Shown here one piece after another: positions 1 through 64,000 of a DNA stretch of 64,000 bases. The stretch is from contig JANPFC010000054.1 in assembly GCA_031423235.1 (NCBI GenBank), forward strand, positions 13,691 to 77,690. Direction: 5' to 3'. Origin of the DNA: Chlamydiota bacterium (GTDB taxonomy: Bacteria > Chlamydiota > Chlamydiia > Chlamydiales > SM23-39). The translations under genes and the position numbers were made by a program. Numbering within the stretch: the stretch's first letter is position 1; every line of letters starts with the position of its first letter. The notes under the pieces were generated by a model, which was given only the letters and a program-made list of their open reading frames with translations, had not been told where the DNA came from and made no database searches.

Positions 1-114
1 TTGGACAAATGCTACTCCACGACCTGGAATTTGCATCCTCGCACTAAACGAATGCTGGCAATATTGAATTGCCTCCGTATACAAACGGATTCGAAGGTTA
101 TCAAAAATATCCAT
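1..114 (-). CDS. 5' end of a CDS running off the left edge (only 38 N-terminal codons visible; product unknown)
   Basis: ATG at 114-112, with an in-frame stop just upstream at 123-121, opens MDIFDNLRIRLYTEAIQYCQHSFSARMQIPGRGVAFVQ. The frame stays open to position 1. Confidence 0.3.
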   Translation of the reverse strand, partial: MDIFDNLRIRLYTEAIQYCQHSFSARMQIPGRGVAFVQ

Positions 115-378
115 TAGGCCTCAGTTGCTAATTAACTATTTGCATCGAAAAAGTGTGTTTCAGACTACTTAAGAGCGCAGAAAGAGTCAAGCTTAGAGGG
201 TGTCTAAAATCCCGTTAAGCCACAGCGATATGCGGAAGAAGTTTCTTACATAGATAAATTGAGTTATCCCATTTTTAACCGGGTAATCACCCCCTTTATA
301 TCACACACAAAAACTTTACCACAAACAACTTGCGTCTTAATATAAAATAAATATTATAATGATAATATCTATATATAA

Positions 379-690
379 ATGAGGTGGATTATGGTCACAG
401 CAGTAAATGAAAGTTCTAAAGAACATAATGTTTATGATTTTGAAACGGACCCTAAAACAGCGCAAGACTTGAATAATGAAGTGAAAGCGATGTTAATCGC
501 TATTTGCGATGCTGTCGTCCAAAGCACAACTTCGGATGGAAAGACCAATGCAAACGAAATGAAAGCAGCCGAAGCAAAAGACAGTGCCAACGCAGCAGCA
601 GCTCAGAACGGTGCAAGCGCAACTGATGCGAAAGGTTCTGTTCAGTCGCAACCAGCCCCAACTACTATTACACCTAATACTAAAGTTTAG
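379..690 (+). CDS. Small hypothetical protein with Ala/Thr/Gln-rich low-complexity C-terminal half
   Basis: ORF track, 103 aa. Preceded by a very AT-rich tract containing TATAAT at 355-360. Alternative ATG at 391 lies just after GAGGTGG (381-387). Followed by hairpin 711-731. Confidence 0.45.
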   Translation: MRWIMVTAVNESSKEHNVYDFETDPKTAQDLNNEVKAMLIAICDAVVQSTTSDGKTNANEMKAAEAKDSANAAAAQNGASATDAKGSVQSQPAPTTITPNTKV

Positions 691-710
691 TACCAGAGGG
701 TTTTCTTCTT

Positions 711-731
711 AGGCGGGATCATCTCCCGCCT
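711..731 (+). terminator. Stem-loop between convergent genes (AGGCGGGA-tcatc-TCCCGCCT)
   Basis: Perfect 8-bp GC-rich stem with a 5-nt loop, 20 nt after the stop at 690 and 10 nt before the end of the minus-strand ORF at 742. No clear U-tract. Confidence 0.4.
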
Positions 732-741
732 CTCTGCACTA

Positions 742-1521
742 TTATGGCGTGGAAGCGCCCCTCAAGTAACTAAAGCAAGAACTTACTCTAGAAACTGTAG
801 AATCAAGACAGGAACTGATCCCAGAGCAACAATTTGAAATTCCATTCTGGAGACGGAGCAGCAACGGATTGGTTTCTGCAGGACCTTCATCCTTTTTCAT
901 CTTCCCCTTCATGTATGCCTTCGCGGTAAAAGAAAGTCCGTCAACCCCCAATCCTGCCGCAAGAGGCGTTAGATTGACATCATTCCAGATGGATTTCAAA
1001 CCAACTGCCCCGCCGACAATCGTTGCCAATACAATATAGCGGCGCATCCGCGGAAATCCCACCATATAGCTCTTCGAAAGCTTTAGAAAGCCGAGGGTGA
1101 AAAATAGAGAAGTGAGCGCTTGTGAAGGGATCGTAGAAAAGTAGGCAGCAGCAGCGCCGAATCCAATGACAATCGTGTGCCTTTTCCATGCAGCTGGAAG
1201 ATTCTTCTGATCAATGCTCTCATCATCCTCATCGTCGGATTCAGATTTCTCAGCGAGCTTTTCAGCCGCTTTCACCACTTTCTTTGCTGAGCCATCGACA
1301 TTCTGAAGATCTAGCTTCCCCTTGCCATTCAATTTTTTAATTGAGTCTCGAAGAAGCTGATCCCGTCCTCCAGCCTCTAGATCTACCGGATTGAATCTCT
1401 CTTGGGCTAAACGAAATATCTCATTTAATGGTGAATCATTTTTTGATAATGAGAGCTCGCCTGGAGCAGCCGCCATATCACCGATAAACGAAACAAATTG
1501 AACTTCTGCTATTCCTGTCAT
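742..1521 (-). CDS. Hypothetical membrane protein with acidic tract (SESDDEDDES) and C-terminal hydrophobic segments
   Basis: ORF track gives 742..1665, but the first 70 nt would overlap the upstream permease. The first ATG clear of it is at 1521 (MTGIAEV...). Start uncertain. Confidence 0.5.
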   Translation of the reverse strand: MTGIAEVQFVSFIGDMAAAPGELSLSKNDSPLNEIFRLAQERFNPVDLEAGGRDQLLRDSIKKLNGKGKLDLQNVDGSAKKVVKAAEKLAEKSESDDEDDESIDQKNLPAAWKRHTIVIGFGAAAAYFSTIPSQALTSLFFTLGFLKLSKSYMVGFPRMRRYIVLATIVGGAVGLKSIWNDVNLTPLAAGLGVDGLSFTAKAYMKGKMKKDEGPAETNPLLLRLQNGISNCCSGISSCLDSTVSRVSSCFSYLRGASTP

Positions 1522-1594
1522 AATAGAGAGAATTATAAAGAGATTAGCAATAAAAATAAAGAAACCATATATTTTTAATATTATTACGACTTGT

Positions 1595-2974
1595 CTATAT
1601 TGAATTGATAAGTTTTTGTGCTTTCCGTTTCTGGTAGGACCAGAGGAGGAAAACGGGCGCAACAAGAATCACAAAGCCGAGGCCGATGATCATTGCGTAT
1701 TGGAGTTTGTTTTGGATGACGACATCTGGCGATGGCTGAAAACCCACAATGATCGTAATGATGCAGCCAGCAAGCCCGGCAAAGCAGGAAACAGTCCTCA
1801 TTCCAAATGGAATCTGATAGCTATTCTCGGTTCTTCGGAGCTTGAGGGCCGCGAGAAAGAGGAGAATATACATCATCATATAGAGCCCAGTACTGAGCGC
1901 CATGAGAAACCAGTAGAAGGAGTTGATGCTGGGGACAAGCTGAATGGCGCAGCAGAAAACACTGACAAGCACGGCTTGAACAATCAAAATCCGGACTGTG
2001 ACCCCATATTTATTCTTTTGAGCAAAGTAGCTTGGGAGAAACCCTTGTTCAGCCGCTTGCAAAAGCCCTTTGGCTGGTGAGAGGAGCCAATTGACCGAGC
2101 CGCCGATACTGCCGAGCATGATGAGAAATGCGAGTATGGGGACGAGAAATGGGATGTGGAAAGCGGTGAAGAAGGTTGTGAATGTCTGCATAACGCCGTC
2201 GACAAACCGGATATCCTCTTTCGGAATCACAACTGCAACCGAGAGGGCACCAAATATAAGGGTGCCGAGGAGGATCAGGACAGAGAGTCCAATCGCTTTG
2301 GGGAAGTTTTTCTTCGGATTTTCAATGTCAGTTACATGAACGCCGGCTAGCTCCATGCCCAAAAAGGAGGCCATAATGGTGACGAGAGCTCCCCCGTTTT
2401 CCGTAAGATCGAATTTAGGAATGAGAGCCGATGGAGAGAAGGAAATAGCAACCGGATTGGCAAGGAAAACCCAGCCAATTCCGAATGCGATGAGAACCAA
2501 CATAGGGAGAAGCGTCCCAAGGGTCCCGCAAATGGCATTCAACCGTGCAGATACTTGAATCCCCTTCAGATTCACAAGCGTCAATCCCCAAAAAGTGACT
2601 AGTGCAGTTGATAGGAGAAACCATTTATTTGAGGCGAGGGCCGGGTTGATGAGGTGCGCTGCCGTCCCTGCAATAAAAAGGAGCATGGTCGGATACCAAA
2701 CCATCGTATTGATCCACTGAAGCCACACGGCAAGGGTCCCTATTCGATCTCCGAATGCGTGCTTAATCCAATAATAGACTCCGCCTTGATCGGGGTATCT
2801 TGAAGAGAGTTCGGCCGAAATAAAAGCGACCGGGATTAAAAAAAAGATTGCCGATAAGATGAAGAAAAAGATGAGCGAACTGCCATATAGCGCAGTTGTC
2901 GGCAATGTTCGGACGCTATCAATTGCCGCCACAATTAACAATACGAGTGAAAAAAGTGGTATCTTATGTTTCAT
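1595..2974 (-). CDS. APC-superfamily amino acid permease (YjeM/GadC-like)
   Basis: 459 aa, about 12 hydrophobic helices. N-terminal block LPTTALYGSSLIFFFILSAIFFLIPVAFISAELSSRYPDQGGVYYWIKHAFG is typical of amino acid/polyamine/organocation transporters. Confidence 0.85.
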   Translation of the reverse strand: MKHKIPLFSLVLLIVAAIDSVRTLPTTALYGSSLIFFFILSAIFFLIPVAFISAELSSRYPDQGGVYYWIKHAFGDRIGTLAVWLQWINTMVWYPTMLLFIAGTAAHLINPALASNKWFLLSTALVTFWGLTLVNLKGIQVSARLNAICGTLGTLLPMLVLIAFGIGWVFLANPVAISFSPSALIPKFDLTENGGALVTIMASFLGMELAGVHVTDIENPKKNFPKAIGLSVLILLGTLIFGALSVAVVIPKEDIRFVDGVMQTFTTFFTAFHIPFLVPILAFLIMLGSIGGSVNWLLSPAKGLLQAAEQGFLPSYFAQKNKYGVTVRILIVQAVLVSVFCCAIQLVPSINSFYWFLMALSTGLYMMMYILLFLAALKLRRTENSYQIPFGMRTVSCFAGLAGCIITIIVGFQPSPDVVIQNKLQYAMIIGLGFVILVAPVFLLWSYQKRKAQKLINSI

Positions 2975-3052
2975 GAAGAAATTTTACACATTTCTCAGGA
3001 TAAAAAGCTATCTTTGACGAGAGAGATTTCATAAAAAACTGCTTGGCAGTCC

Positions 3053-3877
3053 CTAAGGACCAAAGAGCCTTTGCAATGACGTTTGTATCATGTCTTTCCC
3101 TCTATATCCCTTGCGGATCCGCTCACGCTCCTTCTCATAGTGATGCGTCATTGGATCATTGGGTCTTGTGACAAAAACCGGAATCGAAAAAATTTGCATA
3201 TTCGCCTGCCCGAATGGAATATTTTCTGAGGAGGAAAAAAACCTCTCCCCTCCCTCTACAAATATTTGAATATTTTCCTCTCCGAATCCAAACAGCAGTC
3301 CCATTGCCTTGTGATTCGAAAGTACTTTTTCCCAAAAAATGGATTCATTATTTTGAATGCTCAAAACCGCTTCATTCACAGAAAAATCAGAACCGAGCAG
3401 ATCTTTGAAAAATGGATAATTCTTATGAATAATTCCCGAACACATTTCAGAATTTACAACAAAGACATCTCTAGAAATGCCACTTGGACGCTCGATCAGA
3501 AGAAATTTCTTCATGGGTGGGAATTTGGCTGAAATGTCTTTCCATGCATCCCACTGAGTATTTAAATCACAGTGAACGATCAACGCCTGCTTTCTTGAAG
3601 CCTCGGGTAAAGCGGCAATCTGTCTTTGCAATTCCTCTTTAGTATAGGACTCGCGAGGAGGGAGGGAGCATGCACTCATTGGTTTTGAGCCAAATAATAC
3701 AAAGGCGCCGGGATGCTCAAATAAGATGAAATTGAAAATCGGCTCAATCAGTTCTTTCTCTTCACGCGAAAGTTTAGGCAAGGATTCCTTTTGGCAACTC
3801 GCGACAAAAGCTGTGGTGACTAAAATGCCTACCATCACTACAATATGCCAAAGCTTTTTTTTAACTTGGAGTTTCAT
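3053..3877 (-). CDS. Lipoprotein of unknown function (paralogous N-terminal domain with 7542..8879)
   Basis: Signal peptide MKLQVKKKLWHIVVMVGILVTTAFVASC with lipobox. Shares blocks with the 450-aa lipoprotein: F.F.L.E....L.G.KP.S and G.L.G.G..N. Confidence 0.7.
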   Translation of the reverse strand: MKLQVKKKLWHIVVMVGILVTTAFVASCQKESLPKLSREEKELIEPIFNFILFEHPGAFVLFGSKPMSACSLPPRESYTKEELQRQIAALPEASRKQALIVHCDLNTQWDAWKDISAKFPPMKKFLLIERPSGISRDVFVVNSEMCSGIIHKNYPFFKDLLGSDFSVNEAVLSIQNNESIFWEKVLSNHKAMGLLFGFGEENIQIFVEGGERFFSSSENIPFGQANMQIFSIPVFVTRPNDPMTHHYEKERERIRKGYRGKDMIQTSLQRLFGP

Positions 3878-4264
3878 ATGTTTCGCCCGTTTCTAATATT
3901 CACCTTACTTCTTATAAGTTTCATCATTTCAGGATATTCGATGGAAGATCGTCGATTCGATCTATCAGATCTCATCCGCGAGCACCAACCTGACTCGATC
4001 GAATTTTATCACGATGACAGGGTTTTCTTGAAGACAGATCACATTTCTGTTACGCCTCAAGGACTCTTTCTGGTTTCAGAAACATCTATGATTCACCTCC
4101 CAAACCTAAACTCCTGCAATGAAGGCTGCTTTATTCAATCCGGCGAAGAATCGACAACTCTTGCCTCTGTATATGTCCCAATAACATGCGGCAATTGCGG
4201 TTTTAAGTATTGGTATTCGCCTGCCCAGTCTCGTTGCCCAAACTGCGGCCATAGCGGAAATTAA
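3878..4264 (+). CDS. Small secreted protein with C-terminal Cys4 zinc-ribbon-like motif (CGNCG...RCPNCGH)
   Basis: ATG at 3878 is preceded by TGGAG and gives the signal-like MFRPFLIFTLLLISFIISGYS. Its start abuts the divergent start codon (CAT|ATG at 3875-3880). Paralogue of 7252..7545. Confidence 0.55.
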   Translation: MFRPFLIFTLLLISFIISGYSMEDRRFDLSDLIREHQPDSIEFYHDDRVFLKTDHISVTPQGLFLVSETSMIHLPNLNSCNEGCFIQSGEESTTLASVYVPITCGNCGFKYWYSPAQSRCPNCGHSGN

Positions 4265-4270
4265 ACATTT

Positions 4271-4302
4271 TACCGCTCGTGATTCATGAATCACGAGCGG
4301 TA
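4271..4302 (+). terminator. Perfect 32-nt palindrome/hairpin after CDS 3878..4264
   Basis: taccgctcgtgattca|tgaatcacgagcggta begins 7 nt after the stop codon. No strong T-tract, so terminator function is inferred. Confidence 0.45.
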
Positions 4303-4388
4303 TAGCTTACATGAAGAACTTTATTAATTAGGGGGTAATATCTTGTATCTTTGACTGGAAATGTTTCGATCCATAGAATGAACATAGC

Positions 4389-5192
4389 ATGCTTGTACTC
4401 GTTAAAACTCATTCTTTACGCATTCTTGAGATGATCGGTGATTATGCAACACTGATTTTCGATGTCTGCTTCGCCGCTTTAAAAAAACCACCCGCTTGGA
4501 GTTTGATCCGCGAGCAGCTTTTCCACATCGGGGTCATGTCCTTGCTCGTTGTGGCGATCACTGGCTTTACAACCGGCTTTGTTTTAGCCGCCCAATCGTT
4601 CTATCAGCTAGGCGAAAAGGGGCTTGCCAGCGTGACTGGGGTGCTGGTGGGCAAGTCGATGATCACCGAATTGGGTCCGATTTTGACCGCCTTTATGGTG
4701 ACTGGCCGGGTGGGCGCCTCTATGTGCGCGGAACTCGGAACGATGAAAGTGACCGAGCAGATCGATGCGATGAAGTCGATGGCGATCAACCCTTACTCCT
4801 ATTTAGTAGCTCCCAGGTTCATCGCCGGGGCCTTCATGATCCCCCTTTTGACCCTTTTTAGCGTAATCATGGGAATTCTGGGCGGATATTTAATCGCCCA
4901 TAGCTTGTTCCACATGTCCGCCTCGAACTACTTCGATCCGATGCAGATCCACATCTCTCTATTTGATCTTGTGACAGGGTTTATAAAGTCATTCATTTTC
5001 GGCATTTTGATCGTTACCGTTTGCTGCTACCGCGGGATGAAGACGAGCGGCGGGGCTGCTGGCGTCGGCAAAGCGACAACCCAGAGCGTTGTTACAAGCT
5101 ATATTTTGATTTTGGTCGCCGACTTTTTCCTGACAATTGCACTCAATATGATCCACCAAGCGATGAAATATGACTGGATGAGGGGCGTATGA
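4389..5192 (+). CDS. mlaE: MlaE/YrbE-family ABC transporter permease
   Basis: 267 aa polytopic protein. Blocks GVMSLLVVAITGFTTGFVLA and GRVGASMCAELGTMKVTEQIDAM are characteristic of MlaE. First of three overlapping genes. Alternative start at 4431. Confidence 0.85.
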   Translation: MLVLVKTHSLRILEMIGDYATLIFDVCFAALKKPPAWSLIREQLFHIGVMSLLVVAITGFTTGFVLAAQSFYQLGEKGLASVTGVLVGKSMITELGPILTAFMVTGRVGASMCAELGTMKVTEQIDAMKSMAINPYSYLVAPRFIAGAFMIPLLTLFSVIMGILGGYLIAHSLFHMSASNYFDPMQIHISLFDLVTGFIKSFIFGILIVTVCCYRGMKTSGGAAGVGKATTQSVVTSYILILVADFFLTIALNMIHQAMKYDWMRGV

Positions 5193-5950
5193 TCCGGATC
5201 AAAAATCTATGGAAGAAGTATGGGAAGCTCGACGTCCTTAGAGGGCTGAATCTCGAGGCAAACCGGGGCGAGATTCTGGTCATTCTGGGCAGATCGGGCG
5301 TGGGAAAAAGCGTCTTACTCCGCCATATCATCGGGATTGAAAAGCCAGATCAAGGCTCCATTGAGATCGACAACATCTCTATCACCAATCTGAAAAAGAA
5401 TCAGATTTACCAGGCCGTGAAAAATATGGGGATGCTCTTCCAAGGATCGGCCCTATTCGACTCGATGAACATTGAGGAGAACACAGGCTTCTATCTCAAG
5501 CAGCACGGCGATCCGATAACAAAGAAGAAGTTTTCTCCCGAAGTGATTAAGCAGAAAGTGAAAGAAGCCCTCTCTATGGTGGGCTTGGAAGGGACAGAGT
5601 TGAAAATGCCCTCCGATCTCTCCGGCGGGATGAGAAAACGGGCAGGACTTGCTCGCCTGATCGTCTACCGCCCCTCGATCTTGCTTTATGATGAGCCAAC
5701 TACAGGCCTCGATTCGATCACTGCACAGCAGATCAATGAACTGATTGTAAAAACTCAAAATGACCTCAAAGGGACGAGCATTGTCGTGACGCACGATATC
5801 AACTCAGCCCTTTACATGGCCGATCGGCTCGCTCTTCACCAAGATGGTCAAATCATCCACGTGGAGAAGCCGGAAGCCTTTATGAAGATAGACAACCCCA
5901 TCATCAACTCTATGAAAGAGAACATGATTTATAAAAGGAAACCGCAATGA
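5189..5950 (+). CDS. mlaF: ABC transporter ATP-binding protein (MlaF-like)
   Basis: Walker A GRSGVGKS, signature LSGGMRKR, Walker B ILLYDEPTTGLD. ATGA overlap with the permease gene. Confidence 0.9.
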   Translation: MIRIKNLWKKYGKLDVLRGLNLEANRGEILVILGRSGVGKSVLLRHIIGIEKPDQGSIEIDNISITNLKKNQIYQAVKNMGMLFQGSALFDSMNIEENTGFYLKQHGDPITKKKFSPEVIKQKVKEALSMVGLEGTELKMPSDLSGGMRKRAGLARLIVYRPSILLYDEPTTGLDSITAQQINELIVKTQNDLKGTSIVVTHDINSALYMADRLALHQDGQIIHVEKPEAFMKIDNPIINSMKENMIYKRKPQ

Positions 5951-7176
5951 CTGATCGGATAAAAAATATTCTTATCGGCCTTTTTGTCACAGGGGCCATT
6001 GCAATCATGATCTCACTCGTCCTCTTCCTGAAACCAACAATTGGCGATGGGAAAAAAATCCTCCTTGTTCGATTCACAAACATCGCTGGCATTTCAGTGG
6101 GAACCCGCGTTTCCTTCGCAGGTAAGCCGATCGGCGAAATGATCCACATTCGAGAGCTCCCCAACGCGCGCGATCATGCCGACGAGATGGGGCGCATCTA
6201 TATGTATGAGCTTACCCTCAAAGTCGATTCGAGCATCAATGTCTACAGCAGCGATGAAATCGCCATCAAAACAACAGGGCTCATGGGAGAAAAGTCGATT
6301 GCGATCCTTCCTAAAATTGCTCCAAAAGAAAAACCAGCCTACCTCATCACCGACCAAATCGTCTATGCAAACTCGACCGATCCCCTGGAGAACACTTTCA
6401 ACCAAATCACCCGCACATCGAGCCGCCTTGAAGTGGCTGTTAACCATCTGGACAAATGGTTTGAGGAAAATAACGGCTATGTGACCAATGCGCTCCGCTC
6501 ATTTGATGGCGCCATGGGGCAAATCGACGGTATTCTAGGACTTGTCGATGCAGAAAAAATTGTCCCAGCCGTACGGCAGTCAGTTGGGCTTCTCAACGAC
6601 AACATGCAGATCATCCACTCAAGTCTTGAAGACGACCAGCTCCTCCACAAATTCGCTAGCCTTGCATCGAACCTCGATCAAGCAGCGGGGGCCTTCAATT
6701 CCGACGGAGCGCAAACGCTCCGGAACCTCAATCAGATCTCGCGCGATGTCGCATCGGGTTCAGGCACTGTGGGCAGGCTCATTGTCGGAGACGACCTCTA
6801 CCTTCGCGTTGCCTCTCTCATGAATAAAGGCGAAACGCTCATGAACGACGTGAACCACTACGGACTCCTCTTCCAATACAATAAGCAGTGGCAGAAAGGG
6901 CGTACTCGCAAAGCGAACTTTGTCAAAGCCCTCGATACCCCTCAAGAATTCCGCAATTACTTTGAGGGTGAAGTGGACTCGATGACCACCTCGCTCGGCC
7001 GTCTCACAGAGCTGATGGAGCGTGCAGGAACTGAAGAGCGCACTAAGATCGTAAAAAGCGACGCCTTTAAGCGCGACTTTGCCTCACTCATGCGCCAAGT
7101 CCAAGGGCTCACCGACTCCCTCAAACTCTACAATGAAGGGATGATCGCCCAAACCGAGATGGCCGACCAAGATTAA
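5947..7176 (+). CDS. mlaD: MCE/MlaD-domain substrate-binding protein with long helical C-terminal extension
   Basis: N-terminal TM helix followed by an MCE-like block (VRFTNIAGISVGTRVSFAGKPIGEMIHI). 4-nt overlap with the ATPase gene. Confidence 0.8.
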   Translation: MTDRIKNILIGLFVTGAIAIMISLVLFLKPTIGDGKKILLVRFTNIAGISVGTRVSFAGKPIGEMIHIRELPNARDHADEMGRIYMYELTLKVDSSINVYSSDEIAIKTTGLMGEKSIAILPKIAPKEKPAYLITDQIVYANSTDPLENTFNQITRTSSRLEVAVNHLDKWFEENNGYVTNALRSFDGAMGQIDGILGLVDAEKIVPAVRQSVGLLNDNMQIIHSSLEDDQLLHKFASLASNLDQAAGAFNSDGAQTLRNLNQISRDVASGSGTVGRLIVGDDLYLRVASLMNKGETLMNDVNHYGLLFQYNKQWQKGRTRKANFVKALDTPQEFRNYFEGEVDSMTTSLGRLTELMERAGTEERTKIVKSDAFKRDFASLMRQVQGLTDSLKLYNEGMIAQTEMADQD

Positions 7177-7251
7177 TTTTTGATTTTTCTCGACAAAATA
7201 TTAATTCCATCTCTAGTATTCAGACTCCAACTTTTTAACTTGGGGTAGTTT

Positions 7252-7545
7252 ATGAGATTTCTTAAAGGTTCAATACTTTGCTTAAGCCTATTTTATTTCA
7301 GCAACATATTTGCAGTGCAAAAAGAGCACAAAATCTACATTCAACCCGATCAAGTCCGGATTGAACACCACGGCATATTTGTTGACTTTCCAAACCAGAG
7401 TCTAGACGTGTTGGCAATCCACCGCGATTCGATCGGAACCTATGTAATGACATCGGAATATAGATGGAGCAGGTGTCCTAATGGTCACTATTCTCTTGAT
7501 GGAGATGGACTTTGCGATGAACCTGGTTGTCCTTACAACAGATGA
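7252..7545 (+). CDS. Small secreted Cys-containing protein (paralogue of 3878..4264)
   Basis: Signal-like N-terminus MRFLKGSILCLSLFYFSNIFA. C-terminal RCPNGH...CDEPGCPY resembles RCPNCGH of the paralogue. Stop overlaps the next gene's ATG (ATGA at 7542-7545). Confidence 0.5.
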   Translation: MRFLKGSILCLSLFYFSNIFAVQKEHKIYIQPDQVRIEHHGIFVDFPNQSLDVLAIHRDSIGTYVMTSEYRWSRCPNGHYSLDGDGLCDEPGCPYNR

Positions 7546-8879
7546 GGAAATATTTATTTCTACTTAGCCTCATTGTTCTAACCGCATGTGGAGTTTCTGA
7601 ACGAAACTCAGAGGCCAAGCACGCCCAAAAAATTATCGATTCTCTTTCCGCTTATGAAAGAGAAGCTTTATCGGCCTTTTTCCGCTTTCTTTTGGAAAAA
7701 GAATGTTGTGGTTATTCTTTGTATGGAGAAAAGCCTCTTTCCATCCAAGAGTTCATTAAAGATGAGATTCCGCTCGTAATAAACGAGGATTTAATTAAAC
7801 GAAGCTGCCTGTTAAGAGAGGGCCTTCGGATTTGGGAAAAATCTGGGTTAGCTTTGTTAAAGAGCAATTATATAATTCAAGCTTCCCAATCCCCAAGTTA
7901 TGGCGGTTGGCTGGATGTTTTTTTTATCAATAAACAAGCGTTCCTTAACCTAGTCGACAGAAACTTGCCGTTATTTCAGTATGTGCTTGGGCCTAAAGTA
8001 ACTTCGCATTCTCTATTAAACCAATTTTTAGATCCAAGACAAAACTTGGCTTCTATTTTTTACGAAGATCGGGTTCTCAATGGATTAATCTTAGGTTATG
8101 GCATGCAAAACGCGTTACATGGTAGCCGTATGGAATATTTGCATGAATATCTAGATGTAAATGTGTCAGGATTTGAAACTCAGAAAGTCTCTGGGATTAA
8201 TAATCGCTCTCCTAGTTTTGGATTTTCCAATATTCTCGACGAAATGGATCGTCTTAAAAATGAAATATTTATAACAACTCAGAAAACTGAAGAATTGCCA
8301 CGGCTGCCTTGGTTTGCAGCGATAGCGCATGAGGAAACTGATAGACTACTTGCTACTTATAAAATTACCCAAAAAAAGATCAGAAATGTATTGTCATCAC
8401 CCAATTTTTTAGAACAGGTACTCCTTCAATTCTTCGGCTATCAAATAGCACTTCCATCCTTCCGATCTTCCCTAGAAGACTTGTTATTGGAAAAATTGAA
8501 AAATGAGAAACATATCCCCGTTCTCATAGGCCGTTCAATTCAGTCTACTTTACTAAAAGAGAATGCAACCTTACAGGAAATTGAGAGCTTTGTCCGAGGG
8601 GTTCTCGATTTTTCGGGAGAAAAAGAGGATTTAGGCATTCTATTACGCAAGTATGATGGAAATAGCGATCCGGAGGGAAAAGACCGACTCCTGTACCGAT
8701 TAGGTCAAAAAATTGGAGACCAATATAGGCCAGTCGAATCCATAGCAACATTGGAAGAAATTGCCGCCAGTATTCAAGATATTGGGAACACCGAAATCGA
8801 TCAACAAAATCGATCGGAAGTAATTGATCAGGTCAATCTCTTGGCTCAATTCTGGAGTGATATACACAAACTACCTTAG
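7542..8879 (+). CDS. Lipoprotein of unknown function (paralogous domain with 3053..3877)
   Basis: ATG at 7542 gives MRKYLFLLSLIVLTAC (lipobox). The ORF-track start at 7527 is a TTG inside the upstream gene. Confidence 0.65.
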   Translation: MRKYLFLLSLIVLTACGVSERNSEAKHAQKIIDSLSAYEREALSAFFRFLLEKECCGYSLYGEKPLSIQEFIKDEIPLVINEDLIKRSCLLREGLRIWEKSGLALLKSNYIIQASQSPSYGGWLDVFFINKQAFLNLVDRNLPLFQYVLGPKVTSHSLLNQFLDPRQNLASIFYEDRVLNGLILGYGMQNALHGSRMEYLHEYLDVNVSGFETQKVSGINNRSPSFGFSNILDEMDRLKNEIFITTQKTEELPRLPWFAAIAHEETDRLLATYKITQKKIRNVLSSPNFLEQVLLQFFGYQIALPSFRSSLEDLLLEKLKNEKHIPVLIGRSIQSTLLKENATLQEIESFVRGVLDFSGEKEDLGILLRKYDGNSDPEGKDRLLYRLGQKIGDQYRPVESIATLEEIAASIQDIGNTEIDQQNRSEVIDQVNLLAQFWSDIHKLP

Positions 8880-8920
8880 TAGACTTCTACTCTTTCCCCA
8901 ATCTTGCAACTTTTCGGGAG

Positions 8921-10216
8921 TTAACAGTCTGGCAGTGCCATGAGGCGGACGCCTTTGGTAATTGTCTTAAACCTCTCGGATGCATGCTTTTGCCTAGCTT
9001 CTTCCAATACATTATTTAAGGGGGGCGCGGCAGGGTCGTCCAATATAGCTTGAACAGCTCTTTTATTTTCATTCCGGCCAGTATGACCTAAAACGCTCAA
9101 GCCTAATTCTAGAGGAGTATATCCAAAAGAATCAACAATCGTAAGATCTCCCTTTTGCAATAAAAGCTCTCGAACAGCATCAGAATTGCCCATTGCTGCT
9201 CCTAAATGAAGAGGAGTTAAACCCTCATTATCCCTTGCATGCAGATCAGCTTTTGCCTGAATTAGAACTCTCACCGAAGACGGCCCGCCCGCAAAATGAA
9301 GTAGTGCTCGCCCGTTCCGTTTGGCATCAATATCTGCCCGCGCTTCCAAAAGCCTCGATACTCCTTCTGCATTGTCTTTTTCTGCTGCGGTCATAAGGGG
9401 CGTAAATCCATGAATATCTCTCTCATCAGGATCAAGGCCGTCTCTGAGTCCCAACTCAACTTCATGAATATTGTCCGAGTGGAGCAGCCGATATAGCATT
9501 GGAATCGCCTCTCGTATGGTCGGGCTGTGGGAAAACATCCTCTGTTCGGTGTCCTTATCATCTTTACTTCTTATGGATGCATCAATGATATTTACCTGCG
9601 GAGGAATTTGCGCAATAGTTTCATGGTAAGGATGAAACTGGTTCTTGTCGATGCAGCAGTTGATGTTTGAGAGGTAGATCGTATCTAGCTGCAAACCTTG
9701 CTCTCCCAAATTTCTCAAATATGCCCCGAAAGCCCGCGGGTCTGTGACATCTAGACGAGTGAATGAAACTTGATTGTTGTTGAATATCTGTTGAATTTTG
9801 TTAAACCGGGCCGGATCGCTGAGCCAACTAACCCCATGTTTTATCTCAAGGTTAAGATATTTTATGTATCGGGAAGCCATTTCTGGCGCCAAAAAATACT
9901 CTTGCCAACACTCTTGCAAATGTTTACCCAATCTTTCTTGAAATACTTGCGCGTCCGGAGAGCTTTGGATCATCGGAACGACTTGCTGCCAGAATGCTTC
10001 CACTCTGTCAGACAAATCAAATAATGCAATATGCGTAATAGGCACTCCGCCCCGCTCAAGAGAGGCCATGTTGAGGACGAAAAATCCCGATACGCCCGAG
10101 ATCGTATTCCCTTGAGAGTCTCTTCTCTTCAAAGCGCCTAAGGTGGACTGCTGCCCTAATTCATTCGTAGTTAGATACACTTTATTAGATAAATTCGCCA
10201 CCGAAGAAGCTGTCAT
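8921..10216 (-). CDS. Ankyrin-repeat protein with unassigned N-terminal domain
   Basis: At least 4 ANK repeats in the C-terminal half (GFTPLMTAAEKDNAEGVSRLLEARADIDA, GRALLHFA, GLTPLHLGAAMGNSDAVRELLLQKGD, GYTPLELG). Confidence 0.8.
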   Translation of the reverse strand: MTASSVANLSNKVYLTTNELGQQSTLGALKRRDSQGNTISGVSGFFVLNMASLERGGVPITHIALFDLSDRVEAFWQQVVPMIQSSPDAQVFQERLGKHLQECWQEYFLAPEMASRYIKYLNLEIKHGVSWLSDPARFNKIQQIFNNNQVSFTRLDVTDPRAFGAYLRNLGEQGLQLDTIYLSNINCCIDKNQFHPYHETIAQIPPQVNIIDASIRSKDDKDTEQRMFSHSPTIREAIPMLYRLLHSDNIHEVELGLRDGLDPDERDIHGFTPLMTAAEKDNAEGVSRLLEARADIDAKRNGRALLHFAGGPSSVRVLIQAKADLHARDNEGLTPLHLGAAMGNSDAVRELLLQKGDLTIVDSFGYTPLELGLSVLGHTGRNENKRAVQAILDDPAAPPLNNVLEEARQKHASERFKTITKGVRLMALPDC

Positions 10217-10220
10217 AAGA

Positions 10221-10245
10221 ACCTGTAAACCATTAATTTACAGGT
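10221..10245 (-). terminator. Hairpin downstream of the 731-aa gene (ACCTGTAAA-7 nt-TTTACAGGT)
   Basis: Perfect 9-bp stem, 26 nt beyond the stop at 10271. Only a weak U-tract on the minus strand. Confidence 0.35.
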
Positions 10246-10270
10246 ATTATACCACACTGAAATGATAATT

Positions 10271-12466
10271 TTAAAGGTGTTTTACACCGAGAGTTTTGAA
10301 GGTCTGAGGATGGAAGAACTCGCTAAACGTCTTAATGATCTGTTTACCGTGTTCTGCCATCTCGCCGTCGATCCGTTCGAGAGCCGAAATGGTCCGGTTG
10401 AACCTTTCTGGATCGATCGCCCGTTCGCGGATAAAGAGTGCTGGCGTATAGAGGAGCCAGCGGAGAAAGTCTAACTCTTCTTTGGCTGAAAAATCGCCGC
10501 TGAGGAGCTTGATAAAACCATAAAAGGCCCCATTGCTCGCTGCACCTGTATCGATCGCATCTTTACACGTAAAGCTGATCGAATTAGGTTCTACCATATC
10601 GATGCACTTGAGAATGAGGAATTGGTAGAATATCTCAATGAAATCTTCCCGATTGCGGCGCGTGAGGGTGTTCTTATTGTTAAAGAACAGCTCATGAATA
10701 GCAGGCAGCGCCATCTCTGTAAAGCGGGTCAAATCAGGCTTCTTCACTTGCGCTGGGAGGAAATAGCCGCACTCTTCAGGAGCCGCTAGCTGCTCAGCAA
10801 ATGCTTTAAGAAAATCATCAGCCTTATTGAGATTGAGGTACTCATTATTTTGATGATAGAAATCAGTATCTTTAGGAAGCGTGATCACAACCAATTGGTT
10901 GTTGAATTCGGCGTTCAGCTGGAGCGTTTCAAGAGCCCGGCTTCGAGCGTATTCTTTCCAAGAGGTCCGATCTTGCAAGTTGATGATCATGTGCTTTCTA
11001 ACAGGCGTTTCTTGCGCTAATGAGCGTAGAAATCCGCGGAATTCATCGACCACTTCCACTTTGTGGATGAGCGACTGGCGTGTAGGCGATGGGATCCTTA
11101 GAACATCGATCTTTTTCCCTTTTCTCTGCACTTCATAGATGCGGGAGGGGAGATTTTCCTGGCCGATTGGGTCGAATGGGATGATCGCATCCTCTTCCTG
11201 CTCTTCGCGGATCAGGTCTAAGATTTTAAATAGAGGCCCGTTCGGGAATTTAGCAAGGAGCGTACGGTACTTTTCGTCATCGAGAAGGAACTGATTCCAG
11301 ACCGTTTCGCCTTTGAGAAGATGCTGCTTTTCTTTTTGTTTGATTTCCTCTCCACGGCGCATAGAGCGGTGAATGAGGCCGATCGATTCGAGCTTCACTC
11401 CGCCGACCCTGTCAAAAAGACTGCGCGATAGGGAGTGGACGAGATAGAGAAGGAGATGGGAAATCCTGTCGGTATTATCAGGAGGATAGGCGATCAGTTT
11501 TTGGTACTCAGATGTCTTCATCGATCTGCGTAAAAATCTTTGGAAGTCGTCAAAATATTGGAGGCAGCTTTTGCCTGTCGTATTTTGAACCAGGTAGCGC
11601 GGATTCGCTGCTAAAAAGAGGGCGATGATCGCCATGCCGACAGACTTGCCAAACTCATTTTCTTCCAATTTGCGGGCAATTTTATAGTAGTCGGCGATCG
11701 CAAGGTGGCACTCGCCTAAAATCTGGGCTGCCGAGGCATGGAGATCCCGATCTTGCATTGTGCGGACTTTCAAAAGAGGATCTTCTTCAAATGACTCCCC
11801 TTCCAAGTCAAAATCACAGCTCAACTTGATGTTTCGTAAAAGCTCGTTATTAAAGTAGGGCTTCCCATCTTCGTTGCGAATGTAGAATAGTTCATACTCA
11901 AAATCTCTTCGGACCGTTTCGAAATCTTTCAGTCCAGCCTTGGTCAGGTCGAGCAGTTCCGATTCTTTATTATGGCTCCACTCCTGTTCCCACGCCTCAT
12001 CTCCCTCGATTCCACCAGAAAATTTCGTTACAAATTGGCGGGAATAGAACTTTTGCAGCGCCTTGAATTCTTCCAATTCAGCAATGGATCCAGCTGGCGC
12101 CTTGCCTAGTCTAAGCTTTAGAAACGCGTCCATTTTCTCTGCCGACTCGCCGACGAGAGTCATCATAGCAGCGATTCCTTTGCGGCTCTTCTCATTATCC
12201 CAATTCATCTCAGGATTTTCATAGAGCTTCAAGAGGTGCTGGTGAATGGCACGGTAAGTGAGATCGAGAATATCTATGATGGACTGGCTCCCCTCGCCGC
12301 TCAGCCATTCGATAGTTTCAGGGCCGAACTCTTCCTCTGAAGTAACAATCTTGTGCTTCTTTACGATACCCAGAGGAGGCGGGTTGGCAATATCGATACT
12401 TACGATGGCAGCAAGATTATCCATCGCTTCTTGAACATCTATAGTTTCTTTTGTTTGACGTTTCAT
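10271..12466 (-). CDS. Large conserved-looking hypothetical protein (731 aa, soluble, no motif recognised)
   Basis: Long uninterrupted ORF with normal composition. The overlapping ORFs are short shadow frames. Confidence 0.7.
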   Translation of the reverse strand: MKRQTKETIDVQEAMDNLAAIVSIDIANPPPLGIVKKHKIVTSEEEFGPETIEWLSGEGSQSIIDILDLTYRAIHQHLLKLYENPEMNWDNEKSRKGIAAMMTLVGESAEKMDAFLKLRLGKAPAGSIAELEEFKALQKFYSRQFVTKFSGGIEGDEAWEQEWSHNKESELLDLTKAGLKDFETVRRDFEYELFYIRNEDGKPYFNNELLRNIKLSCDFDLEGESFEEDPLLKVRTMQDRDLHASAAQILGECHLAIADYYKIARKLEENEFGKSVGMAIIALFLAANPRYLVQNTTGKSCLQYFDDFQRFLRRSMKTSEYQKLIAYPPDNTDRISHLLLYLVHSLSRSLFDRVGGVKLESIGLIHRSMRRGEEIKQKEKQHLLKGETVWNQFLLDDEKYRTLLAKFPNGPLFKILDLIREEQEEDAIIPFDPIGQENLPSRIYEVQRKGKKIDVLRIPSPTRQSLIHKVEVVDEFRGFLRSLAQETPVRKHMIINLQDRTSWKEYARSRALETLQLNAEFNNQLVVITLPKDTDFYHQNNEYLNLNKADDFLKAFAEQLAAPEECGYFLPAQVKKPDLTRFTEMALPAIHELFFNNKNTLTRRNREDFIEIFYQFLILKCIDMVEPNSISFTCKDAIDTGAASNGAFYGFIKLLSGDFSAKEELDFLRWLLYTPALFIRERAIDPERFNRTISALERIDGEMAEHGKQIIKTFSEFFHPQTFKTLGVKHL

Positions 12467-12581
12467 AATTTAATTATGATATATAACATGATTTTAATTC
12501 AATTAAATCATAACATACTAAATAGCAACTTATTACACCTGTTACTTCCTCTAAATAGGAGGTTTAAGTGAAAATGAGGCT

Positions 12582-13724
12582 ATGCTGCCGCTAATACGCT
12601 CCGTATCCGCCCCTCTCCTAAGCCTTCTCTTCCTCATGATGGGGAGCGGCCTTTTCAACACCTTTATCTCCATCCGCCTTGAAATGGAGGGGTACGGGCC
12701 TGAGATGGTCGGCCTAGTGACCTCGGCCCTCTATCTTGGGATCCTCCTTGGATCGCTAAGAATGGATCGATGGGTATCTGCAGTGGGGCATATCCGGGCC
12801 TTTGTTGTGCTAGCAACGGTTTTGACCCTTTTAGTTCTTCTACAAAGTTTATGGATGAACCCTTGGTACTGGGCTTGCCTTAGGATTTTCGGCGGCGTAT
12901 GCACGGCTGGGGTTTTTATTGTGATTGAGAGCTGGCTCTTGATGCAAGCAGCTCCGAATATGCGGGGAGGAGTCCTTTCCATCTACTTGGCCGTTCTCTA
13001 TGGAGCCCTTTCATCGGGCCAGCTCTTCATCAATGCGTCCGATCCTCACGGAGTCTACCCGTTCTGTATCACAGCCTTCTTCGTGGCGATATCTATTCTG
13101 CCCGTCTGTGTCAGGACAACCGTCGAGCCAAAAATCGAACAATCGGCCCGTTTGACCTTAAGAGAGATGTATCGGATTTCGCCGCTAGGGTTTATCGGCG
13201 GGATTATTTCGGGCATGGTCCTTGCAGTGATTTACGGCCTTTTGCCTGTATATGCAAATGAGATTGGGATGACCGTTTCAGAAATCGGAGCCTTTATGGC
13301 CGTCCTGATTTTTGGGGGGTTTAGTCTTCAATGGCCAGTGGGCCGTTGGGCGGATAAGGGAGATCGGAGACGAGTGATCAAGACGATTAGCTTTATTACG
13401 GCCGTTCTCGCTCTTAGCATCGCTTTCACTGAGCAAAGATGGCTCCTTTTCATCCTCGCGTTTATTTTTGGAGGATTTTCATTCACCCTGTACCCTGTTG
13501 CGATGGCGCATGCATGTGAGCGGGTCAAAGAGAATGAGATCGTGGCAGCGACTGGCGGGTTTGTCTTATCGTATGGGATAGGCGCTGTGGCGGGGCCGCT
13601 CTTAGCGCCAATAGCGATGGATCTTTTTGGAGCGTCTGGGGTCTTCTACTTTATAGCGGCGATTTCATTGACTCTAGGGCTGATTGGGCTGAGGCGTCCA
13701 GCTCCCGCCGCCATCGACGAATAA
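12582..13724 (+). CDS. MFS transporter
   Basis: 380 aa, about 12 TM helices, with an MFS-like loop motif (SLRMDRW, WPVGRWADKGDRRR). Confidence 0.85.
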   Translation: MLPLIRSVSAPLLSLLFLMMGSGLFNTFISIRLEMEGYGPEMVGLVTSALYLGILLGSLRMDRWVSAVGHIRAFVVLATVLTLLVLLQSLWMNPWYWACLRIFGGVCTAGVFIVIESWLLMQAAPNMRGGVLSIYLAVLYGALSSGQLFINASDPHGVYPFCITAFFVAISILPVCVRTTVEPKIEQSARLTLREMYRISPLGFIGGIISGMVLAVIYGLLPVYANEIGMTVSEIGAFMAVLIFGGFSLQWPVGRWADKGDRRRVIKTISFITAVLALSIAFTEQRWLLFILAFIFGGFSFTLYPVAMAHACERVKENEIVAATGGFVLSYGIGAVAGPLLAPIAMDLFGASGVFYFIAAISLTLGLIGLRRPAPAAIDE

Positions 13725-13731
13725 ATTCAGT

Positions 13732-13978
13732 CGGGGGAAGCCCCCATAGGCCTCAACCTAACTTCTCGCAAATTGCTGAAGATTAATAAACTATATCAGC
13801 AAAATAAGGTGGCAATTAAGCTGTTATAGAAAAGAGAAAACAATTCACAGAGTTACACAGAGAAGAAAGGGAGCTACACAGAGGAAAATAATATATTTTT
13901 CTCTGTGTAGCTCCCTTTCTTCTCTGTGTAACTCTGTGATTTTCCTTTCTTAGGTTGAGGCCTATGGGGAAGCCCCCG
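13732..13978. repeat. Nested palindromic element A: ~30-bp outer inverted repeats enclosing a perfect 39-bp-stem hairpin
   Basis: Outer arms are 13732-13761 and 13950-13978 and share ataggcctcaacctaa. Inner arms 13845-13883 and 13901-13939 are perfect reverse complements, extendable to about 46 bp around a 3-nt loop. Confidence 0.9.
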
Positions 13979-13983
13979 CTGCT

Positions 13984-14361
13984 TTACTTTTCTTGGGATG
14001 CGTAGTGCTTCCACTCAAGATGGTTCGTCAGAACAGCCATTGCCCATACAACCCCGCCGCCTATGATGACTCCCCAAGGATTCACCACTCTCACCCCAAA
14101 AGGGACGATCGCAATCACTAGAAAGGCACCAAAACTGACAATGAAGCTCATGATAGCCATCTTCAGATTCGTAATAGAGAGCTCCAAGAGAGCTAAAAAG
14201 AAGAAAATCGATGAGTTGAGGAACCCAATGATCAGAGAAAATAAGATATCGGCCCCAATATTCGGCACATTTTCAAAATTCGCAATTTCCACTCCTGGGG
14301 CCACCCGATCGATAAAAAAGACGATCAGAAAATTGAGAAAAAAACTGCGGGCATAATTCAT
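13984..14361 (-). CDS. Small 4-TM membrane protein, YvlD/phage-holin-4-like family
   Basis: 125 aa. N-terminus MNYARSFFLNFLIVFFIDRVAPGVEI matches the family pattern (L.N...L.....LPGI.V). Start overlaps the upstream stop (TAATG). Confidence 0.65.
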   Translation of the reverse strand: MNYARSFFLNFLIVFFIDRVAPGVEIANFENVPNIGADILFSLIIGFLNSSIFFFLALLELSITNLKMAIMSFIVSFGAFLVIAIVPFGVRVVNPWGVIIGGGVVWAMAVLTNHLEWKHYASQEK

Positions 14362-14747
14362 TAAAGTGGGTCCGATTTGTGAGATCTATGATGTTTCAAT
14401 TCAAAATAGTTAGTCAAAAAACTTCCCACAGTCACTACCGCGGAAGCTAGAATGTACCCCTCTACGGTAAGAACACTCACCCCGATTGGAAGAAGCTTGA
14501 CCAATCCATATGCTGCAAAATTCAAGATCAAGGCAACTAAAGCGATCTTCAACGCCGATGGATCGGCATGGACCATCTTGAGAACCGGGTAAATCAAGGA
14601 ATTCAAGAGACCTAAGGCAACCGCCAAGATCAAATCGCCGCCAATATGGGGAAGTTTAGTATGATTCGTTACTTGAATGCCAGGCAAAACATGGTCGGAA
14701 AAGAATACGACTAAGAAGTTTATGACTAAGCTCTTGAGGTAATTCAT
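14361..14747 (-). CDS. Small 4-TM membrane protein, YvlD/phage-holin-4-like family (tandem paralogue)
   Basis: 128 aa. MNYLKSLVINFLVVFFSDHVLPGIQV..., paralogous to the downstream gene. Confidence 0.65.
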   Translation of the reverse strand: MNYLKSLVINFLVVFFSDHVLPGIQVTNHTKLPHIGGDLILAVALGLLNSLIYPVLKMVHADPSALKIALVALILNFAAYGLVKLLPIGVSVLTVEGYILASAVVTVGSFLTNYFELKHHRSHKSDPL

Positions 14748-14804
14748 TGGAAACCTGCTATACTATTCCCCTACGTTACAAAAAAATTCTTAATGTGACA
14801 AGAG

Positions 14805-16316
14805 ATGAAGTGGTTTTTAATAGGTATATTGGTTCTCGGTGGGTGCACAAAAGAGGCGCCTCCAGCCAGCCGCCTTAAAATTTCGTTTAATACGCAGCCG
14901 GCCACTCTCGATCCCAGAAAAGCGGGCGATTTTGTCTCATCAACTCTTGTCTGCATGATTTACGAGGGGCTCACCCGGTGTCTTCCTGGGGATGCGGTAG
15001 AGCTAGCGCTTGCCGACCGCGTGGATATATCTAGAGACAAAAAAATCTATACCTTCCACCTTCGAGAGGCCCATTGGACAGACGGCGCCCCAATCACAGC
15101 CTTCGATTTTGAAAAATCTTGGAAGGAGATCATCTACCCAGCCTCGAGCTGCGCTTTTCTTTTTTTCCCGATCAAAAATGCCGAACGGTGCGCAAAGGGG
15201 GAAATTTCCATAGACGAGGTAGGCATCAAAGCCATCGATGATCGAACTCTCCGCGTTGAGCTGGAGCAGCCTACCCCCTACTTTTACTCTCTCACAGCTT
15301 TCCCGAGCTTCCTACCGACCGCCTCCCACGCTCCTGATGACCCCGCAGTATGCTCCGGCCCCTTTTGGATCGAAAAAATGGTCCATAGCAGCGAAATCGT
15401 CTTGAAGAAAAACTACTGTTACTGGAATGCGGGGGAGATTTCTCTCGATGAGGTACACATCAGCATTGTTCCGGATGAGATGACCGCTTTGCAGATGTTT
15501 GAGCGGGGCGATCTCGACTGGCTGGGAGGCTCCCTCTCTCCCCTCCCTCCTGATGCGATGGGCAAACTGGAAAACCAGATCCATTTCATCCCCTGCGCTG
15601 CCACAACGATCTGCACCTTCAATACGAAAGTCTTCCCTTTCAATAACGTCAACTTGCGCAAAGCTTTTTCCTACGCCATCGATCGAGAAGAGATCGTCGG
15701 CAGGGTCACTCAGGGAGGCCAAACCCCCGCCTCTTCAATACTCCCCCCTGTTTTTTCCGAGCAGTCCTTCTTCCTCTCGGATCCAATAGGAGCCCGCCTC
15801 TATTTTGAAATGGCGCTTGATGAATTGCAGATCGCTCCAGAAGAGCTCGAATCGCTCACCCTCTATTTCCGGCCAAGCCAAGTTGAGAAACGGTTAGCCC
15901 AAACACTCCAAAGGCAGTGGAAAGATGTATTCGGGATCACCATCAATCTCGTTCAGCTCGACTTCAAAAGCCATGCCCAAAGGCTCCAATCCCGAGACTA
16001 TCAAATCTCGCTTGCAGCCTGGATTGCCCAGTTCAACGATCCGATCAGTATTTTGGAGAGATTCAAAGATGAGGCGAACTTAAAAAACTACTCAGGCTGG
16101 CAAGACCCAAGATACATCAGCCTGCTTAATGAGGCGGGCGGCTCAGCCAAAAGAAAAGAGCTCCTTGAAGAAGCTGAAGCCCTTTTTGCAGACCAGATGC
16201 CCATTACCCCCATTTACCACTGGAGCTCGCCCGCCATCTCAAATCCAACCATCGAAGAGATCGCAACGACTCCTTGCGGCGGAATCCTATTTGAAAGATT
16301 TAAAGTGGCAAAATAG
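14805..16316 (+). CDS. oppA: ABC transporter substrate-binding lipoprotein, peptide/nickel (OppA/DppA, family 5) type
   Basis: 503 aa with lipobox LVLGGC. Family-5 SBP-like blocks (LDPRKAGD, YEGLTR, WTDGAPITAFDF). No oppBCDF genes adjacent. Confidence 0.8.
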   Translation: MKWFLIGILVLGGCTKEAPPASRLKISFNTQPATLDPRKAGDFVSSTLVCMIYEGLTRCLPGDAVELALADRVDISRDKKIYTFHLREAHWTDGAPITAFDFEKSWKEIIYPASSCAFLFFPIKNAERCAKGEISIDEVGIKAIDDRTLRVELEQPTPYFYSLTAFPSFLPTASHAPDDPAVCSGPFWIEKMVHSSEIVLKKNYCYWNAGEISLDEVHISIVPDEMTALQMFERGDLDWLGGSLSPLPPDAMGKLENQIHFIPCAATTICTFNTKVFPFNNVNLRKAFSYAIDREEIVGRVTQGGQTPASSILPPVFSEQSFFLSDPIGARLYFEMALDELQIAPEELESLTLYFRPSQVEKRLAQTLQRQWKDVFGITINLVQLDFKSHAQRLQSRDYQISLAAWIAQFNDPISILERFKDEANLKNYSGWQDPRYISLLNEAGGSAKRKELLEEAEALFADQMPITPIYHWSSPAISNPTIEEIATTPCGGILFERFKVAK

Positions 16317-16322
16317 AGACCG

Positions 16323-17849
16323 TTATTCTGTCTCCATTTTGACTTCAAAAGCTTTAGTTGGAACCCTAAGCACTGCCAAGAGATCCGCTTCCGATTGGAC
16401 GCGGCGCGGTCCACCCCGTAATTCTTCGATTCCGCTGCTCACTGGAGAATCATGAGGCGGATCGCTAAATAAGTTACGAACAGAGCTGCCGCTGGTTGAT
16501 CGGGCAACTGAAGGAGGAGAACCTCTAAGAATACCATCTCTTTCGTCTTCACTCAGTCGAGCTCCAGTGACAGCAGGCGAGAAACGGCCAATTACATCGA
16601 ACGGTTCCGCAGACACCCTAGAATTGGATCTAATCAGGGCTGCCAAATGGGCTCCATACATCTGATCGGCATTGGTGATCAAATCCCTCGAAGTCGGGCA
16701 CATCTCCATTTTAACGCAAAGATCGATAAATTTTTTCAAGCTTGTTACCCGATCATCCAAAGCCAACAATTGTTCTTTCAGTACAAGGCGATCCGTTTTG
16801 GAAATGTCTACTCTTGGATGATCCTCCATGATCTGCTTTTCTTGAACCGCTTGGACAACAAAGCCTCCATGATCTATTCCGACATCCTTGCCCTTGTGTT
16901 CCTTGGGAGGGCGGACGTCCTCTTTAAATGCCATGAGGCTCTCAGATGGTACATCTGCATACTCCACTTTTTCCTTCTGCAGATCTGCAAGCAGTTCAAA
17001 AACGGAAGCATCGATCGCATTAATCGACGTTGACAGCTCTTTGAGCTTTTCGGGTGAAATAGCTACTCTTGCCAGCGGATCGCGCAAAAAGGGTAAATGG
17101 GTAGCAGCAACCACTTTATTCGGACTTTGGCCAGGACCTGGAAGGAGCCGTAAAGGCATGATATCTTCAACGTCGACAAACTGACTCCCAAACATTCCAT
17201 CGAGCTTCCCATCTCTCAATCCCAAAAGAAACGCGAGAAAGGTCATGCTGCCAATATCATCAGCCGTGATTTTTTCATCGGACGAAACAAAGGGCTCCAA
17301 AATACCAGTTAAAGTTAATGGTTCGTCTTTCGGTTCTTCCAGAGGCCTCTTGTAGATCTTCACGTTTCCATTCCAAAGCTCTTCGCTCATCTCATCTTTC
17401 GGAAGGCGGGGATTTGCAATCGTACAATAGACGCCTGGAACGACATGCCGCTCAAGTCCCATTTTGAGAGCCATTTTACGGGCCAGAGCTTCAGTAATCA
17501 TCCGCCTTGTTCCCACTTTAAAAACGGCAAATTTTTTCCCATCTGCAGACAAAAAGTAGACGCCTGAGTCGTCCTTCGATGGGGTGATCTTGACTCCATC
17601 ACTACACGCCATCTGCATCATCGGGATCAAACTTTCATGGGCACGCCTATCAGCTACACTGACGCCGAGCCTTCCGAGGAGAGGAATAGAAGATCCGGGA
17701 GAGGCGCTCTTCAAGGTCTGAGCTACTCTGGCCCATATGTCTCCGATTCGCTCTGGCGCAGATAATTTGCCTGGAATGCGATCGAGAGGTGCTTCTAAAA
17801 AATTTGGGTTCAAATATACAGAACATTTATTGACAACTGCAGAGGCCAT
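16323..17849 (-). CDS. Hypothetical protein with PI3/PI4-kinase-like (protein-kinase-like fold) central domain and Ser/Pro-rich C-terminus
   Basis: GVYFLSADGKKFAVFKVG resembles the nucleotide-binding strand and Lys block of PI3_PI4-kinase-family proteins. LLGLRDGKLDGMF and FVDVED sit where the catalytic and activation loops would be. Function is tentative. Confidence 0.5.
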   Translation of the reverse strand: MASAVVNKCSVYLNPNFLEAPLDRIPGKLSAPERIGDIWARVAQTLKSASPGSSIPLLGRLGVSVADRRAHESLIPMMQMACSDGVKITPSKDDSGVYFLSADGKKFAVFKVGTRRMITEALARKMALKMGLERHVVPGVYCTIANPRLPKDEMSEELWNGNVKIYKRPLEEPKDEPLTLTGILEPFVSSDEKITADDIGSMTFLAFLLGLRDGKLDGMFGSQFVDVEDIMPLRLLPGPGQSPNKVVAATHLPFLRDPLARVAISPEKLKELSTSINAIDASVFELLADLQKEKVEYADVPSESLMAFKEDVRPPKEHKGKDVGIDHGGFVVQAVQEKQIMEDHPRVDISKTDRLVLKEQLLALDDRVTSLKKFIDLCVKMEMCPTSRDLITNADQMYGAHLAALIRSNSRVSAEPFDVIGRFSPAVTGARLSEDERDGILRGSPPSVARSTSGSSVRNLFSDPPHDSPVSSGIEELRGGPRRVQSEADLLAVLRVPTKAFEVKMETE

Positions 17850-17909
17850 TTTAGTGATATCCTATCTTAAAATCTGGGATAGGATACCCTATTTTGGCTT
17901 AAAATGTGA

Positions 17910-19019
17910 CTATTTTTGGAAAGTGATCGTGTCTAAAACCGAATCGACGCCGTTGAGGACCGACCCCAAGCAATCAACCCCAAATGAGCTAGCATTGAGA
18001 ATTCCATTGGCAACACCTACGGTGGCTTTCGCCGTCAAGTTAACAGTTCCCTCAACGAGAGGAAAAACGACGTAGTTTAAAGTTTTATCTACTGCGCCGA
18101 CCATAGTTTTTCCGGTCCACAGCACAGAATTTCCAATACCCTCTGCTATGGATCCTCCTACATTGATCACCCCAATTGCAGCCGATTTAGCCAGAGGAAT
18201 TCTCGTAACAATTGCCGTACCAAGGCCAATTGCAGCCGATTGAGGAGCCGTTAAGCCAGCAGCAATAGCGGCAGCTCCTGCCCCTACTCCCAACAGGTTT
18301 TCAGCTCTCCGCAATGGAGGGTAAAGGACAGCGAGAGCTGCAGCGGTTCCTACCGCGCCAATAACTGGAACAGACTGTGTGAAGCCTGAAGTCAACAAGC
18401 CGGCTTCGGCTCCTACTAACAGAGCCAACGGCTTTTTCAGTGCTTCCAAAGGAAAGAAGAACTCGAAAGAGCTAAGTTCGGCGACCTTCTTTTCCAATCG
18501 ATCCACTTCAGATTGATTGCCTAAAGCCCTATACAGGGACATTAAAACTTTCAGAATGATTATTTGAAGGCTCGAGAAAAGCCATGTCTTATTTAAAGCA
18601 GTTTCTTCAATCTCCTTCAGCGCGGCTGTATCGAGGTTTGCCATTTTCATTTTATCCGCGACTTTTTGGACTGCGATTTGAGATTGTAGTGAGCCGCATG
18701 TACCGATGGCCCCAACAAAATCGTTAGCTTCAATTTCACGGTCTAGAATCATATTTAACGCATCCGTTTTACCAAGAAACATGTCGTTGGCAGCACGTTT
18801 TGCACCGTCGAGATCGCCCTTGCCCAGGCATACAATAACTATTTTCTTAAGAGCTGCATCTCGATCAAAACCAACAAAGATCCTATTGGCTGCCTGCCTT
18901 GCCCCATTGATATCATTTTTCTCAATCCTCTTATCAATGATTTTCTTTAAAGCATCATTATCATCGAAAAAGCTATGGAACATTGGAAATTCAGACCGAA
19001 ATGCTGGAGAGGAAAACAT
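17910..19019 (-). CDS. Hypothetical protein: N-terminal ~35-aa helical repeats plus Gly/Ala-rich hydrophobic C-terminal half
   Basis: Repeats of the form D..GA..AAN..F.G.D.AL..I. The C-terminal region is rich in small-xxx-small (glycine-zipper-like) stretches. Confidence 0.6.
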   Translation of the reverse strand: MFSSPAFRSEFPMFHSFFDDNDALKKIIDKRIEKNDINGARQAANRIFVGFDRDAALKKIVIVCLGKGDLDGAKRAANDMFLGKTDALNMILDREIEANDFVGAIGTCGSLQSQIAVQKVADKMKMANLDTAALKEIEETALNKTWLFSSLQIIILKVLMSLYRALGNQSEVDRLEKKVAELSSFEFFFPLEALKKPLALLVGAEAGLLTSGFTQSVPVIGAVGTAAALAVLYPPLRRAENLLGVGAGAAAIAAGLTAPQSAAIGLGTAIVTRIPLAKSAAIGVINVGGSIAEGIGNSVLWTGKTMVGAVDKTLNYVVFPLVEGTVNLTAKATVGVANGILNASSFGVDCLGSVLNGVDSVLDTITFQK

Positions 19020-19196
19020 AATACCACCTTATTTTTCCACCAATTTTAAACTAACGACAAATAAAAACACACAACATAAACTATTAATAATTACTAATTA
19101 CATTTTTATTTTACAAATAAACACCTATCAAAAAAAGATAGGTCTTAGACGAGCCCTATGCTATATTGGGACCAACCGTTTAACAGGTGAGTTTTT

Positions 19197-19313
19197 ATGA
19201 CAAAAGAAGTAATCAAGCACAGCAAAGAAGAGAGAAAAAAACCGACTCTTACTCCAAAAGAGAAGAAGGCGAAAAAGGCAGAAAAGAAGCTGAGCAAAAA
19301 CTCAAAACCTTAA
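19197..19313 (+). CDS. Candidate 38-aa Lys-rich small protein (below ORF-track cut-off)
   Basis: ATG at 19197 is preceded by AGGTGA (19183-19188). Product is MTKEVIKHSKEERKKPTLTPKEKKAKKAEKKLSKNSKP. Its stop overlaps the stop of the convergent gene. Confidence 0.3.
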   Translation: MTKEVIKHSKEERKKPTLTPKEKKAKKAEKKLSKNSKP

Positions 19314-20110
19314 TTCACTGAAATCGTCTGCTTAACGTCGTTGAACATGCCGGGGACTAGCTTGTTTGCCTCATCGAGGAGTTCAAGCCGGATTGTGTGG
19401 CGGCCGCTTTTTAGCCCGTACAGATAGTAGGGTTGCCAAGAAGTGAGCGTTCGGATCACCTTCCCGTCTACTGTGAGGCGTACTTTATAGCCATCAGGAC
19501 TAAGCTCGGCGTTGCTCACATAAAAGTCGAGCAGCACGGGCTTGTCCGCCCTTAGAGGCATTTGATCGCTCGGCTCATTGTAAGTGATGTAGGGCTGAGA
19601 GAGATCCATAGATGGGTTATTTTTCTCGCTGCCCACGAAGAAGCTGATGGCAGCAAAAGTGTTATCCCCTTTCAGGCTTTCGCCGAATGAACGTGCCGGG
19701 AACATCCGGATCGTGTGCATCCCTGAGCTGAGATTGAAGGGAACTTCGAATTTGTAGCTCATATCGTAATAGTAGCCCCCGTCATCAAATGGATCGAGTG
19801 CAGGCTCATTGATAGGAAAATAGGGGTGGTTATCAATCACAACATGAACAGTCTGACCCATTTTGGTCTGTACGATCTCGGAGGCCCGCTCAAACTGCGA
19901 GGCGGCGCCTAATGCATACCCATCGATCCTGAATTGAATCCAAGTTGGGCTGCCAACCACCTGTCCATTCTTGGGAACTGCGATTTTCAGGACAATCGTG
20001 CTAGACTCAGGGGTTCGAGCCACTCCCATTATCCGGATATTAGGGTCCACAGGTTCAGGAGTTTTGGCAGCAATCATTGCAAATAGCAGGCTGGCTAATA
20101 GGACGTACAT
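19310..20110 (-). CDS. Exported hypothetical protein
   Basis: ATG at 20110 is preceded by GGAGAG and gives the signal peptide MYVLLASLLFAMIAA. The ORF-track start at 20161 lacks an RBS. Confidence 0.65.
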   Translation of the reverse strand: MYVLLASLLFAMIAAKTPEPVDPNIRIMGVARTPESSTIVLKIAVPKNGQVVGSPTWIQFRIDGYALGAASQFERASEIVQTKMGQTVHVVIDNHPYFPINEPALDPFDDGGYYYDMSYKFEVPFNLSSGMHTIRMFPARSFGESLKGDNTFAAISFFVGSEKNNPSMDLSQPYITYNEPSDQMPLRADKPVLLDFYVSNAELSPDGYKVRLTVDGKVIRTLTSWQPYYLYGLKSGRHTIRLELLDEANKLVPGMFNDVKQTISVN

Positions 20111-20162
20111 GGTTCTCTCCGCTAGATTCAGTCTAATATCCTCTTCCCTTAATTTTTGCAAA

Positions 20163-20325
20163 GAGCTTGTGAAAGAATTGGCAACTCTGCTGATCTTTGA
20201 AAGATTTTTCGCTTTGCTTGCATCGAACTTAATTCAGTAAACATTCCATGTTACTGAGTTAAGTTCGATGCAAGCAAAGCAAAAAGATTCAAAAAGCAGC
20301 CAGTTGACGATTCTTTCACAAGCTC
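20163..20325. repeat. Palindromic element B (~163 bp, ~78-bp imperfect arms, 10-nt loop)
   Basis: Left arm 20163-20240 and right arm 20251-20325 are near reverse complements (gagcttgtgaaagaat...catcgaacttaa.tcagtaa). Lies in a divergent intergenic region. Confidence 0.9.
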
Positions 20326-20364
20326 AAACTTGCAAGAAAATAGGGTCCTTGGTTAGATCAAGGA

Positions 20365-20841
20365 ATGAACTCAAAGAAATTTTTCGACTTCCTCCTCGTT
20401 TTCGGCACAGCCCTTTTCATGCTTGGAGTCCTCTTGTTTTTCAAACAGGGCGAGATTCCCCTCATGTCGGCAAACCACCATGCAGGCCTTGTTGCGCAAA
20501 ACACCAACACCTACCTTGGCCCTAGCCAAAAGATCCCAGGCAATCCGCAACTCGTTCGGGTGCAGATCTTAGTGTATAATGATCCGAATCCGAAAGGGGT
20601 TACGATCGACAGCGCCGATTTCGATGGAACGGATATTCCGCTCAAACCGCGCGATATCTATGGATTTCGTGGCCAGGCGAGCTTTCAGAAGTCTCCTGGC
20701 AAGTACAAGCTCCGTTGGGAAGTGGAGAGGGATCAGAAGAGCTGGCCTCGATCGGTGACGCATGAAGAGGAAGTGATCCTTGATGCGCGCGATCTTTGGA
20801 TTCAGATCACCATCACAGGCGACAAAGCCGAAATCTCCTAG
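20365..20841 (+). CDS. Hypothetical N-terminally membrane-anchored protein
   Basis: 158 aa with TM segment FFDFLLVFGTALFMLGVLLFF. No motif recognised. Confidence 0.55.
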   Translation: MNSKKFFDFLLVFGTALFMLGVLLFFKQGEIPLMSANHHAGLVAQNTNTYLGPSQKIPGNPQLVRVQILVYNDPNPKGVTIDSADFDGTDIPLKPRDIYGFRGQASFQKSPGKYKLRWEVERDQKSWPRSVTHEEEVILDARDLWIQITITGDKAEIS

Positions 20842-20850
20842 ATATTGCCG

Positions 20851-21444
20851 CCATTACACATTTTACAGGATTCGCATCGCATTCGCGAAGCTTGCAGGAT
20901 GTCCTCTCGCAAGCGAGAGGGCAGGATGCGCGAGGCGCGCTTACAGGATTTGGGGATGCCCCATACCCCAAACAATGGGCCCATTTTTTGCTGACGCAAA
21001 AAAGCTTACCGGATAGAGAAATTTCTTCTTCAAGCCAATCTATTTCAGACAACTCCCATCTAGCTCGCTTGAGAAGAAACTTCTCCACCGGACGCCTTGA
21101 ACTTCGTTCAAGTAAGGGCCCTTCTACCGTGTAAGCATGACCGCTACTTTCGGCGATGTGGCCCCGCTTTCAGATCTGCGGGGCCCTGACTTGAACGAAG
21201 TTCAAGGCGTAGGCGATGATTTTTTTTTCTCAAGCCAGGTGGATGAGAGGTTGCTAACTAAGTGGGCTTGAAGGAAAAAAATGAGTTCGCCGAACGCTTT
21301 TTTGCGTTAGCAAAAAATGGGCCCTTTGTTTGGGGTATGGGGCATCCCCAAATCCTGTAAGCGCGCCTCGCGCATCCTGCCCTCTCGCTTGCGAGAGGAT
21401 TATCCTGTAAGCGCGTTTCGCGCATCCTGTAAAAGGTGTATTGG
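20851..21444. repeat. Palindromic element C: ~590-bp near-complete palindrome (two inverted ~290-bp halves)
   Basis: Arms 20861-21005 and 21296-21434 are near-perfect reverse complements. Inner inverted repeat is 21093-21121 / 21180-21209. Each arm carries several local hairpins, e.g. cctctcgc-aa-gcgagagg. Fills a convergent intergenic gap. Confidence 0.9.
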
Positions 21445-21468
21445 CCTCAACAAAGCTGGCCCTCATTT

Positions 21469-22311
21469 TTAAGACTGGGAAATCCACTCGGCGATCTGGT
21501 CGGTCACGCGCCGCGAATAAAGCATGCTTGCATGTCCTAGATCTTCGTAAATATAGTGGTTGTTTTGCTTGATCACTGCAGAATGGCCCGGCACAACAAG
21601 CTGATCGCTCTTCGTTGCAATGTGGTGGAACCGAATATCTCTACTATCTGCTATGCCTGCGCGTAATTCTTGCAGTAGGTCTGAGTTCGGCTGCATCTCG
21701 CGAGCATTCGGGCCGAGGCCTATGTGCGCCACCGGCGTGCCATTGAGAGGAGAGGCAATTGTAATGACATCGGTAACTGTACCGCGGGGAGCAAGCTTTG
21801 CAGCGTACCACGAACTGACAAGTCCGCCCATAGAATGGCCGATCAGGATGAGATCTTTTCTACCCGTGGCTTTCGCAATCTGCTCCGCTTTCACTTTGAC
21901 TTTCTCTCCGTATTCGCGGATCGATTTAAACGGATGGCCCAAACTGATCGTGTATACAGGGCCGAGTCCAAGCGACTCGAGCCTCTTTTTCGGAAATCGC
22001 CAAACAGTGCTGTGATTCATGTATCCGTGTACGAGTAAGATCGGCTGCCCGTTTCCATGAACTGTTTCTCGAGTGGGAATAAATCGCATCGCCGCAACGC
22101 CTAAAAATGCGGGCACTTCGAACGTCATAGCGTGCGTCCAGTGGATGAGGCGGGAAAATGGCAAGCGGGGCGCAGCTAAATTGAGAAGCTGAATTCCTCC
22201 AAGCCAAGAGAAGGCAATCACTCCAATGGGGAATGCTTCGGTGTATGCAAATAGCGCAGCTAGCGTTAGAAATAAACCAGCTGTAAATGGAACCTTGTTA
22301 ACTTGCTTCAT
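21469..22311 (-). CDS. Alpha/beta-hydrolase, lipase/esterase-like, N-terminally membrane-anchored
   Basis: Nucleophile elbow GHSMGG (LILIGHSMGGLVSSWY) and oxyanion-type LVHGY. Two N-terminal hydrophobic segments. Confidence 0.8.
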   Translation of the reverse strand: MKQVNKVPFTAGLFLTLAALFAYTEAFPIGVIAFSWLGGIQLLNLAAPRLPFSRLIHWTHAMTFEVPAFLGVAAMRFIPTRETVHGNGQPILLVHGYMNHSTVWRFPKKRLESLGLGPVYTISLGHPFKSIREYGEKVKVKAEQIAKATGRKDLILIGHSMGGLVSSWYAAKLAPRGTVTDVITIASPLNGTPVAHIGLGPNAREMQPNSDLLQELRAGIADSRDIRFHHIATKSDQLVVPGHSAVIKQNNHYIYEDLGHASMLYSRRVTDQIAEWISQS

Positions 22312-22356
22312 AAGAATTTGGATGATAGCATCAAAATTTTAATGGAGGCAAGATTT

Positions 22357-23322
22357 ATGCAGAAGTCACTGCTAGTTGGAATCGATATCGGAGGAACAAA
22401 AATTTGCGTCTGCATTGGCGATCATGAGGGAAAAATCTTAGCTTCGAAACGGCTCCTCACTCAACCGTTGAAGGGATCGAAAAATGGTCTGAAGGCCATT
22501 GCAGATCTCATTCGGGAAATACTTTTGGAAGAAAAAATCGATTTAAATCAGATCGGAGCCATCGGAATTTCTTCGCCCGGCCCCATCTCAACCAAAGAGG
22601 GGAAAATGCTGAAGCCGCCCAATCTTCCAGGTTGGGAAAACGCCCCTCTAGTTCAATACTTCAGAGATGCATTCCACAAAAAAGTGGTGATGAATAACGA
22701 TGCGAACGCAGCTGGAGTTGCCGAATTTCAATTCGGCGCATCTAAGGGGACTCCCAATTTGATCTATCTTACATGCAGCACAGGAATGGGCGGCGGCGCG
22801 ATTGTCAATGGAGTGCTCCTGCAGGGCATTTCCGACACTGCAGCCGAAGTGGGCCACTATGTCCTCGATATCAATGGCCCTGCTTGTCCATGCGGCCAAA
22901 AAGGGTGTTTCGAAGCCTATTGCGGAGGGGCCGCCCTTGCAAAGAAAATGCAAGAGGAGATCCTTCGCGATCATATCAAAACCGACATCCTCGTCGAAGC
23001 GAATGGGGACATCAACCATGTCGATGCTGCTTGCCTAGTCAATGCGGTGAAAAAAAAGGACAAATACGCCCTTAAAATATGGGATGAATTCATCATGCGG
23101 CTCGCCCAGGGAATTGGCGTTGTGCTGATGAACTTCAACCCTGAAGTGATCATTCTGGGTACGATCGCAATCCACGCAGGGCCCCTTTTACTCGAGCCCT
23201 TGAAAAAGCAGCTTCCCCGATTTGCGTGGAAAGAGAACATAAACGCCTGCCGGATTGAGGCAAGCGGCATTGGCGACAGGATCAGCGAACTCAGCGGTCT
23301 GGCCCTAGCCAAATCTACTTAA
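22357..23322 (+). CDS. glk: ROK-family glucokinase
   Basis: ATG at 22357 follows GGAGG. Contains LLVGIDIGGTK, the ATPase fold, and the ROK zinc motif GHYVLDINGPACPCGQKGCFEAYCGG. Confidence 0.85.
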   Translation: MQKSLLVGIDIGGTKICVCIGDHEGKILASKRLLTQPLKGSKNGLKAIADLIREILLEEKIDLNQIGAIGISSPGPISTKEGKMLKPPNLPGWENAPLVQYFRDAFHKKVVMNNDANAAGVAEFQFGASKGTPNLIYLTCSTGMGGGAIVNGVLLQGISDTAAEVGHYVLDINGPACPCGQKGCFEAYCGGAALAKKMQEEILRDHIKTDILVEANGDINHVDAACLVNAVKKKDKYALKIWDEFIMRLAQGIGVVLMNFNPEVIILGTIAIHAGPLLLEPLKKQLPRFAWKENINACRIEASGIGDRISELSGLALAKST

Positions 23323-23977
23323 TGTGCTTCTCTCCATATGACCGGTCGCCGGCATCGCCGAGACCTGGAATGATGTAGCCTTTGCTATTGAGCATCGGAT
23401 CAACCGCAGCAGCGAAGATCTTGATTGAGGGATCGTATTCTAATAGACGGGCAATTCCCGGTTCAGACGCGATGGCGGCTACTACGAAGATCCGCTTTGG
23501 ATGATACTGTTCTATAATCTGGATCGCATCGAGTAAAGAGCCGCCGGTGGCGAGCATAGTGTCTGAGAGAATTACGGACCGATTTTCCAACTTTGGAAGC
23601 GAGATGTAATCTATTTTCGCCTTAAGAGTCTCTTCATCGCGCGACATGGCGAAGAAGCCAACTTCAGAATTTGGAAAGATCTTGTGGATGCCCGCATTCA
23701 GTGGAAGACCAGCTCTCAGAATTGTGACTAAGGCGGGTTTTTCAGCAAGGAGAGGATGTTTCGCTACAGCTCCAGTGAGAGTTTCAATCTCTGCTTCTTC
23801 CGAATTCAGTTCTTCGAGGATATCGAGGGCCAAATATTCGCCGATTTTTTCGAGAGCATCGCGAAAGTGTTTTTGATCTGTTTGAGGATTCCGAATTTCA
23901 TAGACCAATTGATGCAGCGCTTGCGGCTGAGCAAATAGCGCACCGCATGAGAAAACAAGAACAAGAATTTTTTTCAT
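23315..23977 (-). CDS. upp: Uracil phosphoribosyltransferase
   Basis: PRPP-binding loop ILSDTMLATGGS, ILRAGL, and uracil-binding C-terminus GYIIPGLGDAGDRSYG. Confidence 0.9.
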   Translation of the reverse strand: MKKILVLVFSCGALFAQPQALHQLVYEIRNPQTDQKHFRDALEKIGEYLALDILEELNSEEAEIETLTGAVAKHPLLAEKPALVTILRAGLPLNAGIHKIFPNSEVGFFAMSRDEETLKAKIDYISLPKLENRSVILSDTMLATGGSLLDAIQIIEQYHPKRIFVVAAIASEPGIARLLEYDPSIKIFAAAVDPMLNSKGYIIPGLGDAGDRSYGEKHIK

Positions 23978-24047
23978 AGCTACCCTCTGTTGAGTGGTAG
24001 CATGTTATGGAAAGCAGTGAATTTCAGGCGAGAAAATTTACACTCTC

Positions 24048-24980
24048 CTAAGGGAGACGGACTCTGAGCGTCTGGCATTTTCCGTGTATATCAATCGACT
24101 TGCACGCCGCCGGCACAAGATACGTCATCCCCGCGTGAAATGGCTCCACATGAGAATCTACGCTAATCGTCCCCTCCCCTTCCATGCAGAAAAAGAGCTG
24201 GAATGACTTTGGAATCCGGGCCAAATGTAGGTCATTAAACACATCGATCCGTTCGACAATGAAATAGGGTCCCGAGACCAATGTGACAAGCTGGTGATGG
24301 AGATCGCTGCTCACATGTTTTGGAGCCACCTTGGAGTGGCTCTTGTCATCCCAACGAATTGAGGCAAGGCCTTCCACGAGGTGCAATTCGCGCGCTCTGC
24401 CCCAGTCGTAGAGCCGGTAGGTTGTATTGGAATTTTGCTGCACCTCATAGATCAGCGCTCCTGCGCAAATAGCATGAACCCGGCCGCCTGGAATATTGAC
24501 CGCTTCTCCCTTTTTAAGATCTAGTTTGTCGAGTAGATCTTCGGCCTTCTTCCCCTTGATGCCCTTTTTCAGCTCTGCTTCATCCACTTCCGGCTTTATC
24601 CCAGCATACACAGAGCCTTCATCGAGCATCACCCACATCTCATCTTTCGGCTCGCCCTTAAGTTTGACGGCAGTCGTCTCGTCAGGATGAACTTGAATAC
24701 TGAGATTTTCTTTCGCATCGATAATCTTGGCAAGGATCGGAAACCGAGTCCCTGTTTGTCCCGCTCCGAGGAGATCTTCCCCCATCTCAAGGACCAGTTC
24801 GTGGAGCGTCTTCCCCTTTAAGGGGCCGTTCATCACAACGCTCATTCCATCGGAGCGGTCGGAAACTTCCCAGCTCTCCGCCACCTTGGGCAGATCGATT
24901 TTTCGATGGAACTTTTTAGCGATCCGGTCCCCTCCCCACACGTAAGTTTGGTAAATCGGTTCAAATCGAATGGGGTACAT
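24048..24980 (-). CDS. manA: Type I mannose-6-phosphate isomerase (cupin)
   Basis: 310 aa. YVWGG near the N-terminus, metal-site block LSIQVHPDE, and a later HAI-type block (GRVHAICAG). Confidence 0.8.
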   Translation of the reverse strand: MYPIRFEPIYQTYVWGGDRIAKKFHRKIDLPKVAESWEVSDRSDGMSVVMNGPLKGKTLHELVLEMGEDLLGAGQTGTRFPILAKIIDAKENLSIQVHPDETTAVKLKGEPKDEMWVMLDEGSVYAGIKPEVDEAELKKGIKGKKAEDLLDKLDLKKGEAVNIPGGRVHAICAGALIYEVQQNSNTTYRLYDWGRARELHLVEGLASIRWDDKSHSKVAPKHVSSDLHHQLVTLVSGPYFIVERIDVFNDLHLARIPKSFQLFFCMEGEGTISVDSHVEPFHAGMTYLVPAACKSIDIHGKCQTLRVRLP

Positions 24981-26259
24981 GGCGGATCCCTATGTTAGCA
25001 GGTGTTGATTCAATAGCTTTTCTAAATTGGTCCAACGTATTTTCAAATGCAGCAAGAGATTTAGAATCAATGTGAGGAAACTGATTTTCCCCCTTCGATT
25101 CAAGAGTTTCAATACATTCGGAGATTTTCATTTCAGGCGTATGATGGGCAGGCACATATCCGCCTCTGGTTTCATGGAGAAGCTCGCAATCAACCAGCTC
25201 TTGCAAGAGCTGTCTGCTTAAGGATGCCGGAATCTGGTAGCCTTTTGAGAGGATCTCTAGAGATAGATACCCTTTTTTAACGGCTAAATGAATAATCCAG
25301 AGGCTGAGGAGCCTTTTAAAACTGTAGCTCATCCTCGTCGCAAATCCTTCGAATTCATGCTCCTCAAGCGTTTGGTGGGCGCAGCTAACCTCCGCTCCGA
25401 GGAGGATGAGAAACCAACTGACCTGAATCCAAATGAGAAATAGAGGCAAGGCAGCCATGCTTCCATAAATGGCCCCATAACGGTTTACCCCAATCTGAAA
25501 GTAGATATATCCCCACTGGACAATCAGATAGAGCCAGCCAGCAAAGAGTCCCGCGAGCGCGGCAGAGCGGAAACGGACATGGGTATTGGGCATGACGAAA
25601 TAAAGAAAGGTGAAAAGGAGCCAAAAAAGACCGTAAGGAACTAAATTGACAAGGAACAAGAGCCAGCTAACCGCCCAGCCAGATATAGGAAGGACCCGAA
25701 TCCCGATCTCCAAATACTCGACGATAAATACTGCCATGCTGCTAGCAACAACAAAAAGGATCGGCCCAATCAGCATCAAGGCAAAGTAATCGCTGATAAT
25801 CCGTTTCCAGGAGCGGAGGTTTTTCACTCCCCAGATCTGATTGAGAATTCCTTCTAAATTACTCAGTAGCAGTGCGACAGTTAAAAAGAGGATGACAAGG
25901 CCCACTCCTGCAATGACCCCTCCCCTCGCCTGCTCAAGAAAGGAGTCGGCGTACTTAAAGATCTCAACGAGAGCTGTGTTCTGATCGGGAAACCTCTCTA
26001 AAAGCTCAGATCTCAGCGTGTCGTGATACCCAAAGCCGCGTGCAACTGCAAACGCCATAGCGATGACCGGCACAATCGACATGACCGTATAGTAAGTTAA
26101 GGAAGATGCACTTAAGCTGCACTTATCTTGGTAAAATCCGCGGAGGGAAAGATAGGTAATGCGGAGCCACTTGAGCCCAAATCTCCGAAAGCCCTTCTCC
26201 TGGCTTAAAGGAAAATTCCAAAGAGTCTCGGAGAAGTAGTGTTTAATTTTTTGCAGCAT
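24961..26259 (-). CDS. YihY/BrkB-family membrane protein with C-terminal soluble extension
   Basis: LSASSLTYYTVMSIVPVIAM, YGSMAALPLFLIWIQVSWFLILLGAE and 6 TM helices are typical of YihY (ribonuclease-BN-like annotation). Confidence 0.75.
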   Translation of the reverse strand: MLQKIKHYFSETLWNFPLSQEKGFRRFGLKWLRITYLSLRGFYQDKCSLSASSLTYYTVMSIVPVIAMAFAVARGFGYHDTLRSELLERFPDQNTALVEIFKYADSFLEQARGGVIAGVGLVILFLTVALLLSNLEGILNQIWGVKNLRSWKRIISDYFALMLIGPILFVVASSMAVFIVEYLEIGIRVLPISGWAVSWLLFLVNLVPYGLFWLLFTFLYFVMPNTHVRFRSAALAGLFAGWLYLIVQWGYIYFQIGVNRYGAIYGSMAALPLFLIWIQVSWFLILLGAEVSCAHQTLEEHEFEGFATRMSYSFKRLLSLWIIHLAVKKGYLSLEILSKGYQIPASLSRQLLQELVDCELLHETRGGYVPAHHTPEMKISECIETLESKGENQFPHIDSKSLAAFENTLDQFRKAIESTPANIGIRHVPHSI

Positions 26260-26276
26260 TTACTTAAGATTAGCAA

Positions 26277-26906
26277 ATGATGGATTTTAAAAACCGGAAA
26301 GTTGCAGGGCAAATGCTTGCGGCTGCTTTAGAGAAATATAAAGAGGCCCCGAAAACAATTGCGATCGGCCTGCCGCGCGGCGGAGTGGTCGTTGCAGCGG
26401 AAGTCGCTAAAGCTCTTCATATTCCGCTCGACATCATCGTCCCGCGGAAAATTGGAGCCCCTTACAATGAAGAACTTGCCATTGGCGCAATCGCAGGCGA
26501 TGTGGTTTGGATCGACCAAGCTATCGCCCTAAGCGCCGGCGCCACACCTGGCTACATCGAACGAACCATTGAGAAAGAAAAACGGGAGGCCGAAAGACGC
26601 CTTGCTCTCTACCGGAAAGGAAAACCCCCTCAACATTTTTCAGGATATACCGTTATCCTAATCGATGACGGGATCGCTACAGGCTCTACGATGCGGGCCT
26701 CAATCGCTTACATGAAAAAAAATAGGGTGGACAAGATCGTACTAGCCGTGCCGGTCGCTCCTCCCGATACACTCGCCGCCCTTAATGCTGAGGTTGATGA
26801 ATCCATATGCCTATATTCCCCAGAATCATTCATGGCCGTCGGCCAATTCTACGCCAGCTTTCCCCAAACTGAAGACAGCGAAGTGATCGCCCTCTTATCG
26901 GAATAG
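26277..26906 (+). CDS. Phosphoribosyltransferase-domain protein
   Basis: PRPP-binding motif VILIDDGIATGSTM and N-terminal GLPRGGVVVA. Confidence 0.8.
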   Translation: MMDFKNRKVAGQMLAAALEKYKEAPKTIAIGLPRGGVVVAAEVAKALHIPLDIIVPRKIGAPYNEELAIGAIAGDVVWIDQAIALSAGATPGYIERTIEKEKREAERRLALYRKGKPPQHFSGYTVILIDDGIATGSTMRASIAYMKKNRVDKIVLAVPVAPPDTLAALNAEVDESICLYSPESFMAVGQFYASFPQTEDSEVIALLSE

Positions 26907-26968
26907 TTATTTCATCCTAGTTTATATAAATGTGATAAAATGGAGATGTAATAATATGAGGTTATAAG

Positions 26969-27358
26969 ATGGCAACACAAATAAGCTCTTGGCAAGAATT
27001 ACTGACTATTTTAGGCGAGATGGAAATGCAGCAGAATAATCCATCCGATATGGCAGGCTATGGCTCAAACCCTGTTGAAGACATTGAAGAACAGTTAAAG
27101 AGCGCAAATACAAATTGGAATAAAATTTCGGAAGATCTCGACCAGCTGCAAGGTGAAATGAACCAGATGATTCAAATCGCCACAGCCGGCAAGCTTTTCC
27201 CAGCGAGCGATCCAAACTTCATTAAAGACCTATTGGAGCCAACAGCTGCGTTGATTGGGACTTTGAAAAGTGAAATGGGAACTCCCAATTTTGCTTCGAA
27301 CTTCAAACTTTTTCTTGATGATCTTGGGTATATCAAGCAAGATATCCTTCAAGGATAG
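26969..27358 (+). CDS. Small acidic hypothetical protein
   Basis: 129-aa ORF abutting the next gene (stop 27358, ATG 27359). No motif recognised. Confidence 0.5.
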   Translation: MATQISSWQELLTILGEMEMQQNNPSDMAGYGSNPVEDIEEQLKSANTNWNKISEDLDQLQGEMNQMIQIATAGKLFPASDPNFIKDLLEPTAALIGTLKSEMGTPNFASNFKLFLDDLGYIKQDILQG

Positions 27359-35922: not shown

Positions 35923-36429
35923 ATGGCACGAAAATGCTCAGTATTTTTAGTGGTTTTTATGGCTCTTTTTACTGCGCCATTAATGGGGTCGATCATCAAG
36001 AAGCCGCCGGCCAAACCGATGGAAACTCTCTACAAAGATCTCGTGTGTACCGAAACCGACCGGATGAATATCTATGAAATCGTCTCTACAATGGCGGAAA
36101 AAGGGAAGCTTGGCCTCCTCTTCCAGCAAAATCATCTACGAGAAGTTGGCGCGCAAATCAATCATGTCCACCCTTTAAAATTTCTAGCTGTTATCATTAA
36201 GGACCCCCATTTGAAATCATGCATGTTTTACATTTGGGATGATTATTTCAAACGAAATGGTTTTTTAGATGGCCTGGGACCTTCTTTGACAAGAGAGGCG
36301 GAAAAAGGTAAACTTCACATCTATATTAACGACTTTTCATCAGATATTGGAGCTTCTCCAGAAGTGCTGAAGAGTTACTTTGATGCCCGCGATTGGGAAA
36401 ATATGGTCTTGTTCCTGATCCAATCATAG
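35923..36429 (+). CDS. Secreted hypothetical protein (paralogous domain with next gene; N.HVHPL block)
   Basis: Signal peptide MARKCSVFLVVFMALFTAPLMG. Shared block LREVGAQINHVHPLKFL versus LNQLGNEIHHVHPFALL. Confidence 0.6.
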   Translation: MARKCSVFLVVFMALFTAPLMGSIIKKPPAKPMETLYKDLVCTETDRMNIYEIVSTMAEKGKLGLLFQQNHLREVGAQINHVHPLKFLAVIIKDPHLKSCMFYIWDDYFKRNGFLDGLGPSLTREAEKGKLHIYINDFSSDIGASPEVLKSYFDARDWENMVLFLIQS

Positions 36430-36434
36430 GAAAC

Positions 36435-37085
36435 ATGGAAGTTCAAATACCCGACACCGAGGATCCTTATTACATCTATAAAGCCCTCTCTCCAGAGCCT
36501 CAGAAGTGGGAATCTCTGGGAAATATTGGGCTTTTTAGCTGCGCTTTTGTAGCTATAGGCGCGTTCGTTCCAGCTGCTATGAAAAAGCGGGTCTACACTT
36601 TTACCCCAATGCCTACTGCTGGCGCTCCACCCCCAGTTGAAGCCATTGCAGCTGAAGTGGGTGCGGAGCCGGGCGTAATACCCGCCCCCCGATGCACACC
36701 GGAAGAAAAAGCGAAAATCGTTGAGCTATTCACCACAATTGCTGATGGCAGCATGGCCAGTTTAGCATGGTCGGCCTACAGACTGAATCAACTGGGTAAT
36801 GAAATACACCACGTCCACCCTTTTGCCCTTCTCCAAGCTATGCCTCGAGAAAAAATACGGCAGATCTTTTTAAGCGACAGCGCTTTTAAAAAAGGGAGGA
36901 TCATTAACGGCATCAACGAAGGGATGCAAAGAGAACGGGACAGAAATAATCTGAACCGCTACATCCCCGGCTTTGCAAGTTCCATGCAAAAGGAAGAGGC
37001 CCGTACTAGGCAGTTGATTCAAGCGGCCGACTGGCTTGGGCTTGTCCAATACTTGTTTGAAATACCTGCTGCGCGTGCGGGGTGA
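36435..37085 (+). CDS. Hypothetical protein, paralogue of 35923..36429, with one hydrophobic segment
   Basis: ATG at 36435 lies 5 nt after the upstream stop. The track start at 36393 would overlap. Last 80 nt overlap the convergent gene. Confidence 0.55.
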   Translation: MEVQIPDTEDPYYIYKALSPEPQKWESLGNIGLFSCAFVAIGAFVPAAMKKRVYTFTPMPTAGAPPPVEAIAAEVGAEPGVIPAPRCTPEEKAKIVELFTTIADGSMASLAWSAYRLNQLGNEIHHVHPFALLQAMPREKIRQIFLSDSAFKKGRIINGINEGMQRERDRNNLNRYIPGFASSMQKEEARTRQLIQAADWLGLVQYLFEIPAARAG

Positions 37086-38340
37086 TCATTTCGGGCGTTA
37101 AGATTTTCGCTCCTCGCAATTTCTGCAAATAGACAGCGCTTGCCGCTTCCCAGCCTGGAATTCCTTCTAGAAGATCTTGCCCCTTCTTCGCCTCTGAGTG
37201 GAGCCAAATCTCTCCTGTGCTTACGCACATCAGCTCCATCGCAGTCTGTCCCCCCGAACGGGTACAAGTGATATCGCTTCGATAGAATAGAGGCGCTATC
37301 ACATCTTCATTTTGAAAGGAAAATGGGATGATCGATAAGTTTTTTGGGTAATCTTTAATGCGGCCAGCAGCATCGGCTACTTTCCGGAAGAGAGAATCTT
37401 CCCCCTCTTGATGATCTGCGCAAAAGACAAAGAGGTGCGTTGTGATTTTAGGGAATTGTTTTGCAAATGAGGCAAATTTTTTCACATAATTCAAAGTCGC
37501 TTCGCTTGCAGGCTGCGATCCAAGCAAAATAGTGACCATCCGATCTGACGCTTCCACTGCAAATTCGACTTCATTTGCTTTTACTTTGGAGCGGATCGAT
37601 CCTCTTTGGAATGTTTTTTGCATCAGCCGTACCTCTTCCTCGTTTTTGGTAGCGACACTGATGCGCATCGATTCTACGGGCCGGCTCTTTCCTTTATATT
37701 GGCGGAAGGCTTGGCGGACATAGACCTCTTCTAAATTGATCTCTTTTTCAGATAGACCGCAAGTAGATTGCCAGAACTCTTCAGCTGTTTCTCCATCGTC
37801 CAAAAGTGGAGCGATCGTGGTCAACAACACCATATCCCGATTTTTTCTTGAGAGTTTTCTAATGGGACGGAAAAAGTGCGTAGCTTTCTTCGTTGGGAGA
37901 TCGACAAGAACTTTCTCAAGACGTACTTCTTTACCACGCTTTCGATTATAAATGCGGAGAGCTTTTATAATGGCCGAAGTTCCGAGCGGCTGCGTGTCAA
38001 TCACATGATCCACATCTTCTTTGAACAATGTATATAGGGCGTAGCAGAAGATAGTGGGATGGAGAAAAATATCTACTAGAAATTGACCTGATACGCAGAT
38101 CATTTGAGCGGGAATATTCCCTTTTCTTTGGGCTTTATTCCAGAAATTGATGAAATACTCGCCGAGCGGCTTCCAGAGCCAATCTTTCAATAAATCCCGG
38201 CGCACGATCTGCAGACCGGGATTTTTTGCCAACGCTTCCTGAGCCTTAGCATTTGCCGTTTGGATCAATCCCCCGCCACCGCTAGAGGTGATGATAAGGA
38301 GTTTTTTCATCTTCTTTTCGGTAGGATAATCAATCGACAT
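37006..38340 (-). CDS. GT-B glycosyltransferase, MGDG-synthase/UgtP-like
   Basis: N-terminal KKLLIITSSGGGGLIQTANA (compare the ...GGGH..AA motif) and C-terminal TRSGGQTAMELMCV (compare TKPGG.T..E). Confidence 0.55.
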   Translation of the reverse strand: MSIDYPTEKKMKKLLIITSSGGGGLIQTANAKAQEALAKNPGLQIVRRDLLKDWLWKPLGEYFINFWNKAQRKGNIPAQMICVSGQFLVDIFLHPTIFCYALYTLFKEDVDHVIDTQPLGTSAIIKALRIYNRKRGKEVRLEKVLVDLPTKKATHFFRPIRKLSRKNRDMVLLTTIAPLLDDGETAEEFWQSTCGLSEKEINLEEVYVRQAFRQYKGKSRPVESMRISVATKNEEEVRLMQKTFQRGSIRSKVKANEVEFAVEASDRMVTILLGSQPASEATLNYVKKFASFAKQFPKITTHLFVFCADHQEGEDSLFRKVADAAGRIKDYPKNLSIIPFSFQNEDVIAPLFYRSDITCTRSGGQTAMELMCVSTGEIWLHSEAKKGQDLLEGIPGWEAASAVYLQKLRGAKILTPEMITPHAQQVFQTSIGQAQASRPLESTA

Positions 38341-38398
38341 GCAACAATCTCATTAGGTGCTGGTATAATTTTCTATGTAAATGGGAGAGACTCTAATG

Positions 38399-38791
38399 TC
38401 AAGCCCCGATCACTCCGCCCATGACTAGGAATGAGAGAAGTTTGTATCCTGTATCGAGCGCAAATAACTCAAAAGGAGCTCTACCCCAAATGACCGACGA
38501 GATCTGGGTGGTAGCGACGAATCCAAGCCACATGCAGAATCCGACAAACATCCCATCCGTCACAGTTGTAACGCCCAAAGAGGCTTCGAAAAACGCTAAA
38601 AAGTAGGCGATTACAAGCGATGCGATGAATCCATATAACAGACTCATTTTATCCATGTGCTCTTCTTTCATTTTGCGGAGCTTCATCCATTTTGGACCAA
38701 AAAGCCATTTCGAATACCAGAGGAATCCGATAATCATGTTTAGAGCAGCAGCTACAACAACTGTAAGTAGATCGATCTGAATTTGACCCAT
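38399..38791 (-). CDS. DUF1761-like small membrane protein
   Basis: ATG at 38791 follows AGGAGA. The MIIGFLWYSKWLFGPKWMKL block is typical of the family. Confidence 0.65.
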   Translation of the reverse strand: MGQIQIDLLTVVVAAALNMIIGFLWYSKWLFGPKWMKLRKMKEEHMDKMSLLYGFIASLVIAYFLAFFEASLGVTTVTDGMFVGFCMWLGFVATTQISSVIWGRAPFELFALDTGYKLLSFLVMGGVIGA

Positions 38792-38956
38792 TTTTTCTCC
38801 TTTATGGTTATACCTAACAAGATCCAAATAATTTTTTGGATCAAATTAGGTATACCCGCGAGCGATAAAAAAGTCTATCATGGGAAAGAATTTTTCGCGA
38901 TGTCATAATTTAAGGAAATACTCTATACTACACGATCAAAAAATGAAGGAAATTCC

Positions 38957-39823
38957 ATGGCCGTTCAAATCGCTCCAGCACAACCGTTTCCTGTCGCATC
39001 CGAGCACTTGGAACAACTTTCAAGAGGCGTATCCGCCTTTACTGTCGACCCATATAAGAACGCCCTCTATTACTTTTTCCCATTTATTGGGGCTATTTTC
39101 AACAACTACCACGAACTTCGGGTAGACCCCGCTTTAGAGGCGATGATGCCGCCAGTTCAAACGGATCTGATGCTCCGCGAAATCAAGGAATTGACGAATT
39201 GCGCTCAGATCCAGAGGGATGTAATTCCCTACGTCGCCCTCAACCACTCCTTCTCTAACTGCGGAGGATCCTACTCTTTTACAAAACCTGCCCTTTATAT
39301 TCCGGAGCAGCACCTTTTCCGAAGAACAGGCAACAGCCCGTTCCCTCAAGAGCAGCAAGGCGAGAATCTAGCCCAAAAGCAGTGGGTATTTTCTGATGAC
39401 GAAACCCGCTTTCTGATCGCCCGCGAGCTGGGTCAAATCAAAGAGAATAGCGTCCTCCTTAAAGTGGCGATCAAAGTCGCAGTCCTCGCAGCTCTCTTCA
39501 CCATTTACGCCTCCCCTTTTGGTTGGTCCCTCGGTGTTTCTCTATGTATAGGCGCAATCGGGCTCTATATCTTCTCAGAACGGTTTTTTCAATCAAGAGC
39601 AGACATCGTCGGAACAGAAATCCTCGGAAGGCGAATTCAAAATCCGGTAAGAGTTGCGATTAGTGCGCTTGAAAAAATGCGCCAGCAAAACTTATATCGA
39701 CGTGAAAATAGCCAGCTCGCTAGATTGTATATTACGGAAGAGGGCAATAACGTATTGGACTTTATACACCCCTTTCTCACTACAAGACTAAGTGAGTTAA
39801 GAAAATGCGAAAGGAACTTTTAG
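38957..39823 (+). CDS. M48 (HtpX/Ste24)-like membrane protein with degenerate active site
   Basis: ETRFLIARELGQIKEN occupies the place of ...HELGHIK.. (HExxH becomes RELGQ). Two adjacent TM helices follow, then SRADIVGTEILG....AISALEKM, resembling the distal E/ADxxG and saL.kl blocks. Confidence 0.5.
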   Translation: MAVQIAPAQPFPVASEHLEQLSRGVSAFTVDPYKNALYYFFPFIGAIFNNYHELRVDPALEAMMPPVQTDLMLREIKELTNCAQIQRDVIPYVALNHSFSNCGGSYSFTKPALYIPEQHLFRRTGNSPFPQEQQGENLAQKQWVFSDDETRFLIARELGQIKENSVLLKVAIKVAVLAALFTIYASPFGWSLGVSLCIGAIGLYIFSERFFQSRADIVGTEILGRRIQNPVRVAISALEKMRQQNLYRRENSQLARLYITEEGNNVLDFIHPFLTTRLSELRKCERNF

Positions 39824-41043
39824 CAGGTGTATCTACTTTTTTCACAGTTGCCTACCTCATACTCCTCTACCCAAAAATCTTAAGCGAAGGGGGGATTGAC
39901 TTTGGGTCAGCCCTCACAGCAACCATCCTGACAATTGTCGCCTCCACCCTCTTTCTCGCGCTCTACGCCGACTTCCCGGCACTTTTAGCGCCTGGCCTGA
40001 GCGTCGGCCCCTTTCTCGTCTACTCGGTCATTCAGAAACAGCACGCCACCTGGCAAATTGCCTTAGGCCTTGTTTTTTGGGCAGGGCTGGTGATCTTCCT
40101 CCTCAGCCTTTTTAAAGTGCGGCAAAAGATTCTCCTCCACCTCCCCTCTGCGATCAAGTCGGCAGCCATTGGAGGGATCGGCCTTTTTTTAATTTGCGTG
40201 GGTCTAAAAGATCTTGGGCTGCCCCATGAGCCATTCTTCACCATCCCGAATGGGATTGTTCTATTCGGCCTCGTCCTTTTCTTCTCTCTCTACCATTTTA
40301 AAGTAAGCGCCGCATTTCTGATCGCTATTCTAGCCTGCTGGATACTCGCGATCCCGTTTGGTTTAGCCCATTGGAATGGATTTGCAGCGCTCCCCTCTTC
40401 TATCTCCCCCACATTCCTTCATCTCGATCTCATTTCCTCTCTTGAATTTGAATGGTTTGGAACCCTTTTATCGGTGATATTGATCTGTCTATTCGACACA
40501 AGCGCATCGCTGACAGTCCTATCAAAGCTGGCTCATAAAGTGGATCAGAATGGGCATATTAAAAAGATTGATCGGATCGTCATACCGGATGGGCCTGGCA
40601 CGATGTTGGGAGCTCTTCTGGGAACCGGCACCTTGACCTTTACTCTCGAGTCGTCAGCCGGTATCAAAGCGGGAGGCAGGACAAAAATCACGGCGATCAC
40701 AGCTGCCATTTGCTGTCTGATCGGCCTCTTTTTCTATCCTCTGATCTCGTCGATTCCCCTCTTTGCTACAACACCTGCGATCATTGCAATCGGGATCTTT
40801 ATGGCTTTAGAAATCAAATCGATCCGCTGGGGCAAGTTCACCGAGTCGGTTCCAGCGATCATTACGCTGTTTACCATCCCGATTACTTTCAGTATCTATC
40901 AGGGGTTTGCGTTTGGATTTGTCTCTTATGCAATTCTGAAAGCTATAAAGGGGGAATGGAAAGAGGTGCACCCCGTGTGCTGGACGCTCGCCATCATCTT
41001 TGCGGCGCACCTCTCCTGGGCCTTAGCCACGAACCATCTCTAA
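39805..41043 (+). CDS. NCS2-family nucleobase permease (AzgA-like guanine/hypoxanthine type)
   Basis: ELLAGVSTFFTVAYLILLYPKILSEGG at the N-terminus and about 12-13 TM helices. Confidence 0.8.
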   Translation: MRKELLAGVSTFFTVAYLILLYPKILSEGGIDFGSALTATILTIVASTLFLALYADFPALLAPGLSVGPFLVYSVIQKQHATWQIALGLVFWAGLVIFLLSLFKVRQKILLHLPSAIKSAAIGGIGLFLICVGLKDLGLPHEPFFTIPNGIVLFGLVLFFSLYHFKVSAAFLIAILACWILAIPFGLAHWNGFAALPSSISPTFLHLDLISSLEFEWFGTLLSVILICLFDTSASLTVLSKLAHKVDQNGHIKKIDRIVIPDGPGTMLGALLGTGTLTFTLESSAGIKAGGRTKITAITAAICCLIGLFFYPLISSIPLFATTPAIIAIGIFMALEIKSIRWGKFTESVPAIITLFTIPITFSIYQGFAFGFVSYAILKAIKGEWKEVHPVCWTLAIIFAAHLSWALATNHL

Positions 41044-41045
41044 TC

Positions 41046-41597
41046 TTATGATTTGAGGTAGGCCTTTTTGATCTTGATCGGCTCGATAGGGCGATCGCCA
41101 GTTGCAGTTGGAACAGTTTCCATCTTCTTAACAATGTCGTACCCAGTTGTCACTTCGCCGAAAATTGTGTGGCGCATGTTGAGCCATGGAGTCAGAGCTG
41201 TCGTGATGAAGAACTGGCTTCCGTTCGTATTTGGACCGCGGTTCGCCATAGCGAGTAGTCCTGGTTTGTCAAATTTAACATCCGCTCTCACTTCGTCGCC
41301 AAATGATTTGCCCCAGATTGACTCTCCGCCAGCGCCAGTGCCAGTAGGATCGCCGCCCTGAACCATGAAATTCTTGATCACTCTATGGAAAATGATCCCA
41401 TCATAATACCCTTTCGCTACCAGCCCGAGGAAATTCTCGCAGGTCTTTGGCGCCACATCGGGCTTAAGGGTGATTTCAAAATTTCCTATACTAGTTTCAA
41501 ATACGACTACTGAGTTCTTCACAATTGGATTCTCCTGTGCTGTGATCATAAAAGCGGGAAATAGGATTGCCACTAAAAAGGCTATAACTTTTGCCAT
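41046..41597 (-). CDS. ppiA: Cyclophilin-type peptidyl-prolyl cis-trans isomerase, exported
   Basis: FHRVIKNFMVQGGDPTGTGAGGESIWG and GLLAMANRGPNTNGSQFFIT. ATG at 41597 gives the signal peptide MAKVIAFLVAILFPAFMITA. Confidence 0.9.
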   Translation of the reverse strand: MAKVIAFLVAILFPAFMITAQENPIVKNSVVVFETSIGNFEITLKPDVAPKTCENFLGLVAKGYYDGIIFHRVIKNFMVQGGDPTGTGAGGESIWGKSFGDEVRADVKFDKPGLLAMANRGPNTNGSQFFITTALTPWLNMRHTIFGEVTTGYDIVKKMETVPTATGDRPIEPIKIKKAYLKS

Positions 41598-41662
41598 ACA
41601 TTTCTCCAGTTTAAAAGAGAGCAATAGTGCCAAAAATCCCCTTTTGTGCAAAGGTTTAATTT

Positions 41663-42655
41663 ATGGACATTCTCATCATCTTGATCGTAGTTTTGGGTCT
41701 CGTTTTCGACTATACAAACGGCTTTCACGACGCGGCGAACGTGGTCTCGACCGTCATCGCGACGGGCGTACTGGCCCCCCTCTCAGCGATTGTGATGGCG
41801 GGGGTCCTCAACTTCATCGGGGCAACCCAGATCAGCGGCGTGGCCTCCACCATCGCCACGGGCCTTGTCAATGCCGAGGACGCGAGCCAGGTGGCGGTTT
41901 TAGCCGCCGTAATCGGAGCGATCGCATGGAATATCATCACTTGGTACTACGGGATTCCGAGCAGCAGCTCCTACGCCCTCATCGGCGGACTGATTGGCGC
42001 CTCATGGGTCCACCAAGGGACAAGCACCATCATCTGGAAAGGGGTTATTGGCAAAGTAATTATTCCTATGTTCGCCACCCCGATTATCGGATTTATCCTC
42101 GCCTACTTGATCATGAAAGGGCTCTATTGGTATCTCGCGCGCCGCCACGAAAAGCACGGAGACAAAGTCTTTCGCCACCTTCAAATCGGCTCGGCCTGCT
42201 TTGTCGCTCTTTCCCACGGATTGAACGATGCCCAAAAAAGTATGGGTATCATCACGCTTGGACTATTCGCCGGCGGCTACGTAACAACTGCCCACATACC
42301 TCTCTGGGTCATCATCGCGTGCGCTATCATGATGGGGCTTGGGACTGCATCGGGCGGTTTTCGAATCATTAAAACGATGGCATTTTCAATAACAAAGATT
42401 GAGCCGGTCCAGGGTTTTGCCGCTGAAATTTCAGCTTCGGCGATTATTCTTGGGGCGAGCTTCATGGGGATGCCCATCAGCTCTACACAGATGATTGCGG
42501 GAAGTATTGTGGGAGTAGGCACTGCCAAAAGCCACAAAGCGGTCAGTTGGGGAGTGCCTGCACGATTTCTCTACGCCTGGATTTTGACTCTTCCCGGCGC
42601 AGCGATCGTGGGCGGGCTAGTCTATTGGATAGCTACTACCGCAGGATTTTCCTGA
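41663..42655 (+). CDS. pitA: PiT-family inorganic phosphate transporter
   Basis: FDYTNGFHDAANVVSTVI and the second-repeat block HGLNDAQKSMGI. Confidence 0.9.
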   Translation: MDILIILIVVLGLVFDYTNGFHDAANVVSTVIATGVLAPLSAIVMAGVLNFIGATQISGVASTIATGLVNAEDASQVAVLAAVIGAIAWNIITWYYGIPSSSSYALIGGLIGASWVHQGTSTIIWKGVIGKVIIPMFATPIIGFILAYLIMKGLYWYLARRHEKHGDKVFRHLQIGSACFVALSHGLNDAQKSMGIITLGLFAGGYVTTAHIPLWVIIACAIMMGLGTASGGFRIIKTMAFSITKIEPVQGFAAEISASAIILGASFMGMPISSTQMIAGSIVGVGTAKSHKAVSWGVPARFLYAWILTLPGAAIVGGLVYWIATTAGFS

Positions 42656-43236
42656 GCTTCCTCAACTTTTTTGAAGCAGCCCTTGATTTTTCGATACCCT
42701 TGAACAATCGGCAGAGCAAGACCTAAGGTCCGTTTTGACCACTTACCGTGGACCAATACCATTTTCCCCAACCAATGAATATCGTTATGTCTTTCTAGAA
42801 TCTTTGGGTGAGTGAGAATAGCTTCAAAAGCTCTTCTTGCGTGCCAATTTCGAAGACCTGCCTGCATTTCTCTCAAAGGAGCAATAGGATCTTCTGGCTC
42901 CTGGTGTTGCTGCTGGTCATTATGAGCATCGTGGCCCGCATCGATTGGTGCTTGGGGAAGCGCCCCATCCGCTACGGCTCCTGCGCCGTCGGCATCTCCA
43001 TCCTCTTGTCTCACGTTATGACTGCTGAAGAATCTGTTTTGGAGATACTGGGTCCCTTTGAAAGCCGAATAGCCGAGGCCTCCGATCACAATGAACTTCC
43101 AAGAAACCAAGGCCAGCCCAGCAACGCCAATTCCAGCAGCCACTTTGCCCAACTTTACGTATCCGGAGTCATTACTATTATAACCCAAGTTTCTTTGGTT
43201 TAAATACGAATTCAATCTCTGAACGCCAATCATCAT
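42622..43236 (-). CDS. Hypothetical membrane protein with paired hydrophobic segments and His/Asp/Gln-rich tract
   Basis: VAAGIGVAGLALVSWKFIVIGGLGYSAF. No motif recognised. 34-nt convergent overlap with the PiT gene. Confidence 0.5.
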   Translation of the reverse strand: MMIGVQRLNSYLNQRNLGYNSNDSGYVKLGKVAAGIGVAGLALVSWKFIVIGGLGYSAFKGTQYLQNRFFSSHNVRQEDGDADGAGAVADGALPQAPIDAGHDAHNDQQQHQEPEDPIAPLREMQAGLRNWHARRAFEAILTHPKILERHNDIHWLGKMVLVHGKWSKRTLGLALPIVQGYRKIKGCFKKVEEAQENPAVVAIQ

Positions 43237-43346
43237 TTCACCGTAATTATTTTAATACAATTATATCAAATAATTACTTACACAACAATAACTATCAGCA
43301 ATACTGGGATTTGACCCAAATTCACCTGAAAGGCTATATCGGGATT

Positions 43347-43808
43347 ATGAAGAAGTATTGGCCCCTAGCCTGCCTGATCCTGATCGCCGTACTGGCCGCA
43401 TTCGCCCTCCCCTGGAATAACGGGATGGGATGGATGCACTATTTTATGGGCTTTTTCCTCTGCCAATTTGCGATGCTGAAGCTCTTTAAGCCCACTGGCT
43501 TTGCTGAAGGGTTCTCGAAATATGACCTGATTGGCTCGAGAGTCAGACTTTACTGCTACATCTATCCGCTCATCGAGCTCTTCTTAGGACTCGGCTATCT
43601 CTCCTTTTTTGCCCCGCATTTTATCTATTGGTTAACTATCGTCGTCTTAGGAATCGGCGCAATCGGAGTGATTAGCGCGCTGATGAGAGGGCTAGAATTA
43701 CGCTGCGCCTGCATGGGAACCATTCTAGACGTCCCCCTTTCTACAGTCACACTCACTGAAGATTTAGCCATGGTTGCCATGGCCCTCATCCTCCTTTTTG
43801 CTTACTGA
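43347..43808 (+). CDS. MauE/DoxX-like small membrane protein
   Basis: ATG at 43347 (MKKYWPLACLILIAV). The C-terminal block CACMGTILDVPLSTVTLTEDLAMVAMA resembles MauE/DoxX proteins. Confidence 0.55.
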   Translation: MKKYWPLACLILIAVLAAFALPWNNGMGWMHYFMGFFLCQFAMLKLFKPTGFAEGFSKYDLIGSRVRLYCYIYPLIELFLGLGYLSFFAPHFIYWLTIVVLGIGAIGVISALMRGLELRCACMGTILDVPLSTVTLTEDLAMVAMALILLFAY

Positions 43809-44566
43809 CACAAGCAAGAAGAACAGCAATCCTCATCTTGAAGAGGCCGCTTCGGCCGGGAAAACGAAACATACGAGTTCGCAACCGCTTCGAAAAGATC
43901 TAAGATGATTGGCACTAATTTAACATACAGAGCTCTCTCTTCATCTGTGATGATCCCAACATATACACCATCTGCGGGAACTTCTTTGGGAAAAGCTTTT
44001 TCAAGCGCCGCATCCCGCAATTCATTAAGTTTTGTATTGCGCAAATAGTAGAGTTTCATCCAATAGATCACTTCTATCATCGGAATTAGATTTCTCTCTT
44101 TTATAGTGGGGGATAGTTTTTGAATTAATCTAGATGTGAAGACATCAGCATGGTAAGAAAAATAGGTATAAAAAGCTGTAGGATCGTATGAAAAAAGGCT
44201 CACGCGCGAAACGATTGTGTAAATGGCTTCTAATAGAGAGGGACCGGAAGCAGTAGCGATTTCACTTTTCAAGGGTTCATCTTGATAAGCTAGCTCGATC
44301 ATTTTTTGGTGGGCTTGGAGAACCCAATTTTTCTTTTCTGCACCACTTAGCCCCCCTTTAGAGCTAGCGAGCCGCATCAGCGCAAAAAGGGGGGTTGCGA
44401 AGTCGAATTCTTCAAATGACTTTCTATGCTTTGCATAGACCTGGGCAATCTCAATCTCGACAGCCTGCTGCTTGTCCACGTGTACATAATCTGCCGAACT
44501 AACCAAACGCACCGATGCCATTTGTAAACCCTTTGGTTTTTTGGACATGGAATTTAAATAGTGCAC
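43802..44566 (-). CDS. Hypothetical soluble protein ending in Cys cluster plus CaaX-like box (..DEDCCSSCLCQ)
   Basis: 254-aa ORF. The terminal codons were verified on the sequence (43805-43834). Confidence 0.6.
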   Translation of the reverse strand: MHYLNSMSKKPKGLQMASVRLVSSADYVHVDKQQAVEIEIAQVYAKHRKSFEEFDFATPLFALMRLASSKGGLSGAEKKNWVLQAHQKMIELAYQDEPLKSEIATASGPSLLEAIYTIVSRVSLFSYDPTAFYTYFSYHADVFTSRLIQKLSPTIKERNLIPMIEVIYWMKLYYLRNTKLNELRDAALEKAFPKEVPADGVYVGIITDEERALYVKLVPIILDLFEAVANSYVSFSRPKRPLQDEDCCSSCLCQ

Positions 44567-44632
44567 CCGATTTTGTAAAACATTTTCGCTAGTTCATTGA
44601 CAATGCCGACCCTATTTGCTATGCGAAATAGT

Positions 44633-44782
44633 ATGATCCGAAAGCTCCCATCAGGGAAATACCGACTCTACTCCCGAAAAAAGAACCCGAAAACGGGCAA
44701 GAGAAGAAATTTAGGCACCTTCGATACGCGTGCCGGCGCCGTCAAGCACGAGCGGGAAATTCAGTTCTTCAAACGACGCTAG
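44633..44782 (+). CDS. Small basic protein (MIRKLPSGKYRLYSRKKNPKTGKRRNLGTF...HEREIQFFKRR)
   Basis: ORF-track frame 44597..44782. I prefer the ATG at 44633. A TTGACA sequence sits at 44597-44602. Confidence 0.5.
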   Translation: MIRKLPSGKYRLYSRKKNPKTGKRRNLGTFDTRAGAVKHEREIQFFKRR

Positions 44783-44836
44783 TAAAAAATTCTTACCTCC
44801 TTCATTATTCTGCCTCTAAAAAAAATAGGAGCTATT

Positions 44837-45238
44837 ATGTCAGTTAGACCGGCAGGCAATAATCCCACAGACCCTTGGATGATGTTAACGGAAACAGGGG
44901 AGCACGAACTTCCGCCAGATCCAGCAGCTGAAGAGGACAAAAGCCGCGAACTAGAAGCAGAGCAGCGAGAAACAACCCAAGGCGCGCAGATAGCTCTGCC
45001 TCAAGATTTATACGCATCTCATTTCTGCGAAGACGGCCCACCAGCCCAAATTCTTGAATTGCCCCCCCAGCCAGTAACACCCAGGAATTCCCCGAGGAAA
45101 GTTCCTACGCCTCCCCCTGCCGATCCAGCGCCAGCACCCGTTATGCCATTAGACGAGGAAGCACCGCCAGTCGGCAGAGAAAAGAACTGCTGGGACTCTT
45201 TTCTTGCCTGGATTTGCTGCAAGCGCAAGTTGGAATAA
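44837..45238 (+). CDS. Pro-rich acidic hypothetical protein
   Basis: 133 aa, preceded by AGGAG. Contains PPQPVTPRNSPRKVPTPPPADPAPAP. Confidence 0.5.
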   Translation: MSVRPAGNNPTDPWMMLTETGEHELPPDPAAEEDKSRELEAEQRETTQGAQIALPQDLYASHFCEDGPPAQILELPPQPVTPRNSPRKVPTPPPADPAPAPVMPLDEEAPPVGREKNCWDSFLAWICCKRKLE

Positions 45239-45241
45239 GCC

Positions 45242-45649
45242 ATGGTCCCCAGCTTCGTAACAACAGAACCCAGTGGAGGCGTTTGGCGTGTTGTTCGAAA
45301 GGACTTTAGAGATGTAGAAGGTCAGCCCATCTTATCGGTGTCGAAATCGACCCTTTTGGATCCTCCCTATCGAGACCAGGCTGCGGCGGAAGCTGCAGCC
45401 GGAGCGTTCGCAGAAGCCCATGGAGTCCGCCATATTCCGAATGGCAAGGCGTTAGTAACGGTTGTCTTCCTTGGAGACAAGAGCAAAAAGTTGTTTGTAC
45501 CTATTTTACTCAAGGCCGATGGGTCTATGATTCTTGAAGGAGATGGTCTTGCATCGCCCCTTGGCGCAGCCATGCACAAAGCGGCGCAAGTAGCGCGAGA
45601 AAAAGGGGTTCTCTCCGTCCCTCCCACAGAAGTCAAAGAGAAGTCTTAG
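45242..45649 (+). CDS. Hypothetical protein
   Basis: 135 aa, starts 3 nt after the previous stop. Confidence 0.5.
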   Translation: MVPSFVTTEPSGGVWRVVRKDFRDVEGQPILSVSKSTLLDPPYRDQAAAEAAAGAFAEAHGVRHIPNGKALVTVVFLGDKSKKLFVPILLKADGSMILEGDGLASPLGAAMHKAAQVAREKGVLSVPPTEVKEKS

Positions 45650-45831
45650 GAAAGAAGAATCTCTTAGCGATTTCGACAGATAGTATGTAGAGCAGCACGA
45701 TCGCGGCTAAGGTTGTAAAGCTCCTCAAAAGAGACTTTCCAAAACATATTTTTTCCCATCGCGACTGATATATAGTAGAATTATCTTTTATGAGGATAGG
45801 TTCTTGAGGTGTACGTGGGATTTTTGTTAGA

Positions 45832-46650
45832 ATGACCACCCAATCTAACCGAGAATCTATGAACAGTATAAATAATCCTTTGACTTTTTCAAGTCATATC
45901 CGCACATGGACACACCCTCTAGAAGAGGGATTAAATACATCTACCGCTCAAGAGAAGGCATGCTATGAGCGCGCGCTAAATATAATCGAAAAGCTTTTCA
46001 TGAAGGCGCCCCTCAAATCTCTTACGGAATGGCAGTTCCATGCGATGCTCTCCATAGTCCATTCGCAATTAGTTACTGATCCTGAGGAAGGTCCCGGTCG
46101 TTACCGTTCTAAGGAAGATGAAGGGGTGGCCATAGGGAAAATCAACCTTGATGGCGGCCTCCTAGAACATCTTGTTAAGCACGATCGAAAGTCTTTGCCA
46201 TTATTTCAAGAAGTCCAAACTCAGCTACAAAGAGGCAAGGGACTGGATGAAATGGTAAATGATCGACTAGTCTCTCCAGCAGCAATTGATTTCATCAATA
46301 GATACTTTCATATCTGCCCCTCTCCAAAGCATGTGTATTCTTTAATGGAAATATTGAGGCAAGAAGTTCAAAAAAAATTAGAATCAAAAGAAGATCCGAT
46401 TGATATCGCTTCTTTTGCTCATTGCGAAATAGGCAGGATACATCCTTTCAAAGAAGCGAATGGACGGATCGCCCGCATATTTATGAATGTGATTCTCATG
46501 CAAGGAGGCCATCAGCCTATAGCCTTCGCTTCCGAAGAGACCTATACAAATGCTGTAAAAGACCCTCAAGAGTTTAACCATCTTGTCAGAAACCTCTCTC
46601 GGATGTTCGACTATGAGGCTGAAGTCGATAGGCAGTTGAAAAAATGTTAA
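45832..46650 (+). CDS. Fic-domain protein (AMPylase-type)
   Basis: Canonical Fic motif HPFKEANGRIAR. SKEDEG upstream fits the [ST]xxxE[GN] inhibitory-helix motif. Confidence 0.85.
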   Translation: MTTQSNRESMNSINNPLTFSSHIRTWTHPLEEGLNTSTAQEKACYERALNIIEKLFMKAPLKSLTEWQFHAMLSIVHSQLVTDPEEGPGRYRSKEDEGVAIGKINLDGGLLEHLVKHDRKSLPLFQEVQTQLQRGKGLDEMVNDRLVSPAAIDFINRYFHICPSPKHVYSLMEILRQEVQKKLESKEDPIDIASFAHCEIGRIHPFKEANGRIARIFMNVILMQGGHQPIAFASEETYTNAVKDPQEFNHLVRNLSRMFDYEAEVDRQLKKC

Positions 46651-47471
46651 ATTGGAAACAGATCGTTCAGAATTACATCATTAAACATTCTGACAAGATC
46701 AAAAAAGTCACCCGCCCGCTAAGAGACCGCCTCAACATCGGCTACTTCACCTACCATCGGATCGATAGGCAAGGCAAGTACACGGTACTCCTCGACCGCC
46801 CCGATTGGGCCGAGCACTACGTGGATGAAAAGTTCTTCCTCCAAGATCCCTATCTTAGGCATCCAGACATGTATAAATCGGGCTTTAGCCTGATTGAAAA
46901 CCACGGATCTGAAGAACACAGAAAACGGATACTCAAAGACGGGAAAGAGATATTCAATTTAGATCTTGGGCTCATGCTGATAGAAAAGGGGGAGAGTTCA
47001 GTTGAATTTTTCGGTTTCTGCGCCAACAAAGCGACCTCCCAGTTAGATAAACTCTATTTAAACCAACCTTGGCTTCTAAAGTCCTTTGCCTCCTACTTCA
47101 AAAAAGAGCTAGGTCCTATCCTCAAGCAAATGGAGGGAGAAGCCAGCTCGCTCATCGATCTAAAGGGTAAAGATTTCCATACTAAAGAGTTCATCCATCC
47201 AGACGTCGATTCGGCAACGCTAAAAGCGTATCTCAAAGATCTCGGGAAAGCCCAAGAAATCCTCCTGGCTGGACAACTTTCTCGGAGAGAAAAGCAGTGC
47301 ATCAAGCACCTCCTTGCGGGCAATTCGGCCAAGGACACGGCATCCATTCTCAAACTTTCCCATAGAACGATCGAATTCTATTTGGAGAACATCAAGAACA
47401 AGCTCTCCTGCTCTACCAAGCAAGAAATTTTCATCCTCGCTAATACATTCCAAGAACTCGGCCTACTGTAG
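46644..47471 (+). CDS. LuxR-family transcriptional regulator with N-terminal autoinducer-binding-like domain
   Basis: C-terminal HTH LSRREKQCIKHLLAGNSAKDTASILKLSHRTIEFYLENIKNKL. 7-nt overlap with the Fic gene. Confidence 0.85.
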   Translation: MLNWKQIVQNYIIKHSDKIKKVTRPLRDRLNIGYFTYHRIDRQGKYTVLLDRPDWAEHYVDEKFFLQDPYLRHPDMYKSGFSLIENHGSEEHRKRILKDGKEIFNLDLGLMLIEKGESSVEFFGFCANKATSQLDKLYLNQPWLLKSFASYFKKELGPILKQMEGEASSLIDLKGKDFHTKEFIHPDVDSATLKAYLKDLGKAQEILLAGQLSRREKQCIKHLLAGNSAKDTASILKLSHRTIEFYLENIKNKLSCSTKQEIFILANTFQELGLL

Positions 47472-47598
47472 TTGATACGGTAAACCAAATCCCCCTCTCC
47501 CCTTCATACTGATTCTCTTTAATTGGAGATGAAAAATGAAGTCATTCGCCTTTCTTACAATGTTTTACTGTGCAAATCCGATTCATACAGGAGAATTT

Positions 47599-48306
47599 AT
47601 GCAACCCCTTGAGACATTGAAACAGCTTGAAAGCTGCTACAACGCCATGCAGCCCGCCGTAGAGCAAACCGATGAGGCCTTTGTGTGGCTTTCAGACATA
47701 CCCCACCCCCTATTTAATGCGGTCATGCACCTTTCAACGGATAATACCAAGGCGAAGGTGGATGCAGTCCTTGAGAGGATCCCTGCCGAAAATCCAATCT
47801 CTTTTTGGGTTCACCCCCAAAATAAAGCCCGAGGACTCGAAACGGCCCTTAAAGAATTCGGATTTGGCCCCGTACTCACCTGTTCAGTTATGGGATGCCC
47901 CGTAAAGCCAGTAACCACCCTCAACTATGATATTCGGCCCGCAGACAAAGAGACGTTCTATCAGATTATAGCTGATATCTTTCAGTTCGATGAGCTTGTA
48001 AAGGAGAAGTATGCAGATCTTATGGGAAGGATCGGCGCAGAAAATTATCTTATTTACCTCGATGGAAAACCAGTTGGAACGGGCACCCTATTTCCCAACG
48101 GAGAAACGGGCGGAATTTTCAATATTTCAACCCTTCCAGAATTTGAACGAAAAGGATGCGCGGGGGCCATGATGCTCCATTTAATGAATCGTGCAAAAGC
48201 CCTCGAACTGAAGCAGCTAGTGCTCCTCAGTTCCCAAGCGGCCGAAAAGCTCTACTTAAAGCTCGGATTCGAGAAGGCATTCGACGTCGATATTTATGTA
48301 AAATAG
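47599..48306 (+). CDS. GNAT-family N-acetyltransferase
   Basis: ATG at 47599 follows AGGAGA. Acetyl-CoA-binding block RKGCAGAMMLHLMNRAKALELKQLVLLSS..AEKLYLKLGF. Confidence 0.8.
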   Translation: MQPLETLKQLESCYNAMQPAVEQTDEAFVWLSDIPHPLFNAVMHLSTDNTKAKVDAVLERIPAENPISFWVHPQNKARGLETALKEFGFGPVLTCSVMGCPVKPVTTLNYDIRPADKETFYQIIADIFQFDELVKEKYADLMGRIGAENYLIYLDGKPVGTGTLFPNGETGGIFNISTLPEFERKGCAGAMMLHLMNRAKALELKQLVLLSSQAAEKLYLKLGFEKAFDVDIYVK

Positions 48307-48314
48307 ATTTAAAC

Positions 48315-48483
48315 CTAGTACCCCACCTTGAAAATTTTCATGAGTTGGGCTGCGTCAAAGCCGCCAACAAATCGACGATCGCAAAGTGTCTAGTATTAAA
48401 CCAATACAAGGCACTTTGCGATCGTCGATTTTTGGCGCTTTCACGCAGCCCAACTTGTGAAAATTTTCAAGGTGGGGTACTAG
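48315..48483. repeat. Palindromic element E (~169 bp; ~73-bp arms, 23-nt loop)
   Basis: Left arm 48315-48388 and right arm 48412-48483 are near reverse complements (ctagtaccccaccttgaaaattttca...). It exactly fills a convergent gap and contains the stop codon of CDS 48480..49286. Confidence 0.9.
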
Positions 48484-49286
48484 CCCTCCATTTCTAGGTG
48501 CAGATCAGCTACAGGCGGAGGATCGTCATGAATCCCCGCTTCTATGTGGAATTCACCTATATCTGGCAATTGAGGCCTAGGCTGTTCGATCCCCCCCGGT
48601 CCTTCTGGCTGATCTAAAATTGGAGGAATTACAGCAGGGCGATGTGGATTTCTGACGATTTCCAATCTCGGAACAGCCCGCCGGACAGGAATCGGCCCCC
48701 CATCTCCCTCTGGCTGCAGCGGTTCAGGGCGGTTCACTTCATTTATACAAGTTTGCACGCAGTTACATATACAGCTAATGCAGTCTTTTAAAAGGAGAAA
48801 ACCTATCGTACCCACCGCAAGAGATGCTGCTCCTAAATCCACGGAAAGAGCCCCCATGCTCATTGCTTCTGGTAAAAAATTCATTTCGACTCCAGCAGCT
48901 TTGCATACTCCATATCCCAAAGCAGTTCCTGCAAAATAGCCCCCAACCGCAGATCCAATTTTTATCAACCTTTTATGCTTGGCAGTCGGGTAACATATGT
49001 ATTCATATACTTTGCGATCAATCGTATTTGACAACTCGTTATAAATTGGAAAGGCAGCCGCAGCAGCAAACGTTCCAAAAAGAGCTCCAGCACCGACAGA
49101 ACAAGTTTTTAAAGCTGCAGCAGACAAAGAACCTCCGACAGCGCCGGCTAAAGACCCAACAAAACTCAGTAAACCAAACCGACAGGCTACGTCGCGATGA
49201 GTATCGATGTACTCACGCGGCCGCTCATCTATATCAAGGACTCGAGGAGAAAAGAAAGGCATAGCTATTCCGAAAAAATCCTTCAA
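48480..49286 (-). CDS. Polytopic Gly/Ala-rich membrane protein with Cys cluster (CISCICNCVQTC) and Pro-rich C-terminus
   Basis: 268 aa. Paired hydrophobic segments FGLLSFVGSLAGAVGGSLSAAALKTCSVGAGALFGTFAAAAAF. Confidence 0.55.
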   Translation of the reverse strand: MKDFFGIAMPFFSPRVLDIDERPREYIDTHRDVACRFGLLSFVGSLAGAVGGSLSAAALKTCSVGAGALFGTFAAAAAFPIYNELSNTIDRKVYEYICYPTAKHKRLIKIGSAVGGYFAGTALGYGVCKAAGVEMNFLPEAMSMGALSVDLGAASLAVGTIGFLLLKDCISCICNCVQTCINEVNRPEPLQPEGDGGPIPVRRAVPRLEIVRNPHRPAVIPPILDQPEGPGGIEQPRPQLPDIGEFHIEAGIHDDPPPVADLHLEMEG

Positions 49287-49334
49287 AAGGCAGCCATTCT
49301 ACACAAAATTTGTGATATTTGCCATAATGTCCGC

Positions 49335-50150
49335 ATGCTCAGTAAATACCTGATCCTCTTTGCCCTATTGACAGTTCCATTAGCAAGCGAAGAGGCTTAT
49401 TTCACCCGCTTTGAAGCCCTTGCCAAAGCTGAAAAATGGGAAGAAATCATCGCAGAAGGGACAGCTGCTCTCGATACAGCAGTCAAAGAAGATAGGCTAT
49501 ACGATGAGGCCAAAATCTGCGCTCAGCTCACCTCCTCCTCGTTCTACCTCGGCGACTACGCTCAAGCTCTCCTCTACGCGAACCGGTGCCATGAGCTTTC
49601 TGAAAGCTTTACCGACCCCTCGCTCTATCTTCGCGCCCTATACTTAGAATCGGCCGTCTACCGCGCACAAAAAGATTTTGATCGCGCCGTTGAAGTGGCC
49701 GAGGGGGCTCTTCGCCTATATGAAGACAAAGAACTCGATACCCCTCAACTCCTTAGCAAGATTTATTTTAATCTTGGGGCCGCCCATGCAGACAATCCGA
49801 ACGGCAATTTGAAAGAAGCGGTCCGTTGTTATTCCACAGCCCTTGAATGCGCCCCCACTCCTGACGACCGCATTCGAACCTCCATTCGGTTGGGCAAAGT
49901 GTACCTTATCCAAAAAAACTTCGACTTATCGCAAGAAATCATCGACCAAGTCCGTCCTCAAATAACCAATGATCGACTTGCCATGCATGCCGATTATTTC
50001 GAGGCGCAGCTTAAAGCCGCCATGAATGAGACAGATGCTGCAATCCTCCTCGCCAATAGAGGGCTTGCCCGTGCAATCACTCTGGGCGCGAAAGAAGACG
50101 AATCAAGGCTTAAAGCCCTATTACAGTCCCTGATTCCAAAAATACCTTGA
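49335..50150 (+). CDS. Secreted TPR-repeat protein
   Basis: ATG at 49335 gives the signal peptide MLSKYLILFALLTVPLASEEA, followed by TPR-like helical repeats. The track start at 49197 would overlap the divergent gene. Confidence 0.65.
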   Translation: MLSKYLILFALLTVPLASEEAYFTRFEALAKAEKWEEIIAEGTAALDTAVKEDRLYDEAKICAQLTSSSFYLGDYAQALLYANRCHELSESFTDPSLYLRALYLESAVYRAQKDFDRAVEVAEGALRLYEDKELDTPQLLSKIYFNLGAAHADNPNGNLKEAVRCYSTALECAPTPDDRIRTSIRLGKVYLIQKNFDLSQEIIDQVRPQITNDRLAMHADYFEAQLKAAMNETDAAILLANRGLARAITLGAKEDESRLKALLQSLIPKIP

Positions 50151-50198
50151 CCGCGGACCTGTAATGTCGTACTTTTTGGGGAACACCAAGGAGATATT

Positions 50199-50399
50199 AT
50201 GAAAAAACCGATCCTTTTCGCAGCCCTTTTAGGACTCTTTACCGCCTGCTCATCCCAAACCGCCCCTGTTAAACCGCCTGAAGCAGCACAAGCCCCCCAA
50301 GACTGCACCCGCCCTTGCTGCAAAAACCCATGCAAAACTGCAACTCCCTGCACGAAAGTCTGCCCGTGCCACGAGTCGCACTCATGCAAAACTAAATAA
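50199..50399 (+). CDS. Small Cys-rich lipoprotein
   Basis: Lipobox LGLFTAC. The mature 47-aa part has 9 Cys (CTRPCCKNPCKTATPCTKVCPCHESHSC). AGGAGA lies upstream. Confidence 0.6.
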   Translation: MKKPILFAALLGLFTACSSQTAPVKPPEAAQAPQDCTRPCCKNPCKTATPCTKVCPCHESHSCKTK

Positions 50400-50461
50400 T
50401 TGGCTGTAATTGCTTTAATTCGCCTTTCTTTTATAATACAAGCTCACTTACAGGAGCTTTT

Positions 50462-50737
50462 ATGTTAAAGAAATTCAATACAAAACCGTTAATCATTTCA
50501 TGGCTTACAGCGCTTACGATTTTGATTGGATTTTTGGCCTACAGCCGCATGTCTCCGCCGCAAGAGAAGACCGCCATAAAAGAGACTATTTTTGTTGAGA
50601 GAAACCCAGTAATCATCACCGAAGTACACCGCTGCCATCCTCACTACCGCGTGTACCACCACTACCCCCATGATCATTATCCAAGGCACCACCGCCATGG
50701 AAGCCACTTCAGCTTTTCAATGAACCTATCTCAATAA
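50462..50737 (+). CDS. Small membrane-anchored His-rich protein
   Basis: TM helix LIISWLTALTILIGFLAY, then HRCHPHYRVYHHYPHDHYPRHHRHGSHF. The last codons lie inside palindromic element F. Confidence 0.5.
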   Translation: MLKKFNTKPLIISWLTALTILIGFLAYSRMSPPQEKTAIKETIFVERNPVIITEVHRCHPHYRVYHHYPHDHYPRHHRHGSHFSFSMNLSQ

Positions 50738-50890
50738 AAAGTTTCAGTCGATTTTCTGGTTCTTTTGAGCCGATTTTCGATTCAAATTCGGGGGGTAATA
50801 TACAGTTGTCGATATTGCCCCCCGAATTTGAATCGAAAATCGGCCAAAATAATCCAGAAAATCGACGAAAAATTTTATTGAGATAGGTTC
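50722..50890. repeat. Palindromic element F (~169 bp; arms end in G6/C6 around the loop)
   Basis: gaacctatctcaataaaaagtttcagtcgatttt...attcgggggg / ccccccgaat...aaaatcgacgaaaaattttattgagataggttc. Confidence 0.9.
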
Positions 50891-50992
50891 TTAGGCGGCC
50901 CTCTTTAGGAATTGAATTCTATCCTCTGAAAGTTCATAATCGAACCCTATTCGATAAAAATCCCAAGTTAAAACCACAAATCGAGAAATTAA

Positions 50993-51292
50993 ATGGCCGT
51001 AATAACCCAAATATACCTAGTTGATAAACAATTCACTGTCGAAGTAACAGGACCCGAAATTCAGTTTTCCAAAGAGAACAAACAACAATGTATCAATGCC
51101 GCACGTCTGCTCCAAGAAGCTCATAAATCTTATAAATCGTTTAAACCGACGTTTGCAGCTGAAGCAAATCCAGATATTACTGATGGCGAAGTCATGTCGC
51201 TCATTAAAAGAGTGGCAGCTACGCGAAATGCCTTAGCAACGACCTCCCAGAAAACGGGCCTAAAAATAAACTGTGCGGCAACTAAGCTATAA
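50993..51292 (+). CDS. Hypothetical protein
   Basis: 99-aa ORF, followed 8 nt later by the next ORF. Confidence 0.45.
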   Translation: MAVITQIYLVDKQFTVEVTGPEIQFSKENKQQCINAARLLQEAHKSYKSFKPTFAAEANPDITDGEVMSLIKRVAATRNALATTSQKTGLKINCAATKL

Positions 51293-51300
51293 GAACAAAT

Positions 51301-51930
51301 ATGTCGATACCACAGGTAAGTTTAGTATCAGAGTCTAAAGACCCTCACAAACGCCCCTTCGACAGCGTGAATGACGAGATGAATGCAAAGGTAGAAGCCT
51401 TAGCAATCCCCGCAATCCAGAATGGGAACAAATACAGAAAGGTTGGTAAACAACTTCCCAAAGTGGAAGCCGCTCCTCTCCGCTTGGATCCGACTACCAA
51501 AAAAAAGGTCTATTCAGCGGGAGGGAGGATATTCTTCCGTCAGGTGCCTGCAAACGGTTATTCCAGCCGCGCAACTTGTACTTTTGTAAGACCTGAATCG
51601 TGGGATCAGATTTCCGAATCAGAAGACTCAGATGAAAAAGCACCGGATTCTCCTAGCCCGCAAGGAATAGCACAGTGGTTCCAAGCGCCCACGAAGGATG
51701 AAATAGATGAACTATTGGGCTGCGACGAAGATCTGGATGAAGAACTTGTGCAAATTGAAAGAAATGCCCACAAGCCATCAGTTACCCAACTATTTGATGT
51801 AACTGAAAAAAGCGGCCTCCGCAAGCTAGTTCTATTGAGAAACGGATACAAAAGATATCTTCGCGGAGAATATCCCTCCTCAGTCGAAAAGGAATACCTC
51901 AGCAACGAGATCGCCAAGGCATTAAGTTAG
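51301..51930 (+). CDS. Hypothetical acidic protein
   Basis: 209-aa ORF. No motif recognised. Confidence 0.5.
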   Translation: MSIPQVSLVSESKDPHKRPFDSVNDEMNAKVEALAIPAIQNGNKYRKVGKQLPKVEAAPLRLDPTTKKKVYSAGGRIFFRQVPANGYSSRATCTFVRPESWDQISESEDSDEKAPDSPSPQGIAQWFQAPTKDEIDELLGCDEDLDEELVQIERNAHKPSVTQLFDVTEKSGLRKLVLLRNGYKRYLRGEYPSSVEKEYLSNEIAKALS

Positions 51931-51944
51931 GTACTCTCCCGAGC

Positions 51945-52214
51945 TTACCAGTATTTTTTCGCCCAGTGAGTATCAGTTTTTTCGACCCATTTGTTCCCGC
52001 GGATCTCGCGCCAAACAATTCGCTCGATCTCATTCGGGTTATCTATATCTAGCCAAAGAGCGCAGTCCCATTCGCCGGTTGTGCTCCAAGCTTCCTTAAT
52101 CTCTTTGACGCTCTTCCATTGCGATGCAGAATCCTCGGGAGCCCCCTGCTTCCATTTCACTCGAACCCAAGCGCCCCAATGTCCAGCCCACTGTTTTTTT
52201 GCTTCTACTGCCAT
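51945..52214 (-). CDS. Trp-rich stand-alone Lrp/AsnC-ligand-binding (RAM)-like small protein
   Basis: AWVRVKWK...TTGEWDCALWLDIDNPNEIERIVWREIRGNKWVEKTDTHW follows the RAM-domain pattern (..tGeyDl...v.a.d.eel..f....i..i.gV..t.T). Confidence 0.45.
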   Translation of the reverse strand: MAVEAKKQWAGHWGAWVRVKWKQGAPEDSASQWKSVKEIKEAWSTTGEWDCALWLDIDNPNEIERIVWREIRGNKWVEKTDTHWAKKYW

Positions 52215-52290
52215 ACAAAATCCCCCTATTCATTTTACGAATCAGGTTGGTATATAACAGAAGAAGGAATGAGGATTCAATATTTTGATT

Positions 52291-52325
52291 AAAAAAAAGG
52301 GGCAGCAAGAGACATCCCTGCTGCC
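52291..52325 (-). terminator. Rho-independent terminator of CDS 52333..52890
   Basis: Minus-strand reading: ggcagca-ggga.tgtctct-tgctgcc followed by CCTTTTTTTT, 8 nt after the stop. Confidence 0.7.
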
Positions 52326-52332
52326 GAAAAGA

Positions 52333-52890
52333 TTACACGAGGGCGAGATTTAAATTGGGATCTTCGACCGCTTCGGGTTTAAAGTCCTTAGCAAGCTTTT
52401 GTTCTTCAGCCATAGTTTCTTCTTTCGCTACGAGCTTCTGACGGATTTGGAGCATTTCTGGAGAAACACCCTCATCGCTTGCGAGTGAAATGGTCTTTTG
52501 CGAAGTATTGTCGCTTAAGATGTATTTGCATTGGCTTAATTCAGTGACTGGCGAGCCTTCTCTTTTGAAGTTGATATCGAAAAACTTATCAGGATTTTCC
52601 CGATACAGTCTTCGGAGATACTTAGCTCCCCTTTTAGCAAGTCTTGCTTCAGCCCAAATGCGGAACCATTCGATTCTTGATCTGATCGCTTTTTGCTGTA
52701 AGTTTTGGCAGAATCCGAAAGGTTTTAAAGCCTTGCCGACTTGAGCCATCTGCTGATTATTTTCTAAATTAAAGTTCAAAAACTTCCGATTGATGTTCTT
52801 GTAGTGCATTTCATCTCTACGTCTTTCGCAAGACTGGACCATCATGAATTCAGACTTGAAAGCTTCGTTTCTGTCATCAAACATAAACAA
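52333..52890 (-). CDS. Hypothetical protein
   Basis: 185-aa ORF with its own terminator. No motif recognised. Confidence 0.55.
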   Translation of the reverse strand: MFMFDDRNEAFKSEFMMVQSCERRRDEMHYKNINRKFLNFNLENNQQMAQVGKALKPFGFCQNLQQKAIRSRIEWFRIWAEARLAKRGAKYLRRLYRENPDKFFDINFKREGSPVTELSQCKYILSDNTSQKTISLASDEGVSPEMLQIRQKLVAKEETMAEEQKLAKDFKPEAVEDPNLNLALV

Positions 52891-53112
52891 CCTATTATTT
52901 AAGTTAATGCATAAATTTTACAATAAACCACAATTATTTTAAACATAATAAGTTAAATTAAAATATACTAAATTTAAATCTTTAAACACGTCAGGAACGA
53001 TTATTCCAACTAAGACTAACTCACTCAGAATAAGAGGCTATTTGGAGAGCCAGAATTCAAAAAAAATATTTACAACTAATCAGAGAAGGCGGGCGGGTGA
53101 ATTTAAAGTAAA

Positions 53113-53706
53113 TTATATGTACTTTAGGCCGCCTTGCTTTTTGACGATCTGAAGAGCCTCATCATAGCTTTCCTCATGAATGATGTAATGTTTACCATAA
53201 GCCCAACCGGGTTTTCGATACCCTTCAATATGATATCCCTCATATTTGATTTTCCCATTCGCAAAGTAAACGATTGCTGCCTCCTGCCCCAATTGAACTC
53301 TGTCTTTATCCTCAAAGTAGAGACTGATGTTGAGCAAATTACTAACGAATGGGTATACATCTAAATCAGGCCTTACTTCTCCATTGTTATTAATTTCCAC
53401 TGTTAGGTTTTCGGCCACAAACACAATTAACTTTCTTGCATATTCCAATGAAATTTCATCATTCCTGTTTTTCTCAAGGGAATAACTTGCAGCAAAATTC
53501 CCAATCCCGTTTTTTTGATACCCCTCGGGCAAACACCAGTTAAAGCCATATCCGCGAAGAACTAAATCTGTTTCTGGCTTGATTTTTTGAGAATACAGGT
53601 TTAGGAGCTTATATGGAGGTTTCATTTGATAGGGATCTTTCACATCCTTTTTGCACGTACAAGACACCAGGGATAAACAAATTAACAGACAATTAGCAAC
53701 TTTCAT
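53113..53706 (-). CDS. Small lipoprotein, cassette-1 partner copy B
   Basis: Signal plus lipobox MKVANCLLICLSLVSC. About 90-95 percent nucleotide identity by eye to 53722..54321 over the 3' two-thirds. Confidence 0.75.
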   Translation of the reverse strand: MKVANCLLICLSLVSCTCKKDVKDPYQMKPPYKLLNLYSQKIKPETDLVLRGYGFNWCLPEGYQKNGIGNFAASYSLEKNRNDEISLEYARKLIVFVAENLTVEINNNGEVRPDLDVYPFVSNLLNISLYFEDKDRVQLGQEAAIVYFANGKIKYEGYHIEGYRKPGWAYGKHYIIHEESYDEALQIVKKQGGLKYI

Positions 53707-53721
53707 AGACTTCCAAACAAA

Positions 53722-54321
53722 CTACAAATACTTTAAGGTGCCTTGCTTTTTGACGATCTCAAGCGCCTCATCATAGCTTTCCTCGTGAATGATGTAATGT
53801 TTGCCATAAGCCCAGCCAGGTTTACGATACCCCTCAATATGATATCCCTCATATTTGATCTTTCCATTTGCGAAGCAAACAATTGCTACCCCCTGCCCCA
53901 ACTGAACCCTGTCCTTATCCTCAAAGTAGAGACTGATGTTAAGCGAATTGCTAACGAATGGGTATACATCTAAATCAGGCCTCACTTCTCCATTATTATT
54001 AATTTCCACTGTTAGGTTTTCGGCCACAAACACAATTAAATTTCTTGCATATTCCAATGAAATTTTATCATTCGAATTTTTCTCAAGGGAATATTTTGCT
54101 CGAAAATTTGCGATTCCATTCTTATATTCATAATTTTTAGGAACTCCGCAATTAATTCCATAAGAACGGAGAACCAGTTCTGTTTCGGGTTGTATCCGTT
54201 TGGAATACAAATTTATGAGCTTGTAAGGAGGATACATCTGATAAGGATCTTTCACATCCTTTTTGGTTGAGCAGGAAGATCCAACTAGGAAACAAAAAAG
54301 CAAAAAACTAATAAATTTCAT
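53722..54321 (-). CDS. Small lipoprotein, cassette-1 partner copy A
   Basis: MKFISFLLFCFLVGSSC. Its ATG lies 14 nt inside the end of the upstream large gene. Confidence 0.75.
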   Translation of the reverse strand: MKFISFLLFCFLVGSSCSTKKDVKDPYQMYPPYKLINLYSKRIQPETELVLRSYGINCGVPKNYEYKNGIANFRAKYSLEKNSNDKISLEYARNLIVFVAENLTVEINNNGEVRPDLDVYPFVSNSLNISLYFEDKDRVQLGQGVAIVCFANGKIKYEGYHIEGYRKPGWAYGKHYIIHEESYDEALEIVKKQGTLKYL

Positions 54322-56377
54322 ATTTCCCTATAATCGTGCCATTTATAATTTCAGAAATTAAGTCTTGATAATCTTGCTGCATAAAGTAATGCCCGCCTAG
54401 ACCAACCTCTGTCTCCCCTTGCTTGACAACCTCAACCTCTGCGTTTACTTTTGCAGCTTCAATTCCAGCCAAGCCTTTATTGCATATCTTTGATGGCCAA
54501 TCTTTATCTCCAATCGCATTATAAACTTCGCAAGCCAGATGATTTTCTATAATGGCTGTTGTCCCAGTCGTAATTACAACAATCGTCTCCTGATACTCCG
54601 GGGGGAGCTGCTTGAGAGCCTCCCTAAACACATGCCCTCCGTTGCTGAATGTAACATGAACCTGTTTCAGCTTAGGGTTATCTCTCGCAATGATGTTTTT
54701 GGCTATCCTTGATAGGCTTTCCACTTCATAATCAATCGACCTTTGAATTTGTGAATTTTCAAGCAAAAACCCTGGCGCTTCTAAAACAAGTGGGGAAAAC
54801 ACGCCCAGACCCACATTTGATATATCATTGAATGCCGTTTCAAGCTGCTCTAATCCCACAAAAGCCAACCCTCTCACAATATTACTTGCATGCAGCAAAT
54901 GAGGTTGAACTGCGAACGCCTTATCTAAAGTTTCAGTTAGCCGCAGCCCACCTTCTACTATAGAAGAAAAGTCGTTGTTAATACCACAATGAAAATGGAT
55001 TGTACTCTGATCTAGATATCCAATAAGAGGGACTTCACGAAATGGCGCAGCTGGCTTTTGAGATGACAGGGACGACGCATAATTATCCCTTAAGATCGAA
55101 GTATCAACCTGCACTTTCGGATACCTTGCTTGAATTATCTGTAAACTCGCTAAGTATTTGGCTTCATCGGCCTCATTTAAAACATCTCTAACCAAATCGC
55201 GAAATTCTTGAGAGGAATGTTTCGGCTCTCTAGCAAGCAAATTAGCTACATAGTCAGGATCTAGGGTCTTATTTAGTTCCATTTCAATCAGATGCGTGAA
55301 CTCAAGGCTAGAAGGAGGACGGGAGTCTTTAGACAGCAACTGATCCAAATAGTCGGGTGCACGAACTTCTTTAAGTTTCTGATCAATCAACTCAATGAAT
55401 GGCTGATTTGGAGAGGGCCGCGATTCTGTACGCACGAAATCGCGAGCCTCTTTAAGGTTCGCTTCAATCAGCTCGATGAATTGCCGATTCGGAGAAGGTA
55501 GCGGTGACGCTGGAAGATTGGATCCCACTTGCGGAGCGCTTAAATATGGATCCGAGAGGCCGAACTGCTCATATAACTGAGACACATAGTCTTCCCCATA
55601 CAATGTTTCTAGACTCAGTTGAGAATATGTGGTTTGATACAAGGGTGGTTCTGGAAGCGTAGGGGCTGGGGGCGCTATTTCCGAGGGAAGGCTAATTTCT
55701 TGAAACGGAAGAGCCGAAGGGATGGCGAATTCTTCTATTAGTTCTAAATGGGAGGATATCGGAGAAAGATCTTCAGCAAGCGATACTCCTTCGGGAGAAG
55801 GCTCTGGAAATGGAATTTGTGTACTTGATTCTAGTTTATCATCGGGAGAATCTGCTGCAAGAGAATTGATTAATGCAGCGCCCCCGGCAACGGCTGCTTG
55901 TGTCCCTGTACCTGCTGTATAAACTGCTACTGCAACTACAGCTGCTGCCGTAACTACAATGCAGGTTCCTATGATAATTTCTTTCTTGTGATCTTCCCAA
56001 AATTCCTGAACAGATTCGCATGTTTTTTGAGCTACTTCGCAAGTGCTTTTCCAAGCATCTGAAGCAATATCGCAAGTTTTATTCCAGGTGTTCTTCCACC
56101 CCTTTGAAAATTTTTTTCCCCAACCAGATTGTTGAACTTCCCATCCATTAGCCTTGCGAATCAGAATAGCAATTTGCTTCTCAGGAAAGGCTAGTACCCG
56201 ACTTTGAATATCACCAAAAGAAAGGAGTTCTGTGATGCGAAGTACTGAGCCAGCAAGAAACGCCGGAATATCTCCGCATGAAAGATTCCGTCCATACCAC
56301 CTGGACACCAAAGCAGCAAAGTCATCGCGAGAATAGAAAGATTCTCCTAGAGAATCTATAGATAAATCGACGCTCAT
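54308..56377 (-). CDS. Membrane-anchored protein with C-terminal Ser-Asp-His alpha/beta-hydrolase-like domain (cassette 1)
   Basis: ATG at 56377 (MSVDLSIDSL, parallel to the paralogue's MSSDLSIDSL). TM segment IIIGTCIVVTAAAVVAVAVY. Conserved blocks STIHFHCGI, VTFSNGG, IGDKD, GGHYF. Confidence 0.8.
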   Translation of the reverse strand: MSVDLSIDSLGESFYSRDDFAALVSRWYGRNLSCGDIPAFLAGSVLRITELLSFGDIQSRVLAFPEKQIAILIRKANGWEVQQSGWGKKFSKGWKNTWNKTCDIASDAWKSTCEVAQKTCESVQEFWEDHKKEIIIGTCIVVTAAAVVAVAVYTAGTGTQAAVAGGAALINSLAADSPDDKLESSTQIPFPEPSPEGVSLAEDLSPISSHLELIEEFAIPSALPFQEISLPSEIAPPAPTLPEPPLYQTTYSQLSLETLYGEDYVSQLYEQFGLSDPYLSAPQVGSNLPASPLPSPNRQFIELIEANLKEARDFVRTESRPSPNQPFIELIDQKLKEVRAPDYLDQLLSKDSRPPSSLEFTHLIEMELNKTLDPDYVANLLAREPKHSSQEFRDLVRDVLNEADEAKYLASLQIIQARYPKVQVDTSILRDNYASSLSSQKPAAPFREVPLIGYLDQSTIHFHCGINNDFSSIVEGGLRLTETLDKAFAVQPHLLHASNIVRGLAFVGLEQLETAFNDISNVGLGVFSPLVLEAPGFLLENSQIQRSIDYEVESLSRIAKNIIARDNPKLKQVHVTFSNGGHVFREALKQLPPEYQETIVVITTGTTAIIENHLACEVYNAIGDKDWPSKICNKGLAGIEAAKVNAEVEVVKQGETEVGLGGHYFMQQDYQDLISEIINGTIIGKYEIY

Positions 56378-56562
56378 AGTACCCCCCAAAAAATATTAGA
56401 GGGACGATGCTAATAAATTTTTAATTTATTGAGAATAAATAATTTTGACGATAAATCTGTACTGACGCAAACAATTCCCATCTTGACCTTAATTATAAAT
56501 CCGCTATTATATGTGCCAAAAATGGCATTATTTGGTTTAAAACCATCAACTTAAGGTGATTC

Positions 56563-57504
56563 ATGAAGCCGGTCGAAATTTTTATCCGATACTCAGACCT
56601 AAACACGCAGCTCGATAAAGTAACAACGCTCTCGCAAGATGGTAATCTTATTTTTAACGATGATGGGGAAGGCTTTAAAGCCCATTTGAAAACAATAGGT
56701 AAATTCGCTCTATTAACTGCAGCTTCACCCTTAATTTCCCTAGCCCGCCTGGTCCGCTCTGCAGCCTTTATCTTTATGGGAGAAGGGAAAAGCGCTGGAC
56801 GCGAATTTCTAGGAGCGCTAGCCACACCGTTGATTACAACCGGATGCTTAGCTGGCTCCCTCCTCTCTTCTCTTGTATATGTACTCTCCTCTGGCAATGC
56901 CACTTTCTATACCAGCATGAGAAGAACCTATGGTGCTTTCGAAGCATGGGTCAATCAAGTCAATCTGAAATCACCGGATCTTCGAAGCTACTCCCAAAGA
57001 GTCAGCGGCACATTGGAAGCCTTCAAAGGAAGGATCTGGACAACGGCTCCTTGCATGCAGCCGATGTTTGAAAACGGGCTTGAAGAACGGGGCGGTCTAT
57101 TAGATCAAGCTAGAATCCAAAAGCTATTCCCCTCGCTTCAAGTCAATGAGGTTCTTATGGAACAGGACAGAGTCGTCATTCAGAGCGAATATGCAAATAG
57201 CAATGTTCACTACACAGCATGCGGCGGAGCCTATGAGCACAGAAAAGTGTCATCGGACCTTTGCTGCTGCTACCGGGTCGAAACAGTTTATGACCGGATC
57301 CTCTGCTGCGAGCTCGGCCAAGGAACCTGTTCGTCAATAAGCAATTCAGGCGACACATGCGGCATCGTAACCTGCGGATGCGGCGGTGTTGGCGCTTGCT
57401 GCTGCTACACCAAAGAGAACAACACTTTGACCTCTGTCAATACGGGATGTTTCGGTCCTGAAGGCTTATTCTATACAGCCGGATTGCAAAGAGTTACAGG
57501 GTAA
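56563..57504 (+). CDS. Hypothetical protein with paired hydrophobic segments and Cys-cluster C-terminal region
   Basis: FALLTAASPLISLARLVRSAAFIF...LGALATPLITTGCLAGSLLSSLVYVL. 14 Cys in the last ~90 aa, including CCC, CC and CCC runs. Confidence 0.6.
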   Translation: MKPVEIFIRYSDLNTQLDKVTTLSQDGNLIFNDDGEGFKAHLKTIGKFALLTAASPLISLARLVRSAAFIFMGEGKSAGREFLGALATPLITTGCLAGSLLSSLVYVLSSGNATFYTSMRRTYGAFEAWVNQVNLKSPDLRSYSQRVSGTLEAFKGRIWTTAPCMQPMFENGLEERGGLLDQARIQKLFPSLQVNEVLMEQDRVVIQSEYANSNVHYTACGGAYEHRKVSSDLCCCYRVETVYDRILCCELGQGTCSSISNSGDTCGIVTCGCGGVGACCCYTKENNTLTSVNTGCFGPEGLFYTAGLQRVTG

Positions 57505-57599
57505 AACTCCTATTGACTTCATTTTATAGTCAGCCTAGAATCCGACCCGAATTTTTTTTGAGTCGAACTGGAATCTGAACTGAACAATAGGAATTGACT

Positions 57600-58022
57600 A
57601 TGACACATGCACTCCGCTCTCTTTCTCAGTATTTACCTAACGCTACTAGCATGAAAAGACACCTCGAAGCCGCTAAGGAAGGGATTCTATTGGGTAGCGC
57701 AGGAGGAATCATCGCGAGCGCTATTACCCGCATTACATCGATTGTTTCCGGCGGAGTTTTTGGAACTCTATACGGTACATTAGGAGCCTGCCTTGATTAC
57801 AAATTTCGGACAATGCGGCCTGGGACAAGCGCCATCCCCAGGATCCTACTTGCCAATGCGATAGCCATACCAGCAGCAACACTTGCTCTCAAAGCGCTTG
57901 GGACAACTTTAAACCCTTCCGAGGCTCTTCAAATGAGTGCGGTTGCACAAATTAGCGGAGTCATCTTCAACGCATTGAATGATAGAGCGCAAAAGTTTTG
58001 GGAAAAACCAAAGGAATGCTAG
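57600..58022 (+). CDS. Small hypothetical membrane protein (Gly/Ala-rich hydrophobic segments)
   Basis: ATG at 57600. The track start at 57594 is a TTG. Confidence 0.5.
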   Translation: MTHALRSLSQYLPNATSMKRHLEAAKEGILLGSAGGIIASAITRITSIVSGGVFGTLYGTLGACLDYKFRTMRPGTSAIPRILLANAIAIPAATLALKALGTTLNPSEALQMSAVAQISGVIFNALNDRAQKFWEKPKEC

Positions 58023-58028
58023 CCATCT

Positions 58029-58823
58029 CTATGACTTCAGAAATTCAATCACGAGTTTGTTGAACTCCTCGGGCATTTCTGCATGAACAGCGTGACCCAT
58101 TTCGGGGATTATCTTCAACTTCACGTTGTTCATTGACTTGGCGAGCTTTTGGAATTCTTTCGGCGGGGCAAGAATATCCTCTTCCCCGCAAATAGCTAAA
58201 ATGGGCGCGGTGATATTTTTCAACCACTTCCTCGAGTCGAATTTAAGCAACGCATCCAATTGGAGTTTATGGTCCGATTCGGATTGGGGCGCTGGGTTGC
58301 TCGTAAAAATATCAACAAAAGCAGATACCGCATGGGTATTTGCCATAAAGCTATTTGATAAGATCCAAGGCATTACAGACTCGGCGAGACGAGCTGGACG
58401 GGCGCCATCCATCCGCAAATGATAAATAAACGACAACGCGGCAGCACCGACAGCGGTCATCTTAGGAAACGGATAGGCGAGAACGCATTTCCCGATCTCA
58501 TCCCCATGTTTTGCAGCAACCGTCTGAACCACCGCGCTTCCCATTGACGAGCCCAATACATGCGGCTTCTTCAATTTAAGCGCCCTAATGATGCCGATCG
58601 TATCGCTTGCCATATCATCCACCGTGTAGGGATCTTGTGCATGATCGGACTGGCCAGATCCGCGATTATCGATCAAATACAATTGGAAATGTTCTGCGAG
58701 TCCAGCGCGAATGGAATCGTAGAGATGGATATCGCAAGTATAGGCGGGGACGAGGACTAAGGGATGACCTTTTCCCTCAATTTCATAGTAAAAGTGGCGG
58801 TTTCCAAGTTTGATCTTAGGCAT
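58029..58823 (-). CDS. Alpha/beta hydrolase (haloperoxidase/esterase-like)
   Basis: Nucleophile elbow GSSMGS (HVLGSSMGSAV), oxyanion-region LVLVPAY, and C-terminal His (MGHAVHAE). Confidence 0.8.
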   Translation of the reverse strand: MPKIKLGNRHFYYEIEGKGHPLVLVPAYTCDIHLYDSIRAGLAEHFQLYLIDNRGSGQSDHAQDPYTVDDMASDTIGIIRALKLKKPHVLGSSMGSAVVQTVAAKHGDEIGKCVLAYPFPKMTAVGAAALSFIYHLRMDGARPARLAESVMPWILSNSFMANTHAVSAFVDIFTSNPAPQSESDHKLQLDALLKFDSRKWLKNITAPILAICGEEDILAPPKEFQKLAKSMNNVKLKIIPEMGHAVHAEMPEEFNKLVIEFLKS

Positions 58824-58892
58824 AAGCTCCTTCTAAAATTTCCAATTTACAAGAGGCTTAAATGAAGATCAAGCGATCAGCAAAACTAGTTT

Positions 58893-59585
58893 TTAATATT
58901 CGATCCCCAGATCAGCAAGCTGCTTAGTCAGCTCTTCAAAGGAAGTGAAATGAACTCCACGTATGCCCACATCTGAGGCTCCTTTTACATTAACCACCAG
59001 ATCATCGATAAAGATACACTCTTCCGGTTGTTTCTGAATCAGTTCCAACACCGAGAGGTAACTGCGGGGATCGGGTTTTTTTAGTCCAATCTGGAAGGAG
59101 AGGACAACCGGGTCAAAAAGAGCATAGAGTTCTTGATTGCAGGCTGCATGGGAAGGGATCGTATCTGAAAGTAAAGGAGTTGCATATCCAGCAGCCTTTA
59201 GTTTTTTGACCAAATCAATCATTTGAGGATTTGGCAAATGCTCATGCCTTAGATAATGCTCTTGCCATAGTTCGGCCCAGTTTTCACACAGCTTGCCGCC
59301 AATAGACGATGCGAATTGCTCCCAAAAATAGTTCTCATCCACTTTCCCCGTGTTCAGTTCTTTGACTTGGACCCAAAAGCGACTTTTAACCTCTTCCTTA
59401 GACAGAGGAGAATCCAAAGACTCCCGAATGAATTGCATAGTGTCGGCTCCATCGGAGTGAATAACGACGCCGCCAAAATCAAAAATGATCGCGGTTTTCC
59501 GTGGATTTTCGTCCTGCATTTTCACCTGAGCCATAAGGGGTAATACGAAGGCTATCAGAATCGATAAATATTTAAGAGCTCTCAT
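58893..59585 (-). CDS. HAD-superfamily hydrolase with N-terminal signal-like segment
   Basis: Motif I AIIFDFGGVV and motif IV-like CIFIDDLVVNV. Confidence 0.75.
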   Translation of the reverse strand: MRALKYLSILIAFVLPLMAQVKMQDENPRKTAIIFDFGGVVIHSDGADTMQFIRESLDSPLSKEEVKSRFWVQVKELNTGKVDENYFWEQFASSIGGKLCENWAELWQEHYLRHEHLPNPQMIDLVKKLKAAGYATPLLSDTIPSHAACNQELYALFDPVVLSFQIGLKKPDPRSYLSVLELIQKQPEECIFIDDLVVNVKGASDVGIRGVHFTSFEELTKQLADLGIEY

Positions 59586-59926
59586 AATAATTGGTGTTCC
59601 ACAGCTGTGAATTTCGTCTTGAATCTACCACACTTCGAAAGAGAGTGCAATGAGGCTTCCGCACAGAGCAACTGTCGCGAAGCCAACCACTTACAATCTA
59701 AATTGTTATAAAGTTATAACACTTCCATCTTGTTATAAGATTACAACAAAACAGCAAAACAAACTGATCACCTTCCCGATCGGCATTTTCTGAACGGGGG
59801 TTTATCTCCTAATGACAATCGTTGCTGCTCAAAAAGTCGATGAAGATCATTTCGCCCCGAACGAATCCCATTCGTGCGATTAAGACGCTTCCCGGTTCAT
59901 TGACCAAGCCCGTATTCAGCCTAGCT

Positions 59927-60160
59927 CTAAGCGTAACGTGAAGCATACTTATCGATTAGTTTTCTAATCATTGTTTGATAATTCGTATGGTATTTCTCTG
60001 CTTCATTTTTAAAGAATTCAATGCTCGACTTAGTTAAGGATATGGTGATTTTCGTGGTCTCTTCTTTCAGAACCAGATCCTTAGGTTGAGGTAGAAAGTC
60101 ATCGACTATTTTAATTTTTCCAATAGCCTTATCTGTATATTTAACTTTGCGCTTTTTCAT
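59927..60160 (-). CDS. brnA: BrnA-type antitoxin (CopG/RHH-like)
   Basis: ATG at 60160 follows GGGAGGA. ISLTKSSIEFFKNEAEKYHTNYQTMIRKLIDKYA is typical of BrnA. Overlaps brnT by 20 nt. Confidence 0.8.
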   Translation of the reverse strand: MKKRKVKYTDKAIGKIKIVDDFLPQPKDLVLKEETTKITISLTKSSIEFFKNEAEKYHTNYQTMIRKLIDKYASRYA

Positions 60161-60422
60161 AAATTTTCCTCCCTTGTCTCCAATAGCCTGCGCCAAAAAT
60201 GCGAATAGTTTGGTTTCTATAGGTAAATCGGACGGTCATAACCATCCCCTCTACCATGCCAAAACAGTAATACCGGATTTCATTTTTCGAGTGTTCTAAA
60301 TCTTGAGCAATGATTCGGTGTGGATCTAAAAAGGCTTGTTGCGCATCAAAAAACGAAATGCCGTGCTTTGAAACATTCATTGCCTCTTTCTTAGAATCCC
60401 ATTCAAAAGCTGTTTTGTTCAT
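60141..60422 (-). CDS. brnT: BrnT-family (DUF497) toxin
   Basis: FEWDSKKEAMNVSKHGISFFDAQQAFLDP...IRIFGAGYW matches the BrnT pattern. Confidence 0.85.
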   Translation of the reverse strand: MNKTAFEWDSKKEAMNVSKHGISFFDAQQAFLDPHRIIAQDLEHSKNEIRYYCFGMVEGMVMTVRFTYRNQTIRIFGAGYWRQGRKIYEKAQS

Positions 60423-60675
60423 ATCTCATAATATTGCCAAGTACCCATATATTTAACCATATATTTTTGTGGCTGTATTTACAAGGCAAGGCGTGGGTAT
60501 GCTTACCGCTTTTCTCGTGGACCAACTTTGGACCAAATAAGATTGGGAAAACACATCCGGCAAATTCAAGCTGCAGTGGTATGCGGTTTAAGCAAGCGTG
60601 GCTGAAATAGTCATAATGCGCAGATCTTTAGATCTGCAGTGAGTAGCGAAAAGGTTCGAACCAACCTCTTCCGGA

Positions 60676-60790
60676 AATAAAAAAAAACTCAGCACGAAGC
60701 TGAGGTTTGTTTTCTTTCGGACGCAGTGGGGACCAATTCGTACCGAGTCGCTCACCTCCCCTTCCAGAGCAAAATCCCCTTCAATGAGAG
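60676..60790 (+). repeat. Direct repeat copy 1 (~110 bp) upstream of cassette 2, including a terminator-like hairpin
   Basis: Aligns by eye at about three-quarters identity with 63716-63828 (aaaaaaaa..ctcagc....gctgagg.tttgttttc..gga....accaattcg.acc....cgctc.cctccccttcca....aaaatcccc). Confidence 0.75.
60688..60719 (+). terminator. Terminator-like hairpin plus T-rich tract (CTCAGC-acgaa-GCTGAG-gtttgttttctttc)
   Basis: 6-bp stem with a T-rich tail and an A-run upstream. No obvious plus-strand gene ends here, so it is probably inherited with the repeat. Confidence 0.4.
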
Positions 60791-61028
60791 CATGCCCGCT
60801 TACCAACAGTTTTCCAAATAAATCAAACACTTAAAAACACATGGCATGAATGATCAGGCAATCGCTACCTGTATGAGGATTATAAGAAAAATAGTTAAAA
60901 TAATGTTATGTTGTAGCCAAAGACACTTGATTTGGAAAGCACCATAGGATGAATTTAGACTGAGCTATGAACATTTACATAAAATAAATATCTTTATATA
61001 GTGCCTGACCCAACCCAGTAGGGACACT

Positions 61029-63125
61029 ATGAGTTCAGATCTATCTATTGATTCTCTCGACAATTCTTTGAGTGAGTTTTATCTTGCGCCCCCTCTCAAT
61101 TACAGTGACTGGAACGGGTACCAAATTACTTGGAGAGATGTTCCTGAAATTCGTTCCGAAGTGGAACGCCGAATCTTACAGATTTACAATTCGGGCAATC
61201 ATGTCCTTGCTTTACAATTGGCAAACCTATACTTCGAGCAAATTTATCCCCGTTATGAAATCCAACAAGTGAAATCGTCTAAGCCAGGCATATTCGATTC
61301 TGAGGAGAACCTTGGAGAGTGGCTGAAGTATGCTAGAGAATTCCATGACAGGTTAATAGAAGAACAGAATGTGGTACTGGGCGAAGTTGGATTAATTGAT
61401 CCCCCACCCCCTCTTGAACCGATTTCAGAAACCAATTACCCAGCTCTTTGGGCTCATCAGGTATATTGCCTGGAAAATGGGATTGCCCTATCAACACCAA
61501 AGTCTCACTCAGGTGGATTGAAGGAATTTTGGAAAGAACATAAAACAGCGATCATTATTGCCGCCGTTGTCATTGTTGTTGCCGTTACCGTTGTTGTTGT
61601 CATTGTAACAACGGGAGGGACAGGTACAAGTATTGCAGTCGCATCGGGAGCGGCGGCGGCTCAAGCCGCAATTGATGATTACAATTCCTCTGAGGATCCC
61701 AATCTACAGAATTTGCAATACGAATCCAACGTCAATGAGGGAATACAAAATTTTGCCAAGGCAATTGGTGCAACCGATGTGAATAACGCCAATGGGGCAA
61801 TCACTCTCATTGAGACGAACTCCATATCATCAAAGCTTACCCCTGAAATTTTGACAGATCTTGTAAGTAATTGGAACCAGAACCTGGCTATGGGCAAAGT
61901 TGCAGTAGCAACTGGCGAGCAATCAGAAATCGCATTTCACTCTCCAATCCTGCAGCCTACCATTCAACATTTCACTGTGAATGAAAGCACTGTTTCTTTA
62001 GGACATCCTCAAGTATCAAATCCACTTGAACAATTAGATCCACAACCTATGAGTCTTCTGCCTTGGGTCACTGAAGGAATTAGCTACCTCCAATGGAAGG
62101 AGAGAAATTATCTCGAACAATTGTTCAAAGAATTTGAAAATATGGATAGTACGTCTGCAAGCAACAATGTGGCTTCAGCCCAATCGACTCCCGATGAAGC
62201 TCATCCTAAAATTACAAATCCAAGCGAATGGATTGAATTGCCTCAGGAGACAAGGCCACGATTTAATGATCGAATTGTAGAGGATTATCTAAATGATATA
62301 GAAAGAAGCCCAAATCGCACCAAAAAAAATAATTTCGCTTCAAGGGCAGATCATTTTTTCGACAGCTTTCAATCGCCGCCTCCATATCCAAAAATGGACC
62401 TCATTGGAAATCTTGATCAAAGCACCATCCATTACCATTGTGGTATAGGCAATAGTGATTCCGATATAATCGAAGGAGGAACTTGTCTATATGGAACACT
62501 AGGTGAAGAATTTGCAGTTCAACCTCATCTCATTCACTCAGATCGTGTAGGATCGGGACTTGGCTTTGTTGCTCTGGAACAAATTGAGAAGAACCAGGCT
62601 CAAGTCAGAGAATTGCAGCAAGGATTTTATTTTAGAGAAGATGATACACTAAGACTCCCTCAAGTGATTCTCGATTACTCTAACATCCAAAAATCGATCG
62701 ATTACGAGGTTGAAAATCTATCCAAGATCGCTCAAAATATAATTAAGCAAGGAAATCCAAACTTGAAGCAATTGCATGTGACATTCAGCAATGGTGGTTA
62801 TATCTTCAACGAAGCATTAAAACAGCTGCCTTCTGAATATCGAGAAACAATTATTGTTGTTACAACAGGTACTACAAAGATTGTAGATTATGATTCCGCC
62901 CATAAAGTATATAATATAATAGGAGATAAAGACAAAGGTTCGCAATTATGTAATGGAGGATTGAGTGGAATTGAAAAAGCAAAAGACAGGACTGATGTGA
63001 GAGTAATTCCGCAAACAGAAACTCAGAAATGGGTAGGCGGTCATTACTTTATCCAACCAAACTACCAAGAAGCAATTTTGGACTATTTAAAAGACGAGGT
63101 AATTAACAAATATGAGATTTATTAG
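61029..63125 (+). CDS. Membrane-anchored protein with C-terminal Ser-Asp-His alpha/beta-hydrolase-like domain (cassette 2)
   Basis: 698 aa. MSSDLSIDSL. TM segment AIIIAAVVIVVAVTVVVVIV. Blocks STIHYHCGI, VTFSNGG (Ser codon 62787-62789), IGDKD, GGHYF. Confidence 0.8.
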   Translation: MSSDLSIDSLDNSLSEFYLAPPLNYSDWNGYQITWRDVPEIRSEVERRILQIYNSGNHVLALQLANLYFEQIYPRYEIQQVKSSKPGIFDSEENLGEWLKYAREFHDRLIEEQNVVLGEVGLIDPPPPLEPISETNYPALWAHQVYCLENGIALSTPKSHSGGLKEFWKEHKTAIIIAAVVIVVAVTVVVVIVTTGGTGTSIAVASGAAAAQAAIDDYNSSEDPNLQNLQYESNVNEGIQNFAKAIGATDVNNANGAITLIETNSISSKLTPEILTDLVSNWNQNLAMGKVAVATGEQSEIAFHSPILQPTIQHFTVNESTVSLGHPQVSNPLEQLDPQPMSLLPWVTEGISYLQWKERNYLEQLFKEFENMDSTSASNNVASAQSTPDEAHPKITNPSEWIELPQETRPRFNDRIVEDYLNDIERSPNRTKKNNFASRADHFFDSFQSPPPYPKMDLIGNLDQSTIHYHCGIGNSDSDIIEGGTCLYGTLGEEFAVQPHLIHSDRVGSGLGFVALEQIEKNQAQVRELQQGFYFREDDTLRLPQVILDYSNIQKSIDYEVENLSKIAQNIIKQGNPNLKQLHVTFSNGGYIFNEALKQLPSEYRETIIVVTTGTTKIVDYDSAHKVYNIIGDKDKGSQLCNGGLSGIEKAKDRTDVRVIPQTETQKWVGGHYFIQPNYQEAILDYLKDEVINKYEIY

Positions 63126-64000: not shown

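Follow-up and report, generated by a model that had tools for sequence, protein, structure and literature searches.

A 606-nt imperfect palindrome between two convergent genes of a Chlamydiota bacterium, possibly a MITE-like foldback insertion

What occupies the space between two convergent genes in the 64,000-nt stretch of Chlamydiota DNA analysed here (the window), how did it arrive, and does it serve the genes that it separates? From the letters of the sequence, the original prediction had described an almost complete palindrome at 20851–21444 that fills the gap between two convergent genes, and had proposed two head-to-head structured repeats, a non-coding RNA gene or a large MITE as its identity. 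The palindrome and its location are both borne out. Compared with its own reverse complement, the region matches itself at 20850–21445 (76.9% over 611 columns, E 1e-122), and the element, called Element C here, is an imperfect palindrome of 606 nt (20845–21450) inside a 627-nt intergenic gap that the whole insertion fills entirely (Table 1). Most likely, Element C is a recently acquired, unstable and selfish foldback element and not a conserved gene or RNA. A more specific reading, on which we are evenly divided and which draws on sequence comparison, is that of a lineage-specific, non-coding, MITE-like foldback insertion that was imported at a hotspot of hairpin gain and loss.

Table 1. Coordinates of Element C, its parts, its flanking genes and the other long palindromes of the window
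Feature	Position	Strand	Basis or remark
Left flanking gene, 158 aa	20365–20841	+	N-terminal hydrophobic helix, no Pfam family
Whole intergenic insertion, 627 nt	20842–21468	.	Absent from the ~90%-identical, collinear L161 (blastn)
Left terminus ATATTGCCGCCATTACACATTTTACAGGATTCGC	20842–20875	+	Sole stretch common to the L004 allele; first 14 nt are the L004 terminal inverted repeat
Left arm, 277 nt, chain of local hairpins	20845–21121	+	Self-alignment
Four direct CAGGAT motifs	20866–20949	+	Separated by GC-rich hairpins 20903–20920 and 20928–20940
Left copy of 98%-identical core	20904–21003	+	Self-alignment
Left copy of diverged segment (~63% to partner)	21004–21093	+	Self-alignment, fold
Inner inverted repeat, left copy	21092–21121	+	With hairpin CTTGAAC-TTC-GTTCAAG and GGGCCC
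Central spacer, 59 nt, unique, non-palindromic	21122–21180	.	Arm alignment
Right arm, 270 nt, inverted copy of left arm	21181–21450	−	Self-alignment
Right copy of diverged segment	21209–21297	−	Homologous local hairpin, 3 compensated base pairs
Right copy of 98%-identical core	21298–21397	−	Arm alignment
Four minus-strand CAGGAT motifs and 28-nt repeated unit	21352–21429	−	
Tail, 18 nt, right arm to hydrolase stop codon, no left partner	21451–21468	.	Arm alignment
Right flanking gene, 280-aa alpha/beta-fold hydrolase	21469–22311	−	Pfam Abhydrolase_6 / PGAP1
Inverted pair, 31 nt, 84%	20845–20875 / 21420–21450		Repeat search
Inverted pair, 144 nt, 87%	20902–21045 / 21256–21399		Repeat search
Inverted pair	21053–21079 / 21223–21249		Repeat search
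Inverted pair (inner), 30 nt, 97%	21092–21121 / 21181–21210		Repeat search
Other palindromes, four of 163–169 nt	13842–13942; 20163–20325; 35637–35804; 48315–48483; 50722–50890		Self-complement scan

The TAG stop codon of the 158-aa gene (20839–20841) abuts Element C on one side and the TAA stop codon of the hydrolase gene lies at 21469–21471 on the other; both are regarded as housekeeping genes. The homologues of the hydrolase are annotated as Parachlamydiales or Chlamydiota, and the 158-aa gene is its convergent, syntenic neighbour in all of the relatives. The surrounding genes encode a ROK kinase, a UPRTase and similar proteins, and no recombinase domain was found among them. No GC-skew switch of the kind that marks a replication origin or terminus was found, and the window holds no tRNA, so there is no sign of tRNA-linked integration. 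Within Element C no promoter-like site was detected, and no terminator-like site (a GC stem followed by a U/T tract) was detected in 20842–21468; the region scanned contains two terminator-like sites, located within genes or upstream of them, a count that does not exceed that of shuffled sequences.

The nested inverted pairs returned by the repeat search all share one centre, at ~21151. When the two arms are aligned, 217 of 278 columns are identical (78%) with 9 gap columns, and this identity is distributed block by block as a mosaic. The outermost 55 nt show ~70% identity, the core blocks 20904–21003 and 21298–21397 agree at 98 of 100 positions, the blocks 21004–21091 and 21211–21297 fall to ~63%, and the inner block is identical at 29 of 30 positions. 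The outer arms, which had been expected to match almost perfectly, do so over ~20899–21005 / 21296–21399 but not over their outermost ~40 nt, where a 7-nt indel intervenes; the inner inverted repeat predicted at 21093–21121 / 21180–21209 was recovered. The diverged segments stand in an inverted relation to each other, and a direct-orientation relation was rejected when both orientations were compared. At the ends of Element C terminal inverted repeats are present (84% complementary over the 31-nt ends), and the inverted termini ATATTGCCGCCATT...TTTTACAGGAT are proposed as the bounds of the unit; the right terminus is degenerate, with 11 of 15 matches followed by 18 unpaired nt. Both arms also carry arrays of the motif CAGGAT, which starts at 20866, 20895, 20922 and 20944 on the plus strand of the left arm, and lies on the minus strand of the right arm (ATCCTG on the plus strand) at 21352, 21374, 21402 and 21424, a density of 12.8 per kb within Element C versus 0.5 per kb in the remaining window. 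On the right side a 28-nt unit occurs twice at 50-nt spacing (21352–21379 and 21402–21429), and TRF found no tandem repeats. The mirrored ORFs of the original prediction do exist, and are a trivial result of the palindrome's symmetry with no homologues.

The history of the junction was examined in contigs that carry both genes, recovered by exact-protein look-up, and in a tree built from the flanking sequences, which has the topology ((((window, L004), L161), L166), L167, L168), (L006, L162), L007. Over 12.3 kb the relative L161 is collinear with the window at ~90% identity, and Element C is the only large indel between the two: the L161 junction reads CAG TAA TAT CTA GGA with a 3-nt spacer, and L161 positions 5448 and 5449 are adjacent where the window has 20847–21473 between them (blastn). 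In L166 (~85% identical) the spacer is 7 nt, whereas in the more distant L007, L006 and L162–164 the stop codons overlap. Two relatives at ~84% have longer spacers, of 128 nt with its own 16-nt-arm hairpin in L168 and of 69 nt with a GACGC-repeat hairpin in L167. The closest relatives, L004/L005, have 95.8% identical flanks and carry a different palindromic element, of 189 nt. Nine genomes thus present seven distinct junction sequences, four of them with a hairpin or palindrome, and Element C has no counterpart at this junction in eight related genomes. The empty or differently filled sites in the relatives argue that Element C is an insertion, and since its interior shows no homology to the L004, L167 and L168 spacers above that of shuffles, it is confined to the window's own lineage. 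The tree places the gain of Element C after the split from L161.

Apart from a terminal inverted repeat of 14 nt, the 189-nt element of L004 has nothing in common with Element C but 34–40 nt at the left end. The common stretch, beside the 158-aa gene, is ATATTGCCGC(A/C)ATTACA(T/C)ATTTTACAGGAT(G/T)CGC. In L004, ATATTGCCGCCATT recurs inverted at the far end, and the 14-nt inverted repeat ATATTGCCGC(C/A)ATT stands at both ends. Its interior is a GACGC-repeat palindrome that is homologous to the L167 spacer (score 55 vs 21 ± 3.4 for shuffles), such that the L004 allele did not arise by clean insertion at an empty site, and one 32-nt arm of this palindrome is present as single-copy sequence in the 69-nt L167 spacer. 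Candidate target-site duplications are TA (20839–40 / 21470–71) or TATT (TATT/TTTT in the window, perfect in L004), both of which are short, AT-rich and located at a junction that varies among the relatives. The L161 junction can be derived from an element-bearing ancestor by one putative deletion that left 5 nt of the terminus, its initial ATATT, in place; L161 may otherwise represent a near-empty site, implying a TATT duplication, with a TA duplication equally compatible. Taken as a whole, these alleles mark the junction as a hotspot with a quick turnover, where palindromic DNA of unrelated kinds comes in, expands, is exchanged and is lost, and where palindromes also grow in place.

The latter process might be thought to account for Element C itself. 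The palindrome would then have grown in place through successive inverted duplications (by template switching or hairpin-primed synthesis) combined with recombination and without transposition, and would be single-copy, immobile junk until its deletion. The 32-nt arm of L004 that is single copy in L167 looks like palindrome formation in place, the palindrome of the 35637 type (below) exists in short form and in long form with an extra layer, all sub-repeats of Element C share their centre, and no second copy was found in the searches; each of these observations favours such growth. Two others weigh against it. For the ~277 nt of one arm, neither the flanks, the window nor any junction of a relative offers a source, and the absence of a match for the arm in the window or related contigs points to a foreign origin of the arm sequence. 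Moreover, the arms differ from each other by 22%, whereas a strain that already has a different interior differs by 4% in its flanks, and a recent inverted duplication in place is hard to fit to an arm divergence that exceeds the strain divergence. We therefore consider growth in place a somewhat unlikely origin of Element C.

The arms of Element C are chains of small hairpins. Those of the core (20904–21003) are CCTCTCGC/GCGAGAGG, GCGCG/CGCGC, TTTGGGG/CCCCAAA, a GGGCCC palindrome and TTTTTTGC/GCAAAAAA; the left diverged segment retains a local hairpin of its own, TTTCTTCTTCAAGC / GCTTGAGAAGAAA, closed by CGG/CCG, and the hairpin GGCCCCGC-10 nt-GCGGGGCC at 21160–21185 lies mostly in the spacer and reaches 5 nt into the right arm. 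All local hairpins listed in the original prediction are present where it had put them. As RNA, Element C folded whole reaches a predicted −407 kcal/mol (z −28); its value as DNA is −245 kcal/mol (z −22). The left half on its own (20842–21150, arm and part of the spacer) gives z −5.9 against shuffles, and the right half (21151–21468, arm, part of the spacer and tail) gives z −5.4. The arms when folded separately yield homologous hairpins, the helix of the diverged segment included, and RNAalifold on the two arms returns 69 consensus pairs that are all formed in both. Four pairs are compensated between the arms, three of which lie in the ~63% segment, where none is broken. Thus, of the proposed head-to-head structured repeats, the first half holds in that the two halves are copies of one multi-hairpin unit whose hairpins were kept, but no repeat family to which they belong was found.

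Such conservation would be expected if each arm were a functional module selected as RNA or DNA structure, namely a 3′-UTR stabiliser, a terminator/insulator or an sRNA, for both genes. Differences between the arms do fall in unpaired columns (same/different 128/10 for locally paired columns vs 101/69 for unpaired columns, Fisher p = 5e-12; for columns 161–252 only, 28/6 vs 27/31, p = 9e-4), a test with some circularity, since the two arms compared are also those from which the structure was predicted. At the junction, some hairpin is present in four of nine relatives, which also suits selection; the other five, with the ~90% relative and its 3-nt spacer counted among them, are without a spacer, and the structure is therefore dispensable. 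Neither a terminator-like nor a promoter-like site nor an Rfam match accompanies the structure, the arm statistics come from two sequences and a structure predicted from them, and the shuffle control (38 of 500) is uninformative. Symmetry-preserving changes are seen in the 35637-type element as well, and may thus reflect a copying mechanism instead of selection. A selected structure is accordingly, in our estimation, improbable.

Rfam gave no match at the gathering score in the whole window, and relaxed thresholds over 20700–21600 returned only miRNA-hairpin models (18–32 bits vs gathering scores of 57–140) and a snoRNA model (12 vs 50). The match to a known RNA family that the original prediction had allowed for did not appear in these scans, and with nothing but miRNA-like noise and no promoter-like site the proposal of a non-coding RNA gene has no evidence behind it. 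The six-frame peptides of Element C have no homologue among 5.8 billion proteins, a search of low power as the window's own ORFs are absent from that collection. No second copy of the arms or hairpin modules was found elsewhere in the 64-kb window, and no copy of Element C was found in ~45 kb of related contigs or, by blastn, among plasmids and phages. The terminus motif was not found elsewhere in the window; a weak terminus-like match at window positions 49–65 was judged to be a chance match in probable coding sequence. The larger collections were searched by exact-pattern scans, in which GCGCGNNNCGCGCTTACAGGAT gave 2 chance matches in high-GC genomes among the GTDB species representatives (the source genome not among them), the terminus pattern AWTACAYMTTTTACAGGATKCGC was found neither in JGI metagenomes nor in IMG/VR, and three further modules of Element C gave nothing in IMG/VR. 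A scan for the CAGGAT-array pattern gave at least 120 plus 33 matches that by blastn are all unrelated to Element C and are probably short-period repeats. In the literature on MITEs and palindromic repeats, nothing specific to Chlamydiae was found. The large MITE of the original prediction is hence upheld insofar as Element C is inserted, non-coding and bounded by inverted repeats, with empty or otherwise occupied sites in the relatives; the second copy that would go with it was not found in these searches.

A long palindrome in an assembly may also be an artefact, produced by a foldback chimera or by inverted repeats that were joined wrongly. In run SRR20217180, two contigs built from unitigs match the window at 100% identity and cover both outer junctions of Element C with their termini facing outwards (L165, 17208–20931, and L001, 21421–29690), and the left outer junction is also present in another strain (L004). 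These De Bruijn contigs of the same sample stop inside Element C (at 20931 and 21421), so that the interior 20932–21420 is found in the submitted assembly alone and in no independent contig, as an artefact would have it. L165 ends, however, exactly where 31-mers become common to both arms, which is where a genuine inverted repeat would make it end. A chimera would give identical arms and mirrored flanks, whereas the arms here are 78% identical with indels and enclose a unique centre, and the flanking genes are different and syntenic. The diverged arms and the independent contigs at both outer junctions argue against an artefact, the other outcome for which the original prediction had left room, and we hold it to be very improbable. 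Least credible is an invertible, phase-variable segment, in which a recombinase would flip the ~290-nt segment between the 98%-identical, ~100-nt inverted cores: the near-identical inverted repeats at 20904–21003 / 21298–21397 have a fitting geometry, but the segment lies downstream of both genes without a promoter-like site, no recombinase is among the neighbours, and flipping would change little since the inner segment is roughly symmetric.

Element C has company in the window. The self-complement scan revealed further long intergenic palindromes, at least five of them, with no sequence in common with Element C. The element of the 35637 type recurs with 89% identity in L006 and L162–164 at a different locus, which is the one where the window has its 20163-type element, and this identity exceeds that of the surrounding genes (76–84%). 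Besides the short form of L006 there is a long one that has a further, symmetric layer inside, and the arms of the element's copies differ by symmetric, compensated changes. That the lineage hosts modular palindromic elements at multiple loci makes a mobile origin of Element C plausible.

Returning to an imported foldback insertion, the preferred reading may be put as follows. At least one arm would have been imported by transposition or recombination within the unit bounded by the inverted termini, after which the arms would have been partly homogenised (the 98% core) and have partly diverged. The resulting DNA should be able to extrude a cruciform and be prone to deletion, which would account for the turnover of the junction, with module replacement and deletion both acting on Element C as unstable palindromic DNA. 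The oriented arrays of CAGGAT may be subterminal binding sites for a protein. By virtue of the symmetry, the transcripts of both genes are predicted to enter the same ~280-nt multi-hairpin 3′ tail, and to form a ~280-bp hairpin on read-through. Any effect on the two genes is, on this model, most likely an incidental barrier to 3′-end decay or an insulator between the convergent transcription units.

Under a wider proposal, the long intergenic palindromes, Element C included, would be foldback elements of environmental Chlamydiota that are modular in build, consist of hairpins and make up a hitherto undescribed class. They would reoccupy junctions, swap inner modules between strains, keep their hairpins through symmetric (compensated) change, and perhaps serve as interchangeable 3′-end modules for convergent genes. 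This we judge unlikely; were it true, single-stranded hairpins would have to be read by some mechanism of mobilisation or copying: one arm might, for instance, be resynthesised from the other by fold-back, or a protein might bind the oriented CAGGAT arrays. On present evidence Element C reveals no new gene, RNA family or defence system and is a structural curiosity. If the reading as an unstable insertion is right, it offers a clean natural example of fast long-palindrome turnover in a bacterial chromosome, in an uncultured Parachlamydiales lineage that tolerates near-palindromes of ~600 bp, such sequences being unstable in model bacteria. Palindromes of this type also break short-read assemblies and create spurious mirrored ORFs.

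Finally, Element C may be compared with known systems. Assignments as a REP/BIME, an Rfam family, an intrinsic terminator or an inverton were considered, and the features tested do not fit them. REP units are 20–40 nt long and linked to RAYT transposases, with copy numbers in the hundreds, and the REP/BIME/REPIN sequences of Proteobacteria lie preferentially between convergent genes and can protect upstream mRNA. Element C is likewise pieced together from small, GC-rich hairpins that alternate in orientation, but every one of its hairpin modules is unique within 64 kb. The Rickettsia palindromic elements (RPEs) are ~100–150 nt long, multi-copy and often located inside genes; by analogy, they and similar organelle hairpins would share with Element C the nature of palindromic selfish DNA, here in an obligate intracellular lineage, the nested build and the rapid turnover, although Element C is bigger and the comparison is one of form and not of sequence. 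Eukaryotic Foldback (FB) transposons have very long inverted arms composed of short sub-repeats and a small unique centre, and the likeness to Element C may be taken as one of form alone, across different domains of life and with no mechanistic link. With bidirectional intrinsic terminators Element C shares its position and the presence of hairpins in both transcripts, but it is without a GC stem and U-tract, is twenty times the size needed, and is absent in most relatives. Bacterial MITEs, such as the Correia elements of Neisseria and the cyanobacterial Nezha, are non-coding, intergenic elements with inverted termini and a stable stem-loop that may sit at the 3′ ends of genes; they are generally <200 bp, and up to ~400 bp, long, and are recognized by the comparison of filled and empty sites (Delihas 2011, PMC3184786). 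Element C too lies between genes, encodes neither a transposase nor any other recognisable protein, ends in inverted termini, folds into a stable stem-loop and shows filled and empty sites among relatives, but is larger at 627 nt (palindrome 606 nt), its inverted repeat spans nearly all of its length and not short ends only, and it is present in one copy in the searches made, with no clear target-site duplication and no parent IS found. That it is MITE-like, or derives from such a palindromic element, we consider about as likely as not. Of the systems considered, Element C is most like a bacterial MITE or foldback element, a resemblance that stops short of established membership, and we regard it as an orphan example of the MITE/foldback kind.

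In another strain, the gap between the stop codons of the 158-aa gene and the hydrolase gene, which in the window holds Element C (an imperfect palindrome of ∼600 nt), is filled by a different, 189-nt element, with flanks that are 95.8% identical to the window (L004, 2074-2262; also L005, 992-1054). This element contains a GACGC-repeat palindrome with 32-nt arms, and the terminal inverted repeat at its ends, ATATTGCCGC(C/A)ATT, is 14 nt long. In two more distant relatives (L167 and L168), the junction is occupied by other hairpins (see table), and the L167 spacer shows homology to a single arm of the L004 palindrome (score of 55 versus 21 ± 3.4 for shuffled sequences). Logan contig L001, which is identical to the window over its length, ends within Element C at 21421, 22 nt outside the identical inverted core. 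No 31-mer shared within Element C as assembled accounts for this stop; reduced coverage, a variant strain or another copy of the terminus could be the cause.

Besides Element C, long self-complementary elements occupy five other intergenic sites in the window; four of these elements measure 163–169 nt. No overall sequence kinship was found among these five, or between them and Element C. An inner module, TCGATTTTnGGCGCTTT...GCCCAA, is common to the 35637 (about 35740-35790) and 48315 (about 48420-48460) palindromes, which are named by their start coordinates. As one inner module thus lies within different outer arms, the sequences suggest a modular or nested build. Adjoining the 35637 palindrome, a 35-nt segment (35827-35861) matches the outer arm of the 50722 palindrome (50721-50755) in inverted orientation at 97% identity and, judged from this match, represents a solo arm from the same family. 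Homopolymer tracts are seen at the apex regions of the 35637 (A9 G7, about 35697-35712) and 50722 (G6/C6, about 50790-50825) palindromes and could be slippage-prone.

Self-complementary elements of the window, copies in other species and junction hairpins of relatives
Feature	Sequence	Position	Remark
Palindrome	window	13842-13942	intergenic; enclosed by outer repeat 13732-13760/13951-13979
Palindrome	window	20163-20325	intergenic, self-complementary
Palindrome	window	35637-35804	intergenic, self-complementary
Palindrome	window	48315-48483	intergenic, self-complementary
Palindrome	window	50722-50890	intergenic, self-complementary
35637-type copy	L006	5468-5561	short form, without inner layer
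35637-type copy	L162	2354-2531	
35637-type copy	L163	827-1004	
35637-type copy	L164	1-92	
Junction spacer	L167	4478-4546	69 nt
Junction	L168	882-1009	unrelated hairpin, 16-nt arms

The window also has direct repeats. The one at 53099-54265 (∼610-nt period, 75–88% identity) corresponds to two neighbouring paralogous genes (53113-53706 and 53722-54321), and short repeats of 95–96% identity (29662-29707/35590-35635 and 29923-30001/30873-30951) are located in and near a 160-aa ORF and a 1359-aa ORF; the first of these pairs coincides with the other end of L001. Neither tRNA genes nor Rfam families at gathering score were detected in the whole 64 kb window.

Copies of the 35637-type palindrome are present in other species at 89% identity and at a different locus, namely the site upstream of the 158-aa gene that the 20163-type element occupies in the window. 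The differences between these copies are symmetric and compensated, being present in both arms, and the 35637-type palindrome looks like a mobile family.
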